Part shown: positions 1-64,000 of the stretch, one piece after another
Position numbering within the stretch: position 1 is the stretch's first letter
How the letters are laid out: each line of letters opens with the position of its first letter
Source: Lytechinus pictus
Taxonomy: Eukaryota
Reading direction: 5' to 3'
Assembly: GCF_037042905.1 (NCBI RefSeq)
Contig: NC_087245.1
Coordinates: 27,716,001 to 27,780,000, forward strand
Length of the DNA: 64,000 bases
Notes under the pieces: generated by a model
What the model was told of the DNA's origin: nothing
The model's input: the letters and a program-made list of their open reading frames with translations, nothing else
Databases searched by the model: none
Made by a program: the position numbers and the translations under genes

Positions 1-299
1 ATTATGACAATATGGGCGTATTTGTTAGTGCTTTTGGAATGGTTATTGGGCGTGGCTGTGATCACATACAATGTATAATGAGCAAACTGAGCTCACCCGA
101 CTCAGTGCGTCCAGCACAGCGCCTATAGAGACGTACGTGCACATCAGCCCAACACATCTGAATTGTGCGCGGTCGCCGCGGCTTAGTCGTCATTGTGTGT
201 CATGAAAGAGATACGATCTTTGGAATTCGTTAATTTTAGCATAATTTTCATTTGATATCTTGCACTTTGTTTTCAAAAATCTAAGTTTACAGTCATGTA

Positions 300-436
300 C
301 TTTTGATAATCGAATGTTTCAAATCAGTAATCATCATCTGGCGAACATTCGATTAGTGTAAAAAGTAACATTCGAGTGCCGATTGTTGGCAAACTGATCG
401 AATGCTTCGATGGATCGAATTTTACTCCCAGGCCTA
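300..436 (-). mobile_element. hAT-like transposon terminus (rest of element extends left)
   Basis: Ends cccaggccta (TAGGCCTGGG on -) with repeated subterminal tcgaat/attcga motifs. Confidence 0.45.
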
Positions 437-761
437 TTACCCATTAACTATTTGTTAAATAATATTTTCATGATGTACATGTAATTCAATTTTTTGATAT
501 TGTCAAACAAAATTTTATTCCTATTTAAACATTAATTGGCTTTTGTAGCCTATCAGTGATCTGGTGAAGAGTCTCTCTTATTGTAAAATCTTAAAAAAGG
601 GAATGAAAATATATTTAATTTGATGGAATACAAAAATAATGATTGAATGACATCTCGGACTCTTGCTTATAAATCACTGTTATATAACTGTTTTGTGGAA
701 ATAGGGAGTTTATAAAAAATGTATTTTTATTCACATCTGATTTTGATGAAATGTATGTTAA

Positions 762-1561
762 GGGCTATTCCACGGTTACCCACGTTACATTTGGAGACAC
801 CTTGACTCATACTTGGAGCTGTAACTCCATTATTATTGACAGGAACTAAACATCTCTTTATCACAACAAAGTACACAGTCTGACTATCCTTCGTACAAAA
901 ACAAAACGTGGGAAATTTTATTATGCTCCTGTCAAATCTTTGAAATGTGTCGGTTACTCATGTTACATTATTTGGACATGCATAAAATGAAAAGTCGACG
1001 TAAGTGAAAAGTGTCCTCATACAAGGCTTTTATGAAAGTTGATTATATCCATTTCAAAGAAGTATATTAGGGAGACAAACTTTGTATATAATTCAAAAAT
1101 AAAGAGCACATGGTTTTTACTAGGGGTGCAGATAAAGTGGTTACTCACATTACGGTTACGTTACATTTTGTCCATGTATGGTCAACAACATAAATGTCAC
1201 TAAAAATTCAATAATGTGTGTAAGATTCATGTTTCTGTTTCTGTAATAATATGAGTAGGATTTCAGACACCAGTTTGTGTTTAAAGGTAACATTCTGAAT
1301 AAGTTTCCTCCTCTCTTTTTATACTTATTGGTCAGTATATTGGTAATGTATTCACTAAACTGTACGAGATCTGGCTTGGGCTGTGTAAATCAAAAAATGT
1401 AAAACAAATGCATTCCATTTCTTGCCTCAAGACCTCAACATCAATTAAAGAACCAGCAATAAGTATAAGTAAGGCAAACACAATTAAAATGTACAGTTCA
1501 GATGGGCAGTATATCGAATTTGAATTTTTAAGCTAATGTCCACCAACCTATGGAATTGCCC
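762..1561. mobile_element. Non-autonomous DNA transposon with TTAA TSD and GGG termini (Kolobok-like)
   Basis: TTAA|gggctattcca..ggtt ... aacctatggaattgccc|TTAA. Confidence 0.7.
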
Positions 1562-1862
1562 TTAAGCTTGTTGGATTTGTTCTCTCTTTGTTAAAATAAG
1601 CTTGTTATTTCCAACTTGGGTAAACTTCTTTTAAGTGTAAAAGTCTTTTTTTTTCATTTGGAAAAATACTAAGATATTTGACATGATTGCAAACTGTAAC
1701 AAAATACATTTATACATAGCTCTAAATAAAAAATACACTGTATATGAAAAACTAATAGCCAAAACATTATGCCTGACTTATTGGAGACAATTAAAGAAAA
1801 GAGGGGATATAAGTGATTGCATTTTTAATGCTCTTTGTTTCTTATTTCTTTAAATTTAACAG

Positions 1863-1907
1863 ATTGAGAGAGTTATCTGAGAAACTGTACAGGCAACCAG
1901 CACCATG
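1863..1907 (+). CDS. UBR5: UBR5 exon ([14 protein letters not shown])
   Basis: ag|...|gtaagt; resembles N-terminal LREVSEKL. Confidence 0.85.
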
Positions 1908-4900
1908 GTAAGTGTCTGTGTGATCCCCTTTTCAGGGCTAAAATTAATCCAAGGCCAACAAGGATATTGCCTTTTGGATGCCCTTTTGATTGGCGTCGAA
2001 GCCCTTCTCATTGACATTGGCCTTAGATATTTTTGGTGCCCTTTTTTTCTCGGCTGCATAGCAGAGTGACGGAAAAAAAATTACATGTGGGCTGGGGCGA
2101 TTTCGCCTCGGAAATGCTCACAAGAGCCCTGGAAATCCCCATTCCTTGCAATGTTAAAGCTTATCCAATGTTTGCAGATTTAGGCAGTAAGTTGTGAAAA
2201 GTAGCCTAAAAAACAACAACAAATTTTTGCCTGAGAATGAGACATGCATCGCTTTTCCAACATAATATTTCATTAGAGGAAAAAACAAAACAGTAAAATT
2301 GTCTCTGAGTTATGAATTTCAGACATAGGCCTACATAACATTTAGATTTTTAGCAAAATTTGTTGAAATTTGATAAAGTTCTGTAGACATTAATATTAAT
2401 AATGAGTTTGATGCAGTGGTACTGATTAAAAAAAAGAAGCACAGAGAATAAATGGTATTCACATTGTGCACAGCTGTGTGGGGAATTGGTTGTTTGGATG
2501 CTTCTAGTGCTTCATAGAAATTGATGATATGTGATCATTTATTGTTTTTCCTTATAAGGCCACCAGAAAAAATTAATGGAATATCAAATCTCTCAAAGAC
2601 CTTTTGACGAGAGTATGACAATAAAAAAAAAAAAAATTAGTTTCATGCCAATTTTCCCTTATCTATCAATCTGACAACTATTGAAAAGTTGGGCTCTACT
2701 GTTAGTACCATTTTATTATATTGGAGATGTCAAATAGCTGCCTGCCATGACTCAGTGTGATGAACAGTGATAAATGTGATCCATCCCATCTTTCATTTTT
2801 ACAGTGCTTCAGGAGTTTTACCCCTGAAAAACCTTCCAGTGAAAAGCATAACTGTTGGACCAAATCATGCAGCTTTTCTTCTTGAGGTAAGACTGCGGTT
2901 TCATACAGCATTAAGGATTTGTCATTCTCTGTCAGTTACCATTATCACCTGCCAGACATTCATATTTCTCTGCCAATCAAAACCAAAGGCTTCACAGAAA
3001 GGATCAGATTTGATAACTTAGGGCTTGCTAGCTTGAATTGATTAATGATGATGATGATGATTGATGATGATGATGATAATGCTGCTGCTTCTAATGATTG
3101 TTTTACAAATGGTGATGATGATGTTATCAATGATGGTGATGTGTGGTGTAGGTGATAGTAAATTTGGCTATGAGGATGTTGGTGAGGGTATTGATGATAG
3201 TGATGATGCTGGTGGTGGTGGTAGTGATGATGATGATGAAGGTGATGATGGTATTGATGATGATATGGGAAAGGTTCATCGTGGTGAAGGATTGAGTAGA
3301 AGAAATAACCAGTTGTCTCATGATGTGTCAAACGTAGTCGGAAAGCGATTGTATGGATGATGATAGTAATAATATTGTTGATGATGATATTGATGATGAG
3401 GATATTGATGATAGTGATGATGATGGTGTACAAATAGCTGATAGTGATTTTGGCTGTGATGTTGGTGATAGTAGTGGCAGGGGTGATGATAAGGATGATG
3501 GCGTTATTGATGATGATGATGATGATTATATGTATTGGTCATGATACGTATTAACCTACAACTCTATAATTCCTTCACATAGGATGGTCGTGTATGTCGT
3601 ATGGGATTCTCAATCAACCCTGAGAAAGTCGACAGTGGTCCAACTAAGAATGAAAGCTCCAAAAGGTAAGATCCCTTTCAGTATGATTGATTTCTATTCA
3701 TATCAATGAGATATGTTTCCACTCAATTAATTGGGCAAATTATTCAATTGAATCGCATGTACCGGTAACCATAAATGTGATTAAGTTGTTTCTTTTACTG
3801 TTACAACAAATAATATCAATTGTTCAGTTGTATAATGTTTTTTTTTTAACCGTGTGCACACAGACAGTTTTACATACATGATGCTATTTTTAGTGTTGGG
3901 TAGGTGGGCTTTGATCAGGGAAAGCATATTATGCATGCATTTGTAAAATTCTTATTGATAGTTATGCATGCAAATTATATTACAGGGTGTATGAAAAGAT
4001 GCCCCATGTAAGATATACTACTCATTTTGATTTTTTTTTTATAGCAGCAAGAAGAGCTGGGCCTCCTCTGCTCAGTTATCTTCCGCTCGTTCTTCATCAT
4101 CATCATCATCGTCGAGGCCTACTAATCCTCTTAACCCTTGGCTCATCAATGCCGATGAACCTTCTGGAGTTTCGTCTAGGTGAGAAATTAAAATATTATT
4201 TTATATATTTTACGCATGGATAGAAAACCAATTCATGTAGAACTAAAAATTTACTTTAGGTAGACACTTTCAAGATATCTGTGACTGAAAAATCATCATT
4301 TAATTTCACTGCTTGAAGATCTTGATTGCACATGTAGCTCATGTAATATAAGGAATAGAATTGGGAGGTTGTTTCTGGTCACTTTATTTATTCACTTTGT
4401 GAAGCACTGAATGATGCTTTTCAGATGCAATTTTTCAGGGCTTGATATTTACAATACATCACAGACGCAGGTAATAAATGGGACCTTCCAGCGAAGATTT
4501 TTAAAAGTCAAATCAACGTTTACCAATACCTTTTGAGATGTATCCCTCTTGAACACTTGTTGAACATAATCTATGTCAAATTATATCTTTATTTTTTATA
4601 GTAAATGGTCCTCTAATTGCCGTACCCCATCCAATCGCACAACATCAAACAACAACTCCAGTGCTTCCCGTAATCGAGGGCGTGTCATCCGTGCTCACTC
4701 TCGAGGTCGTGGTGGGGTGATAGTGGGTACCAGGCCAGTTGTCCCAGCATCTGTTGTCCCTGAAGAACTGGTGTCCCAGGCACAGGTAGTCCTACAGGGC
4801 AAGAGCAGGTCGGTCATCATCAGGGAGCTCCAAAGGACTGTAAGTACTGTAGGACAAATTCTAATGCAACACAGAAAATGTGCTATACCCGTTAAAATTT

Positions 4901-7900
4901 CCAGAAGATAATTATCTTTCCTGGTCGATAGTACACATGAATTCCACTCTTTGTTGTGAATATTCTGTTCATTTTTTTTCTCTCCTACATGTTATTACAT
5001 AGAGGAGCATTGCTGAAATTTGATTTTGAATTGATTACAGTATTTATAGAAATGTACAAATAATCCATCATTGTTGCATCTAATTTCAGTTACTTGGTTT
5101 AAAATATCTGATAAAATTTGACTAATTCCAGTTGCTTTACCTTAAATGTAGTCACTGTGGGGCGTTTTTTTTATGGTAAGTTTATTTGACAGTTTTATCC
5201 TGCAGCAGCCCTTGCATTGATATCATATTATTAAGCACTTTAGGAAACCTTGTTTTAATATCTTCATGTTAATGATGCATACATTTATATGTTCATCTAT
5301 GATACAATTCATGCATTGTTCCCCCAATGTCTTTGAATAGAACCTGGATGTCAACCTGGCAGTCAACAACCTGTTGAGCCGTGATGATGAAGATGGTGAA
5401 GATCCTGAGGAGAATGACACCTATCTGTCTGGTGGTGATGACCTTGTCTCACTCTTGGATGGTGGTATCCACTCGGATCATCCAAGCGTCATCATTGATG
5501 CTGACGCCATGTTCTCGGAGGAGTTCTTGGGCCTACCGCCATCGAGGTCCAGAGCTAGAGGCTCCAGCAGTAGAGGTAACTTAATTGTTCTTATGTGGTA
5601 ATTTTGCCGGGATCCGTGTTGTAAATATTTATTTTCTTATAGGTCCTAGGTCTTCCTCCATCAGAACAAGAGACTATGGCAGTAAAGGTACAAGAAAAAG
5701 ATCAGTGTGTTCAGCACTTAACAACTGCAGGGAAAGACATTTCATAAAATATCTTCTGTCTTGTGTAAATTTTCACTGGTAAATTGTTGCAATGCAAGTT
5801 TGCTAATAAGGATCATTTATTCAAATCCAATGGTATATTGTCTCACCTGCATAGCAGAGTGAGACTATAGGCGCCGCTTTTCCGACGGCGACGGCGGCGG
5901 CGGCGTCAACACCAAATCTTAACCTGAGGTTAAGTTTTTGAAATGACAGCATAACTTAGAAAGTATATGGACCTAGTTCATGAAACTTGGCCATAAGGTT
6001 AATCAAGTATTACTGAACATCCTGCCTGAGTTTCATGTCACATGACCAAGGTCAAAGGTCATTTAGGGTCAATGAACTTAGACCATGTTGGGGGGAATCA
6101 ACATCAAAATCTTAACCTAAGGTTAAGTTTTTGAAATGTCATCATAACTTAGAAAATATATGGACCTAGTTCATGAAACTTATACATAAGGTTAATCAAG
6201 TATCACTAAACATCCTGCATGAGTTTCACGTCACATGACCAAGGTCAAAGGTCATTTAGGGTCAACGAACTTTGGCCGAATTGGGGGTATCTGTTGAATT
6301 ACCATCATAACTTTGAAAGTTTATGGATCTGATTCAGAAAACTTGGACATAATAGTAATCAAGTATTACTGAACACCCTGTGCAAGTTTCAGGTCACATG
6401 ATCAAGGTCAAAGGTCATTTAGGGTCAATGAACTTTGGCCAAATTGGGGTATTTGTTGAATTACAGCCATAAATTTGAAAGTGTGTTGGTCTAGTTCATA
6501 AAACTTGGACATAAGAGTAATCAAGTATCACTGAACATCCTGTGCGAGTTTCAGGTCACATGATCAAGGTCAAAGGTCATGTAAGGTCAAAGAACTTTGG
6601 CCACGTTGGGGGTATTTGTTGAATTGCCATCATATCTCTATAAGTGTATTGGTCTAGTTCATAAAACGTGGAAATAAGAGTAACCAAGTATCACTGAACA
6701 TCTTGTGCGAGTTATAGTAGTTTTCAAAATCAGCACTGCTGCTATATTGAATCGCGTGATGCAGGTGAGACGGCCAGAGGCATTCCACTTGTTTGCTTTT
6801 ATCTTGCATATGTACATGTAGATCGTGATCGTGATGCTGAGCGAGATCCACTGCTGCGTAGCCGGGAGCGGCGCTGGCCCGAGATTGTACTCCGAGACAC
6901 TGGATCAGGAGCTAGTAACATGAAGGCTGGTAGCTCTGAGGCAGCAGGAACATCAGATAGCAGACGTGGGGGAGCTGCAGGGCACAGCCAGAACCCTGTG
7001 GTTATTGGAGAGGATCTAGAATGGTGGTCAGAAAAGGTAGGATAGCTAATAGTATCTGACCTTCCCCCTCCCCTTTAAAAACTTATTTTAAAATTGACAT
7101 TGCATCACATAAAAACAATGACAAATTGGAAGTAATTGAAATCAAAAACCTGTACTTACAGCAAGTAATGACTTCACAAGAAACTGAAGAAAGTGTTTGA
7201 AATTTTCACCATATCATGATAGATCTAGGTCTGGTTTAAAAACTATTTTAATATCCTGAGCATGTACATGTAAGCATCAGTTATTTGTGTCCTAAATCTG
7301 TCAGAGATGAAGCATGTTTTTTTAAATTTTCATATGCACTTATGACTTCACATTTTTTTAATGATATAACAAGGTATGTTTGAGCTTCACAAGTTCAAAT
7401 TGTATTCATTCGTTTTTTCCCAAAGTAATGTAATTCAGAACTTGATATGTAAATGTGTTTATTAATTTCTCTTTGTATATATATATGTTTAATCGTTTTA
7501 TGATTTCTGTATACAGTGTATACTGAATCATTTATTTTTATTATTATTTATTTATTTTTATTTTTATTTGTTTATTTTTTATTCATTTTATATATATATA
7601 TATTGTTTATTTCTTTATTTTATCTTATTTTTTATTCATAAAATTTACTTATAAAAGGGGGCCTTCACCCTACAAGCTCTGCTTTTTAGTTGGTCTCCTT
7701 CCCTTTTCGATTTTCATGGTATTATTGTATTATAAAAAAATGATTTAAATGTTATATTTTGTAAATATGTATATTGAGCTATCATTGTAAATGTAAAAAG
7801 ATTGAAAGAGAAAATAAATGAATTGAATTGAATTGATAGTAGTGTTCAATTAAGAATCAAATAATTAAAACTTGATTGATATTCTTCACTGCTATCTGTT

Positions 7901-10900
7901 GATAGTGGTAATTAATGAATTTAATTTGATCATGGAATGCATGCAATTAACATGCTTTACTGTTTTTATCTTGTATAATTAGGGTGAAGAAACACCTCGA
8001 TTTGTAAGCATTGGTGCCATGTATTCTGAGCTGATAGCTGTGGGTCAGAATGGCCTTATGTACCAATGGAAGTGGTCGGATCCAGAACCATACAAGAATC
8101 CAGAGGTAAATCCATTCCCAGTTTTTCAAGAGACTTAATTTTTTTTTTTTCATTCCATATTACAATATATTTGATGAATTCAGTGTTACGTGGATAAAGT
8201 ATCATTTAGAGATATTAAAGATACAATCATTCTTATAACCAGGGCCCGGTTCATAATAGTTTTTATTACTTGGAAGGTACAGGCAACTGTCATAAGCTAC
8301 TGAAAATATACAACGTGAATGGACGGGAGCTTACTTGCAATAGAATTCCAGTATACATTCATTCTTGACCGAATCTTTAGTATTGCCATGTAACTTTGTA
8401 CAAACCTACTTGACCCAAACTGAAAGGTTAACATGATTCAGACTGGATGGGGAGATAGGTGTTTCTATTTTGTTACGAACTAGCGTACATCCGAGTTCAT
8501 CTGTCTCCACCCAAATTTGTCAAACGCGTTCAATAATAGTCTGTAACATGCATGAATCGTACATAGACTTCATTTGTAACAAACCCTACTTAAATCTCTT
8601 AAATAGAACTGTTGTCTGTCAGTATTTGGAAGAAACCAGGGTGGTGTTTCATGAAGCTGTTCGTAAAGTTACGCACAACTTTACACACGACTGAAACCTG
8701 TTCTTAGGCGCTAAATCAGTTACATAGGGATATCATTTAGCACAAGAAAGGGTCACTAGTCATGCGTAAAGTCATTCATAACTTACAAACAGCTTTATGA
8801 AACGGGGGCCCCAATTCAATGTCTTTGAGTCTTTTTTCCATTCCTCATTTATTTCTGTGAATAGAACACTGGAGTACATCATCCTAAGGTTCCATTCCTG
8901 GGTCTGGTAGGGGAGAAGATTTCCCAGATAGCCACCTGCTTTGAGAAATCAGCAATCCTGACCGAGTCTGGAAAGGTAAGGGATTCCAAGTATCATAGAT
9001 TAACCTCTTTGAGACTGAGTATGCATATATGCAGGCTGGAGTCTATGGAAATGAAGTGTTATAGCAAACTCATTCAGTCTCCAAGAGTAAAATGTGTTTT
9101 TTATTACCTTCGTCAGTAAACAGTTGGTCTACTTCTCAGATAGTATAATACAGCAGTTGCTGCTTCCGTTTGGTCTCCTGTCAATTTGGTCTAATTGCCA
9201 CTTGGTATAGACTACACTTTGTCTAATATCCACTTATCTAATTTTTATTTAGTCTAATGCCCAGTTGGTCTAAGCTCCACTCCGTCTATCCATTAGTTTT
9301 TACTTTCTTGAATAAAAAACTGGTTCAGAAGCAGTTCAACTAACCATAGACTAAGTGGTTTTTAGACCAAGTGGAAATCAGACTAATTGGAAAATGCGCT
9401 AAATATGGCTATTAGACCAGTTGGTTAGTAGACGAACTGGTTGTTGATGAAGTGGGATTAGACCAAACTAAAAGGAGAAGGAGAGGGTGCAGACCGATTG
9501 GCAACTTGCTGAAAATACGATCATGATGAGTCTATTCATAGAACACAAATAATATATTACTGAATCTGTGAAGATACTGAGAAAATAAGATATAGTATGT
9601 AGAATGATAACGCATTTGGGATAAGTCCGAAGACTTCAAACATGGAGGTTATTGTCAAATTCCCTGTACCCATCATCTCCAGTGATCTTGCGGAGAAGGG
9701 TCCCTCATAAATGGCATATTTGTAATTTGAAAATGTGAAATTCTCAGATTGAAATTATCTTAGAATTCCTCCCATCTTTCTTCAAAATATTCCATATCTG
9801 AGCAGAGATAAACTAGTAAAATTAAGCTGTTAGCTAGTTAGCTATTCACATATTTTCTTCTATCAAACAGGTTGCAACTATGATTGATGAGACCCTATCA
9901 CCTATTGCATCTAGACTTGAACATCCAGCCACTGTGTATCAAGAGTTTGCTTGTGACAAAATTGTTTCCATCCATACCTGTGCTTTATACACCTGCACCT
10001 GGATGGAATCTGGACACATCTTCTGGTGGTAAGTCTATGGGCTCTTATCATGCACTTTATAATTTTGCATGATATTTTGCTTGCGATCATGATGAAGATG
10101 ACAATTTGGTTTACAAGTACAATTTTATGGTATCAGAGCTTGATATTGTGTCAAAGCTCTTTGGAAATGTAATTTATTGTACCTTTTATTGACCTTTTAA
10201 TGTCCTTTGCCTGTAACTGCATATTCTTAAAAGTTTGGACCCTGTAGTTGCAGCAAACCAGAATGCCATGATGAAGTCTTTAAAATCAAGGTTCATTGTC
10301 ACCATATCATGGGAAATGCAGATCTGGGCCCCGTCTTACAAAGAGTTACGATTGATCCAATCAATCATAACTCTATGGAAATCCATCAGTGTCGTAATTT
10401 TTTCTACCAGAAATTTGCACAATGTCCTTGGTAAACAAAGAGAAGCACATTGAATTTTAAAGAAAACATGGAATGCATGAATATAAATCATAGTTCGAAA
10501 ATATTTTGAACAAACATGCAGTGATAGATGTTGATGTTGCTGGCCATCCATGGTTGTGATTGATCAGATCAATCGCAACTTGGCCCCAGGTTTATTTTCA
10601 TAAATGTAACCCTGAAAAAAAGGTCACCATTTGTGTTTGACCTAATGATGTCCTTTGCCTGTCACTACTTATTTTTCAGCCTGGTTAGTCCTAAAGACTG
10701 GGTTAACCCTAACTCTCCCGGGGTATTTTGATTCTTGTCCTTCCCGGGGGGGGGCCATTATGGCCCCCCCCTTAAGATCTCGACCGCCGATCGCGCGAGC
10801 GACGCAAAAATTTGCACGCTGGTAGTGTGCGATGTAATCTACAAGGCTGTATGGTAAAATTTTCCAAAATAATGAGATTTTATTTTATATGAATTAATTA

Positions 10901-13900
10901 TGCAAATTTATGCATAAATCATACTTTTTGCTCTAATTCACTAAATAAAGCTTCTAGAATGCTAATTTTTGGTAAAAATATTCTTTGTAGCATTCTTAAC
11001 AATCGCAATTAAAAAAAACTTCAGTTTGGAAATTAATTTCTTATGTATTTTATTGTTTTATGAATTTGTTATGTATTTCTTTGTTTTTTTACTTTTTGTT
11101 TTTTATTGTTTTTTCAATGGAAATTGTTCCAGACTTAATTCTGATCATAAACAAGGCTAAAATTAATTAAGTTTAATCAGTAAAAGTAGAAATAATGATA
11201 CATTTATGAATTTTGGCTAAATACACAATTTGCATTGGATTTGTAAATGAAATCACGTTTATGAGCAATTTTGGGTCTGACATGCACTTACATAATGTTG
11301 CGTAATGTCGTAACCGTGTACTCGGGCGTCACAAATTTGGGCTCAAAATTTGCGCGAGACTTGAAAGTAAAAAGTCAGTGAGCGGCGAGGTCAAAAAATT
11401 TTGCGCAGCAGATATATCGCGAAAATTGTCGAGGGGGGGGGGCCATAATGGCCCCCCCCCCCCGGGAGAATTAGGGTTAACTCATGATTTTGGGTTTGTG
11501 GAAAACATTCAATTTGGTTGCAAATAATTTTTTTTCTTCTCTCTCTTCAGGGGTGTGCTCCCGTTAGCACTGAGGAGTAAGGTCTTGGAGAAGGCTAGAG
11601 ATAGAGCCAGAGCGAAGAAACGTGAAGCTATGGCATCAGCTTTATTAACTGCTGGAACACAGGTAATTGCACTTCGTCCTTTCCCCATTCTCCATCTTTC
11701 CCTCTCCTTATCTTCCTTTCTAAATCATTGCTTGCTTTATATCATAATCTGCCATGGTCTCTGAAAACCCACCCACTATATTCCAAGTACATACATACAT
11801 GTACAAACCCCCTTCTTCCTCTTTCTGGCTTTATCTTGATGTTCATTCTCTATCTGTTCTTTCTCTAATCATGTCTCTGTTCTTCTCTTTCTATATTTTG
11901 TGTTTGTTTATATCAGTATTATTGTGGCATTTTTTTTAAATTCTTCATGTGACGTAAAGATAATAGTTTGACTACACAGGCTTTGGTATTAAAGATTTGG
12001 TTGCTATTTTTTTTAAAATCAAAGTTAACATTTATTTTGTTTCTAATGATGGCTTGGGATTTTTCTTTTTACAATTACATTTTTCAAAATATTTTGCACG
12101 GTAACATAAGAAAGCATATATGCAATGATTATTATGAGTACTACAAGAAAGAAGGTTTTAGCCCTGGAAGATAGTGGGTAATAATTTTCTGACTCACAAG
12201 TTTCTTCACCCCTCAACCCAAACTGTCAGGATGTATTTATTCTTGTCTATGGTATTATTGGCTTTTGTAGGTTTGTTTACGTAGTTGCCCCATGTACCAT
12301 TGTGGTGCATTGGCCTTCAACGTGAAGAGTGCCCCACCGCGCGTTGGTCAGTTGATGGACACTGCCTGGCACCTGACCGACACCTGCAGGTTCCGTATAC
12401 GTCGTTCTTCCCTGGACCTGAGTGACGCTGCCACCACCGGTGGATCTTCTACTAGTGGCGCTTCCACCCTAGCTGGCCTCCCTCAGGCAAGCCGAGATAC
12501 CAAGGATGAGACAAAGGGAGATGGGGGTAAAGCTGATGCTCGAGGGGATGCTAAGACTGATGCCAATAGGTTAGACGTGAAGCAAGAAATGGGACCGCCG
12601 CCTTCACCTGCTTCTACTAGCAGTGATGTATCCATCGTGTCAAGTCCTGCAGCTCATAGTAAGTTTCAAGAAATAATCTTCAATCCAATTTTTTATTATT
12701 CACTTTTTACTCACAACACTTTGGGTCTGTTTCATAAACTTGTTATGATAATAAGTTTAATTCTATAGTTTAAAACTAACATCTTTTGCTGTAATTGGCT
12801 GATAGTACATGTAAAGAAATTGTGCATTTGTTATTGTAATAGAACAAGTCTCTATGAAACAGGACCCTGATGACCGTTCCTCACATCACCTAAGCAATGG
12901 TTGATTTGTGATTTTATGTCATCAGAGATTAATTCTCTTATTTGCTGTTCTTTCTACCACCCCTTTCCATCCTCTCTCTATTCCAGGGTTGATTGAAAGA
13001 GGTTGGTTCTTGGAGCAGTAGATAAGGAGTTGCACCACTTCACCCAAATTCACATTTTGACTCGCGTGGAGTTGAATTTCTTTGTGAACTTTGGTTTTGC
13101 ACGTGCAAACATTTCTGTTGTCAAGTTTTTCTCTACACTGTACCATGTTAGCATAATAACTTGAAAATAGTAATTAATTACATCTGTATACCTCATGAGT
13201 ATTATACCAAGTGAGTCAGAACATGATTTATAAACTAAGAAAGTACCAATTTAATGAAAAACGAGTCATGATCGGAAAACTATTATTATATTTCCTGACA
13301 GTATATATTCTACCAAATAATTTGATCCCAGTTTTACGGGATGTACGTCTATGATTGGATGGTAAAAAAGTATTCATTATTATGATGTAGAATTTGATTG
13401 AAGGCATGTCTGAAGTGAACATAAGTAATTAATCCAGATGTTCTTGATGTCATAATACAACTTTAGTTGCAACAAACTTCATTGCAATTATGAGAATTTA
13501 ATACTAAAAACAACATGCTGTATAGAGTTCATCTGGGAACTTTATTGGAATGATTTACAACAATTGTGAATATCTAACTACTGTAAAAAATAAACAAACG
13601 ATCATTCAGAAAACATAAGCAAACAACCAAAACTTGTTAGTATCGGTACTTATTTTCTATGTATGTAGGAGTGACACATTAAAAATGTGAGCAAGATGTA
13701 ACCCTATACCTGGGGGGCGTTTCATGAAAGGACTTGTCGGACGTTTTATCCGACAAGTCCCATTTTATCCGACAGTTACCATAGTAACAGTACCTCTCAG
13801 CCAATCAACATCAGAGAAAGATGTCAGATCTGACAACTTGTCGGATGAAAATGTTGATGAAACGCTCCCCAGAAAATCTTTTGGCAATGTATTCTACGTC

Positions 13901-16900
13901 TAAACCCCATTTCTGTCTTTAGGGAGAGGGTCAAAGCGCCCTTTGTCATCTCCAGCTAGAGAGGTAGAGAAGAATGATATAGAGGTTTGGGCTCTGACCG
14001 ATGTTGTGTTTGTAGAGGATATACGCTCTGCTCCTATTGGAAAGGTGTTGAAGGTAAGAAGTGTATTGCAATGCAATCAGCTTATAATTAGAGCTTACAT
14101 TATACAAATAATGAATTGTTTATTTTTACAGAGTGCAATGGACAGAATACTTCATGATTGCACGAATGAAAAAACATTTATTTGGTTTATATGACACCTA
14201 AAAATTTTGAAATTTATGAATTTTGATGCAAAACCTATGTTCAAAACATGGTCATGCATTGCGAGTTCGGTCTGGTGATTGTTACGTCATTACAACATGC
14301 GCACTGCAGCTGCAGTCTCGGTGCGCGCGTGCAATGGACAAAATCGTATGGATCCAAAATTGCACGGTTGATGACGTCATTGCAAAATGGGCTGAATGAA
14401 TGATGCCAAACAACTTATCAAATCACAAGGATCTATCTAGGTATCATGTAAACATGTATTGTAGACACTGCATATCACAAATTGATGTAAGTGCCGATGC
14501 TCTAGTGCAGGATAATAATTATGTTAATTACTAATTTAGGATGACAGAAGCATGGGAAATGCTGTAAGGTGGCCTATGATTAGACGTTTTCATAGCATTG
14601 GTGACAATTATTTTGTATGTTCTGTCCATACTATGGACAAACAAGATTACCTTTGATAACTATACTTGGAAATGCCTTTTAGTGTTTGCTATGATCATCG
14701 TACGATGGACTTGTCTACAAATTTATGATGGTATAGTGAGTGGCTACAGGCTATGATAGCCTGTAGCCACTGGCCACTGGCTTGTCCATACTGTGGACAA
14801 ACAAGATTACCTTTGATAACCATACTTGGAAATGCCTTTTAGTGTTTGCTATGATCATCGTACGATGGACTTGTCTACAAATTTATGATGGTATAGTGAG
14901 TGGCTACAGGCTATGATAGTTGCGTTTACAATATTTAGAGCCATCGTATGATTTCTTGTGTCGGATATCGTAGAGAGCCAGAGACAAAGCCATACAAATG
15001 CACTACAGAGATTGAACAACGTCCATAGATGCTGCAGTGATCGTGAATCCTTACGAAGATTTTATGATCGTTGTACGTCTAGGTAGATTTTACGATTAGC
15101 AGGATATGGTCACCCTACAATGACCTTAGATCAAATGTAAATGGGGCATAACTCACAAGTAAAAAATAATTTCCATGATAGACCTATTTCTTCACTTACA
15201 GTCCATTATCCCATTCCTTCTCATCAAACCATGAGACTAGATATCATAATGCGGAAATCTTTCATTGTATGAGTAACATGGAACAATTATATACCGCTTA
15301 ATGCAAATGTTTAAGAAGCTGGCATATTATTAACCCACCTAGAGTAAGGTTTCCATTTTCAAGTGCTCATTAGCATTCAAGGAATTTCTCCAGAATAGGT
15401 ACCCATTGGCTTTACTGGAGTGGAGAGTAGCGATTGTAGAGAAATGCTGCAATATTATATATATCAAATATTTATTTTTCATTTCATATTTTCTATCGGA
15501 TCAGGTTGACGGTGCTTATGCTGCGGTCAAGTTTCCCTCTCTAGATTCTAGTGCTGAGTCTTCAGGGGATGTTGATTCCTTCCTACAAGACTGTAGACTG
15601 CTTCGCAAGGATGAACTCCAGGTAACACTTCAAGAACACTTTATTTAATGAATATGGTATTAGAACTTTTCATTCAATCGTCCATAAATTCCTGGAAACT
15701 GCAATTACAAAATGAGCTGATATCAAAAGATACAAAAGACTTGATAGGAAAATATTGTCTTAAGTGTGTGTTGCGACATAGGGTTTTGTCAAGAGGAATG
15801 CCCCCCCCTTTGGTTCAGAGTAGTAGAAACATACATGTAGTATTTATTTATTTGGTTTAATCAGTAACCTAAAAATTTCAAAGAAGGAGCTAGCAGTTTG
15901 ATGATTGATATTGAATTCCCATATGTTACACCTGCATTTTCAAACTTAAAGAATATATTACAGTTTTCTGACAAATTGATAAAAGTTTTCCTTTTTTGTA
16001 GTTTTTCAGAAATTTAAAACAATAATTATTCTGATTTTAGATTGTCAAGCAGGGCTCGGGTCCAAAGGTGCCAGATTGTTTCCAGAGAACTCCAAAGAAA
16101 CTCAACGTCCCTTCAAATGGACAAATTCTAGCTGTGTCCGTTGATTTCAGAGGTATGGTAAAAGCTTCAAATGATGATACTTATTTAGCCATGGAGCAAA
16201 TATACAAACTTCAGATCATAATGATGATTCAGCTTCTATTCAGTTCCTCAATGACCAGTTAATATCCATTTAGTTCACCCATTGCCAAAAACTGGGAAAA
16301 AATGGAATCTGTACCCAATTAATTTATTCAGTCATACATCGTGTCTGTGGTACAAATAAAAAGTGAAGGAGTTACTCTTTCACATTCTGGTCAATGTAAG
16401 TTGTAATATTCAATGATTGTTTCATATTAGCAGCCTAAAGTAGGAATACTATACCTTGCCTTTGAATTGCACTGTTTAGATATCACATGGCAATTTTTTG
16501 TTTGCTTTGCTTTTATTTCTGTGTTCAAAATAATAAAATGTGTAATATGAAATGTGTATACAAATACAATATACAAAGTAATCCATAATAATGTTAACGG
16601 TACAGTCATGACACATCATGAATACAAAGTAACAATGTGAGCATAAACTTCTCTTTTACCTAAAAGACCACTTGTAATTAATGAACTTGTTGAAAATATC
16701 ACCCGTTTTCTTTGTACTTTATTAGGTGTGCATGTCTTGGTCAAGGTGAGATCTGAGCTCTTGTACCAGCTGTATGAGCTGTGCTCCAGTCGCCCTACGA
16801 CGGAGAGCCCCTTCCCTACCGATACCAATGCTTTCATGGGAAAGAGCATTGATAATATACGACTGCACAACCCGGGCAAGGTGAGGATGATAATTATGTT

Positions 16901-19900
16901 AATTTCAGTACCAGAAAAATATATAAACAAGGGTTGTGTGTTTGCGTTTAATTGTAGATTCCACAAGGGATGTTGATTCAGTTTAATCTTAAGAGGCATT
17001 GCAGATATTCAGATATCAGACATTCAAAATATTATAAGTTACACCTTGCTTGTTCACGTAATATGGGAGATATCTACGTTCTGGGTCCATATTTCATGAG
17101 GCCAGAGGCTGAATGGAATATTGAACCAGAACGTAGATATTTCCCCGTATTTCGTAAGAACAAGCATGTAACAATTTTATCTCTATTAGTGTCTCTTTAT
17201 ATTATTGCCGAATAGGAGAAATCAATAAAATAGAACTTAAAAAATTTTGCAAAACTATGCATTTTAAGAGTAATTTTTGAAAGGAAGTCATTCATGACAT
17301 CTCTATGATCACAGTAAAAAAAATGCGCCTTTTGCCATTGAAATTGATGCGCAAATTGTAGTGTGCAGTGCGATTCTTGAATATATGGCCTCATATTACC
17401 TGGTTGAAATCAGCACATTGCATGCGTGTAACAATGAAAACAACAACAGCTAAACACCACTGGGTCACAAAGATCAAACAGGTAATAGGGGCTCATATTA
17501 CCTGTTTGATCTTTGTGACCCAGTAAAATAGGTAAATACAGGTTTGTCTCACAAACAAATCGACCAATCAGATTACAGAATTCATGAGAAATATGGTCCA
17601 CTAAAAGATAAATTATGCTGAAATAAAATCCCATATGCCTGTGTAATAGTAACAATTGTTTTTTTACATTACATTGTTTTATACTGCAGATAGTTAACAG
17701 ATATGATATACAAGGGGTATTGCTGCTCAGTAACTTATGCATCTATGTCTCAAATTTACACAAATATTGATACATGTAAATAGGACTCCACATTCAAGAA
17801 AGCTCACACCTTGTTCCCTCTGGCTATTCACTTCTCATGTGACTGAAAGTAACATACTGAGACCTTCCTCAACCTAGTGACCATGACACCATTTTTTATC
17901 AAACAAAAATGGGGCAACACCTTTTATCCCATAGCAAAATTGCCTCTTTATCATGGGAAATCTAATCTGGGTATGTTACTTGAGTCCAAACATGTTTTGG
18001 TTAGAGGAGAATGGAACCCTTGAAACCAGCAAATTGTATAAAAATTGTATAAAAAACCCAGATCAGTGACAGTTGACAAAATGAGTAATCAATAAGAAAG
18101 TTATAAAGCGTTTGAATATTGGGATGTCTTAAGTAATGTAGATCCTCTTATATGATGTGACCAAGATGTGTGATGTCACTCATGAACATAGACATTTCCA
18201 TTAAGTTTGTGCAAAAAGAAAGTGATGGGAGAAATCACCAAAGCTTATTTTGATCTCCTAGTTTATGCTTAAAATCAGAAAACGGTAATTTTGTGATAAA
18301 ATTAGAATCGAAAAGATTCTTAGCTCTTTAATTTTCTGGTCGATTTCTTGCCAACCCTTTCATTGTTCTGCTTTTATTAGTAAAACCAACCCATTAGGGT
18401 GAACCTCCCTTTAATGTGATTCCAACCTTGTTTCATTCATTCAGGACTCTGTAACCTTACTCCAAGATGGGAACAACACCTTGTATCCGTTGGCTAAGAC
18501 GGCTACTGTGACGATCAGGGATCCTAACTGGGTCGACCTTCCACCCATCCGTAGCCTGAGCATGGGCGTGCATCATCTCCCTCACCCCGGGCAGTCTACG
18601 AACATCAAGAGTAAAGCAGCTATCATGGTCATGGCTATAGAGGTATGTCAATACTTCTCACTCTCTCTTTCTGTTTCTATTCTTCAAAGGGAAAATACAG
18701 AGTTTTTGTCTCACCTGCATAGCAGAGTGAGACTATAGGCGCCGCTTTTCCGACGGCGACGGCGGCGGCGGCGGCGTCAACACCAAATCTTAACCTGAGG
18801 TTAAGTTTTTGAAATGACAGCATAACTTAGAAAGTATATGGACCTAGTTCATGAAACTTGGCCATAAGGTTAATCAAGTATTACTAAACATCCTGCCTGA
18901 GTTTCATGTCACATGACCAAGGTCAAAGGTCATTTAGGGTCAATGAACTTAGACCATGTTGGGGGAATCAACATCAAAATCTTAACCTAAGGTTAAGTTT
19001 TTGAAATGTCATCATAACTTAGAAAATATATGGACCTAGTTCATGAAACTTATACATAAGGTTAATCAGGTATCACTAAACATCCTGCACGAGTTTCACG
19101 TCACATGACCAAGGTCAAAGGTCATTTAGGGTCAATGAACTTTGGCCGAATTGGGGGTATCTGTTGAATTACCATCATAACTTTGAAAGTTTATGGATCT
19201 GATTCATGAAACTTGGACATAATAGCAATCAAGTATTACTGAACATCCTGTGCAAGTTTCAGGTCACATGATCAAGGTCAAAGGTCATTTAGGGTCAATG
19301 AACTTTGGCCAAATTGGGGTATTTGTTGAATTACAGCCATAAATTTGAAAGTGTGTTGGTCTAGTTCATAAAACTTGGACATAATAGTAATCAAGTATCA
19401 CTGAACATCCTGTGCGAGTTTCAGGTCACATGATCAAGGTCAAAGGTCATGTAAGGTCAAAGAACTTTGGCCACGTTGGGGGTATTTGTTGAATTGCCAT
19501 CATATCTCTATAAGTGTATTGGTCTAGTTCATAAAACGTGGAAATAAGAGTAACCAAGTATCACTGAACATCTTGTGCGAGTTATAGTAGTTTTCAAAAT
19601 CAGCACTGCTGCTATATTGAATCGCGTGATGCAGGTGAGACGGCCAGAGGCATTCCACTTGTTTTTTTTAGTAGTTCATGTTCAAATGTATCATTAATCT
19701 CTCTATCGAAACTTTACTTGTCATTGGCATCTGAAATTTCGAACAGCATCTTGGTTTTGGCATAACAATCGACTGATATTTACTTCAAGCTGTTATTGTG
19801 TTTGATTTTTAGAAATGAATAATGAATAGAACATTTTCAATTTTTGATAAATGGAACATGTTTCAAGATAATCAAAGCTCATACTTAGCTAATTAATTTC

Positions 19901-22900
19901 CAAGAATTTACTTATTAATAAATAATTTTTTTAAAATCGTTAAGAATGTGATGTTTAATTTTTGCTTACACAGAACCAGCTGTTGATGCCCCATGTACTG
20001 AGGTGTGATTATGAAGCAGTCTCTCATTTCCTTAGCAATCTTCAGTTAGAACCAAGTAAGTGACATCTTAATCACATCAATTTGGCTTCAATATGAATCA
20101 TTTTTGTTAATGAATGCTTTCTGTTTTTGTAAAGGATTGTTTTTCTTCTTGTGATTTCAGTTTGTCTCCACTTGTTGTTTCCCGTTTTTTTTTCAGCTTA
20201 AGCGGGTCCATGTTTATAAGATAATTTTATAATGGTGATGCACAGAATAGCTTTACAAGAAATGGAATAAGTAGCGTTCATCTTCCTTTTGGGATGTTGC
20301 CTTATCCCGGGGAGCGTTCCATGAAAGGACTTGTCATACGTTTTATGAGACATTTACCATGGGAACTGTGCTTCTCAGGCAGTCAAAATTAAGAAAACCT
20401 GTCAGATTTGACAACTTGGGCAAAAATTTCGATGAAATATTCCCCAGGGTTTCCTATTTGTTGTATGTGATTGGGCAATGAACACGTTATTAATGCTTGT
20501 TTCATTGCTGGCAGATGTGTATCATGCACGATCTGCTTTTCATAGATGGAGCCGTTTAGGGCCTGCTTGATCCTTCACAGTGATAAGATGTGTAGACTCT
20601 TGCCCCATTGCCCTTTACCACATCTTTCAGATATGTCATACAACAGCTACAGGCTGGCAATCATTACGAAGAGAGTAATTTAATTAAAAAAAAAAAAGAC
20701 TTGTTATGATAACAAATGCACTATCTCTATAAAAAGTTTATTATCAGCCAATCAGACTGAATAATTTCAGGAGCTTTGAACTGTTATTGCAAGTTTATTA
20801 TTGTAACAAGTTTTATGAAACAGACCCCTGTTTTAATGAGACGATGACCCTGACATGATTGTTATTCTTTTCCAATAGTTCCTGCGATCAAGGAGCAGAA
20901 GCTACAGCATCTTGTTGAGGAGAGGTGTGATGGAGGGAGAAACATCTTCCATGCCTGTGTCAGTCTATGCAGACCACTCTCAAATCAGACCAACAACTCA
21001 TCAACGGGTGAGAGGGCATTTTATCCTAATAATGATAATGATAATGATATTAATAATATGCAACATTAATATAATATTAAGGATAGTATCTGTTGTTGGG
21101 CTAAACTCGCTAACATAATGCTCAAATTCCCCATTGGAATTGGAAAGTATTGTCAATCACTTGACATTAAAAACCACACTGTATGCGGGGATGGAAATGG
21201 CTTGATGCATATGAGGCGCCGAATGTACCAATATTATATAGAACAATTATTTGTTATATAATCATTATTTATTAAATAATAACTATTATTTATATATAAT
21301 TTACATTTTATTTGTAAATAACTACTATTATATAAAATATCATTTCTAATTATTTATATATAATTCCAAGTAATACTTCATTATTTGTAAATAATAATAG
21401 TTCGACATTCCATTATTTATAAATAATGATTATTTGTTTTTCATTATTTATAAATAATGATTATTTGTTTTTCATTATTTATAAATAATGATTATTTGTT
21501 TTTCATTATTTATAAATAATGATTATTTGTTTTTCATTATTTACAAATAATGATTATTTGTTTTTCATTATTTATAAATAATGATTATTTGTTTTTCATT
21601 ATTTATAAATAATGATTATTTGTTTTTTCATTATTTATAAATAATGATTATTTGTTTTTCATTATTTACAAATAATGATTATTTGTTTTTCATTATTTAT
21701 AAATAATGATTATTTGTTTTTCATTATTTATAAATAATTTGTTGAGTTTTCCATTATTTATAAATAATGATTATTTGTTAAATAATGAAAACGTCTACTT
21801 CATTATTTATAAATAATTTTTTCGAGTGCACCATTATTCTCATTATTTATAAATAATCATTATTTAATGTTCGAGTTTTCCATTATTTATAAATAAAGAT
21901 TATTTGTTAAATAATGAAATATCTACTTCATTATTTATAAATAATAATTTTGTTTCAATATCCCATTATTTATAAATAATCATTATTTATAAACAATTTT
22001 TACAGTTTGCCATTATATACAAATAATCATTATTTATATACAAATAACCATTATTTATTAAATAATGCCATTATTTATTAAATAATGCCATTATTTATTA
22101 AATAATGGAAAACTCGCTATAACATGCAAATGTGGGACCGCCCATGATATGAATATTCATGATGCGATTTCCTTTTTCGTGATTTTTCTTCACAAATTTT
22201 TGTCCATTTCCTCTTCATAATGACATTTCTTGAAGCAATTTTCTAGGGATATGGTCTGATTGTAATATTCTTCATTTTCTATATAACTTCGTCTTCGTAG
22301 AAATATCAAAAAGTGTAATTCTATACGATTTTTCCTACAGTTCACAATCCCCATAGGCGCGCGTGTATCGTAGGGACAACCGGTGAATCGACGGAGTGCT
22401 CTTCATCGAAATACTACGTTGGTTGGTCCCCGGAAGTGGCGGGCGGAATTTAGCCCGAATCCTCGATGGAAGTCGATCAAGTGCATATGAGCTGAGAGAG
22501 TGAAATATCAGCTTGTACAGGCCCTTCTACTTTTTATAAATATTTCTTGTTGCTTTTTTTGTTAAGTTAATTTTTCCTGGTGTAGCTAGAGATAAGTTTC
22601 AGTTCTAATAATGCACTTCAAATACATTTTGGAGTGTCTGTTTGAGGCGATTTCACCCTGGCCCCAAAATGCTCGCAACGACAGTACGGGGGCATGATGA
22701 CCCCTAAATTTTTAAAAACTTATTTTTCTATTGAAAATTATCACAAAATTCACAAAAAGTGTGCACGAAAGCCTTCGTATTTCACTTTTAAAACTAAAAA
22801 AAGTGCCCAAATGACAAGCTTGGTCGCTTCGCTGTGTCGCTTTCAACTTGAGAACGTTTACGCGTCTGCTTCCCCCCCCCCGGCCCTCCTCCGAAAGAAA

Positions 22901-25900
22901 TTCTGTATACGGCCATGCTCTAAAGAGCCTGGCACATTGATTTATGTATACTTCATTTTCATTATTTTTATCTCATTATCATCATGGCCTTATGCAGAAT
23001 TTTTTCCAGGGGGGCCGGGGCCAGAGCATGACGCGCGTAAACTTTCTCAAAAAAATCTTGAAAGCGAGACAGCCACGGGACCAAGCCCAAATGACAAGCT
23101 TGGTCGCTTCGCTGTCTCGCTTTCAACTTGAGAACGTTTACGCGCGTCTGCCCCCACCCCCCAAAATAAATTCTGGTCGCGTCGCTGTCTCGCTTTCAAG
23201 ATTTTTTTGAGAAACTTTACGCGCGTCCTAGCTGCATGCTCCCCCCCCCCCTGGTAAAAATTCTGTGTAAGACCATGATGATAATGTGATAAAAATAATG
23301 AAAATGAAAAGTACATATAAATCAATGTGCCATATGCTCTTTTGAGCATGGCCGTTCACAGAATTTCTTTCGGGGGGTGGGGGCAGACGCGCGTAAACGT
23401 TCTCAAGTTGAAAGCGAGACAGCGAAGCGACCAAGCTTGTCATTTGGGCACTTTTTTTAGTTTTAAAAGTGAAATACGAAGGCTTTCGTGCACACTTTTG
23501 GTGAATTTTGTGATAATTTTCAATAGAAAAATAAGTTTTTAAAAATTTAGGGGTCATCATGCCCCCGTACTGTCGTTGCGAGCATTTTGGGGCCAGGGTG
23601 AAATCGCCTCAAACAGACACTCCAAAATGTATTTGAAGTGCATTATTAGAACTGAAACTTATCTCTAGCTACACCAGGAAAAATTAACAAAAAGTCCTCT
23701 GTACAAAAAATCATGATAAAGCTGAAAATGTATTTGAAGTGCATTATTAGAACTGAAACTTATCTCTAGCTACACCAGGAAAAATTAACAAAAAGCGAGC
23801 ATTTTGGGGCCAGGGTGAAATCGCCTCAAACAGACACTCCAAAATGTATTTGAAGTGCATTATTAGAACTGAAACTTATCTCTAGCTACACCAGGAAAAA
23901 TTAACTTAACAAAAAAAGCAACAAGAAATATTTATAAAAAGTAGAAGGGCCTGTACAAGTACACTGATATTTCACTCTCTCAGCTCATATGCACTTGATC
24001 GACTTCCATCGAGGATTCGGGCTAAATTCCGCCCGCCACTTCCGGGGACCAACCAACGTAGTATTTCGATGAAGAGCACTCCGTCGATTCACCGGTTGTC
24101 CCTACGATACACGCGCGCCTATGGGGATTGTGAACTGTAGGAAAAATCGTATAGAATTACACTTTTTGATATTTCTACGAAGACGAAGTTATATAGAAAA
24201 TGAAGAATATTACAATCAGACCATATCCCTAGAAAATTGCTTCAAGAAATGTCATTATGAAGAGGAAATGGACAAAAATTTGTGAAGAAAAATCACGAAA
24301 AAGGAAATCGCATCATGAATATTCATATCATGGGCGGTCCCACATTTGCATGTTATAGCGAGTTTTCCATTATTTAATAAATAATGGCATTATTTAATAA
24401 ATAATGGCATTATTTAATAAATAATGGTTATTTGTATATAAATAATGATTATTTGTATATAATGGCAAACTGTAAAAATTGTTTATAAATAATGATTATT
24501 TATAAATAATGGGATATTGAAACAAAATTATTATTTATAAATAATGAAGTAGATATTTCATTATTTAACAAATAATCTTTATTTATAAATAATGGAAAAC
24601 TCGAACATTAAATAATGATTATTTATAAATAATGAGAATAATGGTGCACTCGAAAAAATTATTTATAAATAATGAAGTAGACGTTTTCATTATTTAACAA
24701 ATAATCATTATTTATAAATAATGGAAAACTCAACAAATTATTTATAAATAATGAAAAACAAATAATCATTATTTATAAATAATGAAAAACAAATAATCAT
24801 TATTTGTAAATAATGAAAAACAAATAATCATTATTTATAAATAATGAAAAAACAAATAATCATTATTTATAAATAATGAAAAACAAATAATCATTATTTA
24901 TAAATAATGAAAAACAAATAATCATTATTTGTAAATAATGAAAAACAAATAATCATTATTTATAAATAATGAAAAACAAATAATCATTATTTATAAATAA
25001 TGAAAAACAAATAATCATTATTTATAAATAATGGAATGTCGAACTATTATTATTTACAAATAATGAAGTATTACTTGGAATTATATATAAATAATTAGAA
25101 ATGATATTTTATATAATAGTAGTTATTTACAAATAAAATGTAAATTATATATAAATAATAGTTATTATTTAATAAATAATGATTATATAACAAATAATTG
25201 TTCTATATAATATTGGTACATTCGGCGCCTCATAGATGCAGACATTGACAATAGGGTAAAAATGATATGTAGCCTTTTTTTAAAGTATACAATGATTAGG
25301 ATACCATTGAAGCCAGTCTTGAGCTTTTTCATTGCACTAATGAATATATGATAAGGAAAATTAAACAATTTAAAAAGAAATCATCAGACACTTTATTATG
25401 TCCTTCATGTTAATGGGGATGAATGAACTTTACCCTTTGACCTTAACAGAATCCAGCAGTCTGGCTACTTTGACCTCTGAAGTGAGCAGCCGTGCTAAGA
25501 TGTTGTGTAATGCCCTCCACACTCTGAGCAACGCAATAGCGGGAGCAGCTATGGCTTCTGGTAGTGGTCCCAGTTCACATGGGTAAGTGAGTCGGGGGTT
25601 GGGGGCGGAGGGGGTGTTTGGTGTTTCTCAGTGCTGTAACTCTAACTTTCTCAAATATAACTGTGACTCGACTCAAGTGAGGGGTATTTTGATATTTTCC
25701 AGTGCTGTAACTCTAACTTTCTCAAATATAACACTCAAGCAGTACAGAGAGCGCACATATTTATTATGTGAATATTGTTAAGTTGAAGGGAAGGTGTATC
25801 ATGCCTGTATGGTGAAGTGCATGACCTATGGTAGGGAGGCATGGGCAACAAAATCATCCAGCTTGGAGCAAGTTGAAGGCTGAGATAGATATACAGGGTT

Positions 25901-28900
25901 TCATGATGTGAGAGACAGAGAAACAAAGACCTCCTCCAGTCAATAGGCCTGGTAAAGATAGGACAGGTGATGAAAAGGTGCAGGTTGAGATGATATGGTC
26001 CTGTGGCTAGGAGAGGAGAGACCCATTGGCTCCAGAAAATGCTTATTTTCACAATTTCTGGGAAGATTTTATGTGGGGGATCTCGCAAGACACAGGGGTA
26101 AACAATCAAAGAAGACAGACAGTTGTCTGACATTTGCTGCATTGACCCAAATGATAGGACAGTTTGGAAGAGACCCTTCAAGGAAATGAATTGTCCCCAT
26201 AAATTTGGAAAAACAGACTTTAATTATTGCTGATGAAGTAATCAAATGCATTTCCAGGAAATTTAAAAAAAGTAATCAAAGAATTTAAACAACATTGCTT
26301 ACGATTGTTAACCTATACGACTTTCAAGCTCAGATTTTTTAAAGTCAAATCAACGTTAACAAATATTTCTATGTCTGTTATATGGATGTTAGAATTGGTA
26401 TGCGTGATGCAATGAGTCGAGGTGGTAGCAGCAGCTCTGCCCAACCGGCTGGTCCTAGTGGTATACCTGGTGACGACGGGAGAGAGTCTGCTTCATCCCC
26501 ACTCCCAACAGCACCAATACCTACACTTAGCTGGCCCCCAGAACCATCAGGACTGTATATGGGTAAGATCATCATATATCATCATTATATAATCTCTAAC
26601 ATCTGTGACCTTCGAGGTAATTAGATATTGGTTTATGATTTTTTTTTTTAACCTATGTAAGTATTTTAACCTGCCATCCATTGTGTATGGACCTGGTATC
26701 CTTAAGTATTTGTTTGCTACATTATCAAAGTCTTGAACTTGAATAAAGTCGTGATGAAACAGCATTATGATGATAATACAGTTCTTGTATAGCACACATC
26801 ACATTATGATGTGACCTCTCTGTGCACTTCAAGTTGAATGGAATGTTATTGCCCCAGCTGATATAAGCCCTTTGCAGCGCACAAGCCTCTCAAGAAATGA
26901 ATCCCACCAGGTATCCATTTACCTCATCCTGGCCTTGTAACCCAAAAGTTTATAGTTATAAATCGCTAATTTGAAAGAATCTGATTGGTTCATAGTGAGT
27001 TTACTGAGCAAAATGCATATGCAACTATGGTCTTGATAGGCCATTTCATTCAGGGATCAATTGCTAAAACTTTGTGTTACTTGGCTCTGGTTATATATTT
27101 TGTATTATTTGTATTGTATTATCCCTCAGACCAAGATGAGGATAACCTGAGCCTGGGAAGCACCTCGGCAACGGTCGGCGGGTCTTCCAGCTCCCTGGCT
27201 AGCAACCCGCCCTCCTTAGCAACCAGTATGTCTTACACCCAAGCTGTAGCCCTGACACCAGAGGAGCGTAGAAGCAACGCCCATAGCATCTTACGTCTGC
27301 TCTGTGAGGCAGCTGCTCTCACTGAAAGGCTACCTGACTTCTTGTCTGCAAAGTAAGAAATTTTGTTTCATTTATGGTCCACTTGCATGTATTTTATACC
27401 TCAGAAGTATGTTATTCCCATTCAACAGCCATTGCTACTGTATTGTTTGCTTGCTTTGTGGACTGAGATATTGTTTTAAATCTTCATTTGCCTTAAAAGT
27501 TGATTAGATGTGAAGCTAGATATCGATTAGAGTAATTTTATTGGTCTAGAATCAGGAACTGGAGATGAAGATAATGCTTGATTTTTCATTTCATCTTTAA
27601 AAACTTTGTTTACACAGGGAATCAAAGGCGTCTTTAGTACTCATTATGCAACAAGACATATTTCTTGTATTCAAGTGCATTGACTTGGGTTTTGAGCTGC
27701 TATCTATTTGATTTATGAGTCTTCTGTTTTGCCTTCTAATTCTGTTTTATGTCCTGTATCTCTCCCCAGGGACTCCCATGGCAATACCCCTTTCATGTCG
27801 GCTGTCAAGATCCGAGCTTACTCCGTAGCCCTGACCATTTTCGATACCACCGAGAACCTGGCGTCCCGCCGACGCCCCCTCGCTCGCACTCAGCCTGGCA
27901 GCCAGGGTGGGGGAGGGAGCCAGAAGAGGGAAGAGCAGCCAGCCAGTTTCAACAAGGAGCTGTTTGAATCAATGGTGTTCCCCCCTGGTAGCCACCCGGA
28001 TTCCTCCCCTCTCTATGTGCTCTGCCATAATGATACGTGTAGCTTCACATGGACAGGGACAGAGCATATCAATCAGGTAGGTTATCTTGTCATTGGTGGT
28101 AACATTGTGGAGCAATGTGGCCTAGTGGTTTATTATTCGGACGTTGAAACAGATGGTTGTGGGTTCAAATGCCAGCCATGGTGGAATTTCGTTCAGCAAA
28201 AAATTGATCCACATTTTGCTGCACTCAACCCAGGTGACGTAATGGATACCTGGTTAGAGATTATTTCTTAAAACGCTGAGTGCGTAACAGTAGCTCAGCT
28301 GTAGCTATGGTTATTAGAAGGCACTGTAATGGAACTAATGTAAGCTCAAAAAGTTCTGCAATTCTATGGGGTGAAAGCAAAATTTGTCACTGATTTTTAA
28401 CAGCTTTTGATTATATTAACAACCCCCTGGTTTGTTTTCCAAGAAATAGTAGTCTATCGCCCACATCAAATTACCATTGCCCAAGTCTTCTTATAGTGAC
28501 ATGAAAAAATGGAAATGTTTGATCAAGAATACATTGGCTATACCACTTCATTACCTTTGAGAGTGGTATCCACTTTGTTGGCACTGAAAAATATAATTGG
28601 GAAATGAAGTGGATATATTTCGTTTGTTTCTGTGTCTCTTGATTCCTTTCAAAACGCTTCTTGTTTTATTGATTGAACTGATCTCTTATTGTACATATAT
28701 TTTAGTAGTAGTCATGAGGATAATGTCATTTCCCTTTCCCCCCTAGGACATCTTTGAGTGTAGGACATGTGGTCTCCTAGGACCACTCTGCTGCTGTACA
28801 GAATGTGCCAGGATCTGCCACAAAGGACACGACTGCAAGTAAGTTCTATGATGCCCAGGATATGATATGCTTGTTACATTTCATCAGTATAAATTTTTTT

Positions 28901-31900
28901 ATTATAGTTGTTGCATTTACATGTAGATTGCACTGTTAATTATTCACTCACTTTGAGTAAAACTTTTACTGGTAGGTTAATTGAGCAAGTGGAACATTTC
29001 ACTCTATCGGCTTTCCATGAGAAACCTTGATTCTAAATGATGTTCTTCATTTCTCCTCTTATGTTTCTCCTCCTTTTCCTTCCCTTATTCCATCTGTTTT
29101 CTATTTTTGTTCTTTGCTTTCTCCCTTTATTCCCCCCCCCATCTTCTTATCTAAGTCATCTCATTCCTCTATTATCATACACATTCATTTTTCTACTGTT
29201 TCTTAGTGCCAGTTTTTACCAATAAACTAATTTCTATTGTGTGTGTTGTGCGACCATTTGTGCTACCTGCCCTTATTATGGCAAGGGAAGGTGGACTAGG
29301 GACCCGTTTCATAAATACTAAAAATTTTGGTGATTTTGCATTATTGTGACCACCATGGGAACCTTGATATTGATTGGCTACTGAACCCTATAGCAGTTGC
29401 CATAATGGCAAAATTACAATAGATGTAACTCTTTATGAAACAGGCCCCTGGCCTATTGGAATCATCATTGCATGCACATTTTGCTCAGTAGACTGACTAG
29501 TAACCAATCAGAATTGCTCTTTCAAATTAGCAATTAATTGCTAACCTTTGTGTTACGGGGCATTGGTCATGATTCTTCACATTCCTTTTCTGTGAGTGAG
29601 AAAAAAAAGATTTAACAACATGCATGTTTGAAGTCAGAGGCTACACAAAACTTAACATAGCCATGGCTACACGTATTATCAGCATAAGATAGGCATTAAG
29701 TTTTTGTTTAGTGATTAAAATATTGCCCTTGGACCTATTTTGTTACAGATTGAAGCGTACGTCCCCTACGGCATACTGTGATTGTTGGGAGAAGTGTGAA
29801 TGTAAAGCTCTTATTGCAGGACAGATCTTCACACGTATGGAGCTTCTTGACAGGCTTATCAATGAAACCAACTTGGTTACTATACCAAACAGCAGGTACA
29901 GCTTCTTTTCCTGTTCCCCTTTGTTCCCCCTCTAAACCCCATTCCTTTCATAAGTGTGTTAGTTTAGATCCAATTTATATGAAAATTTCAGCATTATGCT
30001 TGTTTGAATTTTCTCCATTTATTAAAATCTTGTTGTATACTTTAATACTTTAATTAAGTTTGCCCAAGGATACCTGTATAATGATTGATTGGCAGACATT
30101 TGCGATCCAAGATGCAGAAAATGTAGTTAAAATGAGATATGTTAGGAGACTTAGTAGCTCAGCAACAGATAATTCCAGACCACATTATGGACGAACCAAT
30201 CATTAAAAGATTTTAGTCAGAAAAGTGTCATCCCTGGAAATAAATATGGCATTCCCTCCAGGTAGCCTATATTTTTTCAAGCAATAACACTATCTCACAT
30301 GTGATATCTGTACTGGTGATTTTTGAAGGACAAACTGGTCTTCATGATAATGGTGAATGTCCTGTTATATTTCAGAGGGGATCACATTCTGCTATTCTTG
30401 GCTCAAACCGTGGCACGTCAGACGGTAGAACAGAGACAGTACCGCCAGTCCAGGAGCAGACTCTCTCGTAAGAATGAATCGGGTAAGTGCTCTATTTTCC
30501 TTCTTGGATACAAAAATTCTGGTTACCATGTCTAAATATGCTTGAGTAGATTACATTATCAAGCACTAATAAATGTGTGAGGAATATAGTTTGTTGAAAC
30601 AAAACCTGAGGAATAATGATAGACTCCCTTTATTGTACACTGTTTTACAAGATTAGTATATGTAGATTACAATATTGACACATTTTGGAGACATGATATG
30701 AGTGCATGTTTTGTCTGTCTAATTGATTAAAGCAACACGACATACGTCACACTGGCCCAGCTAGGGTTTAGCAGTAAGACTAGGGACCATGAAATTCATT
30801 CACCCCCCTCCCTTCTGGTAGTTGGTCGTCCTGTACCCCTGTTTAATTTGTATTCACACTGTCATTGTTTGTTTGTTTGCTACAGACATTGATATGCCTG
30901 ATCATAACCTGGAGCCACCACGATTCTGTCGTCATGCCCTTGAGAGTATCCTGCAGGAATGGCAAGCTGTTAGTGCTATGATACTCAATGGATGTCAAGA
31001 TAAGAAAAAGTAAGTCACTTCCCCTCTCTCTTTCCTCCCCCTCTCCATCCCTACCATCTGGAATATCAGTCTCTATACGAAGAATTTTTTTATTTGCTTT
31101 CAGAATGTTTGCTTCTGTTCATGATTATGTCAATCTGTTAAGTGTTTCAAACTTTATGATGTGTTAAAAAGTAAGAGTAAATGTATAGCAATACGATATT
31201 GCAATTGATGTTACATGTAGGAATTGTGATTTATCTCGCCTGCGTCGTAGAGCAAGACCATAGGCACCGCTTTGCTGATGGCAACGGCGGGGTCAACATT
31301 GATATGTTAAACAGGGTTTCATTTTTTGAAATGTCATAGTATATGGATCTAGTTCATGAACTTGTACACAACGATAATCAAGTATCACTGATCATCTGGC
31401 ATGAGTTTTAAGTTGCATGATGAAGGTCAAAGGTCATTTGAGGTCAAAGGTCATTTGGGGTCAATGATCTTGACGATGTTGGGGAATCGACACTGAAATC
31501 TTTATTAAGATAAAGTTTTTGAAGTTTTTTTTTTACTTTTTAAAATTAAAGTATTAAGGCCTATATCATGAAACATGGCTGTAAAGGTAATCAAGTATTA
31601 CTGACCATCTGTCATGAGTTGCAGGCTACAGGTCATTTAAGATCATTTAAGATTTGCAGATACAAGTCCCTATTCAAAGAAAATTTGATATTATGGTTAT
31701 CAGTTATTGGCGAATAGACAAATGTAATTTCAGGTCGCTAGAAAAGGGTGAAAGGTCAAGGGTAAAATGAAATGTTATCTGCTGCTACACTACATTGCAT
31801 AATGCAGGTGAGAGTATCAGAGGTATTCCACTTGTTTATCTTAATATAACAGGGTCTCACTATTTGCCATGCTGTATTGGATTAACCCCCAACATCATTT

Positions 31901-34900
31901 CAAACTGATCTTTTTCATCTTGTGTATTTTTTACAGGGATTGTGGCGGGGGCATTGGTCACACCCCTATACCGGAGGACCAGGTGTATCTAATGCGTCAA
32001 TCTGGTACTGTCAAGTTGGACTGGTTTACCCATATGCTCATTGTCAAGTGTACTTCTTCTGTGAGTATGAGTCTGTGTATCATTCTAGATCTAGTAGGTT
32101 TATGTAAACTTGACTTTGTGACATTATGAATTCTATACTGAAAAGTGAGCACAATAACGATCACCAATACATATAAACACATGTGGGACTATGTTACCAA
32201 GCAGAAATGCCATGCATATTTTGCTCCTTTCTCAGCAATTATGCATTTTCTAAACCATGTGGCTCATACATGTACATGTAGTTATATTTTCCATACACTT
32301 GTGTGGCCATTTCTTGATATTCTGTTCAGATTCTTTTATTTTTTAGATTGTTATCACACACAGTGTGCAAAGTTGTTCAAATTGGGAATAATTTGTTGTT
32401 TTGTAGCCATTTCATGCACTAAACCCTATAGAAAAATCTTATTGGACAGTAATCTATTTGGACAAAATTGCAATTCTCTAGCTATTAAAAAAAAAAAGGG
32501 CTACAGAACAGCTTTAAAAGCGAGAGGAACCGCTGCAAAATGGCTATAATATGACAAGTTTCTCACTGTGACAAAAGGCATTTATTTTGAACATTGGAGA
32601 AAATGTATACTATTGTTTAATTGTATGATCTCATCCCTTCTTTCTTCCAGGATCTCGACACCCTACTGACAACTTTGATTCGCCGTCTCCGCCATGCTCA
32701 ATCTGCCACCAGTAAGGCCGAGGCAGCGGAGGTAGCCCGTAGGTTCATCCGATCCGTTGCTAGAGTCTTTGTTGTTCTCAGTATTGAGATGACCCCTGGC
32801 AAAAAGCTGTAAGTGCTTACTCCCATTCCCAGCATTTCTTGGTCTTGAGTGCTTTCCCAAAGCTTTTCTTCCAGTCTCTTGCAGATTGGTCATTTTGAAT
32901 ATGGTTTCATATTGATTTTTAAAAATGTAGTACATGTAGGAATAGTGTATCAATTTCAATTATCCATGTGCATTATGGATATCCATCAGATAAGAATTCC
33001 ATTTGTAACTGGGTCAAGGCAAATATTAAAATTTTGGACTGGGGATAAATTTATAAAATCTTTATGGGGCTATTTTCTTAGCTTGCCAAAAAAAGTTGTC
33101 ATCAAGTTGGTGTAGTCCTATCTCTTTTATGTTACACCCTCCATTGCCCTTTAACACAAAAGATACAATCAATTCTTAAATTGATAGTAACTTTAAGTCT
33201 ATAGCAATCCATGTACAAAACTTTACAATCAGATGTAAAGATCAGTCATATCTCTTCATGTCACCCCCCCCCCTTCCAGGTCTGAGCCAGTGCAGCGTTG
33301 CAAGCGAGTGTTTCAGGCATTGATCCACCAGTCCATCACAGAGCTGTGTGAGATAGGAGATTCATTGATAGCACCTGTTAGGATGGGGGTAGCTAGACCC
33401 TCCTCACCGTTCCCTCTCTTCAACAGCCATGCTGATGCTATCCAGGTTGGTAGGATGCTATCATGCATTAGAATTCGATAATTATTTTTACTGCAAAATG
33501 CAATCTTATTAGAATAATGATAGATGATTTATGATGAATTCACTTTGTAGATGGGTTTGTAAGATTGGTTAGGATCATCCAATGGTAGCAAATTATACAT
33601 CATTTTAAAGCTGATAATTTCCTTTTTCAGATGGGATCTTTAATATTTTTTTTCAAGTTAATATTCCTTAGAAAGTCATACAGGTGACTGTGCCCAAGTC
33701 AAATGTCTCTGGACCACAGAAGCCTGTTTGACTGAGGCGAAAATTGACTTAGATGATGTAATTTCCACATGTTTTTCATATTCTGGTCTGGCATAATGCC
33801 TCAAGTTAGACAATTTGACTTATGGAAAGTAGAATTATACAGAGGCTCCTGTAGTGTGGATTTCATCAATTTGAATTTCAATTATTTTCAACTACAGGGA
33901 AGTGAAGAACTGTTCTTTACGGAGCCACTACCCATGAGGTCTGCTTCCAGCAACCAGTCTAGTTCAAGCCACACCCATCACCACGCTCCTTCTCTGCGGA
34001 CACACCCACACCGTATAACCCGTAATCGTACCATCGATGAAGATGATCAAGACATGGAGGTCGGAGAAGGCGAAGAGGTAAGGTCATCTGGGATTGATTC
34101 ACAAATAGATTAATTTGAATAGTCACTCTTGAATTTCTTGTTGTGTGATCATCATACATTTACTGCATTGGCTGATGCCCAGGGGTGGTACGCTATTGGG
34201 TAATCATGATGTAAATAATTCTCTACTTATACAGTACACAAATCTGCTGCAAAGGCTCTCTGAGCACACAAATATCATTCAACAAGAACAATTTTGGTAG
34301 AATAAAACAGCAATATTACAAATTATAAATCTACATATACTTTAATAAACATTATAGAGAATAATTATTACTTTACTTGACTCCCTTGGCTGGTCTTTAT
34401 GGATATGTTTGACTCTGCTCTCTGGTGGGTGTTTCATAAAGTTGTTCATAAGTTACGAGCAACTTTACGAACGACTGGTGACTCTTTCTTATGAACAAAA
34501 TCAACTCAATAGAAATCTGTTACATATCACTTCCCACAAGAATTGATCACTGGCTATTTTGAAACACCCACCCAGTTCGTTATGTAAATTGAGATTAGGG
34601 TGATTCTTCATATATGTTATGTATTATTTTGTAGATTGACATGGTTGAAGGAGACATTGTGGTTGTATCCAGTGATGTACGTGAAAGGGATTCCGGCAGT
34701 GCCCCGCCCAGAGACCCTAGGGAACAACCAAGTCAAGACGATCAACAAGAAGATGATGGTAAGCTCATAGGCCCGAATTCACAAAGGTGGTTTTTAAAAC
34801 CCTCGGTTGAACCCATGGTTTATGCAGATTTCCGGTATAAATTGTGCTTAATTTAGCGCGTATCGGGCGTGTGTATAAAAAAATGTCCAATGCTGATGCA

Positions 34901-37900
34901 CGCTTTTGTCACATTGCGCCAAATTGATGCCTGTTACCATGGTAAGATTTTATTCATGAGTCCACTGTTTGAAGAGTGGACTCATTTATTCATAACAGTG
35001 GACTCATGAATAAAATAGCATGGATAACCACGGCAACAGGCATCAATTTGGCGCACTGTGACAAAAGCATGCATCAGCATTGGACATTTTTTAAATATAC
35101 GCGGTAAAATAAGCGTAATTTATACAGGAAGCCTGCATAAACCATGGACTCAACGGTGGGTTTTAAAAACCATCTTTGTGAATTCGGGCCATTATGTTCC
35201 AACTGTGAATACCCTCTATCTATGAAAGACTAATTATCTTACAGCTTTACGTGTTAGCACCAACAACCTGTGAAATTTATTGTATTGTGGTCAGTGAATA
35301 CTTTATTCGACGGCATCCTCTGTCTTCTTCATGAGTTTACAATGTGGTGTCAGATCTTAATTGTTTTTCCTTGCAAATTTGTATTTGATTTTGTTTCTTA
35401 TTTCCCAGTTATTTATGATTGTTTGTATAGTTCATGATTTCATTGATTGAAAAAATGTATCAGATCAATAAAGAAGTGTATCCTTTGTCAGATGTTGATA
35501 TGATTACTGGCTGAGTATGAAATAACTAAAGGCTGCCAAGAAGGGCCATCAGGGCTTCGAGCTTCTGCACTTCTCCCCCGTCCAGAACGAGGTGATTGGC
35601 CTTGTTGTCCTAGAGTACTCTGAAAGGGCAGGGAAGATCTTGACTTTCCGCCGGATCATTTGTAGGACAGAATTCCAGCGGGTTCTCACATCTTGGATGA
35701 GTCGGAGTTTCTAGAATAGGATTAACATGTGAAAAAATAATACTTTTAAAATTCATTTTTCATTTAGTATTCTATACGTATTATTAGGTATTACGTAAGT
35801 TACTCAAGTAATCAAATCGATCTCAAATTCTGAAAATAATTTATGAAGATCACATTAGCATTTACATAAGAAAATTTGAATTTGTCAAAAATAATATTAA
35901 TGCCAGTTAATTGTATGCTGGATGTTGTTGATAATATAAATAAAATTATATCTACATTACATTTTCTTAAATGCATGTTCATCATCACAAATGCACAATA
36001 TACAGTAAGCTATTTGGCTTACCTCGAGGTCTCGCTCCTCTTCCGCCGTCTTTAGCTGTGTGGTCTTCTCAGACTTTTTGAAGAGAGACACGATCTGGCG
36101 GCACTTTCCAATCAGACAGCTTGCCTCTGGGACTTGGATACCTTTTCCAACACAGAGGTCCAGGGTGTTTGCGAAGCACGCGATGTGTGGGAAGCCTGCC
36201 TTGGAGCACGCGCTAACTATATTCGCAGTGTTATCGGTAACGACAGTGGATAACTTGATGCCCCAGTCCTTGATCACCGCCTCCATCTCTGTCTTAAGGT
36301 TGTCAGCTGTGTGGGACTCAACCATGTGTCAAAAATATAAACACTGAACAGGGATTACGTTTAAGAACAGTGTTCTCTACGCAATATGTCTATCAGTCAA
36401 ACAAGTGAAACTACATACAATTTGTGGTCCTACGATGAAATCTGCCTTCTCAAGTTCTTAGATTTAACATTTGAATTTTACAATTATGTAGCGTTCTTGC
36501 TTCTTCGACTCGCTGGCACTTGAAATATAAACATACTCATACATAATATGTAAGCCTACTAGTAGAAGCGACCAATATAAAAAGTGCTGAATAATTATAA
36601 GTGCATCGTAATGTAAAAGACCTTATGAGAATACAATTTTTACAATGTTTCTTGTCTGATGTTTCGGAAACTCATTTGCTTAACTAGGTTAGTTCAAACT
36701 CTATCTCTATGACCCGACTCTTTCTCTTGTTGCTGCTATGGCAACGGAGACATCAATTTAATACATCATACTATGATTAGAATAATTTCTTAACCTGTGA
36801 ATAGGTCACTGAATGTGTATCTTGTGCATAGTCAATTATTGTGATTATCATGACATATTCAAGATTCATTGATTTCATTCATATTTGCAATTCCTAAAAA
36901 ACATTCTAAAAAAATAATTTAACATAGACTACTAATTGGGATAATCATATCTTTTTGTTACTTTTTGAAACGGCCTGTAGTTGTCTTTTTCAGACGAGTG
37001 AGACGACAGAAACTCTTGAGTGCAGTCAGAGAGAATCACATTTGCGTACCATGATAGTTAATAATGATGCATCATGCCTTGCGTTCATGCCCATTCGCTC
37101 ACTTGGTCTCTCGTTCATTTCGGAGGGCAGAGTCCCCTGCCTCAAGAAAGTCACTATGATTCCCAAATCCACCCGGGAACCAGAGACCTGTAGCTAGAGG
37201 CCAGCCCTCGTGCACATCCAGTGCTATCATTGATTAGCCGTATCCAGCCTAATGAATAACCAATCATTGCTGTCAAGTTCGTCAACGAATGAAACATTTG
37301 TGGTGCGTGAGACAGCCTCATACTCATAGCAACAACATCACGAACAGCTGGAGCAATTAGACCGTTATTAGTGGCCGGTTGAGCTGGGGTTTCACCATGT
37401 ATATGTGCGAATTCGGAGGAACTACATTATAGCGGGTAGTATCGACAACGAGAGGAAGGTTATCGATATCGCTAAGTGGCAAAAAACAAGCGATTATCGA
37501 CAGGACTAGCGATAAAAAGGTTATCGATAACAGCACTAGTATATATTGTGCTATCCGTGATTGCTGCCTGATCAGTTTTACATATTCAGATTGTCTGACC
37601 CTGTTGACTAGTTCAGGCTCCATTATCCAAATTTTGATGTAAAGACAACCAAGCTTCTGTAGGCAATGGGTTCAAAACTGATTCCTTGATATTTAATTTT
37701 ATTTCTTATATGCAGCTGGTAATGAGAGTGACATGGACCTCGACCTTCTAGCAGAGAGTGACTATGATAGTGAGAGTAACCATAGCAACCAAGATCACGA
37801 AAGCAGCGCACAGGACTCCAGCCGTCGAGGTGGCGTCAATGCTCCTAATGCTGGATCCGATGCTGGTAGGTTAGATTCAAGTTTTGGGGATCTCAGTGGC

Positions 37901-40900
37901 CTGTATTCTGAACTCAGACTTCCACTTATACTATGATCTGTACCTTAAAAAAATATAGAGTTTATATAAACGCACCATGTCAAACATAAATAACATTCCT
38001 GTTCCCATAATTATACCATTTTGTAATACCATATCCTACAAAAGTCAAAATGGGTATATGGAATTGTGTTTTATAGCTGTCTGTGATCATTCTTCACAAT
38101 GGAAATATATTCAACCCAATAGCACCAATTGTGCTCATTAATCCGGATGCCTTAAAAAGAAGTGTCCATTGGGTTAACATGTCAATTTTGTGTTTCAGGT
38201 GGTGGTCTAGCATCACTATTCTTCTCTGAAGATGAATCATCATCCAATGCCGATGAAGCCGAAGAGGAAGAAGAGGAGGACAGCGATAATGAATTCAATG
38301 AGATAGAAGAAGAGACTGTCGATCAGGCGTTCAACGAAGACTTGCTGGAGAGACCGGCTACAGCTAGTGCAAGTGGATCTCAGAACATTGAAGGAAACAG
38401 GTTAGAAAAAAATGATGCAATTCCTTTTTTATCTCTTTTCCTATTAAATAAAAAATTGAATATCTTGTTTTCCATTGCTCGTGAAGGTCTAAAGTCTGGT
38501 AAAACATCTGTATTCATTAACTGTCTCATTCAGAATTGTATTAAGTTATTTTGCATATATATGCATTAACTTTATAAAGATTTTTACGTAAGTTTTAGAT
38601 TTTAAAGACCAGTTCATCTAATATAGATGATTTCATTCTGGTATTTTTACATTCTATGGTGTTTTATTGAAGGAATATATAAGGCTATTAGCAGCTATTA
38701 GAATTACACAAAATGATATAACTTTCGAGGTAAGCTGTAAGGAGGGCTAGGCAAGCTTTCTAAAAATTATTTTTAAAAGGATAATTTTGAATTAACAAGA
38801 CAGTTGAGGTGGGCATCCAAGGCAGTCAACTTTACCCCCTTTGGTTAATACAAGCCCTGGTGCCCGTTTCATAAGGAGTTACAACTGTTATAACTTGTAT
38901 GGCAACTAACATGGTAACATGGCTCAGCAGCCAATCAAAATCGAGCTTACCATGGTAGTTGCCATAATGGCCAAGTTACAACAGTTGTAACTCTTTATGA
39001 AACGGGCCCTGATGTGTTTGAAATGATTTCTTCCTATCTATTTGATTGTATTCAATATGAAATTGATCATTCATATTTTGTTTATGATTTAGATCTAGCC
39101 AGCCACCACACCCTCTCCAGTGGGCTTTCCGCAATCAACAGCCTCTGTCATCAAATAACTCCAGGACTAGTGGCTCTGGAGTGGTCAATGAGGTGCTAGG
39201 ATCTGCCAGTAGCGCTCCTCCTGTTGGTGAGTCTGGCATTAACATCCCTGTGTGGGGCCGGTTTCATAAAGGCTTGTTCAGATTTGCCAAGTAGTACGAT
39301 TTTTCCGTATTTAGTTTTTTTTTTTACAAAATCAAAATTTATTGAGAAAAATCATCTCTATATGTCTCTATTTCATAAAACGTACACAAATATGGTTATT
39401 AGATCAATGTAATTTCAGGAAACTTGTTTTTTTTTTCAATCATTTTGTAAAAACCAGGGTGAGATATACACAAGTTTCAATGTTTTTTTTTTCATCTGCA
39501 AGAGCAGTGCACATTTTAGCTTGCATGCTTGAGCGCCGTGATGGGCGAGTGCGCCAAGCATTTTATTATGAAATACTGATTTTTTTTTGGTCAAAATACT
39601 GACTTTGGGGGATAAGAATACTGAAAATACAAAATACAACTTGGCAGCTCTGCTTGTTATTATATAAAACAATTTCTCTAATAAGTTTACGATTACCCAA
39701 TCAACTGGAAAGATTCGGTAGCTTTGAATTGTTGTTTCAAATTTGTCATCATAACAAGTTGTATGAAACAGGCCCCTGGTAATGGAATGCCTTTCTAAGT
39801 GTTAATTCTTCCTTACTTTGCAATTAAATACAGTCAAACCTGCTGTGATGTCCACCTGTCTGTTAAGACTACAATATTAGTTTCACTTGAATAGTTTTCC
39901 AATTGAAACATGTATTCCAAGTACCTGTCCATATAGACCTTGTCTCCCTTGAGTGGTCCTTTGCATACAGTTTTCACTGTCTTTGAGGGTAATATCTTAC
40001 ATATTTGCTTCCTGCCAACGTAGAAGTATAGAAAGGTAGTTATTAGGGTTAGAAATTGGAAAAGGTATCCTCAAAGAGGAAAATTCAATTCTTATCTCAC
40101 AATGGAAGGAATTTCTAATTGTACATATTCTTCTTTGCTCTAAATTTGATGTATTGGTTCCTTAAGTTCATTTCTGTTAATTTGAAACCATGTTCTTATA
40201 AAGTTAGCTCTCAAAGGCTAGAAGTGGCATATGGGATTTTAATAGGAAGATTGCATTCTATTGCACCATCTATGGCCAGAGTTCGCAAGAACCAATTCAA
40301 CTGGCAATTTTCAGAGACATTTATTTTATTTTATTTTATTTTGTTGTCATTTTCATTTCCAGTACCCACAGGTCTCATTTACATCGACCCCTCCAACTTG
40401 AGACGAACGACCATCTCCACGGCAGCAAACCCCACTCCACCTACCACCAACACGACTGAGACTGCTCCAACCACCACAGCAAGTCGACTAGCGAGGGCAT
40501 TTGGCATCGTGCTCCGACAGGTGTCTGATCTAATGACCTCCTTACCCAACTACAAGGCTCCTGAACCACTTACGGAAACACTCGAGATTACCGCTGATAA
40601 TGCCAAAGAGTTGCAGGTAAGGGAGTCAAGACCTGATGGTCAAAGAATTTTGAAAAGCATGAATGTAGCTGGTGCTTTATTATGATATTTGTTTTGTCTT
40701 TATTTTCCTTACTTCTGTACATTGGTTTGATAAAACATTCATAATTAAACCATTTTTTACAGCGCCTACTTAGCTTCATATATGCAAGCAAATGGGAGGC
40801 TAAATGTGCAACATTCTTACCGTTGCACACATACCGTCCAAAATGTACCATTGCTCTGCTCAGTAAAGAGGTGACGTCATAGTATGATTAGATTCAATGT

Positions 40901-43900
40901 GCTTTATACACGTAAGGCCTCTGAGCTAAAGGCGCAGTGCTGCTGCAATATTCTTCTTTCTTTCAATAATTTTTCTTTATTTTCATAGATAAACGCTGGA
41001 AAATATTGTTACATTTTTGTATTTTCGCTAACTTCTGTGGCGTTGTACAACACATATAGTGAATATTCTTATTTGTGCAATGGTGCTACTTTACGCATTT
41101 GGTGAAAGAAACACTCTACAGTGCGTATAAAAAAAAACGGGACAGATTTGAAAAGTCTTTAAAATTTTTGTTTCAAATTATGATGTCTATATTTTGGTGT
41201 TAATATGTGCTCTAAGGTCTTATCTTTCAAATGCTATTAAAAAAAATTAGTTTCGTTCATGAACACGGAATGTTTTTGTCTGGGGTTAAAAAGGAGGCTT
41301 GCGCCAAAATGGCATAAAATTATTAATATGATGATCAGACTTCTTGACCTTTTCATTATCTTTGCCATAATTTTCAAATCATGCGGTCAAAATTCATTTT
41401 CAGATCTATTTATTTGCTTGTATTGTTCTATTGTTGTTTCTTTTTAATATGCTCTCTGTTAACTTTGAATATTCCTTCTCCAAGCTAAAACAATTTTGTT
41501 TCAACCGAAGTATGGGAGAGCGTGGATTTTTTTTTCAAATCCTTTCATGGTGTGCTACAAATGTTATGATGCCTTTTGAACAGTGCCACACAGATGGGCG
41601 GGGGCTCGTAATGCTCCCCCCCCCCCTCAATTAAAAAAAAAATCATGACCAAGAAAAACAGTGGACAGGAAATAAAAGGAAAGATAGGAAGTAAAATATG
41701 ATATTATTTTCTGAATATTATGTCAAAATCTATCACAAAATTTGATATTGTAATAAAAAGTGGAAATATTTGCGTGCTCACTTCGCTCGCTCACAACTTT
41801 TTAATACATATTACCCGATCTGCCATATCTAACTCCTTCAAAATTGACTCAATACACCATTGTCATTGAAAGACATGAATCCCTTCCTGTGTTTCCTGTC
41901 AAGCAATTAAACTTGGTCAAGGAATCAATGACCCCTTGAAAAATAGATTCATCTCTTTTAAAGGTACATAATTTGTTTCACATAATAAAAGGATTTGAAT
42001 AATCACAAGTTTTACCCAATTAATAATGCAAATCTTCTTACTTGGGTTGACAAAAAATCTTTTTTTCTCAGTTACTTATGAAGGAAAATTAAAAGGTAAG
42101 AGAAGTTTAAATGAAAAAATAAATAATTCAAGTAAATAAATAAATTTGTAAATAAAATTTGACAGCATAATTCAAAAATTGTGGCACAGATAATCAAAAG
42201 GTCAAGAGGAAGTCTCCTGATTAGCAAGAAGTCTGATCATCATATTACTCATATTCTGCAATTCTGGCGCAAGCCTCTTTTTGAACCCCCAACAAAAACG
42301 TCCCTTGTTCGCTCAAGCATGAACAAATTTTTTTTTTTTAATTGCATTTCAAAGATAAGACCTTAGAGCACCTATTAACACCAAAATATAGACATCATAA
42401 TTTGAAACAAAAATTTTATAGACTTTTCAAATCTGTCCCGTTTTTTTTTATACGCACTGTATTCAACTCAGCTTTGCTGCGTTGAATAGTGCATCTTTCT
42501 TACACCTCATACAAAATCTCATACCATTACACTCCTGCCTATTTGCTATTTGTATAGTTGTGGATTCACTGTTTTCTATACCGATATGTTTCCTGAAAAC
42601 CTTTTATCATACTTCTGTACAATTTTCTTAGAGGTGTATTTGAGATAGTATGGGATATATCGCAGTTTTTGTTTCACATAAATTGAAATTGTTATAGATC
42701 ATGACATTGCAGGATGATTCAATATCATTTTATTCAATTCAATATCAGTATCTTCATTTGATAAATTTGTCAAGTCTTGGTTGTTTTTTTTACAGAATTA
42801 TGTGCAGTGCAGTCTGAAGCCCACATGGGACTGGCTGGTGTGTGTGATGAACAGTACAGAGGCTCAGCTACGATACGGCAAGGCATTGATGGGAGCTACT
42901 GATCCTTCGCACCCATCCCATCCAATGCGCAGTCAGTACATGCGGACCTTGAGGGGAGCAGCCCGCGATGCAGCAGCCAGGGAAGAGACGGCCTACCAGC
43001 ACTCCTTGGAGAGCAGAAGACGAGGAACCCACAACAACACAGAGGAACACGGCTCCATGATGGACTACTTGACCTATGTGCTATCACTCATGAGATCGCA
43101 TAACAGCGAACACTTGGGATCACTCCCAATGCTGGACATTGCTGCCATGAAGCACATTGCCTATGTTCTGGACTCCTGCATCTACTTCTTGCGTTGCTTT
43201 GAGCGCGAGCCACTCTCTGAACCCTCTCAGGCATCCTCAAGCAAGCGTTCCTGGTGCTTCTCCCAGGACGTTGATGGAGGCGAAACCAGCGATTCCAACA
43301 TGGATGTTGACGGGGCAGAGGAAGATCGGTTGGCAACGTCAGGTCGCAAACATCCATTCTTTGTTCGATCGGATTCAACCACCTTCCTAGGTTGCCCACC
43401 ACCTGATCCAATAGAGACCCCTCTCTCAGAAGCCCTACCCCTGGCTGATAGACCTCACCTACTGCAGCCAAGTGCCACCAAAGAACAGCTCTTCGGAATG
43501 CCTCAGAATCCAGTCCTTCCTACAGACTCTGAAGTAGCTTTAGGTGAGTTCACGGGCAGATTATGTAGTTATGTATATTTTGCTTGATGTTCCATTTATT
43601 TTTTTGTTAACTCTCATCAATATAAGGAAATCCTTTATAATTATTACTTCAACATCTTGATACTAACATCTCTCTTCTTTGCATTGGTAGAAGTTTTAGG
43701 TTAAATGTTTCATAGAGTACTATACGTATTCGTGACAGATATGTGTATACCCCTGGAAGTCGAGGAAAGCACCATCCATAAGCAACTTTAAATTAAAGCT
43801 AAAACACATATATTTCATTAATAAGTATTTTAAGAGTCTTATATAGCGAAGTAGTATATACTTTAGTAAATAGTTTTTGCGCTCTATAAATCTAATCGAC

Positions 43901-46900
43901 ATATGTTCAGCTAATATTTGCGGAAGTGCATCAGTCTTGAGGAAAATGCTGCACATGTTTCATCATATTTCTGATAAACTTTTTCATTGATTCATAGGCC
44001 ACAACCAATCGGTGACAGTACACCAATCTTTCTTGGAGATCCTACCCACACAGATGAGTGTGTCCCAGCGTCAGGTCTTGGGTCAGCCAGGCATGGATGA
44101 TGACCAAGAAGAGGAAGAAGATGAAGAAGATGGGATAGAAGAAAGTGAGGATGGAGCTGCAGCTGGACCGTCCACTCTGCCATCCGATGGGCCACCAGCC
44201 CCTCAGGCTCAAGGTGAAGGGGAGAGAACAGAGACTCAAGAATCCTCCTCGGTAACATCAGGTAAGAAGATATTGTGAAATTGTATAAATTTTGGATGTA
44301 TGTGCATTTCAAATTTTAATAACATGGTATAGATCAATCTAGTTATGGATTTAGAAATTAAGTATAGTCCCACATTTAGAATTTCATGGTGTTGACTGAG
44401 TGTAACACCATTAAACAATCTTTCAGAGTCGTAAAAGAAGTATATACAGTGTATTCTTCATTTCCTTGATAGTTTTCCAACTAAATCAGAACAATTTTAT
44501 GGAAAAATGTAAGATGATGTTAAGTGTGAAATTTCAGCAACCTTAGGTGAAGGGTTTGTCAAAATAGGTAAAAGTTTATGCTTAACAGTCATTTAAACAG
44601 CGTTTGAATGTTTTGACTTGGCCCTAGGCTATTCTTAGTCCCTTTTTTTTTTTAACTCAATGAACTTATTTTGAAAAACAAATGTGGAATGTCTAAACTT
44701 CTGTTACAGGTGCAGTTTCAGCAGCCACAGGATCAACACTACCTGTAAGCCAGAGCTTAGGAGAAAGCAGTGACCTGTATCAGCCATCAGGACCATCATT
44801 TTCATCAAGCAGCTTCTCTGGTCAACCGTCGGATTACAGTCAATCCAGTGCCGCATCGGCAAGTGCTGCATCAGCAGCAAAGCCCATCTCCCAAGATCAG
44901 CCTAGGAACTTGAGTGGAGTGATCCAGGGTTCTTCTGCTCAAGGAAGTCCTGGACCGTCACATGGAAGTGAAAGTGAAGGTGGTGACTCTGTGCCAAGTG
45001 CTTTAGATGTTGCAGGAAGCAGTAGCAGCCAGGCATCCTCAGCAGGACCTTCTGGTGTTACCACTGCAGGAGGTGCTTCTGCAACAGTTGTAAGCGTGAT
45101 TCGTACTACTGGATCAGTAGATAAATCTGCAGGAGATCCTCAAGCTCATAGCTCAGGAAGTAGAGAACCATTGGTCAATCAGCCAGGGCCAGTAAGGGTG
45201 TCTGAGATACCTCTTCCTCCAGACCCTGTAAGGGACAGCAGTGATGAATTCTCTGGTGCTAGTAGGAATGTTAGTTTGGGTGCTCTCTTCCATGTTGGAG
45301 GAGAAGAATCCGTACAAGCTAGTCCAATGAACCTATCTGAATCTGCCCATAGTGGACAGGCTGCAGAACCTTCGGCTTTAGAGTTGTCCAATCATGAGAC
45401 CGGTGAAAGGAGTCGTCCGACATCAGCTACAAGAGACCTTGATGGAGCCGATCCTGAAGATGGAGGAAGAAGGAAATCTTCAGGAAGAGGAGGTCCAACA
45501 ACAATCACTGTTGACAGAGCTGATATACAACCTGTTAGCGACATTGATCAAGTCATTAGACTCACAAGGTACAGATATTAATGCTTGTAGGTTTACCATA
45601 ATTGATAAGATAATTATAGGACAGTTGCCGTATGTGCCATATTCTGAAACATCTAACATACCATTAATAGATCATAACGTTTGTTAAAGTAACCCATCTC
45701 CACAGAAAATAGTAGTAACCCAAGTTTCTTTTTATTGACAATGATTTCATTAATGTAGGCCGCTGTCTCCGCTGCTGTCAGCGGACATGTTACTTGGTAG
45801 ATGGCGTCTGTGTCTCGAGCTCTTTGGCCACGTCTTCCTCGAGGATGTTGGGGCTGAGCCAGGGTCTGTCCTCAGTGAGCTAGGAGGGTTTGAAGTCAAG
45901 GAATCTCGCTTCAGAAGGGAGATGGAGAAACTCCGCAACAACCACACATCCAAGGATCTCACGTTAGAGGTATGCCCATTATGGAATGTCCTTATTTCTT
46001 AAAGATCAAAACTGATTTCATGAGAATGTCTGTAAAACGAAGATTAATTGTTACTCTATCATCGTAGATCTAGATCTGGTAAAGTTATGTAAACTGAATT
46101 TTGTGAAATCATATCTAAGCTGAAATATCATCACTTTATATATAAGCACATGTGGGCCAGTGACCCAGTGTATTATCATTGCTTGTAAGAAGACACGACA
46201 TCTGGCTTGAATGGCTAATTTCTCAGCAATTACGCAATTTCTTCCGGAATCACTTGGCACATATTTTGTTTTTATAACACATACATGTACACATTGTTGG
46301 TCATTTTATTGGATTTTGTACAAATTAAATTTCGACTTTGTTACTGTAACTGTCATGTAACTTTAACCCATGTGTTGCATAATTCTGTATGCGTATAGAC
46401 TTTGCTTAGTGTTCAGATGGTTGCCTGTACTAACCTTTTTCAATGAAAAATAAAGTGCATCACAGATATGATGATGATGAAACTGCAATAGGTGTTGCAG
46501 AGTATGTTAAGTAAATAATTTAACCCAATGATAATTAATTTTCGTTTGAGTATATGCAGTGTGACTTAAGATACACTTTCATTGTTGATATTCAGGTGGA
46601 GCGCTCTCGTGACCTGCTTATACAGCAGACCATGCGCCAGCTGAACACTCACTTCAACCGCAGGAGCAGTAGCAACCTTGCTGGCCTGCCACTTGCTGTA
46701 CACCGGGTGAAGGTGACCTTCAAGGATGAACCAGGTGAAGGTAGTGGGGTAGCAAGGAGTTTCTATACAGCCATTGCAGAAGCTCTGATGTCTCAGGAAA
46801 GATTACCCAATCTAGATGATTGCCAGGGCTCCAACAAGGGACCGCAATACAGTAAGTTTCTCTTTTTAAGTGTTTGTAGTTTTCAATGTGGTGAAGTGGA

Positions 46901-49900
46901 TTTATTTTGAGTATAGTGGAAAATGGTTGTTCGTTGAATGTATAGTTTTGTTGGACTGAACTTTGACATATTCGGGTACCTGTTTTAGTATAAAATTCTT
47001 ATCTTATCTCCCTTATCTCTGCTTTGCACAGTATTATGTGGGCAGTATTATATGTCACACCTGTTTTCATCCCTATTCATATTATTGATACATCAATTTT
47101 ATGATCTGATTAGGTCTAATCCAGAGGCTTCGAAGCAGGGAGAGGGAGAGGGAACGTCAGCGCCGCTCTGAACTGCGGACAGGCAGTGGACGAATGGCCC
47201 AGAGTTTGGACCGTGATAGGAACACCCTGTCCTATGATGCAAGGCCATTCTACCCTCGGGATAGTGCCAATTCTGATGACCGCAGTGCTGACTATGAGCC
47301 GCTTCCACCATCCAAGCAGGCTCTAGGTGAAAGGCTTTTCCCAAGGGTTTATGCTCTACAACCAGTGAGTTCATTGCCTTTTATCTTTACATGCAAATAG
47401 ATCCTTAGCTTGATAGGCACTGCCCTGTATTTTGTGAAGATTATTCATTGCAGTTTGTAGTTTGCTTGCTTGCCTATCTGTATATTGAATGAAGGTGTTA
47501 CGAAGATTAGCTCCCATTCTCTTGTTTTGTTCATTGTGAAAGGTGGTAGAATATACAAGAATAGAGATGACGTGCACATAAAATTGGCATTTCTTTTCAT
47601 ACATACTTCTATTCAACCATCACAATGTATTGGTAGTGTAAAAGTGTGTACGAATAAATATTCTTTGACTTACACTAATATTCTAAGAAAGCACTTAACA
47701 ATAAAGGTTCAGCAAACCAAATGGAGTGTTGAGAGTGAGTCCAAGAGTGTTAACATCCATGGTACCTGTATATGATGAATTTTCTTCAAAAACATTCCCT
47801 ATATTTTTCTCAAATTTCTACACTAATGACAGTCCCCTTTTCCAATACTGTTTATTGTAAACGACACATTTGTTGAGTCTGAAATTCATATTTGTTTATG
47901 TTTTGTTTGTGAAAGAATTTGTCAATTTGACATTCTGGCTGTATTTTTTTAGCTTTGATATCTCAACTTACTATCAAACATGTATCGTTCTATACAGTCC
48001 TTGGCCAGTATGATCACAGGGATGCTATTGGAGCTACCACCGGCTAGACTGCTACTGTTACTTGCCAGCGAGGAATCTCTCAGGGAACGGGTGGAGGAAG
48101 CTGTCGATATCATTCTCTCTCGTGGAAGGTAACACTTTTCCTTCTCCCTATAACTTATGATTGATCATTAAAATTATTTTTTTATGATTGATTGATTGCA
48201 CTTGAGTATCAGTGTAATTAGTCGTGAAAATTTGTTGTATGAAGAATGGAGTTAGGCGTTTTGTACTATTTCCTATTGGAAAGTCTTGGTAACACTTGTT
48301 TTTGTCCCCATATCTGAGTGATTGATCATGGGACCGATTTTTATGATTGCACATAATATGTAATCGATCATAAAAGTCAGTTGCATGGTCAGTGCAACTA
48401 GGCTTTTCTGTTCCTTTTTTTTTTAATCTTGCAATCGCCGCACCTTTAATTGATAGTGCTGCTAAATTATTTTACCTCAGTAGTTGAAAGATGCTGATAC
48501 TTGCGGAGTCAGATGTCTTTTAATGTTCTACAGATATTTAATGGTGGAACAAAAATGCTTTAAATCATGTTCATTGTCGTCCTAATCATCATCATCATAA
48601 TCATCATCGTCATCGCCATTATCACCATCATCATCAAGAGATATAAGAAAGCTACATTAAACATAATTTAATTGGTTTAATATCCATCGTTAAAAAGAAT
48701 GTTAAAAAGTAGGTAAAACTCCCAACATGAAAATTTTTTTGGAAAGTAATCTATTGAATATTGATAATCTATTATCCATTCCTTGTCCTTACGCCACAGC
48801 CGGGACGACCCTACAGACAGCAGCCGTCTAGACCTTGACATCTTTGGTCTTGGAGAGAGAGAGAAGAGCAAGAATGAGAGCAGCGGATCAACATCTTCGG
48901 CCATGGCGATAGAGACAGAGGACTGTGACGATGCCGATCGTGATGGTGAGGCATTGTTCTTTCAGCCCGGCAAGAGGGGTTTCTACTCCCCAAGACCGGG
49001 CAAGAACTCTGGGGAGAGACTCAATGTCTTCAGAAATGTCGGCAGGTACGTCATCGTTTGCTCTCAATGCAAGAAATGCAAGCAGACACTTATTCATTTC
49101 TAGATATTGCCGTTATTGGTTTAGAGTTCATTTCATTCGTTCCTGATATTTTAATCCTATTGAGATGGAGAGTGTTTTGAGCTTTGTGGACTTGAATAAT
49201 TTGGTCTTTTTTAGCTGAGCTCAGATATGAGACCTCTGTGTCTGTTTATCAGGTATGTGTATTTACATGTACACAGTTGTAATTTATTAGTATCAGTGCT
49301 AGCATTTTAACCTGTTTGTATAATTTGTCTTGGTCCTGTTACATAAATCTTAGTGATTGATCATAAACAGCAATTAATGCAATCAATCATGGAAATCAGC
49401 TCCACAAACAATCACTAAACTCTATGTTACATGGCTTTTGAGTCTTGATTTTAATTCAGTTCAGTATTCATTGTCCACATTGAAAATTCACTTTGTTTAA
49501 ATGTCGATACATAATATTCATATATCATTGGTAACTATGCTTAGAGCTATCCTTTGTTCTATATAGAAGCAAAACATTTGTATATCATTTTGTGTTTTCT
49601 ACTTTATATACCAGGATATTGGGCTTCTGCTTGCTTCAAAACGAGCTGTGTCCCTTGACCCTCAACCGACATGTCATCAAGTTTCTCCTTGGAAGAAAGG
49701 TTAGTCCGTATGTTATGAGGTCACCTTGCATTCTTTGTCATTCCCTTCTCAAAGTTTGTAGTAATAGGTGTACTACACTTAAATTATACTAAAAACAAAA
49801 ATGTGTGATGAATATTTCTGAAAAAGAAAAGGAGTTGTCAGGTGGATAACGTTTTGTATCTGACCTGAACATACTTGGGGAAAACTTAGCTCATGAATAT

Positions 49901-52782
49901 CCAGTCAGCTATCCTTAATATGTGAGTTTGCTTTAAGTCCATTACTTCTTTATTCTTTTGGGTTACACTTCAAGTAAATCAAAGGTATTTTGAGACCTGA
50001 ATGTACTTGGGGAAAAAGTAAGCTAATGAATATCCAGTCAGCTGTTCTTGCTCTGACCACTATGTCCAAACAATGGTGAAAATCAATTGTATGATCAATT
50101 CTAGTTTTTGTATCAGTTTAGCATGAGTCTCTATTTACTAATTATGTAATTTTGCCTCCGACGAAGATTCTGCTAGGATCGAAAGCTTAGGCCCCTTTTT
50201 GACTTTCTAATTTACTCCATTGGCTCTCTTTTATTAGATAAGCAGTTTTCAGCAGCTTCTTTTTGCCATTACTTATGTAATAGTGAGACTGTCCAGTTTC
50301 TTTCATGATGCAATACCCTCCTTTTCAGATTGGTTGGCATGACCTGGCTTTCTTTGACTCAACCCTCTATGAGGGTCTACGCCAGCTACTCCTGGATGCA
50401 GAACGAGGTCACGCTGCAAGCATCGCTGCCATGGAGCTGACATTCTCCATCCAGCTGAGTAAGGAGGAAGGAGGTCAGACGGTCGATCTTATCCCAGGAG
50501 GGAGCAGGGTCAGCGTCAATACGGACAACATCTTCGAGTATGTCAGGCATTACGCAGAGTACAAGATGGTAACTGTGGCTCACAAGTGTCTCACGGTAAG
50601 TTTATCCTACAACTCAAATGGTTCAAAGATATTTGATCCTGCCACAATTCCTCCTGCTGAAAATATACATGTTAACCCTAGCCAGGCCAGGCTTTTTTTG
50701 TGTGTTAGCTGACCGTAATTTTCAGTAGCATATCACTTACTGTTATTTTTTGTATGAAGGAGAGCAGTGGTAAACTGACCACCTAGATTCGATATCAGGT
50801 GCTTGTTTCATGAAGAACTATGGAAACTATATCGTAAATGTGATTTGCTGCAGAGCCCTGTTACCATAATGACAAAGTTACCATAATTATCAGTCTTTAT
50901 GAAGCAGACCCCTGGCCAAATACCCTTGAGGAATGCATTTGTTCTTTCTCTACCAGTTGCATGTGGGAGAGGTGCTCACTCTATAGTGATGTCACAGTGT
51001 GGACAAGTTGCACAGGTTTCTGCCAGATGAACATTTCTCTATTGAAATAAAAAGAAAAGTGTGTCAAGAATATCGTATGAAACTTATCTTTCTTTGTTTC
51101 AATCTACTATCCGACCCCCACCCCACTCTCCATGCAGTCTATGAGGCAAGGACTGTTTGATGTCTTGCCACGTAATTCAATGGATGGCCTCACTGCTGAG
51201 GACTTCCGGTTACTGGTCAATGGATGCGGCCAAGTCAACGTCCAGATGTTGATCAGCTACACTACATTCAATGATGAGACAGGCAAGCTAGGTGAGTGCC
51301 CCCATCGCATTATCTCTTTTTTTCGGATTAAGACTCATAGTAGATGAAAAGTGATATTTTGTGTCCATATGAATCTACTACAATGCATAGCAAAGTTCAG
51401 GATTAAAAAAAAAATAAAGACCCTTTTATTTCCATCATGAAATTTTCAAAGAATCATTGGCCATTCCTGGCAGAATTCACTGTGTCCTATAATCATAATT
51501 ACCATGGATTTATTTCAATACAGAGCAATATATCCTCTAGGTATAAAGTGGACTAAAGCTCCTATTTTTCTTTTTTTTAATCCTTAGGTGATGGTCACAG
51601 TAATGAAGGCAATGACAAGCTGTCTACCTTCAAACTATGGTTCTGGAGTATTGTAGAAAAGATGTCAACTCAACAAAAACAAGATTTGGTGAGTAAACAT
51701 GGAGACACTTATCCACCGGTTTCCATTGCTAAGAAGACATTCTACTTTATCCCCTCTTCACCCTGGGGGATTTTTCACATTGTACAAACCTGCCAACCTA
51801 TACGATTTAGTTGTATTTGTTAAGCTTTTTGAGGTGGAAGAGTGTTCAAATTGTTAAATATTGGACGGAAAAATAGCACTGATTCACTTTGAGCACACTG
51901 TAGCAGTGCAGTACACACTTACATATGCACGTGCCATCATGTGAAAATTCTATTTAGCACGTAGAGATCGTAGAGATCTTGAAGCACGCCCGGGGGCTGG
52001 GAATTACAGGAACCATACACACCCACATACCACACTCAAATCCATTATCAAATCAAGGCAAACCGGAAGTTGCAGTTGTCTTTAAATACATGTATGTACA
52101 AAATCAATGCAGTTGACTTTTTCCCTAGTTTATTTTTTGCTTTGTCATGTTGAAGATACAATCAAATAGTTTTAGAAATACCTCCTACTTTGCTATTTGA
52201 TCTCTGATGATTATCGCTTCTCTGGTAAAAATATGATTAGTCACATGAAGCCCTCTTGACCACTTTATGAGCAACAAATTTTCAAGAAGGGATATAACAA
52301 GTCTATATTTGGTTATTCTCTTCGATATTCCATTGTTATTCTTACAGAATTCAGTGATTATACTTTTATATGTATATTGCATATTTAGTGTAATGATAAC
52401 ATCAGACATTTAGGTGTACACAAAATATAAGTTTTATAGCTGCTAATATTTAACATCAATATGTGATACCTTGTACACCCCCACCCCCCCCCCCACCCCC
52501 AGTGAAAACCTTTCTCAGTTGATATCAGTGTAACTTTGAATATTTTTGTTCTTTTCTCAAACCTTACAGGTGTATTTTTGGACCTCCAGCCCCAGTCTAC
52601 CAGCTAGCGCAGAAGGTTTCCAGCCCCTCCCTACCATCACAGTACGCCCACCCGATGATAACCACCTCCCAACCGCCAACACCTGCATCAGCCGTCTGTA
52701 CATCCCACTCTACAGCTCAAAGGCTATCCTCAAGAAGAAGCTGTTACTTGCTATTAAGACCAAGGCCTTTGGTTTCGTCTAG
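1863..52782 (+). CDS. UBR5: E3 ubiquitin-protein ligase UBR5 (EDD/hyd) ortholog, 50 coding exons in window, 5'-partial (first coding exon upstream of window)
   Basis: The spliced translation gives hallmark UBR5 motifs: [20 protein letters not shown] ([45 protein letters not shown]), UBR box ([39 protein letters not shown]), MLLE (ITGMLLE) and HECT end ([27 protein letters not shown]). All introns are GT-AG and exon phases are consistent throughout. Confidence 0.97.
1933..2131. mobile_element. Short hAT-like MITE
   Basis: cagggct...agccctg termini. Confidence 0.4.
2805..2886 (+). CDS. UBR5: UBR5 exon (..[11 protein letters not shown])
   Basis: acag|...|gtaag; conserved motif. Confidence 0.92.
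3045..3545. repeat. Degenerate (GAT/TGA)n microsatellite
   Basis: Long gatgat/ggt low-complexity run in an intron; source of spurious ORFs. Confidence 0.9.
3583..3665 (+). CDS. UBR5: UBR5 exon ([15 protein letters not shown]..)
   Basis: atag|...|gtaag; conserved motif. Confidence 0.92.
4045..4179 (+). CDS. UBR5: UBR5 exon (Ser-rich; NAGNAG acceptor, alternative start 4048)
   Basis: tagcag acceptor, gtgag donor, phase 2-2 open frame. Confidence 0.8.
4602..4839 (+). CDS. UBR5: UBR5 exon (UBA domain start)
   Basis: [28 protein letters not shown]; atag|..|gtaagt. Confidence 0.93.
5341..5575 (+). CDS. UBR5: UBR5 exon ([18 protein letters not shown]..)
   Basis: Conserved motif; atag|..|gtaac. 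Confidence 0.92.
5643..5687 (+). CDS. UBR5: UBR5 small symmetric exon ([15 protein letters not shown])
   Basis: ttatag|..|gtacaa; 45 nt, phase 1-1, open frame. Confidence 0.65.
5840..6792 (+). mobile_element. Non-autonomous Helentron/HINE-like element, copy 1
   Basis: Subterminal IR gtctcacctgcat / atgcaggtgagac, (GGC)n, ~160-190 bp internal repeats, ends cttgt in a T-run; near-identical to 18708-19662. Confidence 0.75.
6822..7036 (+). CDS. UBR5: UBR5 exon ([26 protein letters not shown])
   Basis: Conserved RERRW and GEDLxWW motifs. Confidence 0.88.
7983..8105 (+). CDS. UBR5: UBR5 exon (..[16 protein letters not shown]..)
   Basis: Conserved motif; GT-AG. Confidence 0.92.
8865..8975 (+). 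CDS. UBR5: UBR5 exon ([10 protein letters not shown]..)
   Basis: Conserved motif; GT-AG. Confidence 0.9.
9120..9500. mobile_element. Degenerate palindromic MITE with ttggtcta/tagaccaa subterminal repeats
   Basis: Left half repeats ttggtcta; right half repeats its reverse complement. Confidence 0.5.
9871..10028 (+). CDS. UBR5: UBR5 exon ([15 protein letters not shown]..)
   Basis: Conserved motif; GT-AG. Confidence 0.92.
10707..11476. mobile_element. piggyBac-like MITE
   Basis: TTAA|ccctaactctcccggg ... cccgggagaattaggg|TTAA, with G/C-run subterminal palindromes. Confidence 0.85.
11551..11662 (+). CDS. UBR5: UBR5 exon (WGVLP..KVLEKAR..GTQ)
   Basis: Conserved motif; GT-AG. Confidence 0.92.
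12271..12658 (+). CDS. UBR5: UBR5 exon ([23 protein letters not shown])
   Basis: Conserved motif; GT-AG. Confidence 0.93.
13712..13870. mobile_element. Short Harbinger-like MITE (family also near 8640-8811, 20308-20447, 29300-29449, 34422-34574, 38858-39010, 50798-50914)
   Basis: TIR ggggcgtttcat / atgaaacgctcccc; related cgtttcataaag..tttatgaaac ends recur across the window. Confidence 0.65.
13923..14053 (+). CDS. UBR5: UBR5 exon (..[17 protein letters not shown])
   Basis: Conserved motif; GT-AG. Confidence 0.92.
14623..14919 (+). repeat. 137-bp tandem duplication (period 160) with a hairpin at the junction
   Basis: 14623-14759 vs 14783-14919, two mismatches seen. Confidence 0.9.
15505..15621 (+). 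CDS. UBR5: UBR5 exon ([23 protein letters not shown])
   Basis: Conserved motif; GT-AG. Confidence 0.93.
16041..16152 (+). CDS. UBR5: UBR5 exon (..[14 protein letters not shown]..)
   Basis: Conserved motif; GT-AG. Confidence 0.92.
16726..16880 (+). CDS. UBR5: UBR5 exon (GVHVLVK..FPTD..)
   Basis: Conserved motif; GT-AG. Confidence 0.9.
17037..17174. mobile_element. Palindromic non-autonomous element remnant
   Basis: gttaca..tgcttgttc..atatctacgttctgg mirrored by ccagaacgtagatat..gaacaagcatgtaac. Confidence 0.55.
18445..18642 (+). CDS. UBR5: UBR5 exon (..[24 protein letters not shown]..)
   Basis: Conserved motif; GT-AG. Confidence 0.93.
18708..19662 (+). mobile_element. Non-autonomous Helentron/HINE-like element, copy 2
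   Basis: Near-identical to copy 1; inserted in a T-run. Confidence 0.75.
19974..20055 (+). CDS. UBR5: UBR5 exon ([15 protein letters not shown]..)
   Basis: Conserved motif; GT-AG. Confidence 0.9.
20879..21007 (+). CDS. UBR5: UBR5 exon (..[17 protein letters not shown]..)
   Basis: Conserved motif; GT-AG. Confidence 0.9.
21210..25234. mobile_element. 4-kb foldback (long-TIR) transposon, non-coding, GATGCA flanking duplication
   Basis: GATGCA|tatgaggcgccgaatg ... cattcggcgcctcata|GATGCA; ~1.9-kb arms with an outer 31-bp tandem array. Confidence 0.9.
25450..25582 (+). CDS. UBR5: UBR5 exon
   Basis: aacag|..|gtaagt; phase 1-2 open frame. Confidence 0.85.
25788..26180 (+). pseudogene. RTE-clade LINE remnant (C-terminal of RT)
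   Basis: Decayed frames read [19 protein letters not shown].. and RCRLR*YG, like the RTE KGKVY..MLYG.ETW..RLRWYGH region. Confidence 0.6.
26393..26562 (+). CDS. UBR5: UBR5 exon (..[11 protein letters not shown]..)
   Basis: Phase-consistent; SWxPxP motif. Confidence 0.82.
27130..27352 (+). CDS. UBR5: UBR5 exon (..[18 protein letters not shown])
   Basis: Conserved motif; GT-AG. Confidence 0.9.
27770..28076 (+). CDS. UBR5: UBR5 exon ([33 protein letters not shown])
   Basis: Start of UBR box. Confidence 0.94.
28110..28260 (+). mobile_element. tRNA-derived SINE (decayed)
   Basis: Box A tggcctagtgg, box B ggttcaaatgcc, then body gctgcactcaacccaggtga..tggatacc. Confidence 0.6.
28747..28838 (+). 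CDS. UBR5: UBR5 exon (UBR-box zinc finger)
   Basis: [30 protein letters not shown]. Confidence 0.95.
29749..29895 (+). CDS. UBR5: UBR5 exon ([16 protein letters not shown]..)
   Basis: End of UBR box. Confidence 0.95.
30376..30482 (+). CDS. UBR5: UBR5 exon ([15 protein letters not shown]..)
   Basis: Conserved motif; GT-AG. Confidence 0.92.
30886..31009 (+). CDS. UBR5: UBR5 exon ([12 protein letters not shown]..)
   Basis: Conserved motif; GT-AG. Confidence 0.93.
31233..31835 (+). mobile_element. Diverged, shorter relative of the HINE-like element
   Basis: atctcgcctgc..ataggcaccgcttt start; aggtcaaaggtca repeats; atgcaggtgaga..attccacttgt end. Confidence 0.65.
31937..32060 (+). CDS. UBR5: UBR5 exon (..[18 protein letters not shown]..)
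   Basis: Conserved motif; GT-AG. Confidence 0.92.
32651..32808 (+). CDS. UBR5: UBR5 exon ([27 protein letters not shown]..)
   Basis: Conserved motif; GT-AG. Confidence 0.92.
33280..33445 (+). CDS. UBR5: UBR5 exon (..[17 protein letters not shown]..)
   Basis: Conserved motif; GT-AG. Confidence 0.93.
33898..34077 (+). CDS. UBR5: UBR5 exon ([12 protein letters not shown]..)
   Basis: Conserved motif; GT-AG. Confidence 0.9.
34635..34758 (+). CDS. UBR5: UBR5 exon (IDMVEGD..)
   Basis: Phase-consistent GT-AG. Confidence 0.85.
34770..35190. mobile_element. Fully palindromic MITE (Harbinger-like GGCC termini)
   Basis: ggcccgaattcacaaag ... ctttgtgaattcgggcc; arms pair to the centre. Confidence 0.8.
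35527..36325 (-). pseudogene. hAT (ZBED-like) transposase remnant with an intron at 35711-36022
   Basis: SHTADNL, VTDNTAN, CFANTL (CxxH lost); after a GT-AG intron, [14 protein letters not shown]; then a frameshift. Confidence 0.8.
37340..37538 (-). mobile_element. hAT-like terminus, probably belonging to the transposase remnant
   Basis: TAGTGCTGTTATCGATAACC on - strand with repeated tatcga subterminal motifs. Confidence 0.5.
37716..37865 (+). CDS. UBR5: UBR5 exon ([22 protein letters not shown]..)
   Basis: Conserved motif; GT-AG. Confidence 0.92.
38199..38400 (+). CDS. UBR5: UBR5 exon (..FFSEDESS.. acidic)
   Basis: Conserved FFSED motif; GT-AG. Confidence 0.9.
39093..39226 (+). CDS. UBR5: UBR5 exon (..PLQWAFRN..)
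   Basis: QWAxRN motif; GT-AG. Confidence 0.88.
40363..40616 (+). CDS. UBR5: UBR5 exon ([23 protein letters not shown]; alternative in-frame acceptor 40372)
   Basis: Conserved motif; GT-AG. Confidence 0.9.
41119..42459. mobile_element. Tc1/mariner-like non-autonomous element, long TIRs, TA TSD
   Basis: TA|cagtgcgtataaaaaaaaacgggacagatttg ... caaatctgtcccgtttttttttatacgcactg|TA. Confidence 0.85.
42796..43543 (+). CDS. UBR5: UBR5 exon ([38 protein letters not shown])
   Basis: Conserved motifs; GT-AG. Confidence 0.95.
43998..44261 (+). CDS. UBR5: UBR5 exon (LEILPTQMS.. acidic)
   Basis: Phase 1-1; LExLPTxMS motif. Confidence 0.88.
44710..45568 (+). CDS. UBR5: UBR5 exon (large Ser/Gly-rich disordered segment)
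   Basis: 859-nt open frame, phase-consistent GT-AG. Confidence 0.85.
45759..45969 (+). CDS. UBR5: UBR5 exon ([34 protein letters not shown])
   Basis: Conserved motif; GT-AG. Confidence 0.95.
46596..46851 (+). CDS. UBR5: UBR5 exon (HECT N-lobe: [24 protein letters not shown])
   Basis: Conserved HECT motif. Confidence 0.95.
47114..47364 (+). CDS. UBR5: UBR5 exon (..[15 protein letters not shown] start)
   Basis: MLLE helix motif. Confidence 0.93.
47998..48128 (+). CDS. UBR5: UBR5 exon ([17 protein letters not shown]..)
   Basis: ITGMLLE signature. Confidence 0.94.
48800..49045 (+). CDS. UBR5: UBR5 exon (..[23 protein letters not shown])
   Basis: Conserved HECT motif. Confidence 0.93.
49615..49699 (+). 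CDS. UBR5: UBR5 exon ([13 protein letters not shown]..)
   Basis: Conserved HECT motif. Confidence 0.94.
50154..50192 (+). ncRNA. Minimal type-I hammerhead ribozyme-like motif (Penelope-like)
   Basis: gcct-CCGACGA-a-gattct(gct)aggatc-GAAA-gc-TT-aggc. Confidence 0.55.
50329..50595 (+). CDS. UBR5: UBR5 exon ([16 protein letters not shown]..)
   Basis: Conserved HECT motif. Confidence 0.94.
51138..51291 (+). CDS. UBR5: UBR5 exon ([24 protein letters not shown]..)
   Basis: Conserved HECT motif; possible alternative GC donor after 51282. Confidence 0.92.
51588..51688 (+). CDS. UBR5: UBR5 exon (..[16 protein letters not shown])
   Basis: HECT C-lobe motif. Confidence 0.93.
52570..52782 (+). CDS. 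UBR5: UBR5 last coding exon (HECT catalytic Cys in LPTANTC; ends KTKAFGFV*)
   Basis: Conserved motif; TAG at 52780-52782. Confidence 0.96.
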
Positions 52783-53310
52783 ATCCTTAAGGATGCCCTA
52801 TGCTGTGAAGTCTCCCTTTGAATAATCAGAGCCTTGCTCTTAGAGCCTTTGATTTTTGCCTTTATGAACCCAAAGAAGCTGTTATTTGCTTTCAAAACCA
52901 AGGTGTTTGGTTTTGTTTAGGATGCCTACATTTTGAAGTCACCCTTTGGATAATCAGAGCCTTGCTCTTGAAGCATTTGATTTTGGTCTTATGAAACTGA
53001 AGAAACTGATACTTGCTATCAGGATCATTGCGTTTGGTTTCGTCTAGATCCTGTGGGATGCCTTATGATGTGAAGTCGCCCTTTGAATACTCAGAGCCTT
53101 GCTCTGGAAGCATTTGATTTTAGTCTTATGAAAACCTGAAGAAGTAGTCACTTGCTATCAGGACAGAGGCCTTTTTGGTTTTGTGTAGATCCTTTAAGAT
53201 AGCCTATGCTAGGAAGCTCAGAGATACGCTCTTGAAGCATTTGATTTTAGTCTAATAAATTTATGAACCTGCAGGAGAAGCTTTTAATTGCTAACAAAAT
53301 CCAGGGCTAG
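52732..53310 (+). repeat. Diverged tandem repeat (~130-140 bp unit, about 4.5 copies) of the UBR5 terminal codons plus proximal 3' UTR
   Basis: Recurring aagaa(g/a)ctg.ta.ttgct...tttggttt.gt.tag and tcagagccttgctct blocks. Confidence 0.9.
53254..53259 (+). promoter_or_regulatory. Candidate polyadenylation signal AATAAA
   Basis: First AATAAA after the UBR5 stop; use not demonstrated. Confidence 0.3.
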
Positions 53311-56300
53311 TGACATTGTGACGACCTGTAAGGTGTCTGAGGTTGTTTAATGGCTCTTTGAACAACCGTAGCCCTCCTTTACCAGCATTATGACCGTCTT
53401 ATTCCATCATAATCTGTCTGCTTCTACAAAGCCCTGGAGGAAAGGACTCATCTAGACCAATGCCAGACATGCTGTCTCATGCCTTAGGTGTTAGGGACTT
53501 GTGCTCATCCCCCAAATATCTTTCTCATACCTGTATCACAGCCTAACCTCATATATACATTATACACAATCCTGGTGATCTCTCATGCCTAGTTACGATT
53601 CCATGCCTAATACCTTTACGCATCAATGGTCTTTGAACTCAGCATGTCTGCAGTGCGAGCAATGTGCCTAGATCTTTAAGTACCATCTTTACTCTGACAT
53701 ATATATATATATTACCCCATCAGAAGCCTAGCTATTTTGGTTTGTCAAAATTGTTCTTTAAGAAAGTGATGCTACGCCTACTATTCCTAAGAGGCTGATT
53801 GAGATTCAGTTATCAAGAACAAGATCTAAATTGCTTATCTATTTTCTGCTAGCCTATGTAAACCATTTTAGAAAAATCTGTCAGGCCCATTACTGGCATG
53901 AGTGTAGTCCTGAGATAGTGGTCTGATTCTTTCCTCAAAAACACAGATGTCATGAATATTCCCTTCGGTAAGCATCGGACGTGGGCATTTTATCTTGCCT
54001 CTTGCTTCCGGCTCTTGTACTGACCAAGAATGCTACATGTATTGTACACTTGTTCAGGATTACCGTAGGAGAGCATCGTTCAAGATGAATTTGAGGATGA
54101 AGATGCATTGGTGATGAATTACTGAGAGCAATGAGAACAATCCTCGACTTCATGGCATGTCCTATGCTTCATCCGGTTTTTAGTTCTAAAACTCCTGACT
54201 ACTGAATTTTTAAATTCACATAGGCTACATGTACGTACAGGGACTTCCCTGTTTCAATAGCCAATGGGTTGATACTGTATGCTAGTCAATAACATCTTTA
54301 GACCGGCATGTCAATAACATCTTTAGATTGAAATTTCTTCAGTAAGAACATCGCAACTTCATGCTGATGAGGATGAAGATGCTGGTGTGAATGAACATTG
54401 ATTGGTTCCAACTAACACCTGTACATGAACCATTATTGCCACTAGTGTCATGGCTTTCGGCGCACCAAGCCAATCTGCAGCCTTGCTCCAGTTGGGGAAT
54501 TTACCTTTACAAGTTCATCTGATCCCTATGCATGCATGGGGTATCTTTGGGATACCCCATTTCATTGATTCAGTATTCAAATTCAACTCGAGATTCAGTT
54601 CATCCATTGTGCAAGGTTGATATGCTATCGCTAATCTAGCAATGAGTGTGAGTGTGCTCTGCGGAATGTACTACAGAAGAAAGTGAAAGCGTGTGTCCTC
54701 GTAAACTTTGTTCTTTGATATGGAGTACTGTTCATGCATCAAAATTAGATGGTGTAGCAAAGCAAGATAGATGAACATGAGCTTGGAAGTGTAGTTTGGG
54801 AAGGATGGTGGGGTAGAAATCTGTGGATGATCAAAAGAGGACACTGACAAGTAGAGCTAGAGTTGAAGGAAATTTACAATGTTTTGTCTTTGAGTTAAGA
54901 TGCAGTAGAAATTGTTGAATATTACAAAGATGCAAAATAACTTGAGTCATGTAGACAAGATGTCTGTATCTCGTATGGTTCTGAATTACCTTGTTTTTTT
55001 TTTTAAATATATTTTAAATGGCACTGATTTTTGTTGTGCTTATTTTATGTAATGAGCGGACAGCTCAAAATTATGTTTTCTTTTATTTTTTTATTTTTAT
55101 TTCAATCCAGGACCCCTTTGCATTAAATTGAAGTTACTATTAGTGTAACTATGCCATCCAGTGGTCTCCTTCATCCTTCATTTTGATTGTCTGCTGGGTA
55201 TTGTAACCATGGTAGTTAACGTTGGATGATATTTACGGTAGTAGTAATTTTTATACAATGGAGCCTAGACCTTCCTTGATGAGGTAATTGTAAAATTGGA
55301 CAGACATTAAAAAGCTTTGATCAGCATTACTATCAAATATGTATCAGATTCAAGTCATTTTGATCCCAGCAGGAATTCAGAGTGACCAGTATGATGCAAA
55401 TATGGAAATATGTAACAAGTATAATTTGAATATACCGGTATTGATAATGTAGGAATGGCCCAGATAACCAAAAATACTATCCCTGTGTGTTAATTCCATA
55501 TATGTGATTGCGAGCAATTTGCATACATGTAGTTGGTGTTAGAGAGGACATGTTACGGATCTGTTGATATTTGATTATGATTAGCGAGATTGTGCAAGAT
55601 TCGTTGGTATTAAAAAGTAATAATAATGTACTGTGAAATCATTCATGTGTGAGCATGTGTTTGTGCTTGTCTGGGCCAATGATATGTAAGACTTGATTGG
55701 CAAGTGTAACAATATTTCAAATCATGGAAAGTTTGTTTTGCTCCAAATGTCTCTTAATTTTCTTTACATGTTTTTAATGTATGGCCAGTTTGAGCTTTTA
55801 TATACAAATTTCTTTTCTCCCGCAAGCTGTGTACCATACTTTTTATTTTCCACTGCACTCCTACATTCTGCAGTATAGTGACAAAGAAAGAAAGAAATTT
55901 GATGTTTTATTTAAAACTGCATTTCATGTCAGAAAAAAAGAATATGTTGTAAAAAAAAAGTGCTGTAGTAAGAGTAGATAGACTAGAACTAAGTAGTTTA
56001 GATTTGATGCAGAGTTGATGTAGCCACTGTCAAGATTAAGAAAGATTCAATGGAACAGATTAAAGGCAACTTTAACACCTCAAAAATGTGTTTATTTTGC
56101 TTTACTTTGTACGTGAAGGCCATCTAGAGAGGTTAGATTGATTTGGTAGAGAACCTGAAAATTTCAGTGTGTATGTGATATGTACAGCGGTAAGAGAGCG
56201 GGCTTATTTGTAGTCTTTGGCTGTACAGTATAGTTGATTCCTTGCTTTGGCGCTATATCATGGATACAGACGGCCAGTGTCCCCGCTGTCGAGCAAGCTA

Positions 56301-56847
56301 CATGTACCGCAGGTCGCGCAAATTATGGAACACCCTTTTAGAGTGTGGCAAAGGAATTTTTCCCTTTTTTCACATTGTTAAGTAGTGAGGGGCCAATGCC
56401 TGTATATTGATGACATTTATTCGAAATACCTCAGAAATGGTTAAATGCACGTAAAACAAACATTGAATCTCATGTGTCGGTATGAATACAAAGAATCATT
56501 CAATTGTGAAAACCCAATGAGATTTCAGTTCATGTAATTACATGTAGGAGTGTGATCCAAAGCATCATATACTTTTAGTATTGATATGTTATCATTTAAA
56601 AATATTCATCAGTCAACGTGAGTGGAAATACCAAATGTCTCAAATTGGTATTTTCATTATGTCAAACAATCTTATCTTAATTACACTTTTGGGGCAAATG
56701 TGAAAATGTAGAATGATTTTTTGTCAATGGACAGCGGGATTTAAACCTCGTGGCTTACAGACATGCTTATTCACTGGTTCAGAGAGAGAGGGGGGGGGGG
56801 GGAGAAAAGAGACAGAGAAGATGAGAAGGAATGTTTCACCACTTTAA

Positions 56848-57898
56848 CCCTAATACTCCGGGGGGGGGGGGGGGCATTTTGTTCCCTCCCCCTGTAGAAT
56901 TTCTTTCGGTACATGTAGATTTTTTAGATTTTATTTCCGTTCAACGATTTTTTCAAAATATAATCAAAGTAACAATACATATTCAATATAATCGATAATA
57001 CAGACAAATCAATGAAATTTCGTAACAAATGTTGAATATAAATTAAACAAAACTACAATTTGTTGCAGTAATATTATCAATGAAAAGAAACAAGAAATGA
57101 ACGGAGGGACTTGCCTAACGCCTCAATTTTTCGAAACAAAATTTCATTACTTTTTTTTCTGATCCTTCCTGCACATTTTGATACCACATTTAAGGCAATA
57201 GGACCTACCGTCCGGGTGTCAGATTACATGTACCTTTACTGAACACATGTCACAGAAATTTTGCTATTTCTCTATATGACTGTGCATAACCCTATGGACA
57301 AAATCAGGAGCTTTTCCAATTTATGTAAATACTTTTCTAGTGTCATCATTATTTCAAATAGTGTAAATATTTACCACACCCTCACACACACCCACATACT
57401 ATTTTTTGTTTAGCTTGAAGATACAGTGGTACATAAAGAAACTGCAATGTTTGATACAAAGTATTTTTGAGCAATATAAAAAGAAATGTGGTAGTAATTT
57501 TGTTGAATAGCAAAGAATGCTCGAGGAAAAACAAAGAAATGCATAATAAAATTGAAAAACAATAAAATACATATAAATAATTAACACAACCTATCTTTCT
57601 TTCTGGAATTGATTAGGGAGTTATGAAAGATATTTGTACCAAAAATTACTATTTCTGGGGCTTTATTAAGTGAGAAATACAAATATCTATGATTTCTCTC
57701 ATAAATTAGCATTAATTACATGTAATAAAAAAAAAAAAACTTTCATAAATTTAGCTGTAGAACGTTGTAGATTACATAATTCTTGACCCTTGTGCAAAAT
57801 TTTGAGACAATCTGGCGACCCATGGCCGAGATCTCAAGGGGGGGGGGGGGGCCTTCCCGGTAATAACAAGCTTTGAAATACCCTGGGAGTATTTAGGG
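56848..57898. mobile_element. piggyBac-like MITE (diverged)
   Basis: TTAA|ccctaatactcc ... ggagtatttaggg|ttag, with G-runs. Confidence 0.65.
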
Positions 57899-59276
57899 TT
57901 AGGTAGTCGGAAGTAAATGGGGCTGTTACACCTGGCACTTTAAAGGCTACTGCAGACCTCATGATCGGGCTACCACCCAACTTTGGAATAAAACAATGAG
58001 AAGATTAAATCATAAAACAAAATTTTGAATTTATCATTAGAACTTTCATTAATAAAAATATATAGTTATTTCTCCCCCTTCATAAAGTCACATGTTCAAC
58101 CCTAATTGTGCCGTTTCAGACCACAGAATTAAAGGAAAGAAAATTGCACTCGTCGCCATCGCAGGTAAATGCTCAAGGGAACACCATTATGGCAGCAATC
58201 ACACAATCGTGGGCAACACGCTTGAGGAGCTTTCCCCTTTCTTCTAGTTCAGTTTTTCATACCAGGCTTTTACGGGGGGGGGGTCGATTTTACCCCCCTC
58301 CCCCAATCTTGGCCGCTGAAAGCGCGACCGCCTTGAAAATTTGCATGCATGTAGAGCCCGATGTAAACTATGAAACTGCACATTTAAATTTTGCCCCAAA
58401 AATAAATATTTTTTAAAAATTAATTGGTAATGCACATAAGTGTATGATTTGCCCTAAATGTGTTTATTTTGTGTGTGTTTTGCCTTTAACTCACTTCGAA
58501 TATGTGTAGCCAGTAGAATGCAAATTTTTGGTGAAAATATTAATTTTGACTAGTATAACAAATATCTACAAACAAATTACCAAAACATCATTGATTTCTT
58601 AACCCATGTGCACTTGTTTTGTTTAAGGAATTCCATACCGTGTTCGCTCCAGACGGGCTCCAGATGATCATCTAGTGTAACACCAGAGAAAGACAGATCT
58701 AAACGGGGTATACATGCAAGTCACACTTAACACTATCTGAAACACACTACATGTAGGTGTGACCGGCCCATTTTCTGTTATTACTTGCCCATGCTCGGTC
58801 TGTTTAATTTAAGTACAATGAAATAAACTGCACCTTGAAGCATTTCCTTTCCTAAGAGCTTTCTCAATTTATTCATTTCATGACAGAATACTAGGCCTTG
58901 CCAATACAATTATTGGAATTTACAGTGACTGCTCACGGTAAAACACAAAAATCATGAACACCTCGACTAACATTGCTTTATAGAACCTGAAATGCACGTT
59001 ACATGTACATTCTATTGTATCACCTCATGAAATGTATCTTTACAATGAAACTGGAATGATGAATTATATATGAGTGACACACAGATGGTCTGATGTGAAA
59101 TATTGGAGTCACGAGGCAAGCACTTCACTGTTGTGTCAACTCTGAGCTTCCTGCCGCCAGCCTTGTGAAGATAATTAATTTACAAATGTATTTCAAATCA
59201 ACATACCAATTTTTCCCAAGCAACCTTTAGAAGCCTTGTGCACACACGATGCACAGACATGTATCTGCCAACACAA

Positions 59277-59562
59277 CAGGGGCGGATCCAGGATTTTCCA
59301 AGGGGGGGGGGCACATTTTCCCGCAAAGAAAATTTGACCCCAAAAAAAACCACATAAAAACAAGGTTTTCACCTAAAAAATAAGGACATTTCATCCACGA
59401 AAAAATTTGACAAGCAAAAAAAAAGGTCTTCACTTTGAAAGGGAGGGGGGCACACTTGTGTTTTAACAGCATTTTTACATTACAAATTTTAATTGTGCCT
59501 CTCAAAAGGGGGAGGGGGGCACAGGCTGACTGTGCCCCCCCCCCCCCCCCGATCCACCAGTG
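59277..59562. mobile_element. hAT-like MITE
   Basis: caggggcggatc ... gatccaccagtg termini with G/C runs. Confidence 0.6.
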
Positions 59563-60395
59563 CAACAAGGCTTATTTTCATTCAGAATACAAAGGCCTGT
59601 TCATCAATAGAATAAAGCACCTGACAAAATACATGAAGTATTGTGTAGAACTTTAGAGGAATCTCATAAGAGTGACAATTTATGTTGCCAAGGCAGGAGA
59701 CACTTGTTTGACAATCTATTTTTTTTTTCATTACTTCCAGACATGACACATACATGTATAATCTACATTTAATATTAGCAGATGTGGGGCACATTTTTGC
59801 ATAATGCCAGAACACTATTGAAATTGATGAAGAGGTTTTCGGGATCTGTTTGAACACAAGCCATAATAAATCCCTCAATTTAAAACATGTAATGCTTGTG
59901 TAGGAAATACATGTACATATTTTGGAGACTAAACCCGACATGAATTAAACACATTCACAAATCATATATTCTGAAAATGACATATCTCCAACGGTTTTGA
60001 ACCATGAAAACAAATAATAGAAAATAATATATGAATGATTTTGTATTATTTGGTAAAAACAAGAATACAAACAATATAAAAAGTTTCAAGGATAGAGTTT
60101 CATTGTATGAATAGTTGCCTCTCTCACACATACAGATGAAGTACTGAATACATGTATATCATACAAATAAATGCAATAAAGATAATATCAAGGTTCCAAA
60201 GCTTGAAAGACAAACTTAAAAATAAAGGGGGAAAATACCATACATGTAATCCAGTTTGATTAGAATCTGACTTGTTTTAAACCTTTTAACACAGATGAAA
60301 AAAAAAATTCGAATACATTTATCTAAATTAGAGGAAACCTTCAAAATTACCCCAGTATTGTTTCAGACAAGTGAGACATCTCCAATGTACATTAA

Positions 60396-60785
60396 AGGGG
60401 AAATTTTCCATGACAAATTGCTTTTCATAATTAAAGCAACAAAAAATTATGAAAATCCATCAAAGAATACAAGATATGATTTTTTATAATTTATTGTGAC
60501 GTCGTATGCAAGCAGCTCCCATATATCATGTGACATAAATTCGCGAATTTCACCTTTTTAATGGAATGTGATGAATATAGATGCTATGAAATATTTGCGT
60601 CTGATGAAATATCCCCACAAAAAAATATAACTTTCATTTTTTTTAAATTGCATTTTTTCAATTTATATCACATGACATTTGGAGGAGCAGCTCGTCTGTG
60701 ACGTCACAAAACCATCACTTTACAAATTCCTCAGTTATTTTCATCAAACCTTCACCTATTTTTTTCTCTTATTTTTCAAACTTCT
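60396..60785. mobile_element. TTAA-flanked Kolobok-like MITE (related elements near 18005-18410 and around 560-1630)
   Basis: ttaa|agggga ... aacttct|ttaa, with internal gtgacgtc/gcagctc motifs. Confidence 0.45.
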
Positions 60786-63700
60786 TTAACATGCATACAT
60801 ATTTTTTCTTCCCCTTTTTTTTTCGAAATTTAAAATAGGATAAAACAACATCTTAAAATTTGAAACAAAAAAAATCCAGACAGCATTTGTATATTATGTA
60901 TCTTGTACCACTGATTTATTTTTCATTACACAAAACACATCTTAACAATGGCTGGTCTGCGTAGGTAAGAATAGTTTTGTTTTTCATGACATCCATATAT
61001 TAATCTTACTTCAATGTTATAATACATACATGTAATTCCTTTTTGCCTATTCAAGCTGCACAAGGTATTTGAGTGCTCTAAAGATGATTTTCAATTGTGC
61101 TTTAACAAAAACAAAAATATTATTGCATGGCTATCCTCTATACATTACACTTATTTGCACTTCAGAAATGTACACACATTCATGTCAGTTCATATTCAAT
61201 ACATTCTTTTACTCAAATCTTAGACATATTCAACTGCATTTTTCAGAAAGACTGTTCAAAACAAAAGTGCTTAAGAAATTTATTTCTTTACTCTAAAAAC
61301 CTTACAAATTCACTTGCACTTTGAAAGACTGGAATTATAGTGCTTCAAAATAATAATAGGTCTAATAATAATATCATGCAAAACTTAATACAATGTTTCT
61401 AAGTGCTGCATACTCATTCTATAAAATATACTTGTAGAGTTTATGTACATATATATATAAATATGTGTGTGTATATATATATGTAAACTACTGCAACTCT
61501 CAAAAAACTGAACTGAATGCATACATGTAAACGGGCATTATTTGATTTGCAGGGTAATATACAGACACATGACACACAGAATATTGATTTGTTTTCCCCG
61601 ATTCACTTTTGTTTAAAAAAAAATCATAAATTTCCTATTGCACACTCAGCTCACAGATGTATGTTTCACAAAGCTGTTTGTAAAGTACTAGTAACACATG
61701 ACTGGGAGCATGCATGTATTACATGCTAAGTCAGTTATAATTATAGGGATATATCAAAATAGCAGAAGAAATGGTCACTAGCCATGCATAAACTCATCTG
61801 TAACTTGCAAACAGGTACCACAAATCCACCAAAAGTCGCCCGAAATGAACTCAAGTTCAAAGAGGAGATTCTCGGCTTTAAACTGGCACAAGGCAATAGT
61901 AAAGGATGTTCACCACCATAGAATATCGCTTTTTGAGAATAAAGGAAAATTAGCTAAGCTATTGGAGCACCATGACTCATCCAGTTTTGTTAAAATAGGG
62001 TGACAAAAAGAACAAAATTAGAAATCGAGGTGTCAAGAAATAGCCCCCAATATTGGCATACTAATTAAGCATATCCTGTTCATTGTTATGGACAAGTAGT
62101 GGTGAAAGAGTCTATTATCAAAGGGGAATCAGAGTGCAATTGAGCTTTCGAGTCTCCAGGATGAAGTAGTTTAAAGTGATTGGCTAACATTGATTTGACT
62201 TTTTAAAAATCTGAGCTAGAAGGTCACACTTGTCACCTGTGTCTGTGATATGTTACAAAAATGAAGCCCAGAAAAAAATCGCATCCAAAAATCATTTAGT
62301 GCTTCAAAAAGTGAAATACAAAGTGACTGGAAACACCATCTTAATTTCATCCCATACACGTGTGTTCTATTTAAGCGTCTTTAAGACACCTAATTACATG
62401 ATCGAGGTTTGCCTTGTATTTTTAGCTTTTCATTCTCAATAATGGTTGTTTTCAGGGTTTTTTAGTTCTAATACATGTACTTGTACACATGTTTCATCTT
62501 GGTTTGAGAATTTTTTAAATCGACTGCTCACAAAGTTAAATAATACCTTTAAGTTATCCAAAGACTAAAAATTGGGTTGAATATTTTTTTTTTAATCGGC
62601 ACTCGCAATTGCAACGCAAAGCAATGAGCAGCAAACTGATTTGTTTCTTTGTTGTTGTTGTTGTTTTTTGGGGGGTGGGGGTATAAATAATAACTATAAT
62701 ATATGCAATTTGTTAGGTGCCATATCCATCTCGTAAGAGATGAGCAAGTGAAGGGGAGGGGGGGGGGCAAACAAAATTACAAGTAACAGAAAATCATTGA
62801 TAAAATGAGTAAAGTTAAATAAGTGAGTTAAGTTAAATCATCAAATTCAGCCCATGATGTTAATAAGGGTTAAGATTAATTTAGTACTGAATCCAAAATT
62901 TAACAAATTAAATATACAGTAAAAATCAACTTATCAAGTTCATCTTCAAAGTATATGTGAACATGAAAAGAAAAAGACTGGGACATGATCCATTACTGTG
63001 ATTTGAAGTGTTGATCACTGGCTAACAAAAGGCAATATATGTAAGTTCTATCCTTCAAATACATATTTTATTATATTGACTTTTTGGCAATATATCGCTT
63101 TTAAAATAAATATTTCCAAATGAAAAAGGAATGGCAAGTTAATCTGTAAATGTGGAATATATGTAAATAAAGTGTTCGTAGATTTTTTTTCTATTTGCAG
63201 GTGGTTCTACAGCTTTCAATGCTCAAGCAATTTCCATATCTGTATTTCAAAAATGGCATTTTATAGTAGACATGTATCAAGACATTGCAAATGTTTTTTT
63301 CAATCAATATAACATTTCAGGATGGGTCAAACCAGACCTATAAAGCTTCATGCCATGAACAAAGCAGTATATTCTTGTAGATTACCATTTCACTACCAGT
63401 AAAAACTGTTTAGTGACAACAAACAACCTATATGCACTGATCCATATAACTTTACAGTTATGTAATAGACTTCATATTTCACATAAAATATTTCATCAAC
63501 ATTGATATGAAACCAAATCAGCCTTAATATGAAACTACATGTATAAACTTACATTAATGGTTCACCTGTATAACATGTTTAAGTACAGTATGGACCTTGT
63601 TAAAGAGGATTAGTATCCTTTGAGAGAGAGAGAAAACAAAAATAAAGTGTAAAGATTTTTTTACTTCAGACACAATTTCTTGACAGTTTTTAAGTGCAGC

Positions 63701-64000
63701 ATATGCAAGACTAGCTGCATACACATGCATACATGGCTTACATAATCTACACATTTACTTGACAAATACGAAGTATGTTCATTTTAATCAGCAACACTCA
63801 ATCAGTAATTCTGCATGATAACACAAAATAAATCATATATCTTTCTCATTTCAGCCACGTAGAACTTTGTCCTTAAGGCACGTCTTCCAAAAAAAACAAA
63901 AAAAACAATTACAACCATGTTGTCTGCTAATACATATGATCTATCAAGAACTATAATTAATCATTAGTTTATTGCAATATGTGTATCGAGTTTAAAACTA

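Follow-up and report, generated by a model that had tools for sequence, protein, structure and literature searches.

A copy-number-variable tandem repeat straddling the stop codon of a predicted UBR5 gene in Lytechinus pictus, with extra copies that change as neutral DNA

The end of a gene predicted to be UBR5 in Lytechinus pictus has been duplicated in tandem into its own 3' UTR, and the resulting array is likely a neutral, copy-number-variable minisatellite straddling the stop codon. Within the window, i.e. the whole 64,000-nucleotide stretch analysed (NC_087245.1, positions 27,716,001 to 27,780,000), the array consists of five degenerate head-to-tail units of 127-139 nt, the arrangement that characterises a minisatellite or VNTR, each unit made of the last ~16 codons, the stop codon and ~85 nt of UTR (Table 1). 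Minisatellite units usually measure 10-100 nt, and the UBR5 unit, at ~135 nt, is longer. Units were 70-88% identical; a 37-nt core was present in five copies with 70-81% identity to the coding copy and a spacing of 138, 127, 139 and 136 nt. Blastn analysis of the copies against the master unit, which is the final ~49 nt of the last coding exon, returned E-values of 1e-11 to 1e-17, far beyond chance; TRF at a score of 40 did not report the array. Because the copies have diverged and an independent contig agreed with 53001-53502 at 0 differences, the array is not an assembly artefact. The original prediction of a HECT tail duplicated into the 3' UTR was confirmed in both its coordinates and its translations.

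Table 1 Features of the UBR5 array and its surroundings, in window coordinates
Feature	Position	Strand	Description
UBR5 last coding exon (predicted)	52570..52783	+	HECT C-lobe with catalytic Cys, tail, TAG; Pfam and homologue matches, spliced joint
Unit 1	52735..52863	+	Coding tail, stop, ~80 nt UTR
UBR5 3' UTR	52784..56100 (end approximate)	+	~3.2-3.3 kb; contains whole array; stranded RNA depth
Stretch missing in second expressed haplotype	52832..53343	.	Removes copies 2-5
Copy 2 tail	52864..52920	+	Intact 18-aa ATG ORF; T at -3, A at +4 (weak start context)
Copy 3 tail	52991..53047	+	Intact 18-aa ATG ORF; 5 amino-acid changes versus master
Copy 4 tail	53128..53188	+	Out-of-frame ATG (stop after 3 codons), internal stop, 2-nt insertion
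AATAAA at copy 4/5 junction	53254..53259	+	RNA depth 12.3 then 13.8, no drop
Copy 5 (partial, most diverged)	53263..53310	+	15-aa ORF ending before FGFV position; FGFV lost

The gene carrying the array matched the Pfam HECT domain (2.6e-18) and human UBR5 (7.6e-39), and we identify it as UBR5 on sequence similarity. The splice joint 51687->52569 (GT..AG) was present in 4/4 RNA runs. FGFV formed the C-terminal end in 112/120 of the homologues listed, and the master tail agreed with the usual UBR5 tail. Stranded RNA depth was 8-12 over the array, 7-9 over the last coding exons and 0-1.5 over introns, fading at about 55,960-56,200; by this measure the repeats, whose presence in the transcript had been raised as a question, lie within the mature UBR5 mRNA.

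The copies carry small ORFs of 15-18 aa, 81-480 nt past the main stop in the same mRNA, i.e. start-stop pairs of 10-100 codons in its 3' UTR. As predicted, the 18-aa ORFs of copies 2 and 3 are intact, copy 4 is disrupted and the ORF of copy 5 encodes 15 aa. An ATG does precede each copied tail, as had been claimed, but these ATGs do not represent four events: all four come after an identical UTR word at one shared junction, which was copied with the unit. FGFV and TAG were preserved in copies 2, 3 and 4 with synonymous changes only, and in copy 4 they sit in a different frame from the ATG at 53128. This survival is a small, post-hoc signal counter to neutrality among related copies. At four positions where copy 2 differs from the master, master-like letters were found in 5 of 6-8 X21 reads and also in X9 and X18.

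Tests of selection indicated that protein-level constraint on the extra units is absent. Across 33 copies from 12 arrays (copies within one array are not independent), 141 synonymous (S) and 188 non-synonymous (N) changes gave a synonymous share of 0.429 versus 0.424 expected (p=0.87), the expectation combining neutral copies, a protein-constrained master with a fully neutral synonymous rate and a transition bias of 2.5. UBR5 copies alone gave S16 N17 (p=0.49 versus neutral), 33 changes only and thus of low power, and copies 2 and 3 gave S8 N8 (p=0.62). Among the 33 copies, 10/15 indels were frameshifting and 8 stops had newly arisen. The last four residues were not better kept than the rest (24/124 changed versus 144/670 elsewhere, p=0.63), the stop was retained in 20/30 copies, and an in-frame ATG was found genome-wide in 9/31 copies (10 with UBR5 copy 5), versus 30% by chance. 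Copies 2 and 3 have F at -11, F at -9 and I at -6, residues seen in 0/112 natural UBR5 tails. The conservation of frame and amino acids (dN/dS below 1) in relatives that marks a functional micropeptide was not found, since the S:N ratio is neutral, residues are non-native, and other haplotypes and species lack the copies or have them out of frame.

Copy number varied among alleles and relatives, as in a minisatellite or VNTR. The deletion joint 52831->53344 of a second expressed haplotype was found in X21 and X1, two studies of organism A, and was supported in X21 by 5 reads with 5 distinct starts. With CC..GT at its ends and 2 letters inserted, this gap is not an intron. All sightings of the deletion come from RNA-type data in which an array-bearing haplotype was also present, and the haplotype that carries it is ~10% diverged in the UTR. 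Contig depth in X1, a poor measure of haplotype expression, was 22.8 for the deletion haplotype versus 30.6 for the array-bearing one. Array copy number also differed in a related species (RNA-type data only): joints 52855/6->53258 and 53100->52734 in X18, and 52989->53258 in X9, indicated other copy numbers, together with an out-of-frame junction. Any influence of the array on UBR5 expression could be gauged against the natural deletion allele, which is a ready-made control.

Neutral duplication, the last alternative listed in the original prediction, agrees with the neutral S:N ratio, the frameshifting indels, the chance-rate ATGs and the deletion haplotype. We propose that a local tandem duplication of ~135 nt took in the final ~16 codons, the stop and the beginning of the UTR, and that it would have been harmless because ribosomes presumably stop in the 5'-most copy. 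By chance, the new junction would have set a UTR ATG before the copied codons; that junction was probably carried along in later expansions. Selection on the protein would act on the first unit only; the other units gather substitutions, indels and stops at a neutral rate, have been variously gained and lost across haplotypes and species, and are transcribed passively within the 3' UTR. Slippage, unequal crossing-over or end-joining may be the molecular route. A dispersed, frameshifted copy of the last exon on contig C8 (85% identical) showed a similar level of decay.

In the portion of PMC1557585 available, intron 7 of human F7 carries a 37-bp VNTR spanning a gene boundary. Similarly to the UBR5 array, its first unit spans the coding end, the boundary signal recurs in the units that follow and copy number varies; in both, use of the 5'-most copy would keep those further units silent. 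Unlike the F7 repeat, the UBR5 array is built on a stop codon rather than a splice donor, has units of ~135 nt and is found in mature mRNA. The 40-bp VNTR of human SLC6A3/DAT1, with an effect on expression in vitro according to the title of PMC1325255, is likewise a variable-number 3' UTR repeat that leaves the protein unchanged, but the available text does not describe it as derived from its own coding tail.

A role at the RNA or translation level, independent of the peptide, with the copies acting as dORFs that raise main-ORF translation or as a multiplied stop-proximal RNA signal, appears unlikely. Neutral amino-acid change is no argument against it, and weak selection would explain why arrays are kept in large conserved genes, where they are in excess at stops. 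The array lies inside the mRNA, and its small ATG ORFs behind the main stop resemble translated dORFs in length (median 19-20 aa) and in distance from the stop (105-245 nt); translated dORFs act through their number rather than their peptide, according to the accessible text of PMC7459409. The same text reports a potential dORF in 82-87% of vertebrate mRNAs, few of them translated, and defines dORFs by ribosome footprints, whereas the UBR5 ORFs are candidates identified from sequence and mRNA, derive from a coding-tail copy, and have weak start contexts and ATGs not above chance. The RNA regulatory element originally suggested found no counterpart in a fold test (z 0.15, -0.99, -0.38 and -0.04, nothing unusual) or in Rfam (0 matches at E up to 1), and contig depth, though a poor measure, was similar for the expressed deletion haplotype.

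That the copied ORFs yield tail-mimic peptides is very improbable, despite the FGFV and stop kept in two intact 18-aa ORFs and ATG-led tail copies in a small-HERC-like gene on C18. The importance of Phe at -4, noted in the original prediction, agrees with 10.1101/2023.06.06.543850, which in its available part reports the -4 and -2 Phe as required for chain formation; the tail structure described there relies on a covalent link to ubiquitin, in cis, and a free peptide would be unlikely to compete. Non-native residues fall at near-invariant positions, copies 4 and 5 and the junction of the other species are broken, one haplotype dispenses with copies 2-5, and UBE3C-like, HECTD4-like, PIKK and dynein arrays mostly have no junction ATG. 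A reservoir of alternative C-termini, with a copy's tail moved onto the HECT domain by splicing, readthrough or unequal crossing-over, is likewise very improbable. Copies 3 and 4 have their stops in the main frame (+264, +405), and copies 4 and 5 each follow an AG-ended pyrimidine tract; against this, the only spliced joints seen were the two normal GT..AG introns, with none into any copy at an RNA depth of ~10 (rare forms would be missed), use of the acceptors before copies 4 and 5 would be predicted to lose the catalytic Cys, an in-frame stop follows 13 codons beyond TAG, the conserved tail is on the master, and most arrays have units whose length is not divisible by three.

Taken as a neutral minisatellite, the UBR5 locus alone matters little, the protein being unchanged. 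It is a warning that duplication of a coding tail automatically yields small ORFs that are intact and bear a motif that looks conserved. Elsewhere in this genome, too, the ends of many genes have undergone the same process. Stop-spanning copies were found in 7/29 HECT, 2/6 PIKK and 3/16 dynein heavy-chain genes; they are not HECT-specific (7/29 versus 5/22 for PIKK and dynein, p=1). Together, these large conserved genes had them in 12/51 cases, versus 2/108 internal exon ends in those genes and a 2.3% array background, i.e. about ten times more frequently; the figure for shorter genes was 1-4/96. Plain neutral tolerance does not explain this excess. It is possible, if somewhat doubtful, that stop codons of large conserved genes in this genome are a hotspot of duplication, or that copies arising there are preferentially retained. 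If true genome-wide, this would imply a mutational process linked to the ends of long coding sequences and as yet undescribed, or weak selection for a repeated stop-proximal RNA context, and each protein's C-terminus would leave a dated fossil record in its own UTR. The wider pattern could bear on 3' UTR growth and on the sites of small duplications in germline-expressed genes. In several arrays, the youngest copies adjoin the coding unit.

Re-reading of the sequence bore out the array as first described: 3' of the UBR5 stop codon, the last ~16 codons are repeated four times together with the stop and ~85 nt of UTR, at intervals of 127-139 nt. The exon carrying the master unit encodes the end of the HECT domain and is nearly identical to human UBR5 in domain and protein comparisons. 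Tblastn with five homologues mapped 32 UBR5 coding blocks in the window, and the best protein match among those listed was sea cucumber UBR5. The original prediction placed an ATG at each repeat junction. An ATG is present at all four, but in each case the junction is the same and an identical UTR word precedes the ATG, indicating a single event that was copied rather than four. They carry a T at -3 and an A at +4, a weak start context by the Kozak rule. The array was missed by TRF and contains no inverted repeats. A dispersed element was ruled out, since a DNA search of the genome with the array alone (a search that ignores very common words) gave no second copy. A dispersed copy of the last UBR5 exon, with its splice acceptor and ~30 nt of UTR, was found on contig C8; it is 85% identical, frameshifted and without the array.

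RNA-type data consisted of one stranded raw run (X21) and three contig sets, representing 4 of 23 listed runs. Depth in X21 was 8-12 over the array, 7-9 over the last coding exons and 0-1.5 over introns, which places the array inside the mature mRNA, a point raised earlier as one to check. The same run indicated that the 3' UTR extends to ~56,000, with no fall in depth after the AATAAA. Alternative C-termini produced by splicing received no support, the only spliced joints in the four runs being two normal introns. A further joint (52831->53344) removes copies 2-5, has ends unlike those of an intron and contains two inserted letters. It was detected in X21 (5 reads with 5 starts) and in X1, which comes from another study (contig depth 22.8 vs 30.6). 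This deletion rides on the non-reference of two UTR haplotypes found in organism A, which are ~10% diverged; many of its letters are those of organism B, and it may represent a deep or introgressed allele. The array was also present in X9 and X18 with different copy numbers, and therefore predates the divergence of these organisms; in these two sets, the ATG of one junction reaches a stop after three codons. Four letters separating copy 2 from the master were master-like in 5 of 6-8 X21 reads, as well as in X9 and X18, and these reads may derive from a differently arranged array.

Features of the window and of the Lytechinus pictus genome (G000; C-numbers are contigs, L-numbers loci; unlabelled positions refer to the window)
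Feature	Location	Strand	Observation
UBR5 coding blocks	3583-52779
Composite arrays	5906-6713; 18777-19583		near-identical; 163-193 nt units; separate introns
AT-rich 31-nt tandem arrays	21377-21779; 24696-25067 (within 21234-25180)		opposed as inverted arms; resemble a foldback transposon inside a UBR5 intron
Open frame, 123 aa	35957-36328	-	resembles a hAT/ZBED transposase fragment
Last UBR5 exon	52570-52783
UBR5 tail codon -5	52766-52768		Ala
Copy 2	52864-52920		intact 18-aa ATG ORF, as predicted
Copy 3	52991-53047		intact 18-aa ATG ORF, as predicted
Copy 4	53128-53188		disrupted, as predicted; frame lost relative to its ATG
Copy 5	53263-53310		truncated
AATAAA	53254
UTR haplotypes	53340-56100
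Short 3' UTR element	55127-55231		many partial read matches, plus a joint on the opposite strand; probably a dispersed repeat, small and palindromic
Last-exon copy (L002)	G000:C8:13001303-13001527	-
Small-HERC-like genes	L061, G000:C18:12601000-12604400; L062, G000:C18:25669500-25673000		each 4-5 copies of the terminal ~36-46 codons, catalytic Cys included
Further stop-spanning copies (HECT, PIKK, dynein, one P450)	L056 (C2), L029 (C11), L124 (C20), L129 (C10), L202 (C10), L205 (C20), L200 (C4), L116 (C13), L046 (C5), L053 (C16)		L205: 159-nt period, in frame with main ORF
Dispersed HECT C-terminal matches, e.g.	C1:27815384, C6:3890098, C3:16228444, C3:48370413, C21:7422106, C8:40811174

Substitution analysis indicated that the copies decay neutrally. 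Across 33 copies in 12 arrays, 141 synonymous and 188 nonsynonymous changes were counted, a synonymous share of 0.429 against the 0.424 expected (p=0.87) if the copies evolve neutrally and only synonymous changes accrue in the master; copies within one array are related, so that these counts are not fully independent. The UBR5 copies alone gave a ratio of 16:17 (p=0.49). Ten of 15 indels shifted the frame and eight new stops had arisen in the 33 copies, the original stop being retained in 20 of 30. The last four residues were no better preserved than the others (24/124 vs 144/670 changed, p=0.63), and an in-frame ATG was found in 9 of 31 copies against 30% by chance. As originally noted, FGFV and TAG are kept in copies 2 and 3, and also in copy 4, with synonymous changes only, which counts against the neutral reading. 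We treated this survival as chance because one of these changes is a CpG transition and because, in copy 4, the motif and the ATG lie in different frames. Together with the variable copy number, the substitution, indel, stop and ATG counts support neutral duplication.

The proposal that the copies encode tail-mimic peptides drew on the importance of the tail Phe residues for UBR5, which a structural study upholds (10.1101/2023.06.06.543850), describing them as acting in cis at the thioester-linked active site. FGFV forms the C-terminal end in 112 of the 120 UBR5 homologues listed (of 263 found), and none of those 112 has the F at -11 or F at -9 of copy 2, or the I at -6 of copy 3. With these residues absent from natural tails, a neutral substitution ratio and ATGs at chance rate, tail mimicry was not supported. 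At tail residue -5, Asn occurs in 79/112 and Ala in 12/112 of these homologues; Asn was tied to a hydrogen bond in the human structure paper (10.1101/2023.06.06.543850). The best rival to neutral duplication is a putative RNA-level role, since translated dORFs of like size exist and act by their number and not their peptide (PMC7459409); folding and Rfam searches returned nothing pointing to an RNA regulatory element. Tandem structure, mRNA position, neutral spectrum, variable copy number and recurrence at other gene ends are all shown by the data. We classify the array as a boundary-spanning VNTR, a known kind. A duplication including the stop would be tolerated since the 5'-most unit preserves the protein. 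Likewise, in the F7 intron 7 VNTR (PMC1557585), the 5'-most boundary copy, there a donor, is the one used.

A protein search of the genome revealed tandem tails in a second HECT gene, and the last 90 coding nt of individual genes were compared with sequence up to 1.4 kb downstream. Stop-spanning copies were found in 7/29 HECT genes (7/27, then 0/2 more), five of which carry multi-copy arrays; an eighth gene, with a 34-nt displaced piece, was added by a less stringent self-comparison. This count excludes ~12 intronless multi-copy G2E3-like ORFs, one C11 gene without a located last exon and the C8 pseudo-copy. The genes examined include those we take to be HERC-like, UBE3C-like, HECTD4-like, ATM-like and DNA-PK-like. 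Large genes make up the HECT, PIKK and dynein families. Tail copies also occurred in 2/6 PIKK (FATC) genes and 3/16 dynein heavy chains, so that a HECT-specific phenomenon was rejected, and the dynein result weakened an explanation based on tail-critical enzymes. Shorter-gene families gave 1/13 for P450, 2/42 raw for Ras and 1/30 raw for trypsin, with none in E2 (0/5), cullin (0/4) or PARP (0/2), few last exons having been found for E2 and PARP.

Short tandem duplications are common in this genome: downstream of the stop, 147 genes held 28 other arrays, and 132.8 kb of gene bodies held 23. Stop-spanning copies in large conserved genes (12/51) exceeded those at internal exon ends in the HECT and dynein members of this set (2/108, p=2e-5), these ends being defined by profile matches and not annotation; none was found at the 31 mapped blocks of UBR5 internal exons. 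The internal rate was in line with the array background (~2.3% per 135 nt) and the stop rate was ten times background. Compared with the 96 shorter-gene controls, of which ~20 inferred stops look intronic, the excess was significant both raw (4/96, p=6e-4) and after three of the four matches (Ras, trypsin) were discounted by eye, one as AT-rich at a likely intron and two as not stop-spanning (1/75, p=7e-5). Against the conserved small set only (E2, cullin, PARP; 0/11) it was not significant (p=0.10). Part of the excess could stem from longer detectability beside a conserved master, part from faster turnover of introns and part from the harm that duplicated donors cause. The possible excess around stops of large conserved genes is the part deserving a genome-wide test. 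No description of stop-spanning duplications was found in a literature search of partly accessible sources with most subscription journals outside its coverage, which is weak evidence.

Among the genes carrying such copies, L061 has an ATG starting three copies, two bases past the preceding stop. Its youngest copies (97-98%) adjoin the gene and one older copy resembles the tail of the paralogue; an internal exon end of this gene is copied as well (L028). Elsewhere in the genome, about a dozen dispersed HECT C-terminal matches have near-identical scores, many within ~600-aa open frames, and presumably represent a mobile-element-borne G2E3-like family.
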